Shown piece by piece: positions 1 to 64,000 of a stretch of DNA of 64,000 nt. A program made the position numbers and the translations under genes. Origin of the DNA: an uncultured delta proteobacterium (lineage in GTDB: Bacteria > Desulfobacterota > Binatia > Binatales > Binataceae); contig CAVXGH010000013.1 in assembly GCA_963761255.1 (NCBI GenBank), positions 37,184 to 101,183 on the forward strand, in the 5' to 3' direction. The notes beneath the pieces are model-generated. The model saw only the letters and a list, made by a program, of their open reading frames with translations. It was not told the origin of the DNA and did not search any database. The stretch's first letter is position 1. Every line of letters starts with the position of its first letter.

Positions 1-888
1 CCACGCGGATTTGAGTTGACGCGCGGGCTTCCCCGTTCGGCCTTTCGAACGGATGGTGTCGCGCGAGCGCGCTTCAATCATCTTCTCGCGGAAAATTTCC
101 GAGGTCTCGGATTCCTGCGTCGCCAACCATACCGAGCCGGTCCACACGCCCGCCGCGCCCATCGCCATGCACGCCGCCATTTGACGCCCAGTCATGATGC
201 CACCGGCAGCGACCACAGGGACGTTACGAATCGGTTTAATCGCGCGCAGCACTTCCGGGATGAGCACGATGGTCGAGACTTCGCCGCAGTGGCCTCCCGC
301 CTCGCCGCCTTGCGCCACGATGATATCGACACCCGCCTTCGCCTGACGAACCGCGTGTTCCGGCGCGCCGACCAATGCGGCAACTGGAACGCCATGCTTG
401 CGGCCCATTTCAATCATGCGTTCCGGCGGTACTCCAAGCGCATTGGCGATCAGCTTGATCGGATGGCGAAACGATACCTCGATGAGCTTTAACGCGTGCT
501 CTTCCTGCATCGAGAAATGCGCGTCGGGCGCGCGCGTGCTTCCTTCCTCCAGCATCTGCGAAGACTCGATGCCGTGTTTGGCGAGCAAGTCGCGCACGAA
601 GTCCTTGTGCTTCTGCGGCAGGCGTTCCGCCAGCTTCCCGCGCGTTACATCCTTCTCGCCTTTGATGGAAAGATTCTCGGGGATGAGCACGTCGATGCCG
701 TAGGGTTTTCCGTCAATATGATCATCGATCCACCGCAGCTCCTCTTCGAGCTGCGAGGGAGAAAATGCGGTGGCGCCAAGCACGCCGAAGCCGCCCGCGC
801 GGCTAACCGCAGCGACGACGTCGCGGCAATGCGTGAACGCGAACAACGGAAAATCGATGCCGAACATTTTGCAGACCGGGGTATTCAT
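1..888 (-). CDS. nitronate monooxygenase / 2-nitropropane dioxygenase family flavoprotein (3' end runs off window)
   Basis: Absent from ORF track because no stop lies in the window. Manual translation from ATG 888 gives MNTPVCKMFGIDFPLFAFTHCRDVVAAVSRAGGFGVLGA...AQGGEAGGH...PVVAAGGIMTGRQMAA, which are typical motifs of this family. Confidence 0.85.
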   Translation of the reverse strand, partial: MNTPVCKMFGIDFPLFAFTHCRDVVAAVSRAGGFGVLGATAFSPSQLEEELRWIDDHIDGKPYGIDVLIPENLSIKGEKDVTRGKLAERLPQKHKDFVRDLLAKHGIESSQMLEEGSTRAPDAHFSMQEEHALKLIEVSFRHPIKLIANALGVPPERMIEMGRKHGVPVAALVGAPEHAVRQAKAGVDIIVAQGGEAGGHCGEVSTIVLIPEVLRAIKPIRNVPVVAAGGIMTGRQMAACMAMGAAGVWTGSVWLATQESETSEIFREKMIEARSRDTIRSKGRTGKPARQLKSAW

Positions 889-895
889 CGTGCAC

Positions 896-2194
896 CTACT
901 TCGCGGCGAAGTTCTCCTTCGCGGCTGCGACAGTCATTCCGTTGCCGGACATTTTCGGCGCGTTCGCGGCGACCAGTCTCTGACTGATCTCCGGCGTCCA
1001 ATGATCCGGTTGATCGGCCCATAGATCGCGCAAGTATGGTGCGACTTCGTGGCCGAACAGGCGCGTGTTCTCGGCCGCGATATCTTCCGAGACGTTGCCC
1101 ATGTGCGGCGTCGCGATGAGCTGGCCGATGCGCAGATCCTTGATCAATTCGCGCAGGCGCTGGCGCACTCGCGCGGGTGTCCCCGCGATGATGTAACCCT
1201 TTTCGTCGTACTCCCAGAAACTCATCTCGCCGCGCGCGGCGCGCAGACGATCCTCGGGCGTCAGCTTGCTATGCGTTCGCTTGGCGAGCTCAGCCATGAA
1301 CCTCGTCGACTTAGGCGTCGCATAGCCTGCGGGATTTGCGAATTCAGCTTTGGGCGCGCTGTTGCGATGAAAGTAGCGAACCGCCTGATAGTAGTTTTTT
1401 TCTGCCTCGGCATCGGTATTTGCTACACAAACGATTTGCGTGAACGCCATCCGATGCGGATTGGTGGTACCGCCTTTCTGATCGACGTACTCCCAGAACG
1501 CATCGACCAGTGGCTTCGAGGAGTACAACCCTGAGAACGACAGATGCCCATAGCAGTAGTCGTGCTTGATAACGAGATCCCAGGTCTCGACGCTGCCGCC
1601 ACCGCCGGGCACCCAGATCGGTAGCTTCTTCTGCACCGGGCGCGGCCACAGGTTCACATAGCGAAGTTGATTGTACTTGCCGTTGAAGGCGAACGGCTCG
1701 GGCTCGCTCCAAGCGCGCAGGATGAGCTGGCGCGCTTCCTCGAAACGCTCGCGCATTTCGGTCGGCGGTTTTCCATAAGCAAAGACCGAATCCATCGGGG
1801 TGCCGAGGACGAAGCCCGCGGTCAGGCGACCGCCCGACAAGCAGTCCAGATATGCATACTCTTCGGCGACCCGGGTCGGCGGGTTGTAGAGCGCCAGCGA
1901 ATTGCCAACGATCACGATGGTCGCGTTCTCGGTGGTCGATGCGAGGCTGGCCGCAAGCAGGTTGGGCGAGGGCGACATCGCCAGCGGAGTCTGATGATGC
2001 TCGTTGACAGTGAGGCCGTCGAAGCCCACTTTGTCGGCGAGCTGCATCAGCCGGATAAACATTTTGTAGGTTTCGCCCGCCTTGATCGGGTCGCATAGAT
2101 GCGCCGGCGGGGTCACCCACGCGGAGTCATAGCGCTCGCGAAAATCAGGCGGAAGATGCGGGTAGGTAACTTCGGCAAACCAGTGAAATCTCAT
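896..2194 (-). CDS. LLM-class flavin-dependent monooxygenase
   Basis: GFDGLTVNEHH, PTRVAEEYAYLDCLSGGRL and GTP motifs of the luciferase-like TIM barrel. Confidence 0.9.
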   Translation of the reverse strand: MRFHWFAEVTYPHLPPDFRERYDSAWVTPPAHLCDPIKAGETYKMFIRLMQLADKVGFDGLTVNEHHQTPLAMSPSPNLLAASLASTTENATIVIVGNSLALYNPPTRVAEEYAYLDCLSGGRLTAGFVLGTPMDSVFAYGKPPTEMRERFEEARQLILRAWSEPEPFAFNGKYNQLRYVNLWPRPVQKKLPIWVPGGGGSVETWDLVIKHDYCYGHLSFSGLYSSKPLVDAFWEYVDQKGGTTNPHRMAFTQIVCVANTDAEAEKNYYQAVRYFHRNSAPKAEFANPAGYATPKSTRFMAELAKRTHSKLTPEDRLRAARGEMSFWEYDEKGYIIAGTPARVRQRLRELIKDLRIGQLIATPHMGNVSEDIAAENTRLFGHEVAPYLRDLWADQPDHWTPEISQRLVAANAPKMSGNGMTVAAAKENFAAK

Positions 2195-2254
2195 CCGTTG
2201 GAGGCCTCCGAGCTAAATCTTAGCGGAAACAATTCCGCTCGAAACAACGTGAAA

Positions 2255-2440
2255 CTAGCTTTTGATCCTGAGCGCTCCCGAGGGACAGGCTTTCACGGCA
2301 GCGAGCACTTTTTCATCCGATGCCGCGGCCGGATCGATGACGAATTTCCCGCCTTCCACCTTAAACACTTGCGGCAGGGTCTTCACGCAATTTCCGGAAT
2401 GGCTGCAAACCTTCGAATCCCATTCGACTTGTACGGCCAT
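2255..2440 (-). CDS. small mono-cluster ferredoxin (probable P450 electron donor)
   Basis: 61 aa, CSHSGNC...CPSGAL motif; RBS GGAGG; directly downstream of the P450. Confidence 0.85.
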   Translation of the reverse strand: MAVQVEWDSKVCSHSGNCVKTLPQVFKVEGGKFVIDPAAASDEKVLAAVKACPSGALRIKS

Positions 2441-2470
2441 GGTCTTTCCTCCGTTCCGTTACAGATAGCG

Positions 2471-3682
2471 TCAATCCCACTCCATCGCGAGCGCGGCGGG
2501 GCCGCGAAATTGAAAGGAATCGATGTAAGAGACTGATTCGGTAACGCGATGCGAACGCGCCAACAGCGGAATCACGCGCTGGAGCGCGGCGGTGGCTTCC
2601 ATCCTCGCCAGCGAAGCGCCGAGGCAGAAGTGCGCGCCGAAGCCGAACGCCAGATGTGGATTCGACATCTTGCGATCGATGCTGAATTCCGCCGCGTCGC
2701 TGCCACATGCAGTCTCATCGCGATTGGCGGAGGCGATCAGCACCGTGACCATCGCATTTTCAGGAATCGTGGTGCCCGCCACCTCGACATCCTGCGTGGC
2801 GCGACGAAAAACATAATGCACCGGCGGATCCCATCGCAGGGTTTCCTCGATGGTGGCCGCGATCAGTTCCGGATTCGCCTGCACCCGCGCGAGCGTCGCC
2901 GGATGCGTAAGGAGCGCGCTAATCCCGTTGCCGATGAGGTTGGTAGTGGTCTCGCTTCCGGCGAAGAGCAGCAGGTTGCCGAAATTGACGGCTTCCTGAG
3001 CAGTCAACACGTCACCCTCTTTGGCGCGCACCAGCACGCTGATCAGATCGTTGCCTGAGTCGGAGGTCTTCCGCGCGATGATTTCCGCAAGGTACTTCGA
3101 CATCTCGGCGCTGGCAGCCGCGGCGCCGCTGCCTGCGAAACCCAAGTGCCGCTTGGAGCCGTTCATGCCCTGCGTGATGGTGGTGGCCCACTTCCTGAAA
3201 TCGGCGTAACGCGAGGGATCGACGCCGAGTACATTGGCGATCACGATCACCGGCATCGGATTGGCGAGATCGGCGACGAGGTCGAAGGCCTTCTTCGCGC
3301 GCATGGTGGCAACGCACTCGTCCACGATCTTCTCGACTGCCGGTTTCCATGCCGAGATCTGGCGCGGGGTGAAACCGCGATTGACGACGTCGCGCAACGC
3401 GGTATGCACCGGAGGATCGCTGGTCACCACGCTGGGGCGCGGCGCCCCGGGCGTGCCGTCATATGATCGACGCGGCGTGGAACCCACCAGCACGGTCGCC
3501 ATCGCATCGGAGGAAAACCGCGTGGTGTCCTTGAGCACGCTCATCACGTCGTCGTAGCGCGAAATGACCCAGGTCTTCGAGCGCTCGGCCCGGTAAGCCG
3601 GCGCGCTGCGGCGCAGCTCTGCATAGGTCGGATACGGATCCTCGTTATGCGCGGAAAAAAATGGATCGTAGTCGATGTTCAT
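2471..3682 (-). CDS. cytochrome P450
   Basis: AGSETT I-helix, EETLR (ExxR) and FGFGAHFCLG heme motif. Start reassigned to ATG 3682 (MNIDYDPF). Confidence 0.95.
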   Translation of the reverse strand: MNIDYDPFFSAHNEDPYPTYAELRRSAPAYRAERSKTWVISRYDDVMSVLKDTTRFSSDAMATVLVGSTPRRSYDGTPGAPRPSVVTSDPPVHTALRDVVNRGFTPRQISAWKPAVEKIVDECVATMRAKKAFDLVADLANPMPVIVIANVLGVDPSRYADFRKWATTITQGMNGSKRHLGFAGSGAAAASAEMSKYLAEIIARKTSDSGNDLISVLVRAKEGDVLTAQEAVNFGNLLLFAGSETTTNLIGNGISALLTHPATLARVQANPELIAATIEETLRWDPPVHYVFRRATQDVEVAGTTIPENAMVTVLIASANRDETACGSDAAEFSIDRKMSNPHLAFGFGAHFCLGASLARMEATAALQRVIPLLARSHRVTESVSYIDSFQFRGPAALAMEWD

Positions 3683-3696
3683 TTGAACGCTACCAC

Positions 3697-4455
3697 TCAC
3701 AGTGGCTGTTGGAGCGCGCCTTTCTTCTCGTTCCACTGCGCGGCGTCGTGGCCGAAGATCAGCCGCGCGCCCGCGCGCTCCATCGCGCGATAACGCATGA
3801 TGACCTCGCGCATCGCATCGTAGCTGTGCGCGAATGGCGGCAGCACCATCCCCTCGAGCGCCTGGCGCATGTAACAGGAGTCCGCAGTCATCACCACTTC
3901 GCCACTGTCGAGGCGCACGCGCAGCGACTGATGCCCGGCGGTGTGGCCGTAGGTCGGGATCAGCGTTACGCTGCCGTCGCCGAAGAGATCGTGCTCCCCG
4001 TCAACGAGTTGGAGCTTGTGGCCGAGATCGAAGTCCTTGCGATTGTAGCCATTCTTGCGGATGAGCTCCGGGTTCGCCGCCGCTTCCCATTCGAGGCGCT
4101 GCACCACCAGCTTCGCGTTTGGCAAATCCTGATTGCCGCCGACGTGATCGAAATGCAGATGCGAATTGATCATGTAGTCGACCCGCGCCGGATCGACGTT
4201 GAGGGCGCGCAACCGAGCGCCGAGATCCTCGCCGGGACGGAAAAAGACCTGGAACATTTTGCCGAGTGGTCCGAGGCGGTCAGAGTTGCCTTGCAGCTCG
4301 CGATGCAGACCGGTATCAAAGACTGCGGTGCCCTTCGGATGCACTATCAGGTAACTGGGAATCGGCAACCGCAATCTGCCGGGCTGCTTCGCCATGATTC
4401 CAGCGGCATCGGTTTCGAGCACGCCGCACAACATCGGATGGATTTTCACCGACAT
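3697..4455 (-). CDS. metallo-beta-lactamase-fold lactonase (AiiA/AttM-like)
   Basis: SHLHFDHVG (HxHxDH), GHTAGH, D-x-x-Y and C-terminal GHD motifs. Confidence 0.88.
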   Translation of the reverse strand: MSVKIHPMLCGVLETDAAGIMAKQPGRLRLPIPSYLIVHPKGTAVFDTGLHRELQGNSDRLGPLGKMFQVFFRPGEDLGARLRALNVDPARVDYMINSHLHFDHVGGNQDLPNAKLVVQRLEWEAAANPELIRKNGYNRKDFDLGHKLQLVDGEHDLFGDGSVTLIPTYGHTAGHQSLRVRLDSGEVVMTADSCYMRQALEGMVLPPFAHSYDAMREVIMRYRAMERAGARLIFGHDAAQWNEKKGALQQPL

Positions 4456-4478
4456 AAGTCTCTCCTTTCGAACACCGC

Positions 4479-5564
4479 TTAAGCTGCCGCGCGCTGGCGG
4501 AACTGCGGCAGCACTTCATTGATGAGCGCCTGTTGCGAGGTCGCCCATGCCTCGTGTTCTTCGGAAAAATCGAAGGTCAAGACCAGCATCGTGCCGAAGC
4601 CGCCCGAGGAGCCGTACATGTCGGCGAGCTTCTGCGTGACGGTGCGTGGCGATCCCACCAGCCAGTTGTGCTCGACGAGGTACTCCGGGGTGACATCGGA
4701 ATCCGCAACGCTGGGGTCATGCTTGAATAGCGATAGCAACCCGAAGTCACCGAACAGCGGCAGCAGATACTCGCGATATGCGCGCGCGAGCATCCCCTTG
4801 AGCGCTAGACGCTTCGCTTCGGCATCGGTCTCTGCAATGTAGACCTCGCGCACCACGCGCCAGTCATCGCGCTTCGGCGTGCGGCCAGTTTTCACGGCGC
4901 CGCGCTCGACCGAGGCCCAATGCTCCTTGAGATACGCGCTCGACAGGTTGAGGCTCATCGGCATGAAGCCGCGCTCGCCCGCGATTTCGAGCGTGTCGGA
5001 TTTTGGCGTGAGACCCGCGATGCCGATCGGCGGATAAGGCTTTTGATATGGCTTGATATGGAACTTCAGCGTCTTGAGCATCGTGTCGATGCGATTGACG
5101 GTCCAGAATTCGCCCTTGTACTCGAACGGCGTCTCGGATTCCCACAGCTTGAGAATGATATCGAGCGCCTCGCGCGTCATCCGGCGATTCTGACCGCCGG
5201 TACCATCGACATTGAACAGACGCCAGTCGCTCGGCAATCCGCTCGCGCCGACGCCGAACATGAAGCGTCCTTTCGCGATGTGATCGAGATACGCGACGCG
5301 GCATGCGAGTTCCGCCGGATGATGATACGGCAGCAGATGCGCGCCCGGCGCGAGCTTCATGCGGGTGGTGCGCAGCAGGCCTTGCGCGATGAGCAGATCG
5401 GGCGCGGGATTCGGTTCCCATGGCGAACAGAAATGCTCGCCGATCCACGCCTCGGAGAAGCCCGCGCGATCGCATAGTTCGAGATGCTTCAGGTCCCATT
5501 CGAAGCCCTCGCGAAACCCGCGTTCCGGCGGATGCGAGGGCATCATGAAGATTCCGATATCCAT
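4479..5564 (-). CDS. LLM-class monooxygenase, diketocamphane-monooxygenase-like (type II Baeyer-Villiger) clade
   Basis: WIGEH..PWE..PAPDLLIA and AHLLPYHHPAELA motifs resemble 2,5/3,6-DKCMO and polyketide-tailoring LLMs. Confidence 0.85.
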   Translation of the reverse strand: MDIGIFMMPSHPPERGFREGFEWDLKHLELCDRAGFSEAWIGEHFCSPWEPNPAPDLLIAQGLLRTTRMKLAPGAHLLPYHHPAELACRVAYLDHIAKGRFMFGVGASGLPSDWRLFNVDGTGGQNRRMTREALDIILKLWESETPFEYKGEFWTVNRIDTMLKTLKFHIKPYQKPYPPIGIAGLTPKSDTLEIAGERGFMPMSLNLSSAYLKEHWASVERGAVKTGRTPKRDDWRVVREVYIAETDAEAKRLALKGMLARAYREYLLPLFGDFGLLSLFKHDPSVADSDVTPEYLVEHNWLVGSPRTVTQKLADMYGSSGGFGTMLVLTFDFSEEHEAWATSQQALINEVLPQFRQRAAA

Positions 5565-5597
5565 AGCGTGTCCTTACCACACTGGCCGCGAAACGCA

Positions 5598-5627
5598 CGA
5601 GGCGGCGCGATCGCTCGCACCGCCTCG
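5598..5627. other. intergenic GC-rich hairpin within the LLM operon
   Basis: CGAGGCGG...CCGCCTCG inverted repeat between two co-oriented LLM genes; no U-tract. Confidence 0.45.
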
Positions 5628-5652
5628 CACTCCAGATCTGGTTCGAAATTTC

Positions 5653-6741
5653 CTAGGCTGCTTCCGCTTGCGCGCCGTTGAGCTTCTTCAGCTCGGGCAT
5701 CACTTCTTTCGCGAACAGCGTCAGGTTCTTCTCCGCGTCTTCCCACGGCATGCCCGCATAGCTGAACACGCCGGTGAAATGGTTAGCATTCACCTTCTTG
5801 CGGATCTCATCGATCTTATCGAGACACATCTCGGGCGTGCCCCAGACTTGCAGATTGAGGAAGTAGTCGATCGAGGCGTCCTTGCTTCCCGTGCCCTGCA
5901 GATTCTTCGCCATCTGCTCGTAGTACTCGTAGCCTTTCGCTTTGCCGAAATGGTCCGCCGCCATCTCGTAGTGGCGCAGCGCAGTCTGCCAGTAGCCGCC
6001 GATGTACTTCACCGCCATCTCATGCGCGCGGTCGACGTTCTTGTCGCAGAAGACCCATCCGGCCGCGATGGTCGGGAGCGGCTCGCCGCCGTTGACCTGC
6101 TTGTAGATCTGGCGATACTCGGCGAGCTCTTGCGCGACCGCTTCCCACGGCTTTTGCGGGATGATCAGGATGCCGATGCCGAGCTTCGCCATGATGCGCG
6201 AGGACTCGGGCGACACCGCCGCGGCATAGGTGCGGCCCTTGAACGATTTGAACGGCTTGGGCCGGATGTCCACGCGCGGCTGCTTCAGAAATTTGCCGTC
6301 GTACTCGCAGTAACCCTGCTCCAGGCCCTTGATGATCATCTCGGCGTATTCGACGAAGCGCTCGCGCGACTCGCCCATGTTCACGCGGAAGCCGTCGTAC
6401 TCGATGCGCGCGAGTCCGCGCCCAAAGCCGAGCAGCATGCGACCGTTGGATTGATGGTCGATCACCGAAACCTGCTCTGCCACCCGAATCGGATCGTGCC
6501 ACGGCAGCACGACCACCATCGAGCCGAGCTCGATGGTTTTGGTCCGTCCTGCGTAATACGACAGGAACTGCAGCACGTCGGGACACATCGTGTAATCGTC
6601 GAAATGATGCTCGACGCTCCAGATCGAATCGAAGCCGAGCGGTTCGTACATGTCGCCGATCTTCAGGTCATGCTGATAGACTTCGCGATCCGATATCTGG
6701 TTGTGAGGGTTCTGGAAAATTACTGCGCCGCCTACTTTCAA
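5653..6741 (-). CDS. LLM-class flavin-dependent monooxygenase
   Basis: GFDSIWSVEHHF, VLPWHDPIRVAE and WGTP motifs; TTG start after AAGGAG. Confidence 0.9.
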   Translation of the reverse strand: MKVGGAVIFQNPHNQISDREVYQHDLKIGDMYEPLGFDSIWSVEHHFDDYTMCPDVLQFLSYYAGRTKTIELGSMVVVLPWHDPIRVAEQVSVIDHQSNGRMLLGFGRGLARIEYDGFRVNMGESRERFVEYAEMIIKGLEQGYCEYDGKFLKQPRVDIRPKPFKSFKGRTYAAAVSPESSRIMAKLGIGILIIPQKPWEAVAQELAEYRQIYKQVNGGEPLPTIAAGWVFCDKNVDRAHEMAVKYIGGYWQTALRHYEMAADHFGKAKGYEYYEQMAKNLQGTGSKDASIDYFLNLQVWGTPEMCLDKIDEIRKKVNANHFTGVFSYAGMPWEDAEKNLTLFAKEVMPELKKLNGAQAEAA

Positions 6742-6771
6742 TGTATCTCTCCTTAGAGTGTGGTTTCGGTG

Positions 6772-7929
6772 TTATCTTGCCGCCGCGCTCGCCTGCTCCT
6801 CAGCAGCGAGTGGCTTTGGATTCAGTTCTTTGAGGGCCGGCATTACTTCCCTGGCAAACAGGCGCATGCTCTTCTCCGCCTTGTCAATCGGCATCGCGCC
6901 ATATTTGAAAATGAACATGATCTCGTCGGTGCCGAAGGCATTGGCCAGCTCGGTCGCGCGCTTGATGGCGCGATCGGGCGTGCCCCACGGATGGGTGTTG
7001 TAAAAGCCCTTGGTGAACAGCGTGGGATCCTTGCGCAGCGCGTCGGACTGCGCGCCGTACTGCTCGTAGCCCTTGATGCTCTTCAAATGAGTCCCGAGCA
7101 GCTCGTAGTGGCGCAGTGCGGAATCGCCATACTCCTGCATGTGGCGCGCGCCCTGCTCCGCCTCGCTCTCGGTCTCGGCAACGTAGGTCCATAGCGCGAG
7201 CCTGGTATGACTCGGTGCAAAGCCCGCATCGCGGCGAATTGCGGCATAGCGGCGCATGCCTGCGAGCGAGATATCGAGACTGGTAGTGGGGATGGTGAGC
7301 GGTTTGACATCGTTCTTCGCGATGATTTCCACCGTCTCCGCGGTGCCGCCCGCGCACCAGAAATTCGCGCTCAGATCCTTTTCCGGCTGAGGCCGCATAT
7401 GCAGTCCGTGAATCTTGTAGAACTCGCCGTCAAAGTCGCACTTCCCGGTGGACAGGAGTTGCTTGAGCACCTTCAACGATTCGTCGAAGCGGCCGCGCGC
7501 TTCGTTCTGATCGATGCCGAGGCCGGCATACTCGCGCCGACCAAGTCCGCGGCCGACGCCCAGAATGACGTTGCGCTTGGGTCCCAGGAACGCATCGAGC
7601 ATGTTGACGTCTTCGGCGACGCGCACTGGATTGTGCCACGGCAACACGACCACCATGGTGCCGAGGTCGACGCGCTTGGTGATGCCCGCGATGTAGGTCA
7701 GGTACTGCAGCGGATTGGTGACCATCGTGTAGGGGGTAAAGTGATGCTCGATGGTCCACACCGCATCGAAGCCGGTTTCATCGGCGATGCGCGCGATGTT
7801 GAGCTCTTCGTTAAAAATTTCGCGGTCCGACTTGGCCGGCCGCTTCGCCACCGATTGGCCTTTCTCTTCCGCCTCGTAACGATCCCAATCGTTATAATTC
7901 TGATTGAAGATGGTTGCCCCGACGCGCAT
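6772..7929 (-). CDS. LLM-class flavin-dependent monooxygenase (paralog of 5653..6741)
   Basis: GFDAVWTIEHHF, VLPWHNPVRVAE, ALRHYE and WGTP motifs shared with the neighbouring LLM. Confidence 0.9.
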   Translation of the reverse strand: MRVGATIFNQNYNDWDRYEAEEKGQSVAKRPAKSDREIFNEELNIARIADETGFDAVWTIEHHFTPYTMVTNPLQYLTYIAGITKRVDLGTMVVVLPWHNPVRVAEDVNMLDAFLGPKRNVILGVGRGLGRREYAGLGIDQNEARGRFDESLKVLKQLLSTGKCDFDGEFYKIHGLHMRPQPEKDLSANFWCAGGTAETVEIIAKNDVKPLTIPTTSLDISLAGMRRYAAIRRDAGFAPSHTRLALWTYVAETESEAEQGARHMQEYGDSALRHYELLGTHLKSIKGYEQYGAQSDALRKDPTLFTKGFYNTHPWGTPDRAIKRATELANAFGTDEIMFIFKYGAMPIDKAEKSMRLFAREVMPALKELNPKPLAAEEQASAAAR

Positions 7930-8003
7930 TGCTTTTCTCCTTCGCGATCCTTGACTGCTAACTCTCAGCCAACTGGCTGATGATTTGATCGATTAAACTT
8001 TAC

Positions 8004-8669
8004 CTATCCCACCGCCACGTTGAATTCGGAGATGTGAGCCTCGTTCCTGGCGCTCGCTTTGACTTCGCCGAGCGTGTCGCGCGCCAGGGTTTGCAGGAAG
8101 CGGTCGATCCGCGAGTCTGGCAGGTTCGCCATTTTCATCTGGACGAGGACGTAGCCGGTCGATGCGATCACGCGCGCGTCGTCCTCGGCGTCAGGGTCGC
8201 GCTGACTTCCGGTTTCCATCCGCCAGCGCCGAATCGTACGCGCGATGATGCGGATGTTTTTCTCATGGAATTGCAGATAGAGCGGCCACACTTCATCGCG
8301 CAGCGCGGTGCTCCATTCGAGCAGCACGCGCGCGTAGTCAGGATGGGTCACCATCGCGTCGGCGAAAACCCGACCGTGCTCGACGACGATGTCCGGCGCG
8401 GGCCGTTTCGCGCCGTGGACGCGTTCCGTCATTTCGAGGAAGAAACGCGCGACCTCTTCGAGGACCTCACGGACGAGTGCCTCGTGGGTAGGAAAATAAA
8501 CGAACACCGTGGGCACCGAGACCTTGGCCTCGCGCGCTACCTGCGAATGGCGGGCGCCACCGAGCCCGCGCTCCGCGAACACGTGGATCGCGGCCTTGAG
8601 GAGCAAGGCTTGACGCTCGGGCCGCTCTAAAGGACGAGCCCTGCGCGGTTTGGCAATCGCATTCGACAT
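8004..8669 (-). CDS. TetR/AcrR family transcriptional regulator
   Basis: N-terminal HTH: AIHVFAERG...VAREAKVSVPTVFVYFPT. Confidence 0.9.
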   Translation of the reverse strand: MSNAIAKPRRARPLERPERQALLLKAAIHVFAERGLGGARHSQVAREAKVSVPTVFVYFPTHEALVREVLEEVARFFLEMTERVHGAKRPAPDIVVEHGRVFADAMVTHPDYARVLLEWSTALRDEVWPLYLQFHEKNIRIIARTIRRWRMETGSQRDPDAEDDARVIASTGYVLVQMKMANLPDSRIDRFLQTLARDTLGEVKASARNEAHISEFNVAVG

Positions 8670-8702
8670 CGAGCCTAACAGCTACTAAATGATTGAACGG
8701 GT

Positions 8703-8780
8703 TGTCAATCACGATTGACAGAATTGTCAATGAACTGGGATACGGCGCTGCCTTGTCTATCGACATCATGTCGATAGACA
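8703..8780. promoter_or_regulatory. palindromic operator cluster upstream of tetR and the LLM operon
   Basis: TGTCAATC-AC-GATTGACA (8703-8720), overlapping ATTGACA-GAAT-TGTCAAT (8714-8731), and a perfect 13-bp IR TGTCTATCGACAT-C-ATGTCGATAGACA (8754-8780). Confidence 0.7.
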
Positions 8781-8787
8781 TTTGAGC

Positions 8788-9098
8788 GGGGTTCGCTTCT
8801 GTCGCAAGAATCCCACCGATCATAAGGACAAAGTGGCTTTGTTTTTGCGCGATTTTGATTCTCGCGAAGCCGAAGTGGCTTTGTTTTTCGCACCGTCTTC
8901 TTCGCCGACGCGATCGCGCCGAGCGAACTTCGCGACGGTGATCACGGATTACCTAAAACCATAAAGTGCAGCGATTCCGCGGATAAAGTGGGTTTGTTTT
9001 TGCGTTTTTGACCCTTGACATCGTACCGTTTACTGAGGTCCTTCGCGGACTCACGACCATTACTCGGCGTTACAGAGTAATGGGTTTGTTTCCGCGTA
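8788..9098 (+). repeat. array 1 of TGG(C/G)TT(T/C)GTTT direct repeats
   Basis: AAGTGGCTTTGTTTTTGCGC 8831, AAGTGGCTTTGTTTTTCGCA 8873, AAGTGGGTTTGTTTTTGCGT 8986, AATGGGTTTGTTTCCGCGTA 9079, plus a degenerate GGGGTTCGCTT at 8788. Confidence 0.75.
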
Positions 9099-9211
9099 TT
9101 GGCATTGGTTGAAATGCACCTTCCGAAAGACCAATGGCGCCCTCTCGGAGGAGCGCCATTGACGCGATGATAGCACATCTTGTCTGGACGTGGACGATCG
9201 TTACAAATACC

Positions 9212-10129
9212 TCACCATCCAAAGCCTACCGACCCGCTGTATTGCTGGAATGCCTGGCCATTGCCGAATCGGTTGTAGCGCCACTCCGCGCCCACGAAGG
9301 TCTTGTCGAGGATGCGCTGGATCGGCTCCAAATGGACCATTCCCAGGGTCATCTCGGTGCCGAGGCCGAATACGCCGCCACCCTGGACATCCGCATCGTA
9401 ATGACGATAGCCGGAGCCCGGGCCGCTCTTCACCACGATCGGCGTGCTCATCAGATTGATCCACATCCCAGGTCCCGCCAGCGCGTAAGGTTTGATTGCG
9501 GCGAGTTGCGGAAGCCCTACGAGGGCGGGATCCAGGTGATACTGCACGGTCGGCTGGATTTCGACGGTGTCGATCCATGCGCTGGATTCGCTTTTGGTGA
9601 GCACCGCCAGAAGATTGCCGTTGGTAGTCGCGTGATTTCCCTGCACCCATCCCGCCATCAACTCGCCGGTCACGAAACCGCCGGGAATTCCATCCTCATG
9701 TGATAACAACCCATGGTTAAGGAAAGCACCGTAGTAAAACCCGCCCGGCATGTTATAGGGCGATTCGGACCATCCGGTGCGGAAACCGACCTCGAACGGT
9801 ACACGAATCTGCGCCTTTTCGACGGCCGCGACCTGCTCCTGAAGTTTCGGAACCTCATGCTGTAGGCTCGCCACCGGTTGAGTAGACACCTCAACCTGCT
9901 GTTTCAGGCTATCGATCTCAGTTTTCTGCGCTGATAGTTGACCCTGTATGGCGCGGTTTTGCTCTTCCAGCAGTTGGTTCTGCCGCTCGAGGGCCTCGAG
10001 GCGAGCTTCCATGGCGCGCGATGACGAAACTTTGGCGCTGCCTCCGGCTGCCGATGCCGCTACCGGAGCCCCTATTGCCACCATCAGTATCCCAAGTACC
10101 GCTAAATATGCTCCTGAACGCATAGTCAT
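9212..10129 (-). CDS. exported protein with coiled coil and probable C-terminal outer-membrane beta-barrel
   Basis: Signal peptide, Q/E-rich heptad region, alternating amphipathic strands and a C-terminal aromatic residue (SVGFGW). Confidence 0.65.
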   Translation of the reverse strand: MTMRSGAYLAVLGILMVAIGAPVAASAAGGSAKVSSSRAMEARLEALERQNQLLEEQNRAIQGQLSAQKTEIDSLKQQVEVSTQPVASLQHEVPKLQEQVAAVEKAQIRVPFEVGFRTGWSESPYNMPGGFYYGAFLNHGLLSHEDGIPGGFVTGELMAGWVQGNHATTNGNLLAVLTKSESSAWIDTVEIQPTVQYHLDPALVGLPQLAAIKPYALAGPGMWINLMSTPIVVKSGPGSGYRHYDADVQGGGVFGLGTEMTLGMVHLEPIQRILDKTFVGAEWRYNRFGNGQAFQQYSGSVGFGW

Positions 10130-10167
10130 GCCGCGCTAACCTCCTCGGTCACGAACGAGGTCGTTAG

Positions 10168-10184
10168 AGCATGCGGCGTGCCCA
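10168..10184 (-). promoter_or_regulatory. candidate sigma54 (-24/-12) promoter
   Basis: Minus strand TGGGCACG-CCGC-ATGCT has exact GG-N10-GC spacing, about 40 nt upstream of ATG 10129. Confidence 0.55.
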
Positions 10185-10365
10185 AGATTGTGCTGGATGG
10201 CTATCGATTCAAAGCTGACGACGAAATTCGGCCAGCGCGTCCCCTAACGTCCGTTGGACAATCGGCCCAGGATGTCGGCGGATGATTCATCGCTCGACCG
10301 TTCCGTCGATCTGGCGTGATTTTGACGTAGCCGTTCGATGCAGTGGCGCGACCCGCGCCAGCGCA

Positions 10366-11736
10366 TTAGCTATTTGCAGCTATGGCGAAAGGTTCCTCGG
10401 CCGGATCGTTTGAGAAATCCGAAAGCCGCGCGATGTAGTCTTTGCCGAAGCGCAGCTGGTCGTGCAGATGAGTATAGAAAAACTGGCCACCGCGACCGAT
10501 CAGATCGAGGTTGGATATCGATCCGAGCGCCTCGATGATTCGCGCCACCCGCGCCTGGTAGTTGAGCGAATAAACCGGGTAGGCATTCGCTAAAAAGTGA
10601 TGCCGCCATTCAACCACCTTCGCCGTACTGATGATCCCGATGCTGTCGAGTTCGGCAAGCACGCGGGCCGCGAGGTCGTCGGTCGGGGTCGCATAGATCG
10701 CATCGTCGGTGAAGCAGGGCACCTCAACCACCAGCGAAGTCTCGCCGGACGGCGCCATCTTGGGCGAGCGATTGCGGGGTTCATACATACGCGTCACGCA
10801 CATCTTTGGATCGGGGATGTAGATCGATGCGTTGTCGGAGACGCGCGGCTGCGCGAGGCGCAGGAAGAACAGCCTGATGTGGCGAAAGCGCAAACCCGAG
10901 GCCGCCTCACGAACTTCGTCAGAGACATCGTCGCCGAGGAATTTTACCGTCAGCGTGAGCGGCAAGGTCGAGACGACGCGAGATTCGGGATCGTAATGAG
11001 GTCTGTCTTCGAAGTGAATCCGCCGGAGGCGATTGCGATCGCATTCCAGGCGCACGATATCGTGCCCGGTGCGCACCGACTCGCCGGGTAGAGTAGCTTC
11101 CAGCGTCTCGACGATATGGCCGTAACCCTCGCGCGGATAAAGGAAGCTTCCGTCGATGTGGGTAGTCTTCTTTTTCGGAAACAGCACCTCGAAAAACAGC
11201 GAGGTCAACGTCATCCCTTGCAGGCGGCGCGTAGCTACATCGGGGGAGAGCTGATCAGCGGGCAAGCCCCACAGCTTCTCGGAATAGTTCAGCAGCAATC
11301 GACGCGCGAGCGTCTCACCGAACTGACTCACGGCGAAATCGGCGAATGAAACCGCAGGGGTGGAGCGGCGGCGCGACCGAATCAGCTCGACGCCGATACG
11401 GCCGGTTTCCCACAAGTTGAAACCCGAGAAGAGCACGTTGAGCGGGGTGGGAGGGAAATCGATGAAGCGTCCGCGGTCGTAGATCTTGCTGGGCGCGGTG
11501 ACGGAAAGCAGCTCGTCACCCATCATCGCACGAACGTCAGCGGTTATCTCGGGGTCGCGATCATGGAACCGATGCGCTCCGCAGTCATAGGAATGTTCGC
11601 CGAGCCGCAGGGTCCGGCAGAGGCCGCCCAGACGCGAGGATTTCTCGAATAGCTGGAATGGCACGCCCGCGCGATGGGCATAAAAGGCGGTAGCTAAACC
11701 GGCCGGCCCCCCGCCGAGGATGGTTACTGCTTGCAC
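10366..11736 (-). CDS. FAD-dependent oxidoreductase (protoporphyrinogen oxidase / UDP-galactopyranose mutase-like)
   Basis: GGGPAG dinucleotide motif, EK...GGLC, D.GAHRF, AYPVY and GRGG.F.Y motifs. Confidence 0.8.
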   Translation of the reverse strand: MQAVTILGGGPAGLATAFYAHRAGVPFQLFEKSSRLGGLCRTLRLGEHSYDCGAHRFHDRDPEITADVRAMMGDELLSVTAPSKIYDRGRFIDFPPTPLNVLFSGFNLWETGRIGVELIRSRRRSTPAVSFADFAVSQFGETLARRLLLNYSEKLWGLPADQLSPDVATRRLQGMTLTSLFFEVLFPKKKTTHIDGSFLYPREGYGHIVETLEATLPGESVRTGHDIVRLECDRNRLRRIHFEDRPHYDPESRVVSTLPLTLTVKFLGDDVSDEVREAASGLRFRHIRLFFLRLAQPRVSDNASIYIPDPKMCVTRMYEPRNRSPKMAPSGETSLVVEVPCFTDDAIYATPTDDLAARVLAELDSIGIISTAKVVEWRHHFLANAYPVYSLNYQARVARIIEALGSISNLDLIGRGGQFFYTHLHDQLRFGKDYIARLSDFSNDPAEEPFAIAANS

Positions 11737-12013
11737 GTAGCCCCCATTGTTGCTCGCAAAGCCTTAGCATAAGCCGCGACCGGAAGCGCTAAGGAGCCGT
11801 ACCACACTATTTGGCGTAACCCGCCCGAGGCAAGTAAATCCTACGCATTTCAGGATCGGTGGCGAGCCAGCGATAGTACGCGTGCGATGGCACTTGGCGT
11901 CACCGTCCCAAAAAGCCTTCCAGCGTCATGAGTCGCCGGACGCCCAGCCATTCGCATAGGATGTAGAATAGACCATCCGCGCGGCGGCTCGATAAAGCGA
12001 TGGAAAGTGTTCG

Positions 12014-12670
12014 GTGATAGTGACCGCAAACGACTATTGGTTAGCGCTGGAAGAGCCGTGGCGGACGGCAGTCACACTGGCGTGGGAGGGTTACGTCGGC
12101 GGCAACGTGGGAGTTGGCGCGGTTCTGACTGATCCTGACGGACGTGTTGTGGCAGTTGGACGAAATCGCGGGTCGGACATCGAAGCACCGCCAGGCAGGC
12201 TTCGCTCGACGCCCATCGCCCACGCCGAGCTTGATGTCCTGGGACAATTGAGGCCCGGGGACTACGGACGCCACACGCTCTGGACCACGCTCGAACCCTG
12301 CCCGCTCTGTTCCATGGCCATTATCATGAGCAACGTCGGGGATGTTGCTTTTGCAGCAAGCGACCGGCTCTGGGACGGAATATCCCGGCTCACAGAACTC
12401 AACGAATTCATCGCAAGCCGTTGGCCTGTCCGGCGCGGACCACTTGGCGGCGCGATTTCCGTCTTCTCGGAATTGCTTCCCCTTGTTTGGTTTCTGGAGC
12501 ATAAGCCGAGTGGAAGTGTCGTCGCGAAGTACGAAAGCCAACATCCACGACTTCTGGCGCTCGCCGGTACCCTTCGCAAAGATGGGCGATTGAGGGCTCT
12601 CAGGGCCGATTCGGTCGATGTTGCGCTGAGTCAACTTTGGACCGATCTTACAGCGATCGAAGCTGCATAA
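12014..12670 (+). CDS. zinc-dependent nucleoside/nucleotide deaminase (TadA/CDA fold) with C-terminal extension
   Basis: VGAVL, HAE and TLEPCPLC motifs. Confidence 0.85.
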   Translation: MIVTANDYWLALEEPWRTAVTLAWEGYVGGNVGVGAVLTDPDGRVVAVGRNRGSDIEAPPGRLRSTPIAHAELDVLGQLRPGDYGRHTLWTTLEPCPLCSMAIIMSNVGDVAFAASDRLWDGISRLTELNEFIASRWPVRRGPLGGAISVFSELLPLVWFLEHKPSGSVVAKYESQHPRLLALAGTLRKDGRLRALRADSVDVALSQLWTDLTAIEAA

Positions 12671-12726
12671 CTGTCGGACGCGACCAGCCGACCGTCACAA
12701 GTATCTGATCTTATTGGGAGAAAGAT

Positions 12727-12769
12727 TGGAGCGGGCGACTGCGGTCGAACCTGCGGGGTTCAGTTTGGG
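12727..12769 (-). pseudogene. degenerate 3' half of tRNA-Gly(CCC); probable att-site remnant
   Basis: Minus strand reads CCCAAACTGAACCCCGCAGGTTCGACCGCAGTCGCCCGCTCCA: anticodon CCC, T-loop GTTCGA, acceptor CCCGC-T-CCA. The 5' half is missing and the T-stem is degraded. Confidence 0.65.
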
Positions 12770-13251
12770 CTGCGCAACGAGCCGGGACAGTCAAGGAAAC
12801 ACGAGAGGATGTCGAGGAATTCTGGAGTTAAAAGATCTGGGACACGTACGTTGACTCAAAGATTTTTTGTCCTCTCCAACTTCCATCCTCTGAAGACGAA
12901 AGAGCTTCCAATACGAGAGCCAGACTGGGTCGGCCAGCGCCGAATCGACCATCTCGACGATCCCGAAATCGACGCGGCGGCCGCTTTGCCGTCAAGGAAG
13001 GCCGACAAATGCGTTTCGCGCTCGGATGGACGTTTGTGCTAACCATATGCGTTAAATTAGTCCTCTCGCATACAGATTGGCCGCCGATTTGAGGGCAACA
13101 GTCTCGCGGCTGGTGAGGCCCGGTATCGTCGGGATAAAATGATGCCGTGCCTACCATTCGTTAGGTAAAGGCGATAGGCCCGCGGTGGAGAGACAAGGGA
13201 AGCGAAATTGTGAGTTCCGGAGAAAGATCCGCTCGTTAAGAGCGGCGCACG

Positions 13252-14748
13252 ATGAATGAACCAATCAAGAACCCTACCCGGATAGATCCACCGCGCTATT
13301 TCCATCTGCTCTGGGACGAAGACCTCGACGAGTTGCGCGGGGTCCTGACCGCGGTGCGCGATCGGCGCGCCGAAGTCGTCAGCGTCTGGTACGAACTATA
13401 TCAACTGCATTTCGGGGATCGGCGCGCGCTGTCGGAAGCCGAGTTCCGCAGCATCTTCGAACCCGCGCTGCTGCGCAACCAGGAGTGTCTGCTGCAGAAA
13501 GACATGGACGGCTACGCGCGCGCGATTCTGAAACTCGGCGAGGAGCTGGCCGAGCATCATGTGCCGCTGCAGGAAATCATCGCGTCGCTGCATCTGTTTG
13601 AAGAAGCGGCGCAGGCGGTGTTTCCTCAAGAGCCGGCCCCCACGACTGAAGTTTACAACAAATTCGACAAGCTCAGTCACATCCGGATTATTCTGCTGGT
13701 CGATTCGTATTCGCGATCGCAGTGGGCTTCGGCCGCGACCCGCATCCACGCGCTGGAACTGGAAGCCAAATACCTTCCGCCCGAGGAGCGCACGCGTTTT
13801 CACGGGCTGGTCGGGAAGAGCCTGGCGATGCGCGAACTCTATCGGCGCATCGAGGCGGTCGGGCGCGCTCGTGCCATCGCGTTGATAGTCGGGGAGAGCG
13901 GAACCGGCAAGGAACTGGTCGCGCGTGCGGTCCACGAATGCGGCCCCAATCCGAACTCGCCCTTCGTGCCGCTCAACTGTGCCGCCCTTCCGAAGGAACT
14001 CATCGAGAGCGAACTGTTCGGCTACAAGCGCGGCGCATTCAGCGGCGCAACGGCGGAATATCTCGGTCTGTTCCGCGCCGCGGAAGGCGGCACGCTCTTC
14101 CTCGATGAAATCACCGAGATGAACCCGGACACGCAGAGCAAGCTGCTGCGCGCGATCCAGGAACGCAAGGTGCGGCCGGTCGGCGCGAGTGCCGAGGTTT
14201 CCGTCGATGTGCGCGTGATCGCCTCGACCAATCGCGATCCGGAGCAGGCGCTGCAGGATCGGGTGTTCCGCCAGGATCTGTACTATCGGCTGCAGGCGAG
14301 CATCCTGCGCGTGCCGCCCTTGCGCGATCGCGCCGAGGATATCCCGCTGCTGGCCGGGCATTTTATCGATCTGTTCAATCAGAAGCTGGTGCGTCCGACC
14401 CAGGTCACCGGCATCGAGGAGAATGCGCTGCAGGCGCTGCGGGAATATCCGTGGCCGGGAAATGTGCGCGAACTCTCCAATGCGATCGAAGGCGCGTTCA
14501 TTTTCGGCCGCACCGCGATGATCGAGCTATCCAACTTGCCCCCCGCCATCAGCGGCAAACGCGGTCAGGGCGGCGCGCAGCCGGGCGGGGTCAATGTCGC
14601 GGTCGGCACTTTCGCGGAGGCCGAGCGCGATATCATCGCGCGGGCGTTGGAGATGGCGGGCGGAAACAAAGTGCATGCGGCGCGGACGCTGAAGATCTCG
14701 CGCAAGCGGCTGTACGCGAAAATCGAAAAGTACGGCCTCGAAAACTAG
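13252..14748 (+). CDS. sigma54-dependent enhancer-binding activator (AAA+ and Fis HTH) with N-terminal globin/RsbR-N-like helical domain
   Basis: GESGTGKE Walker A, ESELFG..GAFSGA, LFLDEI Walker [30 protein letters not shown]. The N-terminal ~170 aa are all-helical with no receiver signature. Confidence 0.92.
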
Positions 14749-14754
14749 CGCGTC

Positions 14755-15195
14755 TCAGCGCATCGCCTGGCGGCGATCCTGGATGGTGTCGAGGTAGGCG
14801 ACAATTTTGCCGATTATCTCGCTGATGCCGAGTTCGCCGCGCTCGCCCTGCCCCATCGCATAGAGACGCTCGCCCCACACCGGCATGTCGGCGGTGCCAT
14901 GGGCTCGGACCGCATCGCGTCCGTCGATGAGTTCCGCAAGCTTCGCGGCCGGAAGCGGCGAGCCAAACCGGTCGGAAAGCAGGCGCAGGTTGGCGGGCGG
15001 CTTGGTGAGGCTTTTCGCGACGGGGCCATCGCCGGTGCCGTTGGTCCCGTGGCAGGAGGCGCAGTAGCGGACGAAATATTTCCGGCCGTCGCGGACGTCA
15101 TCCGCATTGACGTTCTTGTCACCGGCCCGAGCCATCGACCCGAATGCGAGGCTCGCCAACACAGCCGCTATCAGACAAAGGTTTCTTCGCTTCAT
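14755..15195 (-). CDS. class I c-type cytochrome
   Basis: Signal peptide, CASCH and distal AHGTADMPVWG. Confidence 0.9.
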   Translation of the reverse strand: MKRRNLCLIAAVLASLAFGSMARAGDKNVNADDVRDGRKYFVRYCASCHGTNGTGDGPVAKSLTKPPANLRLLSDRFGSPLPAAKLAELIDGRDAVRAHGTADMPVWGERLYAMGQGERGELGISEIIGKIVAYLDTIQDRRQAMR

Positions 15196-15303
15196 TTTCA
15201 CTCGCGCGCGACGATGATGCAGCTATCCTTGCCCGCGCGGTTATCGGTGCGCAAGGTCGCGTTTAGACTTCGGTGGGTATTCAAGTTCTCGCGGGCGCGT
15301 GGA

Positions 15304-15696
15304 CTACTCCGATTTCACGATTTTTGAAATCTTGAAAATGTTTAATCCGTTGGGTCCAGTTTCAGAGACAACTGAATAGCTCGGATCTGGATTTTCGAGG
15401 TTGGGACAGCAATATGTTCCCGCCGGAGACTGCCATTCCGCATAACACATGCTGTCATGCTCTCCGGATTTCCCGAGCAGGACCACCTCAGCGAAGAAAG
15501 TGCCATCCCCCGATGAACCAATAGTGTGGGGGTGGAGAATCGTCCAGTTCGACATGGCATCCACCGTTTCACTGGTCGATCCCAGGGAACCGAATCCGCA
15601 GATAGCGATGTCGATGTAACAGGCGGCGTTAACGGCCGTAGTTACCAGCGACAGGGCCATAGCGGTCGAAAGAATGGCGATCGCCTTGAGCCTCAT
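15304..15696 (-). CDS. hypothetical secreted Cys-containing protein
   Basis: Signal peptide ending VNA-A, five Cys, start overlaps the upstream stop (ATGA). Confidence 0.6.
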   Translation of the reverse strand: MRLKAIAILSTAMALSLVTTAVNAACYIDIAICGFGSLGSTSETVDAMSNWTILHPHTIGSSGDGTFFAEVVLLGKSGEHDSMCYAEWQSPAGTYCCPNLENPDPSYSVVSETGPNGLNIFKISKIVKSE

Positions 15697-16070
15697 TGCG
15701 GTTTTTTCCCGTTCTGCAGATGGAGGAGGCGCTGCATCAGCAGAATGACGTCGCCGGGAATCAGCGGCTTCGCGGTGTAGAAGAGGACGCCGCGGGTGCG
15801 CGCCTGTTTTTCATTCTCGTGATCGTGGTTGCCGGCAACATAGATGATCGAAGCCCTGGAGGCGTATCGTTGGATCTCGCTCAAGGCGTGGCCGCGATCC
15901 GAGGCCGGCACGGATTGATCATCGAAAATCACCAGCCGCACGTTGGGCTCGCGGACCAGATTGGAGATCTCAGCGATTTTGGGCTTGATTACCGACCATT
16001 CAGGCTGTGCAACGCCATCGATGGTTTGGATCAACTGCTCGTCATTGGAGAGCAGGGCGAGTATCGGCAT
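15693..16070 (-). CDS. single-domain response-regulator receiver-like protein
   Basis: RLVIFDD, IIYVAG and FYTAKP motifs. Start may instead be at 16115. Confidence 0.7.
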   Translation of the reverse strand: MPILALLSNDEQLIQTIDGVAQPEWSVIKPKIAEISNLVREPNVRLVIFDDQSVPASDRGHALSEIQRYASRASIIYVAGNHDHENEKQARTRGVLFYTAKPLIPGDVILLMQRLLHLQNGKKPQ

Positions 16071-16123
16071 CACGCCGTTTGAAGCAGGACCTCGCGGTTG
16101 GATTTTTCGCGCCATCTGCCGGA

Positions 16124-16378
16124 TCAACTTTGCGAAATCGAATCCATAGCCGCATGGTCGACCCATGCACCATGGCCTTCCGGACACGCTAACAAATGCG
16201 TTTTGCCGACGGTCGCTGGACGCAGGGTGGTTCCGCACTTGAGGCAGTGAAGCGCGCTGGTCGATTTCTTACGAATCTGCTCGAGCAATTCGGCGTCTTG
16301 CTGGCGAGCCCATTGATTTTCCAGCGCAGCCTCAGCGTCGTGGAGGGTTTGTCCGAGCCGGTCTTTCTCGCTAGCCAT
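16124..16378 (-). CDS. zf-TFIIB-type zinc-ribbon protein
   Basis: Helical N-terminus followed by CLKC...CPEGHGAWVD; GGAGG RBS before ATG 16378. Confidence 0.8.
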   Translation of the reverse strand: MASEKDRLGQTLHDAEAALENQWARQQDAELLEQIRKKSTSALHCLKCGTTLRPATVGKTHLLACPEGHGAWVDHAAMDSISQS

Positions 16379-16418
16379 GGTCGCCTCCAAAGTTGCGTGC
16401 CTCATGAGGGAGCAGGAT

Positions 16419-16435
16419 TGCAAACCTCCTGCCAA
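16419..16435 (-). promoter_or_regulatory. sigma54 (-24/-12) promoter
   Basis: Minus strand TTGGCAGG-AGGT-TTGCA closely matches TGGCACG-N4-TTGCW, about 40 nt before ATG 16378. Confidence 0.72.
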
Positions 16436-16640
16436 CGACTTCGCGGTATGGAAATCATTCAAAAAGCTCGCGTTGCGATGGCTTGGGCAGTCCGGATCGC
16501 GGCAGCACTTGAGGTCCGCTGGCACCGATCGCTACATCTCATCGGTGATGGGGCGCCCGCTGAACCTTTTGATGGGCATAGCAATCGATTCGCTCATAAA
16601 TGCTATGGATTACCGACCCATCCTTATCAGCGAGGATCCG

Positions 16641-17048
16641 ATGCGCGGGATAGCAAACCAGACCATATTTCTGGCCGCATTCATTTTGGCAATGGCGGCT
16701 GGAAAGGCCATCGCGCAGTCATCCGGACAACAAGACTTCATGCGGGATTGCGCCGAGTGTCACGGCACCGATGGCAAGGAGGCGCAGGCGGAGAAACGCG
16801 CCGCGCCCGGCTACATCTCGGTCGATCTGACCCAAATCAGTAAACAGCATGGTGGTGAGTTTCCCCGTCAGCAGGTTTACGACGCGATCGACGGGAGCCA
16901 TCGTATCGCGGCGCACTTTCGGGGTGATATGCCGCGCTGGGCCGGACGTTATAAAATCGATGAGAAGGATCAATCCGGCGCCGGGCAGCGCGTGCATCAA
17001 AGGATTTCGGCGCTGGTGGACTTCATCCAATCGATCCAGGAAAAGTAA
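16641..17048 (+). CDS. class I c-type cytochrome (same family as 14755..15195)
   Basis: Signal peptide, CAECH and IDG...AAHFRGDMPRW; start at ATG 16641 after GAGG. Confidence 0.88.
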   Translation: MRGIANQTIFLAAFILAMAAGKAIAQSSGQQDFMRDCAECHGTDGKEAQAEKRAAPGYISVDLTQISKQHGGEFPRQQVYDAIDGSHRIAAHFRGDMPRWAGRYKIDEKDQSGAGQRVHQRISALVDFIQSIQEK

Positions 17049-17062
17049 ACAGAATTACGCGT

Positions 17063-18682
17063 ATGGCAGCGCCCGCGAAAACCACGGCTGAACCCACCAC
17101 CACGTCGCTTCCGGCGATAATGGAAGCCATGCTGCAGCCCGGGTTTTTTCCCGAGCATCCGGATAAGGTCGAACTGATTCAGACCCACATCTCGTATGTC
17201 TTCATCGCGGGCGCCTTCGTGTACAAGCTCAAGAAGGCAGTGCGCTTCTCATTCCTCGATTGCCACCAGCTGCGCGATCGCCGCCATCTTTGCGAGGAAG
17301 AAATTCGTCTCAACCGCAGGCTAGCGCCCGATGTCTATGTGGGTATGTTTCCGATTCTTCGGGCCGGTTCCGGCTTCGTGTTGGGTGAGCAGGCGACTCA
17401 TCATCAACATGCGATCGACTACGTCCTGAAGATGCGACGTCTGCCCGACGAATGCATGCTCGATCGCAAGCTGGCGCGCGGTGAAGTTGACCGCGCAACT
17501 ATTCGTTCCATAGCCTCGGTCGTCGCCGGTTTTTATCGGACCGCCGACTCCGCGCGAGCCTCGCGATACGCGGTGGCGTCCGAATTGTGGCGCCTCGTCA
17601 TCGGCGAGATTTCTCAAATGGAGCGCGTGGTCGGAGCGACGCTAAACGCCGAAGAGCTTTCCACCATCGAGAATTACCTGCGCGGATTCATCACCTCGCA
17701 TTGGAAAATGCTCAACGGGCGAGTGGATGCCGGCCGCGTGCGCGAGGGGCATGGCGACCTGCGCTGCGAGCACATCTGCATCGAGGACAGCAAAATCTCG
17801 ATCTTCGATTGCGTGGAATTCAGCGAGCGGCTACGCACCTGTGACCTCGCATCCGAGGTAGCGTTCCTTGCGATGGATCTCGATCGTCTCGGTGCTCCTC
17901 AGCTCGCGGATGAGCTGATCGGCGCCATCGCGGAAGCGACCGAAGATGAGAGCCTCCCGCTGCTCGTGCCGTTTTACAAATGCTACCGCGCCATCATTCG
18001 CGGCGTGGTGGAAACCCTGCGCAGCCGGGAGGCGGAAATCGGCGACGCGCAGCGCGAGTCCGCGACCGCTCTCGCCAGGAAATACTTAGCACTCGCAGTT
18101 GCATACGCGCGCGATTCCGCGCCGACCGTCATCGTGGTATGCGGCCTGTCGGGCACCGGCAAATCCACCGTCGCGCAAATGCTGCATTATCGATTCGGGT
18201 TCCCCATCATCAATTCGGATCGGACGCGGAAGAAGCTCGCTGCGATGCCGGTCGAACGCCATGCGGCCGACGCCTACAAGGCCGGCATCTACACCGACGC
18301 AATCACGGAATCGACGTACGCGGCGATGCTGGACGATGCCGCGCATCAGTTGCGTGACCAAAACGGCGTCATTCTTGATGCGACATACCAGGACCCGAGG
18401 CATCGCAAGGCCGTGCTCGAACTTGCCGCGCGGGCGAAGGTGAAAATCCTTTTCATCGAATGCCGCGCCGATGATGCGGAAGTCCGCCGCCGACTCATCG
18501 AACGTCAGCAGGCTGGCAAGAATCCCTCGGATGCGACGGTCGAAGTTTACTTGCGTCAGCGTTACGATTTCGTCGCGCTGACGGAAATAGCCGCATCGAG
18601 TCATCTGACAGTGGACAGTACGCATCAAAGCGAAGATATCCTGAGCGCAGTGAAAAATGCCATGGAGCGGCTAAGCCGCTAA
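17063..18682 (+). CDS. APH-like kinase fused to AAA_33 P-loop kinase (Rv2004c-like)
   Basis: QTHISYVF, YKLKK, GHGDLRCEHI and FDCVEF; C-terminal GLSGTGKST. Confidence 0.88.
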   Translation: MAAPAKTTAEPTTTSLPAIMEAMLQPGFFPEHPDKVELIQTHISYVFIAGAFVYKLKKAVRFSFLDCHQLRDRRHLCEEEIRLNRRLAPDVYVGMFPILRAGSGFVLGEQATHHQHAIDYVLKMRRLPDECMLDRKLARGEVDRATIRSIASVVAGFYRTADSARASRYAVASELWRLVIGEISQMERVVGATLNAEELSTIENYLRGFITSHWKMLNGRVDAGRVREGHGDLRCEHICIEDSKISIFDCVEFSERLRTCDLASEVAFLAMDLDRLGAPQLADELIGAIAEATEDESLPLLVPFYKCYRAIIRGVVETLRSREAEIGDAQRESATALARKYLALAVAYARDSAPTVIVVCGLSGTGKSTVAQMLHYRFGFPIINSDRTRKKLAAMPVERHAADAYKAGIYTDAITESTYAAMLDDAAHQLRDQNGVILDATYQDPRHRKAVLELAARAKVKILFIECRADDAEVRRRLIERQQAGKNPSDATVEVYLRQRYDFVALTEIAASSHLTVDSTHQSEDILSAVKNAMERLSR

Positions 18683-18849
18683 ATGCTTGCCGTTAAAGCG
18701 AAATTTATTGCCAGGCCGTTTACTCCCGCGCATAAACCACGTATAAAGTTGTTGAAACCGCTCGGACGCATCCCCTCACCTAAGCGCCGGAATTTCTCCC
18801 CGCTTTTCTGTTCGCGAGCTTCCCAGCACTAAAGTAAGGAGGCCCCTAA

Positions 18850-19191
18850 GTGGCCAAAAAGTTGTATGTAGGCAATCTTGCCTACTCAGTCACCAATGAG
18901 GATCTGAAAGACCTCTTCTCACAGTCCGGCACCGTCGAGAGCGTCGCGGTTGTCTCCGACAAGTTCTCCGGCCAGTCCAAGGGCTTCGGCTTCGTCGAAA
19001 TGGCGGATGCCGGCGAAGCAGCCGCGGCGATTCAGTCGCTCGACGGCACCGAGTTCAAGGGCCGCAACATCAAGGTGAACGAAGCCAAGCCGCGTGAAGC
19101 GGGCGGTGGCGGCGGGCCCCGTGGTGGTGGCGGCGGACGCGGTGGAGATCGCGACCGCAGTGGCGGCGGCGGACGTGGAAACCGCTGGTAA
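18850..19191 (+). CDS. RRM-domain RNA-binding protein with Gly/Arg-rich tail
   Basis: RNP2 LYVGNL, RNP1 KGFGFVEM; strong TAAGGAGG RBS. Confidence 0.95.
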   Translation: MAKKLYVGNLAYSVTNEDLKDLFSQSGTVESVAVVSDKFSGQSKGFGFVEMADAGEAAAAIQSLDGTEFKGRNIKVNEAKPREAGGGGGPRGGGGGRGGDRDRSGGGGRGNRW

Positions 19192-19207
19192 CCGACAGCG
19201 CTAAATA

Positions 19208-19231
19208 AGGACGAGCCGTACGGTTCGTTCT
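19208..19231 (+). terminator. possible terminator hairpin
   Basis: AGGACGAGCCG-TA-CGGTTCGTTCT (with G-U pairs) after the RRM gene; weak U-tract. Confidence 0.4.
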
Positions 19232-19321
19232 GAACCTTCGCGGCGGGAAGTGGACTTCGGTCTCTTCCCGCCGTCGATTTTCGGGACAAATTTTCAGGGA
19301 CCTGGAAAGGGGCGAAGCGAC

Positions 19322-19621
19322 ATGCCATCGACGCGGGACCGGACGCCTTGGGAGAGTCACGACTGGAAGGTTAAGACCCTGGAATCCGTCAGCGCCGGCG
19401 GCGGCTCCCGGCTCGCCTTCACTTGTCGCGGATGCGAGCGGAAGTTCATCTACACCACCGGGAACAATCGCGCATGGGCAACCAGTGGCGATGGCACCGC
19501 GCTCTCCGACGAGGTCAGCTCGCGATGGCTGGCGCAGAGTTGCCCGGGCCGTCCCGGTGAACTCGACGATCAGGATCGGCAGGCGTTGAAGTATCCAGCC
19601 AAGTCCGAAGCGCCGAAGTAG
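19322..19621 (+). CDS. hypothetical protein (H/CxxC/C, possible Zn-binding)
   Basis: SHDW...CRGC...WLAQSCPG; start at ATG 19322. Confidence 0.55.
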   Translation: MPSTRDRTPWESHDWKVKTLESVSAGGGSRLAFTCRGCERKFIYTTGNNRAWATSGDGTALSDEVSSRWLAQSCPGRPGELDDQDRQALKYPAKSEAPK

Positions 19622-19628
19622 CTCACCC

Positions 19629-20435
19629 TCAACCGCCGGTGGCGAAGCCCGGATAGAGCATCATCCCGCCGTCAACATACAGCGTCGTGCCCTGCACGTA
19701 ATCGGAATCATCGGACGCGAGCCACACCGCGGCGCGCCCGATATCGTCAGGCTGCCCGATGCGACCATCGGGAATCAGGCTTAGGAGATCCTTCATCCCT
19801 TGGGGCGTTCCCCATGCTTTTTGATTGATGGGCGTTTGAATCGCGCCGGGCGCGATCGCATTGACGCGGATCTTATGTGGTGCGAGCTCCTGCGCGATGG
19901 TTTTCATCAGCATGTTGATGGCGCCCTTGCTGGAAGCGTAGTTCGCATGCCCTGCCCATGCGATCTCCTGATGCACCGAGCTCATGCAGATTATTTTCCC
20001 GGCGGCCCGCGAGATTCCGGGATTGACGCCGCGCCGGATGAATTCGCGCGCCGCTTCTCGCGCGCATAAAAATTGCCCGGTCAGGTTGATGCCGATTACG
20101 TGATTCCATTTCTCCAAGGACATTTCGACGAATGGCGAATCGTCCTGGATACCGGCATTCGCGCACAAAATGTCGATGGTGCCGAAGGCGTTGAACATCG
20201 CGCTATACATCGCCTTCACTTCGTTCTCATTGGAAACATCGGCCTCGATTGCGATCGCATCGCCGCCGTCGCGTTTAATGTCGCTGACGATTTTCTCCGC
20301 CGCTTCCGGATGCGTGACGTAGTTGATCGCGACGCGTGCGCCGGCCGCGGCAAAGCATCGTGCGACGCCTTCGCCAATTCCCGAGTTGGCGCCGGTCACC
20401 AGCGCGGCCTGACCTTCCAGAGGATTGCTTCGCAT
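19629..20435 (-). CDS. glucose 1-dehydrogenase-like SDR
   Basis: TGANSGIG, SSVHQEIAW, YASSK and LYVDGGM.LYP motifs; downstream of GH15. Confidence 0.88.
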   Translation of the reverse strand: MRSNPLEGQAALVTGANSGIGEGVARCFAAAGARVAINYVTHPEAAEKIVSDIKRDGGDAIAIEADVSNENEVKAMYSAMFNAFGTIDILCANAGIQDDSPFVEMSLEKWNHVIGINLTGQFLCAREAAREFIRRGVNPGISRAAGKIICMSSVHQEIAWAGHANYASSKGAINMLMKTIAQELAPHKIRVNAIAPGAIQTPINQKAWGTPQGMKDLLSLIPDGRIGQPDDIGRAAVWLASDDSDYVQGTTLYVDGGMMLYPGFATGG

Positions 20436-20471
20436 TTGGAAATTCTCCGCCGGCAAAAACCGGCAGTAAAA

Positions 20472-22265
20472 TCAATTCGCGCGAGACTTCGCGGGTCCTT
20501 TCGAGAGCGAGAGATTATGCGCGGTGTTGATCATCGATACATGCGAAAAGGCCTGGGGGAAATTTCCCACCTGCCGCTTGCCGATAGTGTCGTATTCTTC
20601 CGCAAGCAAACCCACATCATTGCGTAGCGACAGCAATCGCTCGAAGATCGCGCGCGCCTCTTCGTGGCGGCCCATCAAAGTGAGGTTATCCGCATACCAG
20701 AAGGTGCACGCGAGAAAAGTTCCCTCGCCCGGCGGAAGACCGTCGACGTTGGAATGGGTCTGATAGCGCTTGACCAGGCCGTCGCTGAGGAGCTCGCGCT
20801 CGATTGCCGCAACCGTGCTGATAACCCGTGGATCCGTGGCGGGAAGAAACCCGATCAGCGGCATCATCAGCAATGAACCGTCAAGGAGTTCCGATCCGTA
20901 ATCCTGCACGAAGGCGTTGCGCCGCGAATTGAAACCGCGCGCGAGAACGTCGGCGCGGATCTCGTCGCGCAGCTTCTTCCAGCGGTCGGCGGGACCGCGG
21001 TTGCCGAATTTCTCGATCAACTTCACCGCGCGATCGGCCGCCACCCACGCCATCATCTTGGAATGGGTGAATTGGCGCCGTGGACCGCGCACTTCCCAGA
21101 TGCCCTCATCGGGCTCCTTCCACGCGCCCTCGAGAAATTCCATCAGCGCGTTCTCGACCGCGTCCGCTTCCGGCTCGGGTTCGAGCTTCTCTTTTCGCGC
21201 GGTATAAAAGGAATCCATCACCTCGCCGTAAACATCGAGCTGAAATTGTTCATGCGCGGCGTTGCCGATTCTGACTGGACTGCTGTCCGCATAGCCGGGC
21301 AGCCATGGCACTTCGAATTCGGTAAGACGGCGCTCGCCACGCAGCCCATACATGATTTGCATCTTGGCCGGCTCGCCGGCGATCGCGCGCAGCAGCCATT
21401 GACGCCACGCCTTGGCTTCCTCGTGATAACCGGCAATCGAGAGCGCATAGAGCGTGAAGGTCGAATCGCGCAGCCAGCAGATTCGATAATCCCAGTTGCG
21501 CTCACCGCCGATTTTCTCCGGAAGCGAGGTGGTCGCCGCCGCGACGATACCGCCGGTGGGGCCGTAGGTCAGCGCCTTCAAGGTGATGAGTGACCGCATG
21601 ATCGGTTCGCGCCACGGCTCTTCCACCGTGCAGCGCCCCGACCACTCGTGCCACCATGCCTCAGTTTCTTTCAGCATCTGATGCGGATGTTTCTCGCCCG
21701 GCTCCGGCTCGTGCGATGGGTAGTACGTCAGCGTGAACGGGATGCGCTGGCCCTCGGCGACGGTGAAGTCAGCCTTGGTGGTGAAATCCTCGCCTCGCAT
21801 CGGGACCGAAGTGCGCAGCTTGATGGCATCGGGGCCGGCGATCGCGCGCAATCCTTCATGCTTCGCGGTAACCCACGGCATCACGTGTCCGTAGTCGAAG
21901 CGGAAGACCGCTTCCATATGCATCGGAACGCGACCTTTGCGACCCTCGACAATCCGCACCACATCAACCTGGCCCATCCGCTCGCGAATCGGCATGAAAT
22001 CGATGAGCGCGACCACGCCATCGGAGGTTTCGAACTCGGTCTCAAGGATCAGGGTGTCGCCACGATATCGCCGGCGTGCGGTTTTGATTTCGCTCTTCGG
22101 AGCGATCAGCCACCTGCCGTGATCCCTGGTGCCGAGCAACGCCGCGAAGCAGGCCGGCGAATCAAAGCGCGGTACGCACAGCCAATCGATCGATCCGTTA
22201 TTTCCGACCAGCGCGACCGTGCAGGTGTTTCCGATGATGGCGTAGTCTTCGATCCTCAAGCTCAT
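20472..22265 (-). CDS. glycoside hydrolase family 15 (glucoamylase/trehalase-like)
   Basis: RNWDYRICWLRD, QLDVYGE, GIWEVRG, LLAEEYD and GNFPQAFSH motifs. Confidence 0.95.
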   Translation of the reverse strand: MSLRIEDYAIIGNTCTVALVGNNGSIDWLCVPRFDSPACFAALLGTRDHGRWLIAPKSEIKTARRRYRGDTLILETEFETSDGVVALIDFMPIRERMGQVDVVRIVEGRKGRVPMHMEAVFRFDYGHVMPWVTAKHEGLRAIAGPDAIKLRTSVPMRGEDFTTKADFTVAEGQRIPFTLTYYPSHEPEPGEKHPHQMLKETEAWWHEWSGRCTVEEPWREPIMRSLITLKALTYGPTGGIVAAATTSLPEKIGGERNWDYRICWLRDSTFTLYALSIAGYHEEAKAWRQWLLRAIAGEPAKMQIMYGLRGERRLTEFEVPWLPGYADSSPVRIGNAAHEQFQLDVYGEVMDSFYTARKEKLEPEPEADAVENALMEFLEGAWKEPDEGIWEVRGPRRQFTHSKMMAWVAADRAVKLIEKFGNRGPADRWKKLRDEIRADVLARGFNSRRNAFVQDYGSELLDGSLLMMPLIGFLPATDPRVISTVAAIERELLSDGLVKRYQTHSNVDGLPPGEGTFLACTFWYADNLTLMGRHEEARAIFERLLSLRNDVGLLAEEYDTIGKRQVGNFPQAFSHVSMINTAHNLSLSKGPAKSRAN

Positions 22266-22414
22266 GAAGGCGCTCCTGGTGGCCTAGCGGGAGACCCAAT
22301 TTTATCTGGCGAATGCGGCCAGCGTAATTGCCAGAATTCCGACGCCTCCGGCGGTTGTGCAAGTTTCGCGACAATGAGGTATCAGTTGGCGAGAATCTTC
22401 CTCGGAGCGATGCC

Positions 22415-23437
22415 ATGCGCAAAATAAAAGTTGGTTACCAGCTGGACTTCCGCAATCCTCCCAACTCGGGACGAAGTTTTCAGGAAGTCTATGCCGAAAT
22501 GCTCGCCCAGGCTGAGGTGGCCGACGCGGCAGGCTTCGATTCAATCTGGCTCACCGAGCATCACTTTACCGATGATGGCTATCTTCCCGCGATGATGCCC
22601 GCCGCCGCGGCGATTGCCGCGCGCACCAAACGCGTCGAGATCGGTACCTTCGTGCTGCTCGCGCCGTTTCAGCATCCACTGAAACTCGCCGAGGATGTCG
22701 CGGTCGTCGATGTGATCTCCGGCGGGCGCATCCGGCTCGGTATCGGGCAAGGCTATCGTCAGGGGGAGTTCGACGGATTCGGCGTGCCGCGTGAGCAGCG
22801 CCTCGGACGCACGCTCGAAACGCTGGAAATCCTGAAGCTCGCGTGGAAGGGCGAGCGCTTCGATTTCCACGGCAAATATTTCCATTTTCATGATGTGCGC
22901 GTGCTGCCCGCGCCGGTCAGCCAGCCCTTTCCCGAACTGCTATGGGGTGTCGGCGCGCCCAAAGCCATCCAGCGCGCGGCGCGTCTCGATATGTCGTTCG
23001 CGTGCGTGGGCGGGCGCAAGGAGATCGGCATCTATACCGACGCGCTCAAGGCCGCAGGCAAGGATCCCGCGCGCTACAGCATCGTTAACAGCCGCGCTTT
23101 GTACATCGCCGATTCGGAAGAGCAGGCGTGGGCCGACACGCGCGACGCCTTGATGTATCAGGCGGAGCTGTACGGCAAATGGCTCAAGACCGCGCAGTCG
23201 CAGGATGGTGGAAGGGGCGAAGTGCTGATTCGCCCCGATGCCGAACGGCTGCGCCGCACCACGGTGCTGGGCTCGCCCGCCCAAGTCAGAAAGCGGCTCC
23301 AGGAGATCGTCGAATCGGCGCCCATCACCGAGTTGGTAATCGCGATGCAGCTTCCCGGCCTCGATCCGAAAAAGGCGCGCCGCTCGCTGGAGCGCTTCAG
23401 CGCCGAGGTCCTGCCGGCGCTCCACGGTGCAGCGTAA
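22415..23437 (+). CDS. LLM-class flavin-dependent oxidoreductase
   Basis: GFDSIWLTEHHF and HPLKLAEDVAVVDVISGGR; start at ATG 22415. Confidence 0.9.
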   Translation: MRKIKVGYQLDFRNPPNSGRSFQEVYAEMLAQAEVADAAGFDSIWLTEHHFTDDGYLPAMMPAAAAIAARTKRVEIGTFVLLAPFQHPLKLAEDVAVVDVISGGRIRLGIGQGYRQGEFDGFGVPREQRLGRTLETLEILKLAWKGERFDFHGKYFHFHDVRVLPAPVSQPFPELLWGVGAPKAIQRAARLDMSFACVGGRKEIGIYTDALKAAGKDPARYSIVNSRALYIADSEEQAWADTRDALMYQAELYGKWLKTAQSQDGGRGEVLIRPDAERLRRTTVLGSPAQVRKRLQEIVESAPITELVIAMQLPGLDPKKARRSLERFSAEVLPALHGAA

Positions 23438-23501
23438 GCCAGATCCTTTGCGATGGGGTTCGACAAGTGACAATTACCACTATACAATCGACCAAACGGA
23501 T

Positions 23502-23781
23502 GTGATTCGACAGTTTAGACACCGAGGCCTGCGACGACTTTATAAGGACGATGATCGAAGGGGTTTGCGCTCGGAGCAAATCGATAAAATCGCCCGCGTT
23601 GCTGGCGTTTCTAAATCGGGCGCGACGTCCTCAGCATATGAGCCTGCCCGGGTTCAAGCTGCATCCGCTCAAGGGGAACCTCGCTGGATATTGGAGCGTG
23701 ACCATCAGCGCTAACTGGCGGATTATTTTTCGTTTTGAAGAAGGCGACGCGACCGACATCGATCTTATTGACTACCACTGA
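23502..23781 (+). pseudogene. higB: HigB (RelE/ParE-family) toxin with +1 frameshift near 23600
   Basis: MIRQFRHRGLRRLYKDDDRRGL...KIARV in one frame continues as LAFLNRA...LHPLKGNLAGYWSVTISANWRIIFRF...DYH in another. Span is 280 nt (3n+1). Confidence 0.85.
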
Positions 23782-23798
23782 GGGAAACTCCGAGAACG

Positions 23799-24110
23799 AT
23801 GAAAATGAAGAATCCCCCGCATCCGGGCCTTGCCGTCAGGCGTGATTGCCTGGAGCCGCTTGGCTTGAGCGTCACCGCCGCAGCCAGAGCACTGGGCGTT
23901 ACTCGTCAGGCGCTCAACAACCTTGTTAACGGAAAAAGCGGGGTTTCACCCGAAATGGCGGTGCGACTCGCCCAGGCTTTCGGCAGTAGCGCGGAGACCT
24001 GGCTCGGAATCCAACTTGACTACGACCTCGCACAGGTTCGGCGTCGAGAGCGCGGGCTCGCGGTACGCAAGGTGACCAGGATGCCCAGTCGGAAGCGGGC
24101 AACTGCCTGA
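23799..24110 (+). CDS. higA: HigA antitoxin (HTH)
   Basis: NPPHPG, LSVTAAARALGVTRQALNNLVNG and WLGIQ..YD. Confidence 0.93.
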   Translation: MKMKNPPHPGLAVRRDCLEPLGLSVTAAARALGVTRQALNNLVNGKSGVSPEMAVRLAQAFGSSAETWLGIQLDYDLAQVRRRERGLAVRKVTRMPSRKRATA

Positions 24111-24149
24111 ACACTTTCCCTTTTAGCGCGCCTGGAGTACACGAAACAT

Positions 24150-24995
24150 ATGGCAGTCGCATACATTCCGCGGACACGCGAGCTCTATAGCGATTTCAAA
24201 CCCTATCAATGGGTCGTGAACGAGACCGTGCCCTGGACGCCGCTGAGCAAGCCCATCGCGCAGTCGAAAATCGCGCTGATGAGTTCCGGCGGCATCATGT
24301 ATCGCGACCAGACGCGTTTTCATCGCGAGGATGCGTCTTATCGGCGGATTCCGAAAAATGCGGCGCGCGAAGATCTCTTCATCTGGCATTTCGGTTACCC
24401 AACCGCCGATGCCGAGAAGGATCCCAATTGCGTGTTTCCGCTTGAGCGGATGCGCGAACTCGAGGCCGACCGCGTCATCGGTGAGCTCTCGGATCCGGCC
24501 TTCAGCTTCATGGGCGGGATCTATTCGGCGCGCAAAGTCCGCGATGAACTCGCGCCGAAAATCGTCGAGGAGCTCAGGCGGGCTCACGTCGATACGTTCT
24601 ACCTGGTGCCTGCCTGACCCGTTTGCCATCAGTCCGTTGGACTGATTGCGCGAGTGGTCGAGGAGGCGGGAATCCCTACGCTCTGTATGACCTCGGCGCT
24701 GGACATCACGCAATCGGTGAAGGCGCCGCGCGCGGTGTTCGTGAATTTTCCCCTCGGCCATCAGACCGGACGCCCTAACGATCCGGCCATCCAGCGCAAA
24801 ATTGTTCGCGATGCGATGCGCGCCTTCGAAAGCATCAGCAAGCCCGGCGAAATCGTTCAACTTCCGTACGTATGGGATCCGAATGACCGCGGCTGGGAGA
24901 CGCGCGACTATACCAAAGGATGGATGCCGGAGCGCCCGAACCGCGAAGCGGCAGACCTGGCCGAAGCCCTGCGCGTGGCGAAATACACGACCTAA
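24150..24995 (+). CDS. selenoprotein of the D-proline reductase PrdB / glycine reductase GrdB family (Sec at TGA 24615-24617)
   Basis: ORFs 24150..24617 and 24654..24995 share a frame. Read-through gives YLVPA-U-PVCHQSVGLIARVVEEAGIPT (UxxC, then the EEAGIPT and FPLGH motifs). N-terminal half has PrdB-like KIALMSSGG and DPNCVFPL. Confidence 0.85.
24618..24650 (+). promoter_or_regulatory. candidate bacterial SECIS element
   Basis: Perfect 8-bp stem ATCAGTCC-GTT-GGACTGAT (24628-24646); the G-starting loop lies 18 nt after the UGA. Confidence 0.72.
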
Positions 24996-25095
24996 GGCAT
25001 CGCGCGGTCGGTTGTTTACCCAGCGACCTCCAAGCCGCTAAAGTCAGCTCTTCGAGAGCGCGTTTTCATTTCAACTTCACACAGGAGATTTATCC

Positions 25096-25620
25096 ATGGC
25101 GGAAGAACGTAAAGGCGCCGTTACGATGCGCGGTAACCCGTTGACGCTGGTTGGAGCGGAAGTCAAAGCCGGCCAAAAAGCACCCGAGTTTCATTCGGTG
25201 GACAAAGCGATGCAGCCCATCGGGCTCGACAAGTTCAAGGGCAAAGTAAAGGTCATCAGCGTGATCCCTTCGATCGATACGCCGGTGTGCGATGCGCAGA
25301 CGCGGCGCTTCAACGAGGAGGCCGCGAAGCTTGGTGACGTACAGATTCTAACGGTCTCGATGGATCTACCGTTCGCGCAGGCCCGCTGGTGCGGCGCGGC
25401 GGGGGTCAACAAGATCACGATGGTCAGTGACTTCAAGGACCCCCATGACTTCGGGAACAAGTACGGCGTGCTCATTAAGGAGCTTGGCCTGCTCGCGCGT
25501 GCGGTGTTCGTCGTCGACAAGAACGACAACGTCACCCATGCGGAGTACGTGAAGGAAGTCGCGAGTCATCCTGACTATGAGGCGACCCTGGCGGCGGCGA
25601 AAAAAGCGGCCGCAGCCTGA
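25096..25620 (+). CDS. tpx: thiol peroxidase (atypical 2-Cys peroxiredoxin)
   Basis: PSIDTPVCDAQTRRFN, SMDLPFAQARWCG and LLARAVFVVD motifs. Confidence 0.95.
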   Translation: MAEERKGAVTMRGNPLTLVGAEVKAGQKAPEFHSVDKAMQPIGLDKFKGKVKVISVIPSIDTPVCDAQTRRFNEEAAKLGDVQILTVSMDLPFAQARWCGAAGVNKITMVSDFKDPHDFGNKYGVLIKELGLLARAVFVVDKNDNVTHAEYVKEVASHPDYEATLAAAKKAAAA

Positions 25621-25633
25621 ACAGAGCTATGGC

Positions 25634-25665
25634 AAGGGGTCGGCGTCGCGCCGGCCCCTTTTTTT
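25634..25665 (+). terminator. rho-independent terminator
   Basis: AAGGGGTCGGCG-TCG-CGCCGGCCCCTT followed by a T-run. Confidence 0.8.
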
Positions 25666-25686
25666 CATCTCGCGCTACCAGGTCTG

Positions 25687-26292
25687 CTAATTCGCTTGTA
25701 GGATCATCTCTTCCACATCACGCAGGCGATCCTTACCAAAGAAGATCTCGTTGCCAACATAAAAGGTTGGTGAGCCGAAGGTTCCGCGCTCCACAGAACG
25801 ATTGGTATTCTCCAACAACCGATTCTTTACCTCGTCGGTTTGAATCAAGGTGAAGAATCGTTCGGGGTCGAAGCCCGCCTCGATGAGCGCCGCCCGATAG
25901 ACCTCGGGATCATCCATCTTCTTCGGCTCGGCCCACATGTGTCGATACATCTCGTCAACGTAATGCTCGAACACACCTAGCGGCCCCGCGGCTATAGCAC
26001 CTCGCATCATCATCAGCGTATTGACGGGAAAGAAGGGATTGCTCTTGAAGCGCGTGATCCCGTGGCGTTTTATGAAACGGTTCATCTCGATCCGCTCATA
26101 CTCAGGTTTGTTTTTGATTCCGGCCAGACTCTGTGCGGGCGAGCGGTTGTTGGTCAGCTTGAAGACGCCACCCAGCAGAACCGGCACGTACTCGAACTCG
26201 ACGCCGGTCCGTTTCTCAATCTCGGGGATCACAAGATGACTTAGGTATGCGTTGGGGCTGCCGAAGTCGAAATGGAATTCCACCTTAACCAT
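25687..26292 (-). CDS. 2-hydroxychromene-2-carboxylate isomerase / kappa-GST (DsbA-like)
   Basis: FHFDFGSPNAYL, GTFGSPTF and FFGKDRL. Confidence 0.9.
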   Translation of the reverse strand: MVKVEFHFDFGSPNAYLSHLVIPEIEKRTGVEFEYVPVLLGGVFKLTNNRSPAQSLAGIKNKPEYERIEMNRFIKRHGITRFKSNPFFPVNTLMMMRGAIAAGPLGVFEHYVDEMYRHMWAEPKKMDDPEVYRAALIEAGFDPERFFTLIQTDEVKNRLLENTNRSVERGTFGSPTFYVGNEIFFGKDRLRDVEEMILQAN

Positions 26293-26296
26293 AGGA

Positions 26297-27040
26297 TCAC
26301 CACTTTTCTCCGAAAGGACGAATTTCTTGTTCAAAGGTCCACGCGTCGCGAGGTTGCAGATAGAGCTGCCAGTAAGCCTCCGCCACTGAATCAGGCTTCA
26401 TCAGGCGGCCGGGTTCAAGGGTTTCCAGCGCAGCCGCTCCCTCATGTTCCTTGATGCGATCGCGGACCCATGCGGTGTCAACTCCGGAGTCGATGACTAA
26501 ATGCGCGACGTGGATATTCTTCGGACCCAGCTCTCGAGCCGCGCTTTGCGCGACTGCGCGCAAGCCGAATTTAGCACTCGCGAATGCCGCATAACCGACG
26601 CCACCTCTCAGACTGGCAGTGGCGCCGGTGAAAAATATGCATCCTGCCTGACGTGGAGTCATAAGCCGCGCGGCTTCGCGGGCCGTGAGGAAGCCGCCAT
26701 AGCAGGCCATCTCCCATACTTTTCGAAAGACGCGCTCGGTGGTTTCGATGAGAGAATAATTGACATTTGCGCCGACGTTGAAGATACACACTTCGAGTGG
26801 CGCGTGACTCTCGGCTTCCTGCAGGAAGGCATTTATGGCTTCTTCCTTTCGGGCATCGAGGGATCGTCCAATAAGTTTTCCGCCCTGGGCCTTTACTGCC
26901 TCAATCAGCGGCGCCAGTTTGTCACCATTGCGGCGGCCTGCGAACACCATGAAGCCTTCGCTCGCGAACTTGCTCGCGATAGCTCCTCCGATATAATCCC
27001 CCGCCCCTATGACTGCCACAGTGGCATTTCTCGCCCGCAT
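26297..27040 (-). CDS. short-chain dehydrogenase (atypical SDR)
   Basis: GAGDYIG, FTGATASLRG, FASAK and HVAHLVID. Confidence 0.88.
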   Translation of the reverse strand: MRARNATVAVIGAGDYIGGAIASKFASEGFMVFAGRRNGDKLAPLIEAVKAQGGKLIGRSLDARKEEAINAFLQEAESHAPLEVCIFNVGANVNYSLIETTERVFRKVWEMACYGGFLTAREAARLMTPRQAGCIFFTGATASLRGGVGYAAFASAKFGLRAVAQSAARELGPKNIHVAHLVIDSGVDTAWVRDRIKEHEGAAALETLEPGRLMKPDSVAEAYWQLYLQPRDAWTFEQEIRPFGEKW

Positions 27041-27678
27041 TATCTGTTCTCCCGCCGGCTTGATTTTGGTGAGCGCTTGACTATGCGTCGTCGCCGGGAC
27101 GCAAGTTCGATCGCTCCGCGCGTCGAAGTCTTCAAAATAAGCTCCGAGAGATGTTCGTCACTCACCGCGCGTGCCATGATCAGGCCGCCGACCATGCAGG
27201 CGAAGGCTGCAATGGCATTCTCGCGTCGATGAGCCGGGTTCTCGCCAGCGATTTGGTCCGCCAGGTAATCGAGCGCTTTGACGGTTTCGCTGGTGAAGGC
27301 CTCGCGGACTGCATGCGGCTGCCGCGCGACATCCGGTCCGAGGGCGGCAACCACACACCCCTTGCCGGGCGCGTCGCGATGCTCGCGCGACAGATATCCC
27401 GCGGCAATTTCGGCGAACGCTTGTTTTCCACCTCTGCGCTGCGCCGCGCGCTCCCAGACGCGCTTCCCCCGGCCCGCCGCGAAGCGAATAGCCTCGATGG
27501 CAATCGCTTCTTTTGAACCGAACTGGCTGTATAGGCCGCCGTGCGTAAGGCCGGCATCTTTCGTGATCGCGTCCACTCCAGTCGCGCTGATTCCGCGTTC
27601 GCGAAACAGCCGCGCGGCCGCCCGCAGTATCTGTTGATGATTTTCTTCCGCCTGCTGTTTGGAAACTCGCACTCGCAT
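27040..27678 (-). CDS. TetR/AcrR family regulator
   Basis: AARLFRERG...AGLTHGGLYSQFGSKE and GCVVAAL. Confidence 0.9.
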   Translation of the reverse strand: MRVRVSKQQAEENHQQILRAAARLFRERGISATGVDAITKDAGLTHGGLYSQFGSKEAIAIEAIRFAAGRGKRVWERAAQRRGGKQAFAEIAAGYLSREHRDAPGKGCVVAALGPDVARQPHAVREAFTSETVKALDYLADQIAGENPAHRRENAIAAFACMVGGLIMARAVSDEHLSELILKTSTRGAIELASRRRRIVKRSPKSSRRENR

Positions 27679-27708
27679 GCCCCGTAAGCTGAATGCTCTT
27701 GACACGAT

Positions 27709-27756
27709 AGATTACGTTCGCCATGAATAGTACTAAAGATTACGAGCGCCATCAAT
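27709..27756. promoter_or_regulatory. tandem TetR operator pair in a divergent promoter
   Basis: AGATTACGTTCGCCATGAAT (27709) and AGATTACGAGCGCCATCAAT (27737): two 20-nt imperfect palindromes next to TTGACA (27699). Confidence 0.65.
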
Positions 27757-27792
27757 GCCCCAGAATGTTTAGCCGAAGGAGCCGAAGTGATC

Positions 27793-28437
27793 ATGAATCA
27801 TGATTTGACCCTTTGGGGCATCGGGACCAGCCGGACGATGCGGGCGCATTGGATGCTGTTGGAACTAGGCCTCGACTATGTTTTTTATCCTGTTCGCTCG
27901 CGAACTGGTGAAACTCTTACGGAGGAGTTCAAGCGTCTCAATCCACGGCATAAGATCCCGGTTCTTCAGCACGGCTCATTCGTGCTCACTGAGAGTGCCG
28001 CGATCCTTCAATACCTGAGTGAAACCTTTGGGAGACCTTCCGCGCTTTATTCTCCCGATAGCGTCCAGAGTCGCGCAACCATGAACGAGTGGTCTTTTTT
28101 CATTATATCGGAGCTAGACGCAGGGTCGCTTTATGTGGCACGTCGCCACGAGAGCCTGGCTGCCACCTATGGCGAAGCGCCGGCCGCGGTCGAAGCCGGC
28201 AAAGCCTACTTCCTTCACAACCTCGAGGCGATGGCTCCGAGGATCGCGGCCGACTCCCCATATTTGTTCGGTGACCGGCTAAGCGCAGCGGATATTTTGC
28301 TGATGACCTGCCTGGATTGGGCTCTGCTTGCCGGTGTTGGCCTGCCGAGAATCCTCGGCCCGTATCGGGACCGGATCGCGCAACGGCCCGCATACCAGGC
28401 CGCTACCAAGCGGAACTTCCCGGAACTCCTACGCTAA
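27793..28437 (+). CDS. glutathione S-transferase
   Basis: LNPRHKIPVL, LTESAAILQYL, GDRLSAADI and RPAY. Confidence 0.92.
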   Translation: MNHDLTLWGIGTSRTMRAHWMLLELGLDYVFYPVRSRTGETLTEEFKRLNPRHKIPVLQHGSFVLTESAAILQYLSETFGRPSALYSPDSVQSRATMNEWSFFIISELDAGSLYVARRHESLAATYGEAPAAVEAGKAYFLHNLEAMAPRIAADSPYLFGDRLSAADILLMTCLDWALLAGVGLPRILGPYRDRIAQRPAYQAATKRNFPELLR

Positions 28438-28458
28438 CGAGAATCGTGGAGAACTGTC

Positions 28459-29664
28459 ATGCCTGGACCTCTGGATGGTGTTCGAGTGGTTGATCTCTCG
28501 ACGATGGTGGCCGGACCCGTCGCAACTATGATGCTCGCCGATCAAGGCGCCGACGTTATAAAGGTGGAGTCTCCTAGTGGCGATCTGATGCGCCACTTCG
28601 CATACGGGCGCAGTGGGATGTCGGCTTCTTTCCTATCCTGTAACCGAAACAAACGCTCGGTCGCTATTGACCTCAAGACTAGTGCTGGATTGGAGATCGT
28701 TCAGAAGCTGGTTTCAACGGCTGACGTTGTGGTCCATAACTTTCGTCCCGGAGCCGCCGAACGAATCGGGCTGGAAGAAGACGCTGTTCGTAGCATTAAA
28801 CCTGACATCGTCTATGTGTCGATCAGTGGCTACGGAGAGACCGGCCCCTATGTAGGACAACGCGCCTACGACCCGGTGATTCAAGCTCTAAGCGGTCTCG
28901 CGGAAATCCAACGCGACCGCGATACTGGTCGACCGCGCATGATTCGTACCATTATCGCGGACTATACCACCGCGTTGACCGCGGCCCAGGCTATCAGTTC
29001 TGCCCTCTTTGTGCGTGAGCGAACCGGACAAGGGCAACACGTCCGCATCTCGATGTTAGACTCGATGATTGCCTACCTATGGCCCGAGGCGATGCCTAGT
29101 CTCACCTTCGTGGGAGAGGAACAGGACCCGTCCCAAGGAGAAACCGGGCCTGACCTTGTATACGCCACCTACGACCGATACATCACCGCAGCCGCGCTCT
29201 CTGATGATGAGTGGGCAGGTATGTGCCGCGCCTTAAAACGCGAAGACCTCATAAGCGACCCGCGCTTCAAAACGGCGCGCGATCGCGCGATCAATGCAGT
29301 TGAACGCCGCACGATTACCGCGTCTGAACTGGAGAACTGGAGGGCATCTGAGATTCTGCCACGTCTCCTTGCCAACGACGTACCTTCAGGTCCGGTCCTA
29401 AGTCGGTTCGAACTCCTACAGGATTCCCAAGTACGCGAAAACAAGATCCTAGAGGAACATGAAAGCATAGACTTCGGAAAAATCCGGCAACCACGTCCAG
29501 CGGCTCAGTTTGATCGCACGCCATCGAGCATCCGGAAGCTAGCCCCGATGCTGGGCGAACACAACGCCGCTATCCTCGATGAGTTGGGGTACAAACCAGC
29601 TGAGATCGCGACCCTTGAACATGAACGAGTCCTGCATTCGCAAACCTCGAGGAAAGATCAATGA
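28459..29664 (+). CDS. class III CoA-transferase (CaiB/BaiF)
   Basis: LADQGADVIKVE, NRNKRS, HNFRPG, SISGYGETGP and D at the catalytic position. Confidence 0.93.
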   Translation: MPGPLDGVRVVDLSTMVAGPVATMMLADQGADVIKVESPSGDLMRHFAYGRSGMSASFLSCNRNKRSVAIDLKTSAGLEIVQKLVSTADVVVHNFRPGAAERIGLEEDAVRSIKPDIVYVSISGYGETGPYVGQRAYDPVIQALSGLAEIQRDRDTGRPRMIRTIIADYTTALTAAQAISSALFVRERTGQGQHVRISMLDSMIAYLWPEAMPSLTFVGEEQDPSQGETGPDLVYATYDRYITAAALSDDEWAGMCRALKREDLISDPRFKTARDRAINAVERRTITASELENWRASEILPRLLANDVPSGPVLSRFELLQDSQVRENKILEEHESIDFGKIRQPRPAAQFDRTPSSIRKLAPMLGEHNAAILDELGYKPAEIATLEHERVLHSQTSRKDQ

Positions 29665-30365
29665 GCAAACAACCCGTCGCTCTCGTAACTGGTGTTGGGC
29701 CTGGGACGGGAACGGCTATAGCGCGGAAGTTTTCGCATGGCGGCTATGCAGTCGCAATGTTAGCGCGCGATCGCCGCCGTCTCGCCGCGCTTGAAAAGGA
29801 ACTGCGGGGATCCACGGGATACCCCTGCGACGTAACTTCGGAAGCGCAACTCGACGCAACCATTGCTGCTATCCGGGCGGATCTGGGTGCACCCACGGTT
29901 CTGATCCACAATGCGGTAGGGGGCACTTTCGGCAACTTCCTGGAAATCGATCCCGAAGCGCTGAATCGAAACTTCCAGGTTAATACTATGGCTCTGCTAC
30001 ATCTTGCACGGCGTCTTGCTCCCGCAATGATCGCCGCGGGCGATGGTGCGATAGTCGCCAGCGGCAACACCTCCGCGCTTCGCGGCAAGGCCGACTTTGC
30101 GGGCTTCGCGCCAACTAAAGCCGCGCAACGGATTTTAGCGGAATCGATGGCTCGAGAGCTGGGCCCAAAAGGTGTCCACGTAGCTTATGTTCTCATTGAT
30201 GCCGTCATCGACTTGGAGTGGACCCGGAAACGTTGGCCCGACGCTTCAGATGACTTCTTCATCAAACCGGCAGCTATCGCCGATGAAGTATGGCACGTCG
30301 TTCACCAGGAACGCTGCGCATGGTCTTTCAACGTCGAGGTCAGGCCTTTCCGCGAAACCTGGTAG
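29661..30365 (+). CDS. short-chain dehydrogenase (atypical SDR)
   Basis: GVGPGTG, FAPTK and ARELGPKGVHVAYVLID; ATGA overlap with the upstream gene. Confidence 0.9.
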   Translation: MSKQPVALVTGVGPGTGTAIARKFSHGGYAVAMLARDRRRLAALEKELRGSTGYPCDVTSEAQLDATIAAIRADLGAPTVLIHNAVGGTFGNFLEIDPEALNRNFQVNTMALLHLARRLAPAMIAAGDGAIVASGNTSALRGKADFAGFAPTKAAQRILAESMARELGPKGVHVAYVLIDAVIDLEWTRKRWPDASDDFFIKPAAIADEVWHVVHQERCAWSFNVEVRPFRETW

Positions 30366-30381
30366 GCGCCACGGGGTAAAC

Positions 30382-31200
30382 ATGAGCCAGTTGCGAATTT
30401 TCTCGTATTTACCGAATCCCAGAATATGGAAGGCCACCATCGCCGCGCGGATATGCGGAGTCGAAGTGGAGGTAAGAGGGGCTCCGGCTAAGGAACTCTC
30501 GACCTGGCTCTGGGACTTCGATGCGCGCCCGCTTTCGTCGGGCGAGAATGATCAAGCGGTTGAAAGTGTACGAGCCAAGATCGGCTTCCAGGGAAATCTC
30601 CGTAAAACTGAGACTTTCATGGAAGCCCACCCATTCGGCACTGTCCCTGCGGCTTTCAGTCCCGATGGTAAAGTCGGGATCTTCGAATCCAATAGCATCA
30701 TGCGCGCAGTCGCGCGTCTCGGACAAAACAAGTTTTCTTTGTACGGCCGTGACCCATATGAGGCCTCCGGGATCGATAGCTTTCTAGATGCGGCCCTGGT
30801 GTTCGCGCGCGATGCTCAGATTTATCTGTTGGCGCTTATCAGTGGGCAGGTCTCTTCCGAGATTCACGCCCGAGCCCGCGAGGGATTCGCAATATACGCC
30901 GGCGGAATCAATCAGGCTCTCCTGCCCAATCGTGAGTACATCGTCGGCGATAGTATAAGTCTTGCTGATATTTGCTTCGTCGCCGAGATGAGTCTCTTCC
31001 TCAACGAAAGAGTGCGCTCGCTAGACCTCGAAAAACTAGGACTCGAACCTGTATTGAACAAATCCATCGAAGCAGAGTGTCCACGAGTCATGGCGCATTT
31101 CGCGAAGCTCTCGCGACATCCCGCCTTCGCGCCCGATGTCCAGCCTTATCTCGCCAGGCTCGACAAACTACAATCTCGCCACCCGCAGTCGAGTAGGTGA
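30382..31200 (+). CDS. glutathione S-transferase (EF1Bgamma-like)
   Basis: HPFGTVPA, IFESNSIMR and GDSISLADI; start at ATG 30382. Confidence 0.85.
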   Translation: MSQLRIFSYLPNPRIWKATIAARICGVEVEVRGAPAKELSTWLWDFDARPLSSGENDQAVESVRAKIGFQGNLRKTETFMEAHPFGTVPAAFSPDGKVGIFESNSIMRAVARLGQNKFSLYGRDPYEASGIDSFLDAALVFARDAQIYLLALISGQVSSEIHARAREGFAIYAGGINQALLPNREYIVGDSISLADICFVAEMSLFLNERVRSLDLEKLGLEPVLNKSIEAECPRVMAHFAKLSRHPAFAPDVQPYLARLDKLQSRHPQSSR

Positions 31201-31225
31201 GGTTCACGTCCGATACCCCGCGCAG

Positions 31226-34200
31226 CTATAATGACGATCTAAGCCTGCGAACCAATATGAAGAACACCGGCACGAACGGTATCGCGAGCAGCGTCGAAGC
31301 GACCATCCCGCCGAAGACCACCGTGCCCAGCGATTGTTGACTTGCGGCGCCGGCGCCACTCGCAGTCATAAGAGGGACCACGCCTAGAATAAATGCAATC
31401 GACGTCATAACGATGGGCCGAAAGCGGCGCCGTGTCGCTTCCACCGCCGCGTCTTCCACAGACATTCCATTCGCGGTGAGCTCTCTGGCGAACTCGACGA
31501 TTAGGATGGCGTTCTTCGCCGCCAAAGCGATCATCAGTATCAGTCCAATTTGCGTGTACAGGTCGTCTGGAAATCGCCGGATCAGCAGGGCAATTACAAT
31601 TCCTAGCAGCGCCATCGGAACTGTCAGGATGATTGCAATCGGATCTGACCAGCTCTCGTATTGGGCGGCGAGAACCAGAAAGACCAGCGACATCGATAAA
31701 GCAAACAGGAAATATGCCTGATTGCCGACAAGGGTTTCCTGATAAGAAAGGCCGCTCCATTCGTAGTCCGTTCCCAGCGGCAAGGTTTCCGAGGCGAGGC
31801 TTTGCATTATATGCATCGCCTCGCCCGAGCTGAACCGCGGCATGGCTATACCCGTGATCGGTGCCGCAGGATACAGGTTATAGCGAGTCACCAATTCAGA
31901 TCCCAGAACCCGGCGGACATCCACCAGCGAACCCAGCGGGACCATCTGTCCTCCGCGATTATTGACATAGAGATTCGCGATATTATCGATCTGGCTTCGA
32001 TAGTCAGCCGAAGCCTGAACGCGAACCTGAAAACTCTGGTTGAACTTGTTGAACAGGTTCACGTAGGTCGAGCCAAGATTGGTCTGGAGCGTTTTCGAAA
32101 TGTCGTTGATCTCGACTCCCAGCGAGCGCGCCATGGTGCGGTTGACATCGAGATAGAGTTGCGGGCTGCTGGCGCTGAAGGTAGTAAAGCCAATTCGAAG
32201 GAACCCGGGCCGATTGTGGGCATTGCGCAAGATTCCACGAACGGATTTCTGAAGTTCTCCAAGACCAGAGCCACCACGATCCTCAACGATCATTTGAAAT
32301 CCAAAGGCATTTCCTAATCCCGGAATCGGAGAAGGAGGTAACACACCGACCTGTGCGCTGCGCAGCGTTAACAAACGTTGTAACTGGGCGATTATCTTTG
32401 CCTGGGTCATCCCGGGTGGGCGCCGGTTCCATTCGTCAAATACCACGAACTCAGTGAGCTCGGTGGATAGCTTCGCTGCATCGAGCGCTGAGTATCCTCC
32501 GATTGTCACCCATCCTCTGATGCCCGAGGCTTGCTTGAGACGCGCGTCGATTTCGTCCGCTACCTCTCGGACCCGTGGCTGCGAGGCTCCCGCGGGAAGC
32601 TGTGCTACGACGATGCAGTACCCCTGGTCTTCGAGTGGCACAAGTGTGCTGGGATAGATTCCAAACGCTACCACTGCCAGTCCTACGACCACAAAGAACA
32701 CCGTCGCCATGGAGCGCGGTCGATGCGCCATCCATGCCACCATCGCAACATATCTCCTCTCCACGGCCGCATAGCCACGATTGAAGAGCTGATAGAATAG
32801 GTTCACCTTCCGATCCTTTGGGACCGGGCGCAGATACAAAGCACATTGGGTGGGCTTAAGCGTTAATGCATTGATCGCGCTGATGATCGCTGTTGCCGCT
32901 ATCACTAACGCAAATTGGCGGAACATCTGCCCAGTGATGCCCGGCAGGAAGGATGCCGGAATAAATACTGAGGTGAGTACGAGCGTAATACCGAGAACCG
33001 GTCCCGTCAGTTCCTCCATCGCTTTGATAGCGGCATCCTTGGGTGTCAGGCCTTGCTCGATATAATGCGACGCATTTTCAACGATCACGATCGCGTCATC
33101 TACCACGATTCCGATTGCAAGAATCAAGGCGAACATCGTCATAAGGTTGACAGTGAATCCGAGCAGCGCCATCGCCGCGAAGGCACCTATGATCGTGACT
33201 GGTACCGTCGTCGCTGGTACCAGCATTGCGCGGTAGTTCTGCAAGAACAGCATGATGACGACCAGCACCAGGATTCCTGCCTCGAAAAGCGCCATATAAA
33301 CGCCGTGGATAGAATCCTGGATGAACTCCGTGGTGTCGTAGAGACATACATACTTAAGGCCGGTAGGAAATGTTTTACTCATCTCGGCCATAAGCCCGCG
33401 TGCTTCTGCCGCGACTGCCAGAGCATTGGCATCCGGCAGAGCAAAGACCGCGAGATGCGCGGTCTTCTTGCCGCTAAGTCCCGAAAAGACGGAATATTGC
33501 TGCTGGCTAAGCTCCACCCGTCCGACATCTCTCAGCCGGACAACGGCAGAAGCTTCATTGATTGCTCCGGCGTCCAACCTCGCCTGGTCTATATTCGAGA
33601 CCGGCTTGCTCTTGACGATTATGTTGGCGAACTGATCGGTATCGGCGAGCCGACCTAAAACATTGACCGTGAACTGAAAGACTTGATTTGGGGCGGCGGG
33701 CGCGCCACCGAGCTGTCCCGACGCCACCTGTGCATTCTGATTCTGGATAGCGCGCTCAACATCCTGGACAGTGAGGTCATACGACTGAAGCTTCTCAGGA
33801 TCGAGCCAAACTCGCATGCTATAGGGCCCGGCGCCAAAGATTTTGACCTGTCCGACGCCCGGCAGGCGTGCGAGCGGATTTTGTAAGTTGATCAGCGCGT
33901 AGTTGCTCAGAAAAGTCTCATCGAAACGATTGTCGTCCGAGTAAACGCTTTCAATGAGAAGGATGTTGGTACTGACCTTCTTGACATTGACTCCCTGGGC
34001 TCTGACTTGTTGCGGCAATTGTGGGAGTGCGCTGTTGACGGCATTCTGAACCAATGCCAAGGAGGTATTCAGATCGGTGCCGATGTTGAAGGTTATGGTT
34101 AGTGTGTAGCTGCCGTCGCTGCCGCTGGTCGACTGCATGTATATCGATCCTTCGACGCCGTTGACCGCCTGCTCGATAGGTATCGCGACGCTGGTGGCCA

Positions 34201-34369
34201 GCGTCTCAGCGCTTGCGCCTGTGTAAGTGGCACTGACCTGGATCGTAGGCGGGACGATTTGTGGATACTGGGCGACAGGCAGCTCGTAGAGACAGACTGC
34301 TCCCAGCAGGATCGTGATTATCGCTATCACGTTCGCAAGAACCGGACGTTCGATGAAGAATCTGGACAT
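31226..34369 (-). CDS. RND efflux permease (HAE1)
   Basis: FFIERP, AIGIVVDDAIV, AKNAILIVEFA and RFRPIVMTS. Confidence 0.95.
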   Translation of the reverse strand: MSRFFIERPVLANVIAIITILLGAVCLYELPVAQYPQIVPPTIQVSATYTGASAETLATSVAIPIEQAVNGVEGSIYMQSTSGSDGSYTLTITFNIGTDLNTSLALVQNAVNSALPQLPQQVRAQGVNVKKVSTNILLIESVYSDDNRFDETFLSNYALINLQNPLARLPGVGQVKIFGAGPYSMRVWLDPEKLQSYDLTVQDVERAIQNQNAQVASGQLGGAPAAPNQVFQFTVNVLGRLADTDQFANIIVKSKPVSNIDQARLDAGAINEASAVVRLRDVGRVELSQQQYSVFSGLSGKKTAHLAVFALPDANALAVAAEARGLMAEMSKTFPTGLKYVCLYDTTEFIQDSIHGVYMALFEAGILVLVVIMLFLQNYRAMLVPATTVPVTIIGAFAAMALLGFTVNLMTMFALILAIGIVVDDAIVIVENASHYIEQGLTPKDAAIKAMEELTGPVLGITLVLTSVFIPASFLPGITGQMFRQFALVIAATAIISAINALTLKPTQCALYLRPVPKDRKVNLFYQLFNRGYAAVERRYVAMVAWMAHRPRSMATVFFVVVGLAVVAFGIYPSTLVPLEDQGYCIVVAQLPAGASQPRVREVADEIDARLKQASGIRGWVTIGGYSALDAAKLSTELTEFVVFDEWNRRPPGMTQAKIIAQLQRLLTLRSAQVGVLPPSPIPGLGNAFGFQMIVEDRGGSGLGELQKSVRGILRNAHNRPGFLRIGFTTFSASSPQLYLDVNRTMARSLGVEINDISKTLQTNLGSTYVNLFNKFNQSFQVRVQASADYRSQIDNIANLYVNNRGGQMVPLGSLVDVRRVLGSELVTRYNLYPAAPITGIAMPRFSSGEAMHIMQSLASETLPLGTDYEWSGLSYQETLVGNQAYFLFALSMSLVFLVLAAQYESWSDPIAIILTVPMALLGIVIALLIRRFPDDLYTQIGLILMIALAAKNAILIVEFARELTANGMSVEDAAVEATRRRFRPIVMTSIAFILGVVPLMTASGAGAASQQSLGTVVFGGMVASTLLAIPFVPVFFILVRRLRSSL

Positions 34370-34444
34370 ACGAGACAGCTACACTACGCCGCCCAGAGCG
34401 CCCGCCATCAATGCCAGAGACCGCATCTTTGAAGCAGCCAATCT

Positions 34445-37400
34445 CTACTGCCCGCCAGTAGTCGGTAATACAGCACGAGCGCCCTTCCGACCTAGACGCC
34501 AGGCATTGAATTCTTCGACGATTATGTAAAAGACGCCGACAAAGGGTATGGCAAGGAGGGTTGAGGCTACCATGCCTCCAAATACCACCGTGCCTAGCGA
34601 CTGTTGGCTAGCCGCGCCGGCTCCGGTTGCCGTCAGAAGAGGTACCACGCCGAGGATGAATGCGATCGAGGTCATCAGAATCGGCCGGAATCGGCGGCGA
34701 GTTGCTTCGATCGCGGCATCAACTGGCGACATGCCTTCAGCCGTGAGCTCGCGCGCGAACTCGACGATTAAAATCGCATTTTTCGCCGCCAGCGCGATCA
34801 TCAACACCAGACCGATTTGAGTATACAGATCAGTCGCGAAGCCGCGAACAATCAGGGCTAACAATACTCCCACCAACGCGACCGGAACCGTAACCACGAC
34901 CGCCGCTGGATCAGTCCAGCTCTCGTACTGTGCGGCTAAGACCAGGAATACCAGGATGATCGACAGCGCAAAGATGAAGTAGGCCTGGTTACCGATCAGC
35001 TTTTCCTGATAGGACAGGCCCGTCCAATTGTAACCCATGCCCAGTGGAATATTCCCATTGACAGTGTCCTCGACCGCGTCGAGCGCCTGACCAGAGCTGT
35101 AGCCGGGGGAGGAACGGCCAATTATTGGCGCTGCGGGATAAAGATTGTATCGCGTAATGAGCTCGGTACCGAGCGTTCGTCGGATGCTCATTACCGCACC
35201 CAAAGGGACCATCTGGCCGTCGCGATTGGCTACATAGAGATTGGAGATATCTTCGAGCTGACGGCGATAGTCGGCTCCCGCCTGGACCCGAACCTGAAAG
35301 CTTTGATTGAACTTGTTGAACAGATTCACGTAGCTCGAACCCAGATAGGTTTCGAGCGTTTGGAATGCATCCTTGATCGTGACTCCGAGCGACTCAGCCA
35401 TAGTTCGGTTCAGCTCGAGTTGAAGTTGAGGGCTTTTGGCGTTGAAGGTAGTGGTGGTGCCGCGCAATTCGGGGCGATGATCCGCTTCCACCAGGAGATG
35501 CTGTCCGACCTTCTCGAGCTCGTTAAGACCCATGCCGGTGCGATCCTCGAGCATCATCTGGAACCCGCCGGCACCACCCAGTCCGGGGATCGGCGGAGGC
35601 GTCAGGACATCGAATTCCGCCTTGCGAATCGACCGTAACCGCTGGCGAAGATCGGCGACTATCGTAGCCTGCGAAAGGCTCGCGGGCCGTTTATCCCAGT
35701 CCTGGTACATCACGTATTCGGTGATGACATTGGAAATGTTTGCAGAATCCGGATCAGAAAAGCCGCCACTCGTTACCCAGCCTTTAAGTCCGGGCACTTT
35801 CTCCAAGACCTCGTCGATATCAACCGCTAGCCCGTGCACCCTTGGCTGTGAAGCGCCGGCGGGAAGTTGCGCCACAACTATGCAATACCCTTGATCTTCG
35901 GTTGGCAGAAAAGCGGTAGGGTGGCGTGCAAAAGTGAAAGCAGTCAGACCGATGACTACAAAAAAGACGGACGCCATTCCCCTTGGGTGATGAGCCATCC
36001 ATGCAACGATGGAAACATACCTGTGCTCGAGGGCGGCATAGCCTCGATTGAAAGCCTGATAAAACCAATTCACTTGTCGGTCCTTGGGAACCGGGCGAAG
36101 GTACAACGCGCACTGCGTCGGCTTAAGAGTCAAAGCGTTAATCGCGCTGATGATCGCGGTTGCGGCTATGACCAATGCGAACTGCCGGAACATCTGCCCA
36201 GTAATTCCTGGTAAAAAAGAAGCCGGGAGGAATACTGAGGTAAGCACCAGAGTGATTCCCAACACTGGGCCAGTCAGCTCTTCCATCGCCTTGATCGCGG
36301 CGTCCTTCGGTGTAAGTCCTTGCTCCACATAGTGCGACGCGTTTTCCACGATCACGATCGCATCGTCGACAACGATGCCGATTGCGAGGATCAGCGCGAA
36401 AAGCGTCATCAGGTTTACCGTAAAGCCGAGCAGCGCCATCGCTGCGAAGGCACCGATGATCGTGACAGGGACGGTCGTCGCAGGTACCAACATCGCGCGG
36501 AAGTTCTGCAGAAACAGCATTATAACCAGCAGGACCAGGATTCCCGCTTCGATCAGTGCCGTGTAGACGCCATGAATGGAGTCCTGGATGAAGGCGGAGC
36601 TGTCGAGCAGGGCGGTGTACTTCATGCCCTTGGGGAACTTCTCACTCATCGTGGCCATCAGCTGCCGGACTTCCTGCGCGACCTTCAGCGCGTTGGCGCC
36701 CGGCAAGGTATAGACATTCATCTGCGCGGCTTTCTTGCCGCTCAGTCCAGAAAACGTCGTGAACGCTTGCTGGCTAAGCTCGACTTTGCCGATATCGCGC
36801 ACGCGAACCACCGCGGCGGCCTGGCTTATGGAATTAGGTGATGATTGCTCGGAACTCTGGTCCGAGGGTGTCGCGACCTTGACGATAATATTTTCAAATT
36901 CGGACACAGTGGAAAGGCGTCCCATGGTGTTGACCGTGAACTGAAACATCTGGTCAGACGACACCGGCGGACCGCCCAGCTGTCCCGATGCCACTTGGAC
37001 ATTCTGGTTCTGGATGGCTTGCTGTACATCGAGGACAGTCAACCCGTAGGCGTTCAACTTGACCGGATCAAGCCATACGCGCATGCCATAGGGTCCAGCT
37101 CCTAAGACCTGGACCTGGCCGACACCGGGGAGCCGAGCGATTGGATTTTGCAAATTAATGATTGCGTAGTTGCTCAGAAAGGTTTCGTCGAAACGATTGT
37201 CATCGGAAAAGAGACTACCGATGAGGAGAATGTTAGTGCTGACTTTCTGAATGCTCACGCCCTGAGTCTGAACCGCGTCAGGCAACTGCGACAGGGCGCT
37301 ATTAACCGCATTCTGAACCAGCGCAATGGCGGCGTTCAGATCGGTACCGACGGCGAAGGTAATCGTCAGAATATAGCTGCCATCGCTACCACTGGTTGAT

Positions 37401-37636
37401 TGAATGTAGAGCGAGCCTTCGACCCCGTTGACCGCCTGCTCGATAGGTATGGCCACCGTGTCCGCCACCACTTCCGCGCTCGCACCCGGATAGTTGGTGC
37501 TCACCCGGATTGTGGGTGGTACGATTTCGGGATATTCCGCGACCGGCAGTCTCAGAAGGCATACCAGCCCCAACACGATCGTTACGATTGCAATGACATT
37601 GGAAAGGATCGGCCGCTCGATGAAGAATTTGGACAC
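34445..37636 (-). CDS. RND efflux permease (HAE1), tandem paralog
   Basis: Same motifs; TM3-TM6 nearly identical to the downstream copy. Confidence 0.95.
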   Translation of the reverse strand: MSKFFIERPILSNVIAIVTIVLGLVCLLRLPVAEYPEIVPPTIRVSTNYPGASAEVVADTVAIPIEQAVNGVEGSLYIQSTSGSDGSYILTITFAVGTDLNAAIALVQNAVNSALSQLPDAVQTQGVSIQKVSTNILLIGSLFSDDNRFDETFLSNYAIINLQNPIARLPGVGQVQVLGAGPYGMRVWLDPVKLNAYGLTVLDVQQAIQNQNVQVASGQLGGPPVSSDQMFQFTVNTMGRLSTVSEFENIIVKVATPSDQSSEQSSPNSISQAAAVVRVRDIGKVELSQQAFTTFSGLSGKKAAQMNVYTLPGANALKVAQEVRQLMATMSEKFPKGMKYTALLDSSAFIQDSIHGVYTALIEAGILVLLVIMLFLQNFRAMLVPATTVPVTIIGAFAAMALLGFTVNLMTLFALILAIGIVVDDAIVIVENASHYVEQGLTPKDAAIKAMEELTGPVLGITLVLTSVFLPASFLPGITGQMFRQFALVIAATAIISAINALTLKPTQCALYLRPVPKDRQVNWFYQAFNRGYAALEHRYVSIVAWMAHHPRGMASVFFVVIGLTAFTFARHPTAFLPTEDQGYCIVVAQLPAGASQPRVHGLAVDIDEVLEKVPGLKGWVTSGGFSDPDSANISNVITEYVMYQDWDKRPASLSQATIVADLRQRLRSIRKAEFDVLTPPPIPGLGGAGGFQMMLEDRTGMGLNELEKVGQHLLVEADHRPELRGTTTTFNAKSPQLQLELNRTMAESLGVTIKDAFQTLETYLGSSYVNLFNKFNQSFQVRVQAGADYRRQLEDISNLYVANRDGQMVPLGAVMSIRRTLGTELITRYNLYPAAPIIGRSSPGYSSGQALDAVEDTVNGNIPLGMGYNWTGLSYQEKLIGNQAYFIFALSIILVFLVLAAQYESWTDPAAVVVTVPVALVGVLLALIVRGFATDLYTQIGLVLMIALAAKNAILIVEFARELTAEGMSPVDAAIEATRRRFRPILMTSIAFILGVVPLLTATGAGAASQQSLGTVVFGGMVASTLLAIPFVGVFYIIVEEFNAWRLGRKGARAVLPTTGGQ

Positions 37637-37653
37637 TACTGAATCTCTGAATG

Positions 37654-38853
37654 CTATTCCAATGCGGTCTTGGGTGGATGATTCTCGACCTGCCGTTGCG
37701 GAGAGACCGCGCGGCCCGGAATAGCCTGCAAGATGCCCTCGACGATCACCCAGTCGTCGGGTCTAAGTCCCTGTTCAATGGCCTGCAACGTGCCAACCTG
37801 CGGACCAAGGGTCACCCCGCGACGTTCGACGAGGTTCTTGTCATTGACGACCAGGAGATATTCACCCTGCTGATCAAAGCTGACTGCCTCGCCCGGAACC
37901 ATCAGAGCATCGCGTGGCAAGGCAGCGGGCACGCGAACTCGTGCGAACAGACCCGGGAGTAGAGAGGAATCGGGATTGGGAAAGATTCCCCGCAACTGCA
38001 GGGTTCCTGTCGTTTGTGAGACCGCCAAGGAGGCAAAGTCGAGTAATCCGGAGTGAGGGTAATCGTTCTCATTAGAAAGCTCGAACTGTACGGGTATCTG
38101 CCTTTCGGCGAGTCCCTTGCTGGTGAGATTCTTGTTCCGCGCAACAATGCGAAGGAGATCTCGTTCGTTGATAGTGAAATAAACATACATCGGATCAATC
38201 CGATCGATCTGAGCTAGCTGCGATTGCTGTCCCACCGCGCCGACAAGATTGCCTGGGTTCACCAAATGTCTGCCGATACGTCCATCGAAAGGCGCCCTGA
38301 TGATGGTGTAGCCGAGATTCAGCTTTGCAAGCTCCACTTGCGCCTCGGCCCCCAGGAGAGCGGCTTGCGAGCTGTCCTTTTCGTATTGCCAGTGATCGAC
38401 GTCAGTCTGCGTGGCGGCGTCTTCTTTAAGCAGGCTCGTGTAGCGAGCCAGTTCCCGCTTCGCATGCCAGAGCGCGGCCTGCTGAGCCGAGACCTGCGCC
38501 TGGGCCTGTTGCAATTGGGCCTTGTATTGCTCCTGTTGAATGGTGAAAAGAAGGTCACCCTTCTTGACTCGAGCGCCATCCACAAAATGGATGGCCTGGA
38601 GATATCCCTCGACGCGGGCGACGAGATTCACCGAATCGGTGGCCGCAGTGTTGCCGGTGAATTCGAGGTAGTCGGTCACAGCCTGGACGATGGGTCTGGC
38701 GACGGTAACTTCAGGTGGCGGAGGACCCGACTCCTTACTTTGGCATCCTGAAAGAGCACCTAGCAAAAGAATCGCGAGAATCGTCCGCGCAAGACTAAAG
38801 CGAGCGCGCGGACAGATATTTAATATCACAGGTTTGCGTTTCGAGATTCTCAT
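37654..38853 (-). CDS. RND periplasmic adaptor (MFP)
   Basis: Lipobox LSGC, VKKGDLLFTI and IRAPFDGRIG. Confidence 0.93.
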   Translation of the reverse strand: MRISKRKPVILNICPRARFSLARTILAILLLGALSGCQSKESGPPPPEVTVARPIVQAVTDYLEFTGNTAATDSVNLVARVEGYLQAIHFVDGARVKKGDLLFTIQQEQYKAQLQQAQAQVSAQQAALWHAKRELARYTSLLKEDAATQTDVDHWQYEKDSSQAALLGAEAQVELAKLNLGYTIIRAPFDGRIGRHLVNPGNLVGAVGQQSQLAQIDRIDPMYVYFTINERDLLRIVARNKNLTSKGLAERQIPVQFELSNENDYPHSGLLDFASLAVSQTTGTLQLRGIFPNPDSSLLPGLFARVRVPAALPRDALMVPGEAVSFDQQGEYLLVVNDKNLVERRGVTLGPQVGTLQAIEQGLRPDDWVIVEGILQAIPGRAVSPQRQVENHPPKTALE

Positions 38854-38858
38854 CAGTC

Positions 38859-39926
38859 CTAGTGGCCTGTAACCGGTGAAATGGTATCAATACTGATTCG
38901 ATGTGTGGGGTCGCGGTAGGTCCACTTGATGGGTTTGGGGGCGTGATTATCGTGACCGATGTAGCGCTTAAGTTTGCGCGCCAGATGCTTGACCGAGGTG
39001 AAGACTCCGCGGGCAATGACATCGCGCTCGATCTTGGCGAACCAGTTTTCTACCTGATTGAGCCAGGAGGAGTAGGTCGGGGTGTAGTGGAGATGGACTT
39101 TCGGGTGGGCGGCGAGGAATTGCCCAACCCGCTTGGTCTTGTGGGCCGAGAGATTGTCGGCAATGAGGTGAATCTCCTTGCCGCGCGGCTGATTGGCGAC
39201 CAGCTCGGCGAGGAAGGCCACGAACTCCTGGCTGGTGTGACGCGCGGCGGTTTTGCCCACCACCGCGCCGCTCTTGGTGTCAAGCGCCGCGTACAGCGAA
39301 AGCGTGCCGTGGCGATAGTATTCAAAACCGTGGCGTTCCAGCCGCCCGGGCGACAAAGGCAACACCGGATCCAGCCGGTCCAGGGCTTGAATGGCGGTCT
39401 TTTCGTCTACGCAAAACACCGCCGCATGCTGCGGCGGTTTGACGTACAGTCCGATAATATCGGCTGCCTTAGTCTCAAAGTCGGGATCGTCGGAGGCCAT
39501 GTAGCGTTCGATCCGATGCGGCCTAAGCCCGGCGCGCTGCCACACCCGCGCCACCATCATGTGGCTGATGCCCAGGTGGCGGGCCAACTTGCGGCTGCTC
39601 CAGTGGGTGGAGCCATCGGGCGGAGGTCTGCGGGTCCATTCCAGAATTTTGGCTTCCAGCGCCGGGGTTCGTTTCTCCACCGCGCGTCCGCGGTAGTGCG
39701 AGTACAAGCCCGCCAGCCGCTCGGCTTCGAAACGACCCTTCCAGCGACTGATATAGTTGGGGTTGCAGCCCAGCACCTGGCGGATGGCCGAATAAGATTT
39801 TCCCTCCACCAGCAACAGGATCAGCCGCGCACGGCGCACATCCTCGGCCGGCAAGGTCCGCGAGCGCATCCTATCCCTCAGTTCCGCGCGCTCACTCGAC
39901 CTCAAGCGTAACTCCCCTTTAGGCAT
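38859..39926 (-). CDS. IS630 family transposase
   Basis: HTH plus THWS; DDE residues in VDEK, ADNLSAH and SWLNQVENWF. Confidence 0.95.
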   Translation of the reverse strand: MPKGELRLRSSERAELRDRMRSRTLPAEDVRRARLILLLVEGKSYSAIRQVLGCNPNYISRWKGRFEAERLAGLYSHYRGRAVEKRTPALEAKILEWTRRPPPDGSTHWSSRKLARHLGISHMMVARVWQRAGLRPHRIERYMASDDPDFETKAADIIGLYVKPPQHAAVFCVDEKTAIQALDRLDPVLPLSPGRLERHGFEYYRHGTLSLYAALDTKSGAVVGKTAARHTSQEFVAFLAELVANQPRGKEIHLIADNLSAHKTKRVGQFLAAHPKVHLHYTPTYSSWLNQVENWFAKIERDVIARGVFTSVKHLARKLKRYIGHDNHAPKPIKWTYRDPTHRISIDTISPVTGH

Positions 39927-39976
39927 GCCTCATGATACATGAAGCCCATACCAATGTCACTGTTACAGGCCACTAG
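38859..39976 (-). mobile_element. IS630-family insertion sequence
   Basis: Terminal IRs CTAGTGGCCTGTAAC (38859-38873) and GTTACAGGCCACTAG (39962-39976), extending imperfectly to about 29 bp. TA/CTAG target at both ends; single transposase ORF. Confidence 0.93.
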
Positions 39977-41571
39977 AACTCCGGCGGACGCACCAACGGT
40001 TTCTGCTCGTCATCGGCCGACGGTAGTCCCGGAGCTTTGGGCCGTATTAATCCGGGCGTTAATAGGGTTCCCCAATTGGTTCGATTGGTCATTTCGTGTT
40101 GCGTCTGGATCGGGATGAAGTCATGACCCTCACGAAGCTCCCAGCCACCGCCGAGCGCTCTATAAGTAGAGATTAGCCCCAGCGCAACGCTGCCAGTTGC
40201 GAGCGCGAGGTTGTTTTGCGCCTGGAGGAGATTCTGCTCGGCTGTTAGTACAGTGGTAAAATCAGCAATGCCCTGGCGATACTGAATCATTGCGATGTTA
40301 TAGGCCCCGGTGGCGGCGGTGACGCTCGCCTGCAGGAACTGCACCTGCACACGGGATTGCACGAAAGTCGTAATGCCATTTTCGACGTCCTGCTGGGCAC
40401 TCAGAACCGTATTCTGATAGTTGATGAGTGCTTCCTGGAATTTCGCGTCCTGTACTCGGACATTGTTAGTTATCTGGCCATAGTTAAGGATATTCCATTG
40501 CACGCCAGGGCCTGCACCAAAGGCTAAGGTGCTTTTTTGGAAAACGTCGCCAAGGCTGGCCTGACCGATGTTGGTGGCGAACACTCCGACATTGCCGGTC
40601 AAGGCGAAAGTCGGCAACAAATCCGCCTTCGAGAAGCCAATCTGAGCACACTGCGCAGCGGCTAACAGTTCCGCCTGTCTGATGTCGGGCCGCCGCCGCA
40701 AAAGGTCTGCCGGTATACCGGCTGACAGCTTGATGTTGGTGGTGGGAATCTTAGCTGAACCGCTAAGCGCATCGCTGAATTGTTCCGGGGGCAGGCCGAG
40801 AAGAACACTCAAGGCATTTTTCGCCTGATCGAGCTGGATGCCAAGTTGAGGGATAGTCGCCTGGGTTCCACCGAGCACGTCCTCGGCCTGATAGACGTCG
40901 CGCTTGGTCGCGGTACCGTAGAGAAATTTTGCGCGTGCGATCTTCAGCGCCGTCTTCTGGCGCTCGACGTTTTCTTGTGCGATCGCAATTTGGGCCTCGA
41001 CGGTGCGAATCTGAACGTATGCCGTCGCGACATCGGCAACGAGGCTGACCAACGCGTTGTCATAGTTCGCGACCGAGGCAAGAAAGGCATCATCGGCTGA
41101 TTCGATCGCGCGTCGTAGCTTGCCCCAGAAATCGATCTCCCACGTCGCCTGAGCGCCGAAAGAATCAGCCCAGTAAGTGTTTTTGCTGAGGAGATAGGGA
41201 AACGAGCCCGGGATGCGATTGTAGCTCAGCGAAGCACTGGCGGTCTGCTGTTGCGGATAAAACTCGCCGATCGCCACACCGAGTTGTGCTCGGGCCTCAA
41301 GCACCCGGACGCCCGCGGAGCGCAAGGACAGGTTATTACGATACGCAAGCCCAACCAGGCGAGTCAGATCCGCGTCATTAAAGACTGTCCACCACTGGTG
41401 ATAGTCTGCATATCCACTGTCATCGAGACTGGGGTCGCCGGTCGCGCTCCACTTAGCAGCGATGGGCGCGGAGGGACGTTTGAAATCCGGCCCGATGAGC
41501 GCACACCCGGCAACTGTGAATGCGAGCAAGCAGAGAAGTCGGCGCGCGAGCGGCTTCCCGCGAGGTTTCAT
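39973..41571 (-). CDS. outer-membrane efflux factor (NodT/OprM-like lipoprotein)
   Basis: Lipobox VAGC, WEIDFWG, LLRRRPDIRQAE and YRALGGGW; start reassigned to ATG 41571 after AGGGAGAGG. Confidence 0.92.
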   Translation of the reverse strand: MKPRGKPLARRLLCLLAFTVAGCALIGPDFKRPSAPIAAKWSATGDPSLDDSGYADYHQWWTVFNDADLTRLVGLAYRNNLSLRSAGVRVLEARAQLGVAIGEFYPQQQTASASLSYNRIPGSFPYLLSKNTYWADSFGAQATWEIDFWGKLRRAIESADDAFLASVANYDNALVSLVADVATAYVQIRTVEAQIAIAQENVERQKTALKIARAKFLYGTATKRDVYQAEDVLGGTQATIPQLGIQLDQAKNALSVLLGLPPEQFSDALSGSAKIPTTNIKLSAGIPADLLRRRPDIRQAELLAAAQCAQIGFSKADLLPTFALTGNVGVFATNIGQASLGDVFQKSTLAFGAGPGVQWNILNYGQITNNVRVQDAKFQEALINYQNTVLSAQQDVENGITTFVQSRVQVQFLQASVTAATGAYNIAMIQYRQGIADFTTVLTAEQNLLQAQNNLALATGSVALGLISTYRALGGGWELREGHDFIPIQTQHEMTNRTNWGTLLTPGLIRPKAPGLPSADDEQKPLVRPPEF

Positions 41572-41794
41572 CCTCTCCCTTCTCCGCATTCTTTCAGATG
41601 CCGGAAGAAACCCTTTCGATCTTTCATTGAGCAGCATGCGTACCATGGACCAAGCAACAACGGCAACACGCTGAATGCGCGCTGGCACGTTGGAGTTGTC
41701 GAGCATCGCTTACCTCGAATGGTCGAAATCTTCGTTGGCGAAGAGCAAAGTGTTATCCAGGAAATTTATTAGGAGCGAGGTGAAATCGCGCGCT

Positions 41795-42211
41795 ATGAGA
41801 ACGCCACTTTTCGTTTGCTTGATCGTCGCGCTTGTTGGACTCGTTGGGACGGTTAATGCTGATCCGACGACGGCGGCCGGCACCGTTCACGAAGTTTTCC
41901 AACAAGCCGTTACCAAGATGCCTGGAAATGAGGTGACGGTTGTTACGGTTGACTATGCCCCGGGCGAGTCTACGCCGCCGCATGAACATCCGGGCGCGAC
42001 CTTCGCCTACGTCTTGAAAGGCGCCGTGGTATCGCAGCTGGACGATGCGCCGCCGCATACCTACGCCGAGGGCCAAATGTGGTCGGAGACGCCGCATCAG
42101 CACCATACGGTTTCGAAGAATGCGAGCGCTACCGAGCCTGCAAAGCTGCTGGTCTTCTTCATCGCTCCCAAAGGTGCGAAGTTGACGACGATGTTACCGG
42201 CCGCGCCTTGA
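41795..42211 (+). CDS. exported cupin-domain protein
   Basis: Signal peptide; PHEHPG...YVLKG and E.P...H cupin motifs. Confidence 0.85.
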   Translation: MRTPLFVCLIVALVGLVGTVNADPTTAAGTVHEVFQQAVTKMPGNEVTVVTVDYAPGESTPPHEHPGATFAYVLKGAVVSQLDDAPPHTYAEGQMWSETPHQHHTVSKNASATEPAKLLVFFIAPKGAKLTTMLPAAP

Positions 42212-42217
42212 GTCCGC

Positions 42218-43447
42218 CTAGGCTCGAATCCTGAAATGCATCGGCATGTGCTTGATGCCGCAATTGAAGTTGGTGCGCAGCCATTCGACGGGTCCTGCCA
42301 GTTCGACGTCGGTCATTCGCCTGATGATCTCCTCGAACATCACCCGCATTTCGAGTCGCGCGAGACCCGATCCGATACAGAAGTGGTTGCCATGACTGAA
42401 AGTCAAATGATTGTTAGGTGAGCGGTCGAGGTGGAAGTGCTCCGAGTCCTTAAAGACGTCCTCGTCGCGATTGGCCGAGGCGAACCACATCACGATGCGC
42501 TGATTCGCGAGCACGCGGTGGCCGCCGATTTCGCAGTCGCGCCGCGCGGTCCGCATTGCATGCGTGGCGGGCGCAGTCCAGCGCAGGATCTCTTCGACGG
42601 TGGAGTCCATCAGCGCGGGATTCGCGCGCAGCCTGGCGAGCTCCGCCGGATTTTCAATCAGTGCATGCATCCCGCCGACGATTGCGATGCGCAGACTTTC
42701 CAATCCGCCGAGGATCAGCAGGAGCGCATTCCACAGCAGTTCACCTTGTGACAGACCGGCGCCATTGATGGTTCCGGTGACCAGCGCGCTCACCAGGTCG
42801 TCGCCGGGATGTTGCCGTCGCTGCGCGAGCAGGTGCTCGAGGTAGTCGAACATTTTGGTTCGCCCGCTGTCCTCGGTTTCGGTTGAACTCCGCCCATGTC
42901 GATATTCCAGATCGTCGGCGCCCAGCATAGTCTTGCCCAACTCGAAGAGGCGGTCCCAATCCGCGCGCGGGATACCCATCATCTCGCAGATGACGGCGGT
43001 GGGAAGCCGGCCCGCAACCTCGACGGAAAAATCGCACTCGCCGCGAGGCGCAACCTCATCGATGATCGAGTTGACGATCTGGCGGATGTGCGGTTCACGC
43101 GCGTTGACCTCAGGATGGCCGAAGTGGCGATTGACCAGCGCGCGGATTTTTTCGTGGCGCGGCGGATCGGTCCAGTTGAGCATCTCGCCGATGCCGGTAT
43201 CGCCGCCGGCGCGGTCGCGATTGAGCACGAAGTTGAGCACGTTGCCCTGGAGCTCGGAACTGAACAGATGCGCGTCGGCGAGAACCGCGAGGCAGTCGCG
43301 CATTTTGGTCAGCGACCAGAAACCCTCGCCGGGCTTGCGCTCGTGCCAATAGACGGGCGCCTCGGCGCGCATGACGCGCCAGGCTTCGAAGCGATCGCCG
43401 TCGCGGAAGAAATCGAGATCGGTCAGGTCTATCTGCTCGAGCCGCAT
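42218..43447 (-). CDS. cytochrome P450 (CYP125/CYP142-like architecture)
   Basis: DPPRH, GGLESL I-helix, EEILRW and FSHGNHFCIG. Confidence 0.93.
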   Translation of the reverse strand: MRLEQIDLTDLDFFRDGDRFEAWRVMRAEAPVYWHERKPGEGFWSLTKMRDCLAVLADAHLFSSELQGNVLNFVLNRDRAGGDTGIGEMLNWTDPPRHEKIRALVNRHFGHPEVNAREPHIRQIVNSIIDEVAPRGECDFSVEVAGRLPTAVICEMMGIPRADWDRLFELGKTMLGADDLEYRHGRSSTETEDSGRTKMFDYLEHLLAQRRQHPGDDLVSALVTGTINGAGLSQGELLWNALLLILGGLESLRIAIVGGMHALIENPAELARLRANPALMDSTVEEILRWTAPATHAMRTARRDCEIGGHRVLANQRIVMWFASANRDEDVFKDSEHFHLDRSPNNHLTFSHGNHFCIGSGLARLEMRVMFEEIIRRMTDVELAGPVEWLRTNFNCGIKHMPMHFRIRA

Positions 43448-43636
43448 CAACGCTCACCTCAGAAATCGCATCGCGTGATTTTCTATTCTTACCGGAAAAT
43501 GCGGTACGTCGAAAAAGGCTCCCAAGGTCTCGGGCGAAGACAACAGCAATTGCCATCTGGTAAGGCAGGGAGTTATCAACTTTACGATTCCAATACCCGC
43601 GGCGCGGATGATATTTTCGAGGCACCGAGGGATCAG

Positions 43637-44802
43637 GTGGTTCCAGTCCGCTACAACCTGCGAAGCCTGCTCGAGCGGCGCGCAACGTCGCTGATGACCG
43701 TGCTCGGCCTCGGCATGGTCGCGATGATCTTCGTCATCCTGTTCGGTTTCATAGGCGGTTTGAAGAGCACCATGTTGAACGCGAGCGCCGATCGCAACTG
43801 GGTGTTGCTGAGCAAGGGCGCGCCCAACGAGACTGCCAGTTTCGTCGGTCACGATGCGATCGAGATCGTGCAGGTGCGTCCGGAGATCGCGCTCGATGAC
43901 GATGGGAAGCCGCTGGTCTCGAAGGAAGTCTTCGCCGGGGTGAACATCAGCCGCGACAAGCACGTGCGGCAGTTCGTCCAGATGCGCGGGGAGACACCGA
44001 TCGCGGGCTGCGAGTCCATCGCAACATGCATCTGGTCAGCGGGCGCTGGCCAGTTCGCGGACAAGGCGAATGGACCGTCGGCCAGAAGGTGCAGGCGCGT
44101 CAGCCCTATCTGACGATCGGCAGCCAGGTTCATTTCGGCCGGCGCAACTGGACCATCGTCGGGGTCTTCACCGACGATGACAGCGCGCGCGAGTCCGAGA
44201 TTTGGACCGACTACAACGATCTGATGAGCGATGTGCAGTACAAGGGCGGCCTCGACACTAACTCGCTGCACGTGGTGCTTAAGCCCGGGACGTCAGCGTC
44301 GTTCGCCCAGGCGCTCAAGAGCGATGGACGCCTTCACCTCGATGCTTTCACGGAGCGCGACTACTATGACTCACAGACTAAGGTAGTCGATCAGTTGCGA
44401 TCGCTGGGACTCATCGTAGCGCTGGCGCTCGGCATCGGCGCGACCTTCGGCGGGATGAACACGATGTACACTGCGGTCGCGCGGCGCAAGCGCGAGATCG
44501 GCGTGTTGCGAGTGCTGGGGTTCTCGCGCGGTAACATCATCAGCAGCTTCATGATCGAGAGCGCGTTGCTCGGCCTCGCGGGAGGCGTTGCCGGAGTGGC
44601 GCTTGCGTTCATCGTCGCGTGGGCCACCGGCCTCAACAGCCGCCTGCTCAGCGTGGGCTCGACCTTCTTCTCCTATCGCCCGACACCGAAAGCGATCGCC
44701 GCGGGACTCATTGCCGCGGCAGTCATCGGCATAGCCGGTGGACTCGCGCCGGCCTGGCGAGCGGCGCGCATCGGGGTGATCGATTCGTTGCGGGAAGCCT
44801 GA
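43637..44802 (+). pseudogene. FtsX/MacB-type ABC permease with frameshift near 44005
   Basis: MVPVRYNLRSLLERR...RGETPIA in one frame continues as LRVHRNMHLVSGR...MYTAVARRKREIGVLRVLGF in another. Span is 1166 nt (3n+2). Confidence 0.8.
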
Positions 44803-45968
44803 TGCTAGCGAAGCTGTTGATCGTCGCGATGCGCAACATGCGCCGCCAACTGCGGCGCACGATACTTACCGCCTTGACCTTCGCGGTCGCGGTCTTCCTT
44901 TATACGGTGCTGGTCGCGGTGCCGATCTCGATGGATCGCATCGCCGCCGATGCCGCCAAGGGCCTGCGCCTCATCACCATCGCGCATAACTCCTACAAGC
45001 TGCCGGCGAAGTACTGCAATGACATCAAGAAGATGCCGCACGTTCTCGCATGCGCGCCGGAGATCCAGTTCACCACCATCTATCGCGACCCGCGCGACTA
45101 CATCACCACTTTCGGTGTCACGCAGGACATCTTCACGGTCACGGGCGACAATGATTTCCAGGTCTCGCCGGAGACGCGCCGCAAGATGGCATCGGACCGG
45201 CGCTTCTGTTCGGTCGGGAAGGTGCTGATGCACGAACAGGGTTGGAAGATCGGGCAACAGATCATCCTGCGCGCTCCCGACGATGACAAGTTGAAGCTGA
45301 CTCTGATCCCGATGCTGGAACTGCCCTCATTGCTCACCGCGCGTGCGCTGTTCTTCGATCGCAGGGTACTCGACGACGCGGTAAAGAACGCGTTCGGCAG
45401 GGATATCAGCGACCGTGCTAACTTTCTGTCAGTCAAGGTCGACCGCGCCGAGAACATGGATCAGGTCATCGCCGAGATCGATGAGAACTTCCACAACTCC
45501 GATGCCGAGACCGAGACCACCGAGGAGTCCGATGCGCTCGCCAGCGTCGTCACCGGCATCGGCGACATCAAGACCATCATGTACAGCCTCTGCATCGTGG
45601 TGCTGCTGACGGTGTTGCTGATCGCCGCCAACTCGATGGCGATGATGGTGCGCGACCGCATTACCGAGGTCGCCGTGATGCGCGCCCTCGGCTTCGAGCG
45701 CATCCATGTCGTCGCGCTGCTGCTCGCCGAGGCCGGGCTGATCGGGGTCACCGGAGGACTCGTCGGAGCGGGCGCCGCGCTGATGGCTTTCCATCGTGGC
45801 ATATCGCTCGGCCAGATCACCGGCGGGCTGGGGTACATGGCGGTGGCGCCGGACATTGCGGGGTGGGCGGTGGTCATCGCACTGATAGTGAGCATCCTAA
45901 GCGCGTTGCTGCCTGTGATTCAGGCGGCGCGCATCCCACCTGCGATGGCATTCCGGAAGGTCATCTAA
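44802..45968 (+). CDS. FtsX/MacB-type ABC permease
   Basis: RNMRRQLRRTILT and MVRDRITEVAVMRALGF; TGATG overlap with the upstream gene. Confidence 0.9.
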   Translation: MLAKLLIVAMRNMRRQLRRTILTALTFAVAVFLYTVLVAVPISMDRIAADAAKGLRLITIAHNSYKLPAKYCNDIKKMPHVLACAPEIQFTTIYRDPRDYITTFGVTQDIFTVTGDNDFQVSPETRRKMASDRRFCSVGKVLMHEQGWKIGQQIILRAPDDDKLKLTLIPMLELPSLLTARALFFDRRVLDDAVKNAFGRDISDRANFLSVKVDRAENMDQVIAEIDENFHNSDAETETTEESDALASVVTGIGDIKTIMYSLCIVVLLTVLLIAANSMAMMVRDRITEVAVMRALGFERIHVVALLLAEAGLIGVTGGLVGAGAALMAFHRGISLGQITGGLGYMAVAPDIAGWAVVIALIVSILSALLPVIQAARIPPAMAFRKVI

Positions 45969-46056
45969 CGCGATCTATTGTAACCTAATAGCACTTTATA
46001 ATCGTTATTGCTATTGAATGATCGTCTTGCTCAGTTAAATCATGGCTTATCGGCAC

Positions 46057-46260
46057 AGTGGGTTTGTTTTTTCATTTTTGTATCTGTAACGGATGCGAGG
46101 CGGTGGGTTCGTTTATGCATTTGAGCACATCGCTCGAATGCCGAAGTCGCTTCTTTTTCTGACCGATGAGCCCGGGCGCGATTCGCGACCGGTGGTGAAG
46201 CACGATCGATTTTCAGGAACCCCAGCATTTTCCTGATGTTTTTGGCTTCGTTTGGTAAAT
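46057..46260 (+). repeat. array 2 of TGG(C/G)TT(T/C)GTTT direct repeats
   Basis: AGTGGGTTTGTTTTTTCA 46057, GGTGGGTTCGTTTATGCA 46102, degenerate AAGTCGCTTCTTTTTCTG 46144, TTTGGCTTCGTTTGGTAA 46241. Confidence 0.7.
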
Positions 46261-46466
46261 CTCGGTGACAGCATCCGGTTTGACTTTTTCCCATGACACT
46301 GTGTCGGTATGGTGATGACTTCCGGCCATCCCACATGTTTCATTATTTACCTATACCCGTGCTCGCGAAAGTAGGCCTCCTCGCCGTTTGGCCCACGATG
46401 GCTTACTTGCTAACTTCCATCTTCGATGAGTATTGCCCGCTTTATCGCGCTCCGATTGCCTAATTG

Positions 46467-47585
46467 ATGGCGATGGATGTTGCGGCCCCCTCATATGATC
46501 GCGTCCTGCCGCGCGCCAGCGTCCTCGTTTCGCGAGGCCTCCTCTATCTAATCGCGCTCATCCTGGTCGTAAGTCTCGCGTGGGCGTCGGTTACTCGCGT
46601 CAACATGGTCGTCCGCGCCGAGGGCCGTCTCGCGCCGCAAGCCGAGCCGGTGCGGTTGTCGGTGCCGCAGGGCGGGATCGTTTCGAAGGTGCTGGTCGAG
46701 GTCGGCAGCGAGGTAAGGGCAGGACAGCCGATTCTCGAGATCGATCCGTTTCGTGAGGCCGCCGATGCCGCCTCCGATCGGCATGAACTGGAGCAGGCCC
46801 GGGGCGAGCTGGCGCGCTATACCGAAAGCGCGCGGATGCTCGAATCCGCCACCGCCAATCTCGCCCAGGAAATCACCAGCGAGCAGAAGGTCATGAAGCT
46901 GATGGCGGACCAGGCTGAAAAAATGCGCCAAGGGTACCAGGGCGGCGCGGTCTCGATGTTCGAGGTGCAGGCCAAGGAGCGCGATGCCGCCGAAACCCAG
47001 GCTCGTCTGGCGCAGCTAAATTCCGACCTCAATCGCTCGCAAGCCGAGAGCCTCCAGAACCATCGGATGGAGACCGAGACTGCGCAGAAAATCAAATCCC
47101 TCGAGATCAAACTCTCGCGCGATGTCGAGGTGAAGCAGAAAACCGTGCTGGCGGCGCCGACGGCCGGAATCGTCACCACGATGTCCTCGACACGCCCCGG
47201 ACGCTATCTCGCCGCCAATGACATCGCCGCGACGATCAATCCCTCCGATGAGCCACTGCTCGCGGAGGTATGGATCCCCAACGACCAGATGCGCCGGGTG
47301 AAACCGGATTTGCGCGTGCGGATGAAGTTGAAGGCCTATCCGTATCAGCAGTTTGGCTTGTTGCCGGGGCGGTTGGTATCAGTCGATCCGGATGCCGACG
47401 AATCCGGCAAATATCGTGCGTGGATAAGGCCCGACCGGTTGACGCTCACCGGGGCGCATGGCGCCGAGCGGCTGGGGCCGGGTTTGGAGCTCACCGCCGA
47501 GATCGTGGTCGATCAGCGCACGATTCTGGATGTCGTCCTCGATCCGATTCGTCGCGTCAAACGCGGCTTCTCGATCGGGGAATAA
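46467..47585 (+). CDS. HlyD-family type I secretion membrane fusion protein
   Basis: N-terminal TM, GGIVSKVLV, coiled coil, AYPYQQFG and GLELTAEIVV. Confidence 0.9.
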   Translation: MAMDVAAPSYDRVLPRASVLVSRGLLYLIALILVVSLAWASVTRVNMVVRAEGRLAPQAEPVRLSVPQGGIVSKVLVEVGSEVRAGQPILEIDPFREAADAASDRHELEQARGELARYTESARMLESATANLAQEITSEQKVMKLMADQAEKMRQGYQGGAVSMFEVQAKERDAAETQARLAQLNSDLNRSQAESLQNHRMETETAQKIKSLEIKLSRDVEVKQKTVLAAPTAGIVTTMSSTRPGRYLAANDIAATINPSDEPLLAEVWIPNDQMRRVKPDLRVRMKLKAYPYQQFGLLPGRLVSVDPDADESGKYRAWIRPDRLTLTGAHGAERLGPGLELTAEIVVDQRTILDVVLDPIRRVKRGFSIGE

Positions 47586-47590
47586 GCCCC

Positions 47591-48475
47591 TCAACCCCGA
47601 TTGCGGAGCGCGTGCCGGAGCCATCCGAGCAGATCGCGGTAGACCTCGGCGCGATTAGTTTCGTTGAACATCTCATGACGGCCGTCGAGGTAGTACTTCT
47701 CGGTCAGGTCCTTGATGCCGGCCGCGCGATAGCGCTCGGCCACCGGCCGCAGCCATTCGAGGTGGTGGTTAATCGGGTCGCGATCGCCCGCCATGATCCA
47801 GATCGGCAGGTCTTTGCGGATGCGCGCAAGCTGCGCGGGATCGACGATGCGCATCGAAGCGGCCGCCATCGTCGCCATCGAGCGCGCGATGACGCCGAAA
47901 CCGCAGAGCGGGTCGGCGATATATTTGTCGACCTCCGCGGGGTCGCGGCTGAGCCAGTCGAAGGGGGTCCGCGCCGGCTCGAATTCGCGATTGATCGCGG
48001 TCAGGTCCGCGTCGCCCGAGGAGCTCATCTGCAGCTTATCGACCGCCGCCGATCCCGAGAGCGCTGCCGCCCCGATGAGGTCGCTATGATCGAGCAGGTA
48101 GGCCTGGGTCGCGAAGGATCCCATGCTGTGACCGAGCAGGACGACCGGCAGGCTCCCCTCGCGCTCGCGAATGAGGTGCGTCAGGCGCGCCATGTCCTCG
48201 ACGACGGCATCCCATCCGCCGATGCCAAAATCGCCCAGCGTTTCCTTCGATGTTGCGGTGCGGCCATGCCCTCGATGATCATTCGCATAGACGTTGAAGC
48301 CGGCCTGATTGAGGAACGCGGCGAGGTCGGCATAGCGCAGGGAATGCTCGCCCATCCCATGGGATACCTGCACGACGCCGACCGGCTTGCCTACGGCGGG
48401 CCATCTATAACATGCAACCGTGATGGGTTCAGCTCCGGTCTCCCGGCTGGTGAATGAGAAATCTTCTCGCGCCAT
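47591..48475 (-). CDS. alpha/beta hydrolase (lysophospholipase-like)
   Basis: HGMGEH, DHRGHG, GHSMGS and RHEMFNE; start at ATG 48475. Confidence 0.92.
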   Translation of the reverse strand: MAREDFSFTSRETGAEPITVACYRWPAVGKPVGVVQVSHGMGEHSLRYADLAAFLNQAGFNVYANDHRGHGRTATSKETLGDFGIGGWDAVVEDMARLTHLIREREGSLPVVLLGHSMGSFATQAYLLDHSDLIGAAALSGSAAVDKLQMSSSGDADLTAINREFEPARTPFDWLSRDPAEVDKYIADPLCGFGVIARSMATMAAASMRIVDPAQLARIRKDLPIWIMAGDRDPINHHLEWLRPVAERYRAAGIKDLTEKYYLDGRHEMFNETNRAEVYRDLLGWLRHALRNRG

Positions 48476-48594
48476 GCCCAACTCTAACCGATGAAGCTTA
48501 AAGGCGCGACTGCAAAGCCCTGCCCATTTTCGCACGGTGTGTTTTGCGCTAATACCAGTTAGACCACAACCATATCTCGGAGGGGGAAAACGCG

Positions 48595-49062
48595 ATGTCG
48601 TACCTGCGAAGAGGGATTGTCGGCGTCTTGGCCGTGCTAGCTCTGTCACCCGGCGTCGTTTGGGCAAAGAATCTCTGCGTCACCGGTTTTCCGAACAGCA
48701 GCTTTGTCCTGGTGGGTAAGGGCTTCACCGCTCCAGGCAAGGGTGCCTGCAAGGCATGGTTGGGTTTCAATCCGATCCTCAACCACAACAACCCGGTGAG
48801 CGGCGTCGGTTGTACTTCCTCCGACGGGACGAACCTTAGCCTCAACCTGACCATCGCCGAAGCGTCGCAGGTCGAGATCATGAACATCAGCATCACGCTA
48901 TCCTCACACACTGCGACCTTCGGTGGTCAGATCATCCAGAACGGCGCCGTGACCTCGGTCTCGGGATCTGGCCTCACCGCAGCGGCGTGTACCACCAACA
49001 CCATTCCAGCAGTAGAGGACACGGGAGCGGTCGAGGCTGGCGAAGGGGCATCAGGCCCCTAG
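48595..49062 (+). CDS. hypothetical secreted beta-rich protein
   Basis: Signal peptide (VWA-K), four Cys, GGAGGGGG RBS. Confidence 0.65.
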   Translation: MSYLRRGIVGVLAVLALSPGVVWAKNLCVTGFPNSSFVLVGKGFTAPGKGACKAWLGFNPILNHNNPVSGVGCTSSDGTNLSLNLTIAEASQVEIMNISITLSSHTATFGGQIIQNGAVTSVSGSGLTAAACTTNTIPAVEDTGAVEAGEGASGP

Positions 49063-49161
49063 CCCGCGCTATGAGGCGCCGCGTTGGCGCGATCTCCATC
49101 GCGTAAGCCTTACGCTCGCGCGCGCTGGATACCCCCTTGCCTCAAAATGGTCGCGATGCCA

Positions 49162-49197
49162 AACTGAATGTACGTTCAGTTGACTGAACGAACAGTC
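49162..49197. promoter_or_regulatory. TetR autoregulatory operator pair
   Basis: AACTGAA-TGTACG-TTCAGTT then GACTG-AACGAA-CAGTC, directly before the tetR start. Confidence 0.65.
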
Positions 49198-49842
49198 GTG
49201 GCCACCAAAGAAGAAGTTTTAAAGAATTACCGCGTCGGCGAAATCCTCGAAGCTGCTCGCCGCGTCATCGGGCGTTTCGGCTTCGAAGGCACCACCATCG
49301 ATCGCGTCGCCGATGAGGCCCGCATCGCTAAGGGCACCATCTATCTGTATTTCCCGAACAAGGAAGCGCTGCTGCATTCGGCGGTGGTCGAGGGCATCCG
49401 CGACTTGACCGTCGATCTAAAGCGCCTCGATGATCTGACCCGCTCGCCCATCGAGCGGCTCGCAATCCTCATCCGCAGCATGTTCAGCGTTCAGAAGGAC
49501 CATCAGGACTTCTTCAAGGCGCTGATCCTCGATTCCCGCTTCGTCAGCTACGAGCCCGGCGATCGTCGCGGCGAGGAGCTGCGCAGCGTCTACCTCGAAT
49601 GGGTGGATTATTTCGCGAGCGTGCTCAAGGCGGCTGCCGAGCAGGGCCAGATTCGCGCGATGGATCCTCAGCTCACCGCATTGACGCTTTCCGAAATGAT
49701 GACGGCCCCATTGCGGCGCCGCCTCTTATCGCTGACCGACACGCCGCCTGAAACCGACGTCGAGGCGATCCTGGACCTCTTCTTATATGGCGTCCGCGGA
49801 ACCCATCCCGAGCGCAACTGCAAAGAGAGCCACGGCAAATGA
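49198..49842 (+). CDS. TetR/AcrR family regulator
   Basis: TTIDRVADEARIAKGTIYLYFPNKEAL. Confidence 0.92.
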   Translation: MATKEEVLKNYRVGEILEAARRVIGRFGFEGTTIDRVADEARIAKGTIYLYFPNKEALLHSAVVEGIRDLTVDLKRLDDLTRSPIERLAILIRSMFSVQKDHQDFFKALILDSRFVSYEPGDRRGEELRSVYLEWVDYFASVLKAAAEQGQIRAMDPQLTALTLSEMMTAPLRRRLLSLTDTPPETDVEAILDLFLYGVRGTHPERNCKESHGK

Positions 49843-50924
49843 AGTATCGCATCATCATATGCTTTGCCGTCGCCGCGGGACTTTTCGCGAGCGCATGCAG
49901 CGGGCCCGCGCCCGCGAAGGCTTCAACCGTCGCCGATACCGAGCGGATCGTCGTCGCGATTGCCACCGCCCAGCAAAAGGACATGATGCGCACCGCGACC
50001 ACCCAGGGCGCGCTCTTCCCGAAGGAAAAAGCCGTGCTGGCCGCCGAGGTTGCCGGGGCTCTGGCACAAGTCTTCTCCGATATGGGCGACAACGTGGCCG
50101 AGGGCCAGGTCCTCGCGCGCATCGATCCTCGCGAATACCAGCTTCGGCTCGATTCCGCGCAGGCGCAGTTCGAGCAGGCGCAGGCGCGCGCGGCTAACGC
50201 GCAGTCTAATTTTCATCGGATGAAGGAGCTTAACAATCAGCATCTGGTTTCCGCCCAGCAGTATGATGAGTCGACCTCCGAGATGCGGATGGCGCAGGCC
50301 GACGCCGACGCGGCCGAAAAGATGGTCGGGATCGCGCGCAAGAAGCTGGACGATACCTACATCCGCGCGCCGTTTGCCGGCTCGGTCCAGAAGCGGATGG
50401 TTTCCCTCGGTGAGCACGTCGGCGAGGGGATGCCGCTCTACGAGTTGATCGCGTCCGATCCCATCAAGTTGCGCGCGCCGATTCCCGAGCGCTTCGTGCC
50501 GATGGCCAAAGTCGGGTTGCCAATCGATCTCACCATCGATGCGCGTCCTAATCAGACTTTTCATGGCGCGGTGACCAGGATTGCTCCCGCGCTCGACGAG
50601 AGCAGCCGCACGCTTCTCATCGAAGCCGAGGTGCCCAATCCGACCGGCGTGCTGAAGCCGGGTTACTTCGCCCACGTGACGATGAACCTCGGTCACGATC
50701 GCGCGCTGTTCATCCCCAACTCCGCGATCCTTCGCTACGCCGGGGTGGCGCGCGTGTTCATCTTCAAGGACGGCGCGGTCCGCTCACGCGAAGTTAGCAC
50801 CGGCAGCGTCGAGGGCGACCAAATCGAAATCATCAGCGGGCTCAAGCCCGGCGAGAAAGTGGTCGTCAGCGATGTTGACCGGCTGGCCGATGGAACCTCG
50901 GTAATCGCAAAGGAGCAGTCGTGA
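49839..50924 (+). CDS. RND periplasmic adaptor (MFP)
   Basis: Lipobox ASAC, VAEGQVLARID, IRAPFAG and LKPG. Confidence 0.92.
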   Translation: MKYRIIICFAVAAGLFASACSGPAPAKASTVADTERIVVAIATAQQKDMMRTATTQGALFPKEKAVLAAEVAGALAQVFSDMGDNVAEGQVLARIDPREYQLRLDSAQAQFEQAQARAANAQSNFHRMKELNNQHLVSAQQYDESTSEMRMAQADADAAEKMVGIARKKLDDTYIRAPFAGSVQKRMVSLGEHVGEGMPLYELIASDPIKLRAPIPERFVPMAKVGLPIDLTIDARPNQTFHGAVTRIAPALDESSRTLLIEAEVPNPTGVLKPGYFAHVTMNLGHDRALFIPNSAILRYAGVARVFIFKDGAVRSREVSTGSVEGDQIEIISGLKPGEKVVVSDVDRLADGTSVIAKEQS

Positions 50925-53900
50925 TCCTAGCCGACCTATGCGTGCGACGCCCCGTCTTCGCCACCATGTTCGTCGGCGTGCTGGTGGTGCTCGGATGGTT
51001 TTCCTACAAGCGCCTTGGTGTCGACCTCTATCCGAAAGTCGATATGCCGATGGTGATGGTGCAGACCTATCTGCCCGGCGCCGCGCCGGAAGAAACCGAG
51101 GCGCGCGTCACCAAGCCGCTCGAAGAAGCCATCAATACTGTTACCGGCATCGATGAGTTGCGGTCCATCACCCAGGAAGGCATGTCGCGGATCATGGTCC
51201 AGTTCAAACTGGATCGCGACGTCAATGCCGGGGTGCAGGACGTTCGCGACAAGATTTCCACCGTGCTGGATCAGCTGCCCGACGGCACCAAGCCGCCGCT
51301 GGTCGGCAAATGGGACATGGATTCGCTGCCCATCCTGACCTTCACCATCACCGGCTATCAATCGATGAAGGAGCTGACTGAGATCGGCCGTCGTATGCTC
51401 AAGGAACCGATGGAATCGGTCGATGGGGTCGGCTCGATCGAAATCGTCGGCGGCCGCGAACGCGAGATCCACGTGCTCCTCGATGCGGACCGGCTGCGCG
51501 CCACCGGCCTGTCGGTGGAGCAGGTATCCTCCGCGCTGGCGCGTCAGAACGTCGAGTTTCCCGGCGGCCACATGAAGCAGGGCCCGTCCGAGCAGGTGTT
51601 GCGCACTCTGGGTCGCATCACTGACGTGGCGGATTTCAACAAGATCGTCGTCAGCGAGCAGAACGACAAGCCCGTCATGATCAGCGACATCGCGACGGTC
51701 GAGGACGGCATCAAGGAGCCGCGCTCGCTCTCGCGATGGGACGGCAAAAACGCGGTTTCGCTCGTCATCCGCAAACAGTCCGGCACCAACACTATCGAAG
51801 TGGTGGATAATATTTTCGAGCGGCTGCAGGAGCTGAAAAGCGCGCTGCCGCCGGGCGTCGATGTGATCGCGTCGCGCGATTCCTCGGAGTACATCCGCGA
51901 GTCAGTGCACACGGTGCAGGAGCATCTGGTGCTGGGCGGCATCTGCGCCGCGATCGTGGTGTTCTTCTTCCTCGGCTCGTTGCGCTCGACGCTGATTGCG
52001 GCGGTCGCGATTCCGGTTTCGATCGTCTCGACCTACACGCTGCTGCTATGGATGGGCTTCACGCTCAACACGCTCTCACTGTTGGCGCTGACGCTGGCGG
52101 TCGGCATCGTCATCGATGATGCGATCGTGGTGCTGGAAAATATTTTCCGCTTCATCGAAGAAAAAGGCATGTCGCCGATGGCCGCCGCGAAGGCTGCGAC
52201 CGCCGAGGTCGGACTCGCGGTCAGCGCAACGACGCTCTCGCTGGTGGTCATCTTCGTGCCGGTCGCGTTCATCCATAGTGTCACCGGCCGCTTCCTCAAT
52301 ACCTTCGGGCTGACGATGGCGTTCTCGATCATGGTGTCGCTGCTGGTCGCGTTCACGCTGACCCCGATGCTGTGCTCGCGCTTCCTCAAGCACACCAAGG
52401 GTGAGCGCACCTCGCGCGATTCCTGGTTCTTCAGCGCCATCGAGCGCGTTTACGAGCGCGCGCTGAACTGGTCGCTCGACCATCGATGGGTGATCATCAC
52501 CATCGCGGCGGCGCTGGTGGTGTCGATTCCGGTGCTGGCGAAAATCGTCGGCGCCAACTTCATGCCGGCCGAGGACTCCAGCGAATTCGCCATCAACCTC
52601 CGCACGCCGCCGGGCTACTCGCTCGAGCATACCGATGCGGTGGTGCGCGAGATGGAAGCGAAGGTCCGCGCCATCCCTGAAGTTACGCATATGTTCACCA
52701 CCGTTGGCGACACGACCGGCGCCGGCGACGTGACGATCGCGCAGATCGTCGCGAAGCTTAAGCCGGTCAACCGGCGCAAGCGCTCGCAGCAAGCGGTGAT
52801 GGCCGATGCGCGCAAGATGGTCGCGGGTTTTCCCGCGATGCGCGTCAGCGTGGACGACATCAAGCCATGGGAGCAGGGCGGCTTTCGCGAGGCCGACGTC
52901 GAGTATGACGTGCGCGGTCCGGACCTCGAGAAGCTGCAAGCGATCATCGCGCAACTGCGCGCGAAAATGAAAAATGTTCCCGGCGTCCTCGATATCGATT
53001 CAACCTACGAGGCGGGATTGCCCGAGCTTCAGGTGCAGATCGATCGGCAGAAGGCGGCTGACCTCGGCGTGTCGGTCTCGGATATCGCGGCGACCATCCG
53101 CACCATGGTGCAGGGCGACGTCGTCACGCGCTTTCGCGAGGGCCAGGACACCTACGATGTGCGCCTCCAGTTGAATGACAAGGATCGCAATGACCCGGCC
53201 GTCGTTTCGAGCCTCACCATTCCGTCGTCGTCGGTGGGCCAGGTGCGCCTCGATAACGTCGCGTCACTGGTGAGTGGAACCGGGCCGGTCGAGATCGATC
53301 GGCAATCGCGTCAACGCCAGATCGGACTGGTGTTCAACCTCGCGCCCGGTGCGCAGATGAATGCCATCATCAAAACCGTGATCGACGACGCGAAGACGGT
53401 CGACATTCCGCCCGGCTACACCACCGCGCTCGGCGGGCAGAGCAAGATGTTCGGCGAGATGGTCGGCGGCTTCATCATCGCGTTCGGTTTATCGATCATC
53501 TTTATGTACATGGTGCTGGCAGCGCAGTTCGAAAGCTTCACTCATCCGATCACGATCATGTTGTCGTTGCCGCTGGCGGTGCCGTTCGCGCTGGTCTCGC
53601 TGATGTTTTTCAATCAGCAGATGTCGATGTTCTCAATCCTCGGCATCCTGCTGCTGTTCGGCATCGTCAAGAAGAATTCCATCCTGCAAGTCGATCAGAC
53701 TATCAACCTGCGCAATCAGGGGATGGAGCGTCGCAAGGCGATCCTGCAGGCCAATCGCGAGCGGCTGCGCCCGATCCTGATGACTACGGCGGCGCTCGTC
53801 GCCGGCATGATCCCGGTCGCCTTCGGCCGCGGCGCCGGTTCGGGCGAACAGCGCGGCATCGCAATCGTCGTCATCGGCGGGCAGACGCTATGCCTCGTCA

Positions 53901-54040
53901 TCACGTTGCTCATCACGCCAGTCGCATACTCGCTGTTCGATGACCTCGAGACGTGGTGGAATCGCTCGGTACTTCGCAAACGTCCCCAACTAAAGCTGGT
54001 CGAGCCGGAGTTCGCCGACGATCGCCAGGCCGTGGACTGA
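50921..54040 (+). CDS. RND efflux permease (AcrB/AcrD/AcrF family)
   Basis: RRPVFATM, AVGIVIDDAIVVLENI, VKKNSILQVD and RLRPILMTT. Confidence 0.95.
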   Translation: MILADLCVRRPVFATMFVGVLVVLGWFSYKRLGVDLYPKVDMPMVMVQTYLPGAAPEETEARVTKPLEEAINTVTGIDELRSITQEGMSRIMVQFKLDRDVNAGVQDVRDKISTVLDQLPDGTKPPLVGKWDMDSLPILTFTITGYQSMKELTEIGRRMLKEPMESVDGVGSIEIVGGREREIHVLLDADRLRATGLSVEQVSSALARQNVEFPGGHMKQGPSEQVLRTLGRITDVADFNKIVVSEQNDKPVMISDIATVEDGIKEPRSLSRWDGKNAVSLVIRKQSGTNTIEVVDNIFERLQELKSALPPGVDVIASRDSSEYIRESVHTVQEHLVLGGICAAIVVFFFLGSLRSTLIAAVAIPVSIVSTYTLLLWMGFTLNTLSLLALTLAVGIVIDDAIVVLENIFRFIEEKGMSPMAAAKAATAEVGLAVSATTLSLVVIFVPVAFIHSVTGRFLNTFGLTMAFSIMVSLLVAFTLTPMLCSRFLKHTKGERTSRDSWFFSAIERVYERALNWSLDHRWVIITIAAALVVSIPVLAKIVGANFMPAEDSSEFAINLRTPPGYSLEHTDAVVREMEAKVRAIPEVTHMFTTVGDTTGAGDVTIAQIVAKLKPVNRRKRSQQAVMADARKMVAGFPAMRVSVDDIKPWEQGGFREADVEYDVRGPDLEKLQAIIAQLRAKMKNVPGVLDIDSTYEAGLPELQVQIDRQKAADLGVSVSDIAATIRTMVQGDVVTRFREGQDTYDVRLQLNDKDRNDPAVVSSLTIPSSSVGQVRLDNVASLVSGTGPVEIDRQSRQRQIGLVFNLAPGAQMNAIIKTVIDDAKTVDIPPGYTTALGGQSKMFGEMVGGFIIAFGLSIIFMYMVLAAQFESFTHPITIMLSLPLAVPFALVSLMFFNQQMSMFSILGILLLFGIVKKNSILQVDQTINLRNQGMERRKAILQANRERLRPILMTTAALVAGMIPVAFGRGAGSGEQRGIAIVVIGGQTLCLVITLLITPVAYSLFDDLETWWNRSVLRKRPQLKLVEPEFADDRQAVD

Positions 54041-54081
54041 TCAAAACGCTTTTCTTTTTGTCGTCCTGAGGTTCTTTTTTC

Positions 54082-54286
54082 TGTCATTCTGAGGTGAGCG
54101 CGAAGCGCGCAGCCGAAGAACCTCGGATGCGCCTGATAACCGCCCGTCACTTCAGCAGGCGAATGAGCATCCTCACGCCACAATCATCGCGAAGACACGC
54201 ACCCTACGAATGCTGAAGTGACATTTGCAGCGCCACCTCATCCAAGGTTCTTCGGCTGCGCGCTCCGCGCTCACCTCAGAATGACA
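54082..54286. repeat. REPIN/MITE-like nested inverted-repeat element
   Basis: 48-nt arms TGTCATTCTGAGG...CCTCGGATG (54082-54129) and CATCCAAGG...CTCAGAATGACA (54239-54286), with an inner IR GTCACTTCAGCA (54146) / TGCTGAAGTGAC (54211). Confidence 0.85.
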
Positions 54287-54341
54287 AGCTGCCCGGTTGG
54301 CTGGCCTTGCCCCTACCGCGAGCGCTGGCTAGATTCGGCGC

Positions 54342-54770
54342 GTGGACAAGCCGCTCGAACAAATGCTCAATCTGCTGCTCGAATCCGAGCGCGCCGGTGT
54401 GCTCGCATTGGAGCATCTTGCGCCCGAGGTCGAGCAGGAGGAGTTGCGGCAATTTCTCCTCGGCGAGCGCGACCAGGAACAGCGCAATGTCGACGGCCTC
54501 GACCAGTTGATTCGCGACCACGGCGGAACTCCCTCGCCAGCGGTGGGGCCGTTCGCTGCCAAGGTCGCCGCGCTGGGAACGATTCGCGAGCGCCTAAGCC
54601 TCATGTCGCACGGCCAGGAATGGGCGGCGCGCAAAGTCGAAGAAACCCTCGCGCTCGCCCCCGCTGAAGGGCCGATTTACGATTTCCTGCGCGCCATGGC
54701 CAATCGCCATCGCGCGGAAGTCGAATGGGGCCGTGCCGAAGTCATCCGGCTGCTGAATTCAGACAAGTAG
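54342..54770 (+). CDS. ferritin-like four-helix protein
   Basis: LLESERAG, DQEQRN, GQEWAARK and RHRAE helical pattern. Confidence 0.7.
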   Translation: MDKPLEQMLNLLLESERAGVLALEHLAPEVEQEELRQFLLGERDQEQRNVDGLDQLIRDHGGTPSPAVGPFAAKVAALGTIRERLSLMSHGQEWAARKVEETLALAPAEGPIYDFLRAMANRHRAEVEWGRAEVIRLLNSDK

Positions 54771-54791
54771 ATCTCTCGCGTGCAGACCTAA

Positions 54792-54813
54792 CCCCTTCCC
54801 TTGAGGGAAGGGG
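54792..54813. repeat. REP-like hairpin / terminator between convergent genes
   Basis: CCCCTTCCCT-TG-AGGGAAGGGG. Confidence 0.55.
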
Positions 54814-54832
54814 AATCAGAAAAAACGTTGCC

Positions 54833-55435
54833 CTATTTCGCCGGAGGCGCCGGAACCTCCTTCATCCGCGACGTGGTGTCGTTGTCGAATTCCAGATGCA
54901 GCGCGCGCACGATCATCCCATGCATCCGCCACAACCCGATGACATAGAAGAGCTCCATGATTTGCGGATCCGATAGATGCTTCTTCAGCTCGGCAAAAGT
55001 TTCATCCTCGACGAGATTGCGTCCGACCAGCTCATCGGTCGCCGCCATCACCGCGCGTTCCGGGTCGGTGAACTTGTCGCTGGTCGACCACGATTTGATC
55101 GCGTTCAATTTGTCGTCCGGAACCTTTACCATCCGGGCGACTTTCAGATGCTGCGAATATTCGAAGCGCGAGTCGCCGACGATGCCGGTGCGCACGATCG
55201 CCAGCTCGCGCAGAGGCGCAGGCAACACGCGCCCGGGCTGCATCAGCGCCATCAGGCTGTTGCGCGCGTTGAAGAGCAGGTCGGGCACCAGCGCGAAGGT
55301 GGTCCAGTAATCGCCGGGAGTGCCGGTCGCGGTGCCTGGTTGCGCGACCGGATCGCGGTCGCCGAAAAATTGTTTGTAGAGTTCCTGGATTTCCGGCGAG
55401 GCCTCCGCCCTGGTTACCTGCTTGAGTCGTCCCAT
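54833..55435 (-). CDS. carboxymuconolactone decarboxylase/AhpD-family protein
   Basis: LRELAIVRT...FEYSQH, FTDPERA and DETFAELKKHLSD.QI.EL. Confidence 0.85.
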   Translation of the reverse strand: MGRLKQVTRAEASPEIQELYKQFFGDRDPVAQPGTATGTPGDYWTTFALVPDLLFNARNSLMALMQPGRVLPAPLRELAIVRTGIVGDSRFEYSQHLKVARMVKVPDDKLNAIKSWSTSDKFTDPERAVMAATDELVGRNLVEDETFAELKKHLSDPQIMELFYVIGLWRMHGMIVRALHLEFDNDTTSRMKEVPAPPAK

Positions 55436-55574
55436 CGCGATTCCTCCTGATGCGCGCTCGGTCGGCGTCAGAATCGTACAGTCGTCGCGCGCCGTCAATG
55501 AACACTTCGCCGGGAGATGTTTCTTTGGATGACTTGCGGAGGGAACCGCTCGGCGCGATAATCCTTGCTCCGGT

Positions 55575-55652
55575 GGACGCATAGCTCAGCTCGGTTAGAG
55601 CACTTGCCTCACATGCAAGGGGTCCCAGGTTCAAATCCCGGTGCGTCCACCA
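55575..55652 (+). tRNA. tRNA-Val (CAC)
   Basis: Acceptor GGACGCA/TGCGTCC-A-CCA, D arm GCTC..GAGC, anticodon arm CTTGC-CTCACAT-GCAAG, T loop GTTCAAATC. Confidence 0.96.
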
Positions 55653-55776
55653 TCCAGTCCCTCCCGGGAGAATGGCCGCGACGAAGCTTGGGGGGCGAAT
55701 CTTTGCGATACTTATAGGGAGGCGTTTCCCGGTGGTCCACATCGATTAGCGGCTGGACCTCGAACCGCGGGAGCGA

Positions 55777-56751
55777 TCATTTTCCGGAAGGCGCAGCGAC
55801 GAGGGCAGCACAGGCCGGCGGCAGGTCGCCAAGCCACAGTGGTTTTGATACCGGCGACGGTCGCGGATGGCGCGCCTCTTCGGTGAACCACCATTCAAGC
55901 TCTTTGCCACAGCCGTCGCCTGGCGGTGGCATTTCTTGCGCACGACATTGAGGGTTCCCGCTTGGACAGAAAAGCCGGACATGGAAATGGTAATTGTGTC
56001 CCCACCACGGCCTGATCTTGGTCAGCCAGGTTCGCTCCGGTCCGCTCTCGCGGCACAGCGCGCGCTTGATCGCCGGGTTGACAAAAACGCGCTCCACCAA
56101 CGGCTCTCGGGCGACCGCCTCCAGCAATCGACGATGCTGCGGCGTCCACACTCCCGGGTCGATGTCCAATCCATTCTTCGCGACCACGTCGGTTGCCGAA
56201 ATATTGTCCCGCTCGGCCGGACTGAGCCGCCGATAAGGCATTGGCGTCAGCCAAATATCGGCATCGAGCCCGATCTGGTGCGAGCCATGGCCGGTCAGCA
56301 TCGGTCCACCGCGGGGCTGTGCAATGTCACCGATGAGAAGCCCGGGCCAGTCAGCCTCGCCCGGCAGTTTTTCTGCCAACCGCTCAAGAAAGGCGATCAG
56401 GTCCGGATGGCCCCAGGCGCGGTTGCGTGATGGACGCATGACCTGCCAGTCCGGCCCGTCGGCTGGCATTGCGACGGCGCCACTTAGACAGCCGCGATCA
56501 TAAAACCCGATCGCCTCCGGCGGCCCCGGCGCAGGGATGCTCTCTTGTCCGAACAAAACTTTCGCGGCATCTGCCGGTAGCTGCGCTATCAGCATGGCGC
56601 GGTGCTGCGCCTCTTGTGCGGCGGTGTCCTGCGCCGATGCGTCTCCCCAGGCAAGACAGGCCAGCACCGTCAAGATGCCGCACATCCAGAGGCTTCTCAC
56701 GACGATGGCTCCCCAACGAGTTCGTCTGAGGTTCTGCCCAGAAGGCAACAT
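55777..56751 (-). CDS. mepA: penicillin-insensitive murein endopeptidase
   Basis: IGFYDRGCL, WGHP, GDIAQPRGG, HGSHQIGLDADIW, WWGHNYHFHVRL and GDGCG. Confidence 0.93.
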   Translation of the reverse strand: MLPSGQNLRRTRWGAIVVRSLWMCGILTVLACLAWGDASAQDTAAQEAQHRAMLIAQLPADAAKVLFGQESIPAPGPPEAIGFYDRGCLSGAVAMPADGPDWQVMRPSRNRAWGHPDLIAFLERLAEKLPGEADWPGLLIGDIAQPRGGPMLTGHGSHQIGLDADIWLTPMPYRRLSPAERDNISATDVVAKNGLDIDPGVWTPQHRRLLEAVAREPLVERVFVNPAIKRALCRESGPERTWLTKIRPWWGHNYHFHVRLFCPSGNPQCRAQEMPPPGDGCGKELEWWFTEEARHPRPSPVSKPLWLGDLPPACAALVAAPSGK

Positions 56752-56807
56752 CGGTTAGTTGCGCGGCCACCCAGGCGGCATCTGTTTCTTCGTCGCGACG
56801 ACAACCT

Positions 56808-58751
56808 TCATTGAGGGGGATTTTGCTTTGCGTCCTCCACCAGCTTGTAACTGCCGATGATTGCGCCACCGCTGTAACAGCAACTGGGATCGCTGCGATT
56901 GTAGATTGGCTCGAAGAACTTCCAGGTTCCGCCCTCAAAATAAGCTTCTCCATATTCCCCGCTAGCCGGAACCGGGACCAATCGATCATTTTCGATCTTG
57001 TAGAAATCGTTACCCTGATAATGAAAACCATCAGACGAGGGGATCTCTAGAAAGAAACCGCTGTGCTCAGTGAGGCCGGAATCGCTGATGCGCTCGTAGT
57101 TCGCCTTGAAGATGGATGGATGCTCGAAGTGGACTCCCGTTCCGTCCTCCTCCGGGTCGGAGTACATCACCTGCTCTTGTTGGTATTGATCTGGCGCGAC
57201 TTTCTTCCAGACCACCAATCGATCGGAGCGGTCCTGTCCCGCATGCACAGTGATGATCAATGGCGTATTGAGCCCGGAGCGATTTGCGAGCGGCACCTTG
57301 TAGACCAACTGCGACGGATATTCGTGATCGGAATCGGCGGGAATCATCGCGTCCATCTCCTTCGCGGCGTAAAGACGATTATCCGGACCAGGAAGCCCGT
57401 GGCTCGGGGGAGCTTCATTTTTATGCGCGGCCTCGGCAGCTTTTTGTGCTTCACCACCAACACGGAGGAGGGCAGTTGTCGCGCTGCCGCGCACGTCGGA
57501 GCTCGGGTCTTTAAGCGCCTCCGTAAGCGCCTTAATCGCGTCGGGCGGAATCGGTTTCATGCCGGCTAGTGCCGCGGCCGCGTTTTGTCGGACATACAGG
57601 TTGGAACTTTTGAGAGCGCGCGCGATCGCCGGCACGGCCGCAGGCCCGATCTCCGAGAGCGGGTCAACCCAATCGGAGGGCGGTCGTTCGCCCAAGTTAG
57701 CGATCAGCATCGGCGCCAGGTTCGGACAGGGCGGCTTGATCCCCAAGATCGTGCGCAGCAGGTTGTTTCGATTTTCCGGGTCGTGTGCGAAGGCATTCTC
57801 CAGCGCGGAGCACGCGCGGACACCTTCTAGCTTCGCCAAGGCTTGTCCAGCCGGCGCCCGAATATAGGATTCCTGGTCTTTGGCGAGCGCATGTTCCAGA
57901 GCGGGAATCGCCGGCTTGGCCGCAGGTCCCATGTTTTGAAGAGCCTCGATCGCGGAGCCGGCAGAAGAGCCATCTCCCCCCATGACCAGCCGGATGAAAA
58001 TCGGAAGCACCCGCAGATCAGTTGGATCGACGTAGTAAAGCGTGAAAGCCGCATAGCCTTGCGTCTCGGGATCGGAATCCTTGAGCGCCCCGGTCAACTC
58101 GGGCAACACGGGATCCAGATCCTTGGGCTCGATTCTGTTCTTGTTTCTGCGCCCCGCAACGGACATCTGGGACCAACCGGCCATGATGTCGATTGCCCGC
58201 AGCGCGCCTTTCCTCATCTCCGGGTCACTGCCGCGCAGTTGGTCGAAGAGCAGCGGAAGCACAGGCTTACCTACGGACGCCAACTCGGACATCGCGTAGG
58301 CGTATCCATTCTTCTTCGAGATATCGATCAAAATCGGCCATACCTCGGGGGTCTTGGGCGCGAGGCATCCCAGCAGATTGACTCCTGTCTGCTGAAGGAG
58401 ACCGCCGGGCTGAACCGTCTGGACCCAGCGCTGCAGGGTTGGAATCGCAGCGGTCCCGGCATTACAGATAGTCGACTGGGCGTAGCCTCTGACCTGGTTG
58501 TCCCGGTCCGTTGACTCCACAATCGTGATCATTGTTTGCAGCGTCTCGGATGAAACCGGTTCGATGTTGCTGAGCGCTTTGGCCGCGTCGCGCTGTTTCT
58601 GGATATCCTGATCATGCAACTGCTGCAGGAGGTGCGCGGTGTCCTTGGTACCCTGGGCGGCATGCGCGATCCCCGAGCAGGCTGCCCCGGTCAGAGCGAC
58701 GACGCTGACGAGCAGCGCGATGTGAGTGCCGGTGCGAAATACTCTGATCAT
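56808..58751 (-). CDS. exported HEAT-repeat protein
   Basis: Signal/lipobox-like N-terminus (TGAAC); repeats such as AVPAIARALKSSNLYVRQNAAAALA; C-terminal DPSCCYSGG domain. Confidence 0.8.
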   Translation of the reverse strand: MIRVFRTGTHIALLVSVVALTGAACSGIAHAAQGTKDTAHLLQQLHDQDIQKQRDAAKALSNIEPVSSETLQTMITIVESTDRDNQVRGYAQSTICNAGTAAIPTLQRWVQTVQPGGLLQQTGVNLLGCLAPKTPEVWPILIDISKKNGYAYAMSELASVGKPVLPLLFDQLRGSDPEMRKGALRAIDIMAGWSQMSVAGRRNKNRIEPKDLDPVLPELTGALKDSDPETQGYAAFTLYYVDPTDLRVLPIFIRLVMGGDGSSAGSAIEALQNMGPAAKPAIPALEHALAKDQESYIRAPAGQALAKLEGVRACSALENAFAHDPENRNNLLRTILGIKPPCPNLAPMLIANLGERPPSDWVDPLSEIGPAAVPAIARALKSSNLYVRQNAAAALAGMKPIPPDAIKALTEALKDPSSDVRGSATTALLRVGGEAQKAAEAAHKNEAPPSHGLPGPDNRLYAAKEMDAMIPADSDHEYPSQLVYKVPLANRSGLNTPLIITVHAGQDRSDRLVVWKKVAPDQYQQEQVMYSDPEEDGTGVHFEHPSIFKANYERISDSGLTEHSGFFLEIPSSDGFHYQGNDFYKIENDRLVPVPASGEYGEAYFEGGTWKFFEPIYNRSDPSCCYSGGAIIGSYKLVEDAKQNPPQ

Positions 58752-58920
58752 GGCAGTCACAGAGTTTACCACATCTATCAGGATGACTGGTCGGATTTTG
58801 AACACGAAATCCGCTTTGGTCGCCGGCTCACGAGGATGCCTGACCTGCGCTCACGCCGATCCGGTATCGAGGCGCCGCGCGGTCGTCTCCGGTGAAGGAA
58901 TCTCTCCCAATGCCGCCGGA

Positions 58921-59337
58921 TTACTGGCCGTAAAAGACCTGACCCGCCGGTGACGACATGTAGTCCATGATCCGCTGCTGCGACTGGTAGTCGTCGATCG
59001 CCTCGGCGCGCTCCTCGGCCTTTTCGTCCTGCAGCAGTTGCCGGTAGGCATCGTAATTCTGCTCGCTGCCCTTGAAAAGACAATGGCAAACATAGGGATC
59101 GGCGAACCAATAGGCGGTCTTTCCGTTCTGCGTAAAATAACGCACCTTCAGCGGCGTGATGTCCTTGAGCTTGTCTTCCCGCGCGGGCGTGTTGGCCGGA
59201 ACCTGGCTGAACCCGGCCTGCGAGAGCATCGGCTCCAGGCGCTGCGCGCGTTGCGCCGATGATTCGGCACATCCGGCCAAAACACACATCAACAAGACAC
59301 AAACGATGCGGAGTGAATTCGTGGCGATGGTATCCAT
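58921..59337 (-). CDS. hypothetical lipoprotein
   Basis: Lipobox LAGC; LSQAGF and YWFADP..C.CLF.G. Confidence 0.72.
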   Translation of the reverse strand: MDTIATNSLRIVCVLLMCVLAGCAESSAQRAQRLEPMLSQAGFSQVPANTPAREDKLKDITPLKVRYFTQNGKTAYWFADPYVCHCLFKGSEQNYDAYRQLLQDEKAEERAEAIDDYQSQQRIMDYMSSPAGQVFYGQ

Positions 59338-59507
59338 TTTTTCGCCACCCAGATTCGCATCAACACCCGGCATTCCGCAACGCAGCGATGCCTCAGTCGG
59401 CGCTTTCGCGATGATGGACGATTGCGATCGATGCTGACAAAATCGCCACCGTACCCATGAGCCAAACGCCGGGGTAATTTTTCCGGCGACAGAATTGCGG
59501 AGGAATC

Positions 59508-60074
59508 ATGAAGTCATCCATCATAGAGGGCGTAGTGGCCGCCCTACTCATCGCATTCGCGTTCTCGACCGCGCTCGCCGCGGATGCGGACAACCTCGAC
59601 GCCGCTTTAAAGCTCGCGCCCGTCACCCTCAAATATGATGCGAAGGATCGCGCGGCGATCGCGCGCGGCAGCTATCTCGCCAATGCGGTCGGCGGATGCG
59701 TCAGTTGCCACACCATGCCCACCTTCGAAAAGGACGGCGATCCCTTCAAGGGCGAGACCGAAAAGGTCAACACAAAAAATTACCTCGCAGGCGGAAAATG
59801 CTTCGGGCCGATCAAATCGCCGAACATCACACCCGACGATAAGGGCCTCCCCGGCGGCCTGACCCTCGCGCAGTTCATCGAGAGCATCCGCACTGGCAAG
59901 GTTCACATGATGGAGGATGGCAAGAAGCCCGACCCCAACGACATTCAGAAGGTGATGCCGTGGCCGGAGTTCCGCAACATGACCGACGAGGATCTCGGCA
60001 CGGTCTATACCTACCTCGCGGCGGTTCCGCACGCGGATCCCTCGAACATGAAATGCCCGCCGCCGAAGCATTAA
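59508..60074 (+). CDS. c-type cytochrome
   Basis: Signal peptide, RGSYL...CVSCHT, SPNITPD and MPW. Confidence 0.9.
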
Positions 60075-60078
60075 TCCC

Positions 60079-60825
60079 ATGAAAGTTGCCATCATCACCG
60101 GTGCGGGAACGGGAATCGGGAAAGCCTCCGCTCTCGAATTGCTCAAGGAAGGTTTTGCCGTGGTGCTGGCGGGACGGCGGGTCGAACCGCTCGAAGCCAC
60201 TGCGGCAGAGGGTAAATCGTCGGGGTCGCCGACGCTGGTCGTCCCTTGCGATGTCGCCGATGCGGCCTCGGTGAAAAATCTTTTCGCCAAAACCCAGGAA
60301 CAATTCGGCCGCCTCGATGTGCTCTTCAACAACGCCGGCTTCGGCGGCCCACCGGTGCTGCTGGAAGATCTCCCGCTCGAGAAATGGAAAGCCGTGGTCG
60401 ATACCAATCTGACGGGCGCATTTTTATGCACTCAGGAGGCCTTCAAGATCATGAAGGCGCAGGACCCGCGCGGCGGCCGCATCATCAATAATGGATCGAT
60501 CTCGGCCCACAGCCCGCGCCCGAATTCCGCCGCCTACACCGCCACCAAGCATGCGATGACGGGGCTGACCAAGGCGACCTCGCTCGATGGCCGCAAGTAC
60601 GACATCGCATGCGGGCAAATCGATATCGGCAACGCCGCCACCGAGATGACTCGCGGGATGGCGCGCGGGGTGCCGCAGCCCAACGGCACGCTGATGCCGG
60701 AGCCGACCTTCGAGGTGCATCAGGTGGCGCGCGCGGTCGCATACATGGCGACCCTGCCGCTCGATGCCAACGTGCAGTTCATGACCATCATGGCGACCAA
60801 AATGCCGCTTATCGGCCGCGGCTAA
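60079..60825 (+). CDS. short-chain dehydrogenase/reductase
   Basis: [12 protein letters not shown] and YTATK. Confidence 0.93.
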
Positions 60826-60830
60826 CGCGC

Positions 60831-61289
60831 TCAGCCGCGCAGTCGCTTCACGCTCGCGGCCGGCCAAACCTTGGCGAGGTCGGTGTAGATGGACTCGAAC
60901 GACCGCACGCCCTCAGGAAGCCGAACCCACGGCAGCTTGCTGCGGGTGAAGATGTGGACATCGGGCGTCACCGCTTTGGGCGTGTCCAGCGTGCCGGCGC
61001 GCACGAAGAGGCAGTCGCCCGGCGCGATGCTGTAGCGGCTCCATAGGTAGGTGCCGCACGTCGCGCAGAAGAAGACCTCGTGTGTTTTGCCGCTGCCGCC
61101 CTTGAGCACGAACGATTTTGGCTCGGTGCCGGTGGCCGCGACGAACTTGCGCTCGATCCAGATGTTGATGACGTGCGGGCCGCCGGTGATACGCTGGCAA
61201 TCGCGGCAATGGCACGCGTGAACGATGAGCGGACTCTCAGTCAGCTTGTATCGGATGGCTCCGCACGAGCATCCACCTTGCAGCGTCAT
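60831..61289 (-). CDS. GFA (glutathione-dependent formaldehyde-activating) family protein
   Basis: GGCSCG, CHCRDCQR and FCATCGT; start at ATG 61289. Confidence 0.9.
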   Translation of the reverse strand: MTLQGGCSCGAIRYKLTESPLIVHACHCRDCQRITGGPHVINIWIERKFVAATGTEPKSFVLKGGSGKTHEVFFCATCGTYLWSRYSIAPGDCLFVRAGTLDTPKAVTPDVHIFTRSKLPWVRLPEGVRSFESIYTDLAKVWPAASVKRLRG

Positions 61290-61362
61290 GACTCCTGGAC
61301 TCCTTTTGGAACTTCGCACCGCGGGATTATAATTCGGCAGCAACTCGGAGACTTGGTAAAAA

Positions 61363-62256
61363 TTGCTCTCCTCCGAAATTTCCCGGGAGATTTCCCGCCG
61401 CGATCCGTTGACGGCCGCGCTCATCCGCAAGGCGCGCGATGGCGTGCCCGCCGCATCGGTCGGGAACGTCATTGCCGAGGGCGCCGGATGGCGTGTTCTC
61501 GACATCGTATGCACTGCAGGGCCACGCGATCGTCCCTTCGAGGAGCGCCACGCCTGGATGTCGATCTCGATGGTGCTGGCTGGGAGCTTCAACTACCGAA
61601 GCGATCGCGGCTACTCGCTGATGTCGCCGGGCGCGCTGCTGCTCGGCAGCGCCGGACGCAACTTCGAATGTTCGCATCAGCATGGCAAGGGTGATCGATG
61701 CATCTCGTTTCAATTCAACCCGGATTTCTTCGCCGGCCTCGCGCGTGATGCGGGTGCTTCCCGCGCCACGCTTCGGAGCGATCGCATTCCACCGCTGCGC
61801 GCGCTTGCGCCGATCACCGCGCGCATCGCGACTGCGGCGTATCGCGGCGCGGAGTTCGAAGAGATCGGGCTCAAGCTCGCCGCCGCGGTCATTCGGATCG
61901 ATTCCGCTTGCGATGGTCCAAACCGCGCGCCTGGTGATCGCGGCGGCATCGTGGACGTGATCCGTTATCTGGAAGCGCACCTCGGCCAATCGCATCCGCT
62001 GGCGGACCTCGCGAGCATCGCGGGACTCAGCCGCTTCCATTTCCTGCGGACCTTCAAGCGCGTGACCGGCGTAACGCCGCATCAATGGCTACTGCGCGCG
62101 CGCCTGCGCGAGGCCGCCCGACGGCTCGCGTCGAGCCGCGAACCCATCACGGGGATTGCGCTCACCGTTGGCTTCGATGATTTGTCGAATTTCATCCGCA
62201 GCTTCCGCGCCGAGTTTGGAATCTCGCCGCGCGGATATCGCGCCGCATCATCTTAA
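61363..62256 (+). CDS. AraC family transcriptional regulator
   Basis: LSRFHFLRTFK...TPHQW and GFDDLSNFIRSFRAEFGISP. Confidence 0.92.
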   Translation: MLSSEISREISRRDPLTAALIRKARDGVPAASVGNVIAEGAGWRVLDIVCTAGPRDRPFEERHAWMSISMVLAGSFNYRSDRGYSLMSPGALLLGSAGRNFECSHQHGKGDRCISFQFNPDFFAGLARDAGASRATLRSDRIPPLRALAPITARIATAAYRGAEFEEIGLKLAAAVIRIDSACDGPNRAPGDRGGIVDVIRYLEAHLGQSHPLADLASIAGLSRFHFLRTFKRVTGVTPHQWLLRARLREAARRLASSREPITGIALTVGFDDLSNFIRSFRAEFGISPRGYRAASS

Positions 62257-62267
62257 GGAGCATTGAC

Positions 62268-62696
62268 ATGAAAGGAATCTCGCATCTGGCAATCGGCGTC
62301 AGCGACATGGACAAGTCGCTCAAGTTCTATCGCGATCTGCTCGGCCTCGAGGTGATGTTCGATGCCGACGAGACTGTCGGTCAAGGCAAGCGCCGCGCGG
62401 TCTATATGCGATGGGGGCGCGACGGCGGCTTCCTGGTGCTCTCGCAGACGCTCGGCCGCGAGCCGTCGGGCAAGCCGCTGCGGTTGCATCAGGTTGGGAT
62501 GCATCACTTTGCGTTCCTGGTCGATGATCTGCGCGAGCGGCTCGAAAAACTTTCGCGCGCCGGGGTCAAGATCCTGGTGCCGGCGTATGAGGCCGACGCG
62601 ACCGCCTACGGCGAGAAGGGCGGCGCGAAAGTGCTGACTTGCCTCTTCGAGGATCCCGACGGCACCATCCTGCAATTCGATCAGCGCTCGCACTGA
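62268..62696 (+). CDS. VOC/glyoxalase family protein
   Basis: HLAIGVSDMDKSLKFY, HHFAF and EDPDG. Confidence 0.9.
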   Translation: MKGISHLAIGVSDMDKSLKFYRDLLGLEVMFDADETVGQGKRRAVYMRWGRDGGFLVLSQTLGREPSGKPLRLHQVGMHHFAFLVDDLRERLEKLSRAGVKILVPAYEADATAYGEKGGAKVLTCLFEDPDGTILQFDQRSH

Positions 62697-62752
62697 ACAA
62701 TGCTCAGCCGCGGAGCCGCGCTGCTTTGCGAAGAGAACCCGTGTGGAGTTAA

Positions 62753-64000
<1,248 letters not shown>

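Follow-up and report, generated by a model that had tools for sequence, protein, structure and literature searches.

The window, i.e., the whole stretch of 64,000 nt of a Binataceae genome that was analysed here, carries a predicted stand-alone selenoprotein gene of the PrdB/GrdB family (Table 1). With the TGA translated as selenocysteine (U), this gene is a single frame of 281 codons closed by a TAA stop; its sole internal stop is the TGA of U156, in the context DTFYLVPA-U-PVC-HQSVGLIARVVEEAGIPT (VPA-U-PVC-HQSVGL in the residues immediately around it). Gene calling under genetic code table 11 yields a 155-aa ORF (24150-24617) followed by a 113-aa ORF with a GTG start (24654-24995). The initial annotation took these two ORFs for one frame broken by a single TGA, and this is corroborated by the translation, which gives 281 residues when the TGA is read as U. 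The accompanying prediction that gene callers would miss the complete gene agrees with the content of public databases: among the 120 best matches in a collection of 5.8 billion proteins, 119 cover just 55% of the query and are 155-200 aa long, and three short public matches whose sequences were inspected all end in ...LVPA. The only full-length protein among these best 120 matches is P0002 (291 aa, 55% identity), in which the corresponding segment reads VPV-C-PVC-HQSVGL. The hairpin proposed in the same annotation, with an 8-bp stem and a G-starting loop 18 nt downstream of the UGA, was recovered at the same position and with the same geometry: in the perfect 8-bp stem-loop AUCAGUCC-GUU-GGACUGAU, the stem starts 10 nt, and the loop G lies 18 nt, downstream of the UGA.

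The gene order in this region is an LLM gene, a higB/higA-like pair, the selenoprotein gene, tpx (the next gene, as originally annotated), a strong terminator-like hairpin, and a DsbA-like gene on the opposite strand. The intergenic segment between the selenoprotein gene and tpx is 100 nt long and contains only a weak 5-bp terminator-like site (25047-25059).

Table 1. Features of the selenoprotein locus (positions in the window)
Feature	Position	Strand	Basis
Luciferase-like (LLM class) oxidoreductase, ancestral upstream neighbour	22328..23437	+	PF00296, 209.6 bits
higB/higA-like toxin-antitoxin pair, outside the system	23551..24110	+	PF05015 and PF01381 matches
Predicted stand-alone PrdB/GrdB-family selenoprotein, CDS	24150..24995	+	One frame if TGA = U; PF07355 and TIGR04483 matches
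UGA codon, predicted selenocysteine U156	24615..24617	+	Column conservation; Cys homologs; Sec machinery
Cys159 codon, likely resolving Cys of U-P-V-C (putative role)	24624..24626	+	UxxC in 108 of 110 loci
Predicted SECIS hairpin, 8-bp stem and loop GUU (arms 24628-24635 and 24639-24646, loop 24636-24638)	24628..24646	+	Fold; covariation
tpx, thiol peroxidase, downstream neighbour, probably co-transcribed	25096..25620	+	NF001808, 219 bits (cut-off 123)
Terminator-like hairpin after tpx, 12 pairs followed by a T run	25634..25660	+	Stem and T run

A scan with one genome per species and with search patterns placed away from the Sec site identified 80 further loci, which come from Binataceae, other Binatia, Dehalococcoidia, Rokubacteria, Entotheonella, and metagenome-assembled genomes labelled Myxococcales and Pseudomonadales. 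In close relatives, the LLM gene is located directly upstream of the selenoprotein gene, and in L023 and L054, which are among the closest, the two genes are ~43 nt apart with no higB/higA pair between them, so that the toxin-antitoxin pair of the window appears to be a local insertion. Downstream, 23 of the 35 Binataceae-type loci (69-94% identical) have a tpx gene on the same strand; it starts between ~80 nt and 3.5 kb past the selenoprotein gene, the two are often separated by a MAPEG gene, and genes for GST or nitroreductase are found close by. The remaining 12 loci of this type lack tpx (two of these have less than 100 nt of downstream sequence). Among the 45 loci of other lineages, none has tpx within 6 kb; the immediate neighbours there are MFS transporters, family III CoA-transferases, and a metallo-beta-lactamase or methyltransferase, and de novo clustering of the neighbours across all 80 loci reveals no neighbour common to different phyla.

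The Binataceae neighbourhood (LLM, MAPEG, Tpx, GST, DsbA-like) would fit a role in detoxification or as an antioxidant. A more specific version of this idea, already raised in the initial annotation in the form of a peroxiredoxin partner, is that Tpx has in this protein a reductant or partner of its own, which would take over from thioredoxin in donating electrons to the oxidised peroxidase. The 100-nt spacing on the same strand, with the weak terminator-like site between the two genes and the strong one after tpx, the recurrence of tpx in 23 of 35 Binataceae-type loci, and the further local genes of thiol metabolism and detoxification (MAPEG, GST, DsbA-like) all point in this direction, but the protein and its SECIS element are conserved in the 45 non-Binataceae loci without tpx, and even within Binataceae the distance between the two genes is variable, other genes are often inserted between them, and tpx is missing from about a third of the loci. 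The linkage to tpx is thus confined to one family and is best read as gene order inherited within it (lineage synteny), a possible cause of any conservation limited to a single family. The partnership, proposed on grounds of adjacency, is unlikely.

The LLM oxidoreductase was also considered as a functional partner and was rejected as a case of chance or synteny. It is encoded upstream in many Binataceae loci, and LLM and GST genes also adjoin a second paralog (C7) in the host genome; however, this genome contains ~65 LLM loci, the two LLM proteins are only 24% identical, and none of the 8 orthologous loci of the C7 paralog retains this LLM gene or the GST gene.

A wetland RNA run (X1), in which DNA carry-over is possible, contains contigs with 85-95% similarity to either half of the gene; no contig of this run bridges the TGA with 31 nt on each side.

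Profile searches place the predicted protein in the PrdB/GrdB family, as originally annotated. The Pfam profile GRDB (PF07355) matches residues 23-152 (profile positions 210-344 of 347) with 44.8 bits, above the gathering threshold of 22, and this match stops just before the Sec residue. The PrdB model TIGR04483 aligns with residues 28-242 over nearly its whole length (positions 19-234 of 238) with 176 bits (E-value of 8e-52), which is below its equivalog cut-off of 300, and the UxxC motif is U156-P-V-C159. The models for GrdB, GrdF and GrdH (TIGR01917, NF040794, NF040795) match with their C-terminal halves only, at 60-66 bits against cut-offs of 602-800. In particular, TIGR01917 scores 63.1 bits against 602.2 (model positions ~208-422), and the subfamily model TIGR01918 scores 62.9 bits against 65.45 (profile positions 215-421 of 431). 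Hence the protein falls outside glycine reductase selenoprotein B, both by score, being below the cut-offs of TIGR01917 and TIGR01918, and by size, with 281 aa compared to the ~430 aa of the two-domain form.

Characteristic partners of this family in Stickland metabolism, which the initial annotation had not seen near the gene, were not found elsewhere in the genome either. No match to PF09338 (PrdA/GrdE) was found across the host genome (5.89 Mb in 15 contigs, 95% complete), and none was found for PF04723 (GrdA), the latter being a weaker negative since no control genome matched this profile either. Among the 41 related genomes, which include all 9 of the same genus, only three contain PF09338 matches, and none of these three is from that genus. 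Of the 6 matches in total, 5 are adjacent to a different paralog or no more than ~0.9 kb away from it; this paralog, 25-30% identical to the present protein, has a longer, GrdB-like frame. The detection of PF09338 beside these GrdB-like paralogs indicates that the search is able to detect this family. Taken at the level of sequence profiles, the predicted protein belongs to the GRDB family and has the size of PrdB, but the partner by which Stickland reductases are defined is lacking; with no PrdA/GrdE or GrdA gene found in the host genome, we do not regard it as a Stickland reductase.

It is conceivable that the carbonyl/pyruvoyl subunit has diverged beyond recognition, in which case a cryptic reductase of the D-proline, glycine or a related type would have this protein as its selenoprotein subunit. 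The nearly full-length TIGR04483 match and the UxxC motif shared by PrdB and GrdB, as listed in the available portions of recent reviews, would fit such an arrangement. Nevertheless, this alternative is very improbable, given that the score is far under the equivalog cut-off, that PF09338 and PF04723 were not found in the host and PF09338 in only three of the 41 relatives, that the same search does recover PF09338 next to true GrdB-like paralogs, and that no neighbour is conserved across phyla.

The comparison with PrdB of Clostridium sticklandii and C. difficile leads in the same direction. The homology extends over almost the entire length of PrdB, both proteins have Sec in UxxC, and their sizes are similar, save for a C-terminal extension of ~40 residues; in contrast, the present protein falls short of the PrdB equivalog cut-off, is encoded in a genome with no detected PrdA (PF09338) and no prd operon around the gene, and has a host rich in LLM-class oxidoreductases. 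In PrdB, the selenocysteine attacks the alpha-carbon of the proline that is bound to the pyruvoyl group of PrdA, a mechanism that needs PrdA and so cannot run without it. With no pyruvoyl partner detected in the host genome, the label "D-proline reductase PrdB" is misleading for such proteins. With GrdB, GrdF and GrdH, the protein has in common the C-terminal domain and the position of Sec (model positions ~208-425), and it differs from them in lacking the ~200-residue N-terminal half (63-66 bits in this comparison, against cut-offs of 602-800) and in the absence of detectable GrdA and GrdE. We therefore consider it highly probable that the gene encodes a PrdB/GrdB-family selenoprotein that works without a pyruvoyl partner of the PrdA/GrdE type.

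The decoding of the UGA was examined in the host genome and its relatives. The host possesses a complete Sec machinery, with all matches above the respective cut-offs: selA (573 bits), selB (370 bits), which adjoins selD, selD itself (384 bits), which carries one in-frame TGA, and tRNA-Sec (66.8 bits; anticodon tca according to ARAGORN). Among the 41 related genomes, selA is present in 40. Homologs of the selenoprotein were detected in 34 of these genomes, with 63 matches in all, 56 of which contain exactly one in-frame TGA, two contain two, and five contain none; the latter comprise four short fragments and one full-length Cys form. The Sec column is occupied by TGA in all 110 related loci that could be parsed, from several phyla, and most of these share the motif VP[AV]-U-PVC-HQ[ST]VGL. 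The UxxC pattern is present in 108 of the 110 loci, the other two, which are paralog loci, having U-P-L-D. In many relatives, TGA is also the true terminator of the gene and, given that it functions there as an ordinary stop of the same gene, the internal TGA would be recoded only locally.

The two halves of the frame evolve in the same manner. In 55 orthologs, the differences from the window sequence at the three codon positions are 618/472/2194 over the 90 codons that follow the TGA and 645/572/2219 over the 90 codons that precede it, and the codon differences after the TGA include 1642 synonymous versus 862 non-synonymous ones. The matching codon-position patterns indicate that purifying selection acts on both halves alike and in one common frame. 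The GTG start of the downstream ORF called under table 11 corresponds to alignment columns 48-50, which are variable among relatives (GTG, GCG, GAG and others).

The hairpin downstream of the UGA is only mildly unusual when the sequence of the window is folded alone (86 nt; -34.8 kcal/mol, z of -2.25; equalled or surpassed by 6 of 200 shuffles). Comparison of relatives is what supports the structure beyond chance. In an alignment of 102 distinct 75-nt sequences, the 8 pairs of the stem make up 816 cells, 99.3% of which have standard pairing; compensatory changes on both sides occur in 4 of the 8 pairs (28 cells), which is the covariation that the initial annotation had named as a check. None of 500 shuffles attains the values of the alignment for pairing, covariation score or number of double changes, and sliding the 3' arm by 1-3 columns as a control reduces pairing to 4-41% of the cells. 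Third codon positions that lie in the loop or beyond the stem show free variation (share of the commonest base, 0.38-0.64), whereas those within the stem are either nearly fixed (0.99-1.0) or change jointly with the partner. Two of the compensations pair an amino-acid change (Ser to Thr and Ile to Val) with a synonymous change in the opposite arm (Gly GGA to GGT and His CAT to CAC). In the Cys-form paralog L139, which has TGT at the Sec column, the stem is mismatched and weakened, and the GUN loop is lost. The selD gene of the host has a triloop hairpin of its own, with the loop G at +20 counted from the U of the UGA, compared to +21 in the selenoprotein gene. The geometry is akin to that of the minimal SECIS of Escherichia coli fdhF, which has its upper stem-loop ~11 nt from the UGA and G and U in the loop. 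An Rfam scan of positions 23500-26000 at E-values up to 10 yields no SECIS family, the only hits being two weak sRNA matches after tpx.

In the wider family, the column is more diverse. A profile search against 1.84 billion cluster representatives detects 3886 proteins with E-values of 0.001 or lower; among the best 150 of these, 102 span the Sec column, 32 stop just before it, 8 begin after it, and 8 cover neither side. The 102 spanning representatives have Cys in 75 cases (63 of these with CxxC), Ser in 10, Gly in 7, Trp in 4, Asp and Thr in 2 each, and Asn and Glu in 1 each; the 4 Trp residues may stem from TGA codons that were translated with a different genetic code. The 27 full-length representatives with a residue other than Cys suggest that not every member of the wider family is a Sec/Cys redox protein. 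In the close family, where the initial annotation expected either TGA or Cys at this column and named a lack of Sec machinery, TAA or TAG, or a non-Cys residue as observations at odds with the Sec reading, none of these was encountered; non-Cys residues do occur in more distant members.

Readings in which the TGA simply ends translation or disables the gene (with a 155-aa product, two genes or a pseudogene), or in which one of the standard amino acids is inserted at it, are hardly credible: the two ORFs of table 11, the 155-aa form in public catalogues and Trp in 4 of 102 representatives (probably gene calls under another code) would suit them, but they are contradicted by the invariant TGA across phyla, the equal purifying selection on its two sides, the variable start of the downstream ORF, the covarying SECIS element, the complete Sec machinery, and the fact that relatives also terminate this gene with TGA. 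Judging from this comparative evidence, the decoding of the UGA at U156 as selenocysteine is well supported, and the predicted gene is a genuine selenoprotein gene.

The AlphaFold2 model of the protein, built from an 89-sequence alignment, has a mean pLDDT of 95.5 and a pTM of 0.93. In this model, U156 is located between a strand (149-153) and a helix (157-172), with C159 one helical turn away; this placement of the active site is taken from the secondary-structure string of the model only. A sequence search of the PDB gave a best E-value of 0.11, with no solved relative and no PF07355 structure in the copy searched, and Foldseek against the PDB produced no match with an E-value of 0.001 or lower. 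The wide structure search with VIA-align identified LacI/periplasmic-binding-protein and SDR-type Rossmann folds, with a best Z score of 8.3; values up to this level are within the common range of the tool, so that the fold matches are unspecific and provide no functional lead.

For the favoured reading, i.e., a PrdB/GrdB-family selenoprotein that acts without a pyruvoyl partner, the following course of events can be proposed. The UGA would be read as selenocysteine during translation, with the hairpin that begins 10 nt downstream predicted to recruit SelB carrying Sec-tRNA(Sec), and the ribosome would carry on through the C-terminal 125 residues to give the full 281 residues. The motif and its position in the model suggest that the selenolate of U156, at the N-terminus of the helix, may attack an oxidised or electrophilic substrate, and that C159 may resolve the adduct with formation of a selenenylsulfide, which a general thiol system, e.g., thioredoxin, would then reduce again. 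The U-P-L-D paralogs, which lack the second Cys, indicate that the selenenylsulfide cannot be universal and that the second Cys can be dispensed with in some of the more distant members. In its motif, and in having it at the start of a helix, the protein resembles the thioredoxin-fold UxxC/CxxC selenoproteins (Trx-like, Prx-like, DsbA-like), and the selenenylsulfide cycle is presumably similar; nevertheless, the folds differ, that of the present protein being a Rossmann-like alpha/beta fold, so that this is a case of analogy rather than homology. A selenol/thiol oxidoreductase function is plausible and, as far as the motif and the model permit, likely.

The initial annotation also presented the protein as a hidden selenoprotein; it is neither hidden nor of a new kind, given that PrdB-type UxxC selenoproteins without a Stickland context have been catalogued since 2005. 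In the available text of the Sargasso Sea selenoproteome study (2005), "Proline reductase (PrdB)" with UXXC is the third most abundant family, with 42 genes and a single Cys homolog (PMC1088965), and the accessible parts of the GOS survey (2008) list "Proline reductase PrdB" (pfam07355, UxxC), counting 235 selenoproteins from 38 samples next to 110 homologs with Cys (PMC2398784). According to these texts, the family is abundant in oxic marine communities and is among the most abundant ones in both surveys (PMC1088965, PMC2398784). The corresponding portions of a comparative paper of 2006 record "proline reductase" selenoproteins in Anaeromyxobacter and Geobacter and mark the proline reductase family as homologous to thiol-based oxidoreductases (PMC1794560). 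The sections available from reviews of 2022 and 2026 still place the family under D-proline reductase, TIGR04483, and list UxxC for PrdB and GrdB. The present gene has both features by which the survey family is defined in Table 2 of the GOS paper as accessible (PMC2398784), namely pfam07355 and Sec in UxxC, so that its identity with the survey entries follows from the stated criteria and not from comparison of sequences. The survey members are marine, whereas this one belongs to a soil-type Binataceae genome. Both survey papers, in their available text, file the family under D-proline reductase without discussing the missing PrdA (PMC1088965, PMC2398784). In the literature covered by full-text search, no paper was found that gives stand-alone homologs of PrdB a function, and none that deals with selenoproteins of Binatia. 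Thus, the family is already in print with its Sec/Cys pattern, and the present gene adds a member to it.

Up to 5 matches with an in-frame TGA are found in a single Binatia genome, with the motifs UPVC, UPLD, UPFC, UGVC and UPDCC. A broader scenario would have the stand-alone PrdB-like proteins form a distinct class of PrdA-independent selenol oxidoreductases that is misfiled as "D-proline reductase" and expanded in Binatia, with the Binataceae member wired into an LLM-MAPEG-Tpx-GST cluster for antioxidant defence and detoxification and reducing either Tpx or, directly, an electrophile or a peroxide; in this full form, the scenario is speculative and rather doubtful. At the level of the family itself, the covariation analysis supplies this PrdB-like selenoprotein family with a well-supported SECIS model, and a conserved selenoprotein of Binataceae and of many uncultured soil and marine lineages turns out to be stored in public databases as a 155-aa stump. 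For an abundant family without an assigned biochemical role, a clean and well-delimited member such as the one described here would offer a sensible entry point for expressing and assaying the protein.

The selD gene of the genome from which the window derives carries a GGUCC-GGA-GGACC hairpin 3' of its in-frame TGA, and selB adjoins it. This combination of an in-frame TGA and a hairpin marks selD as a second selenoprotein in this genome. In addition, the same genome encodes a PrdB-like paralog on another contig, with the motif U-P-L-D, i.e., Sec is present without the resolving Cys; the hairpin of this paralog, ACCAGACC/GGUCUGGU, shows covariation. Beside this paralog lie a luciferase-like oxidoreductase (LLM) gene and a GST gene, neither of which is conserved among its orthologs.

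Features of the selenoprotein gene, its paralogs and their neighborhoods
Feature	Location	Strand	Remarks
higB/higA-like toxin-antitoxin pair	window 23551-24110		PF05015, PF01381
Antisense shadow ORF, 245 aa	window 24123-24860	-	overlaps the selenoprotein gene
selD (L001)	G000:C1:98443-99369	-	own in-frame TGA
Second PrdB-like selenoprotein paralog (L022, L142)	G000:C7:204980-205723	-	45% identical
Full-length Cys form (L139)	G008:C3:413064-413807		TGT
NuoF-like, NuoG/molybdopterin-like (529 aa) and Exo_endo_phos gene set	L105:3529-5118 and neighbors

Among the close paralogs seen, the only full-length Cys form comes from a related genome (L139); its former SECIS stem has one mismatch and the loop is GCG, a state that is consistent with relaxed constraint following a Sec-to-Cys change. 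Four representatives from the public protein library (P0153, P0169, P0224 and P0149) show Trp at the Sec column (e.g., LVPVWPVCHQSVGLIA), and these genes were probably called under a code in which TGA specifies Trp.

Several more PF07355-like paralogs with an in-frame TGA are found in Binatia genomes (loci L143-L153 and related-genome matches), with a maximum of 5 matches per genome and with the differing motifs UPFCNQ, UGVCNQ, UPDCCRN and UPLCTR. In 3 of 41 genomes, the most distant of the PF07355-like paralogs have PF09338 (GrdE/PrdA-like) genes as neighbors.

In the window, the higB/higA-like pair separates the LLM gene from the selenoprotein gene; the spacing between these two genes is ~43 nt in the loci L023 and L054. 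The HigB-like ORF (76 aa) might be N-terminally short because the match is limited to profile positions 32-91 of 91. The ORF on the opposite strand, a shadow of the selenoprotein gene that is also present in relatives, is not itself a gene.

A wetland metatranscriptome (run X1) compared with window positions 24150-25620 yields contigs that match the two halves of the selenoprotein gene, as well as tpx, at 85-95%; none of the contigs matching this region bridges the TGA with 31 nt on both sides.

In another Binatia lineage, represented by L105, the selenoprotein gene is preceded by the conserved NuoF-like/NuoG-like/Exo_endo_phos set and followed by glutamate-synthase genes; the whole arrangement is a lineage-specific synteny.
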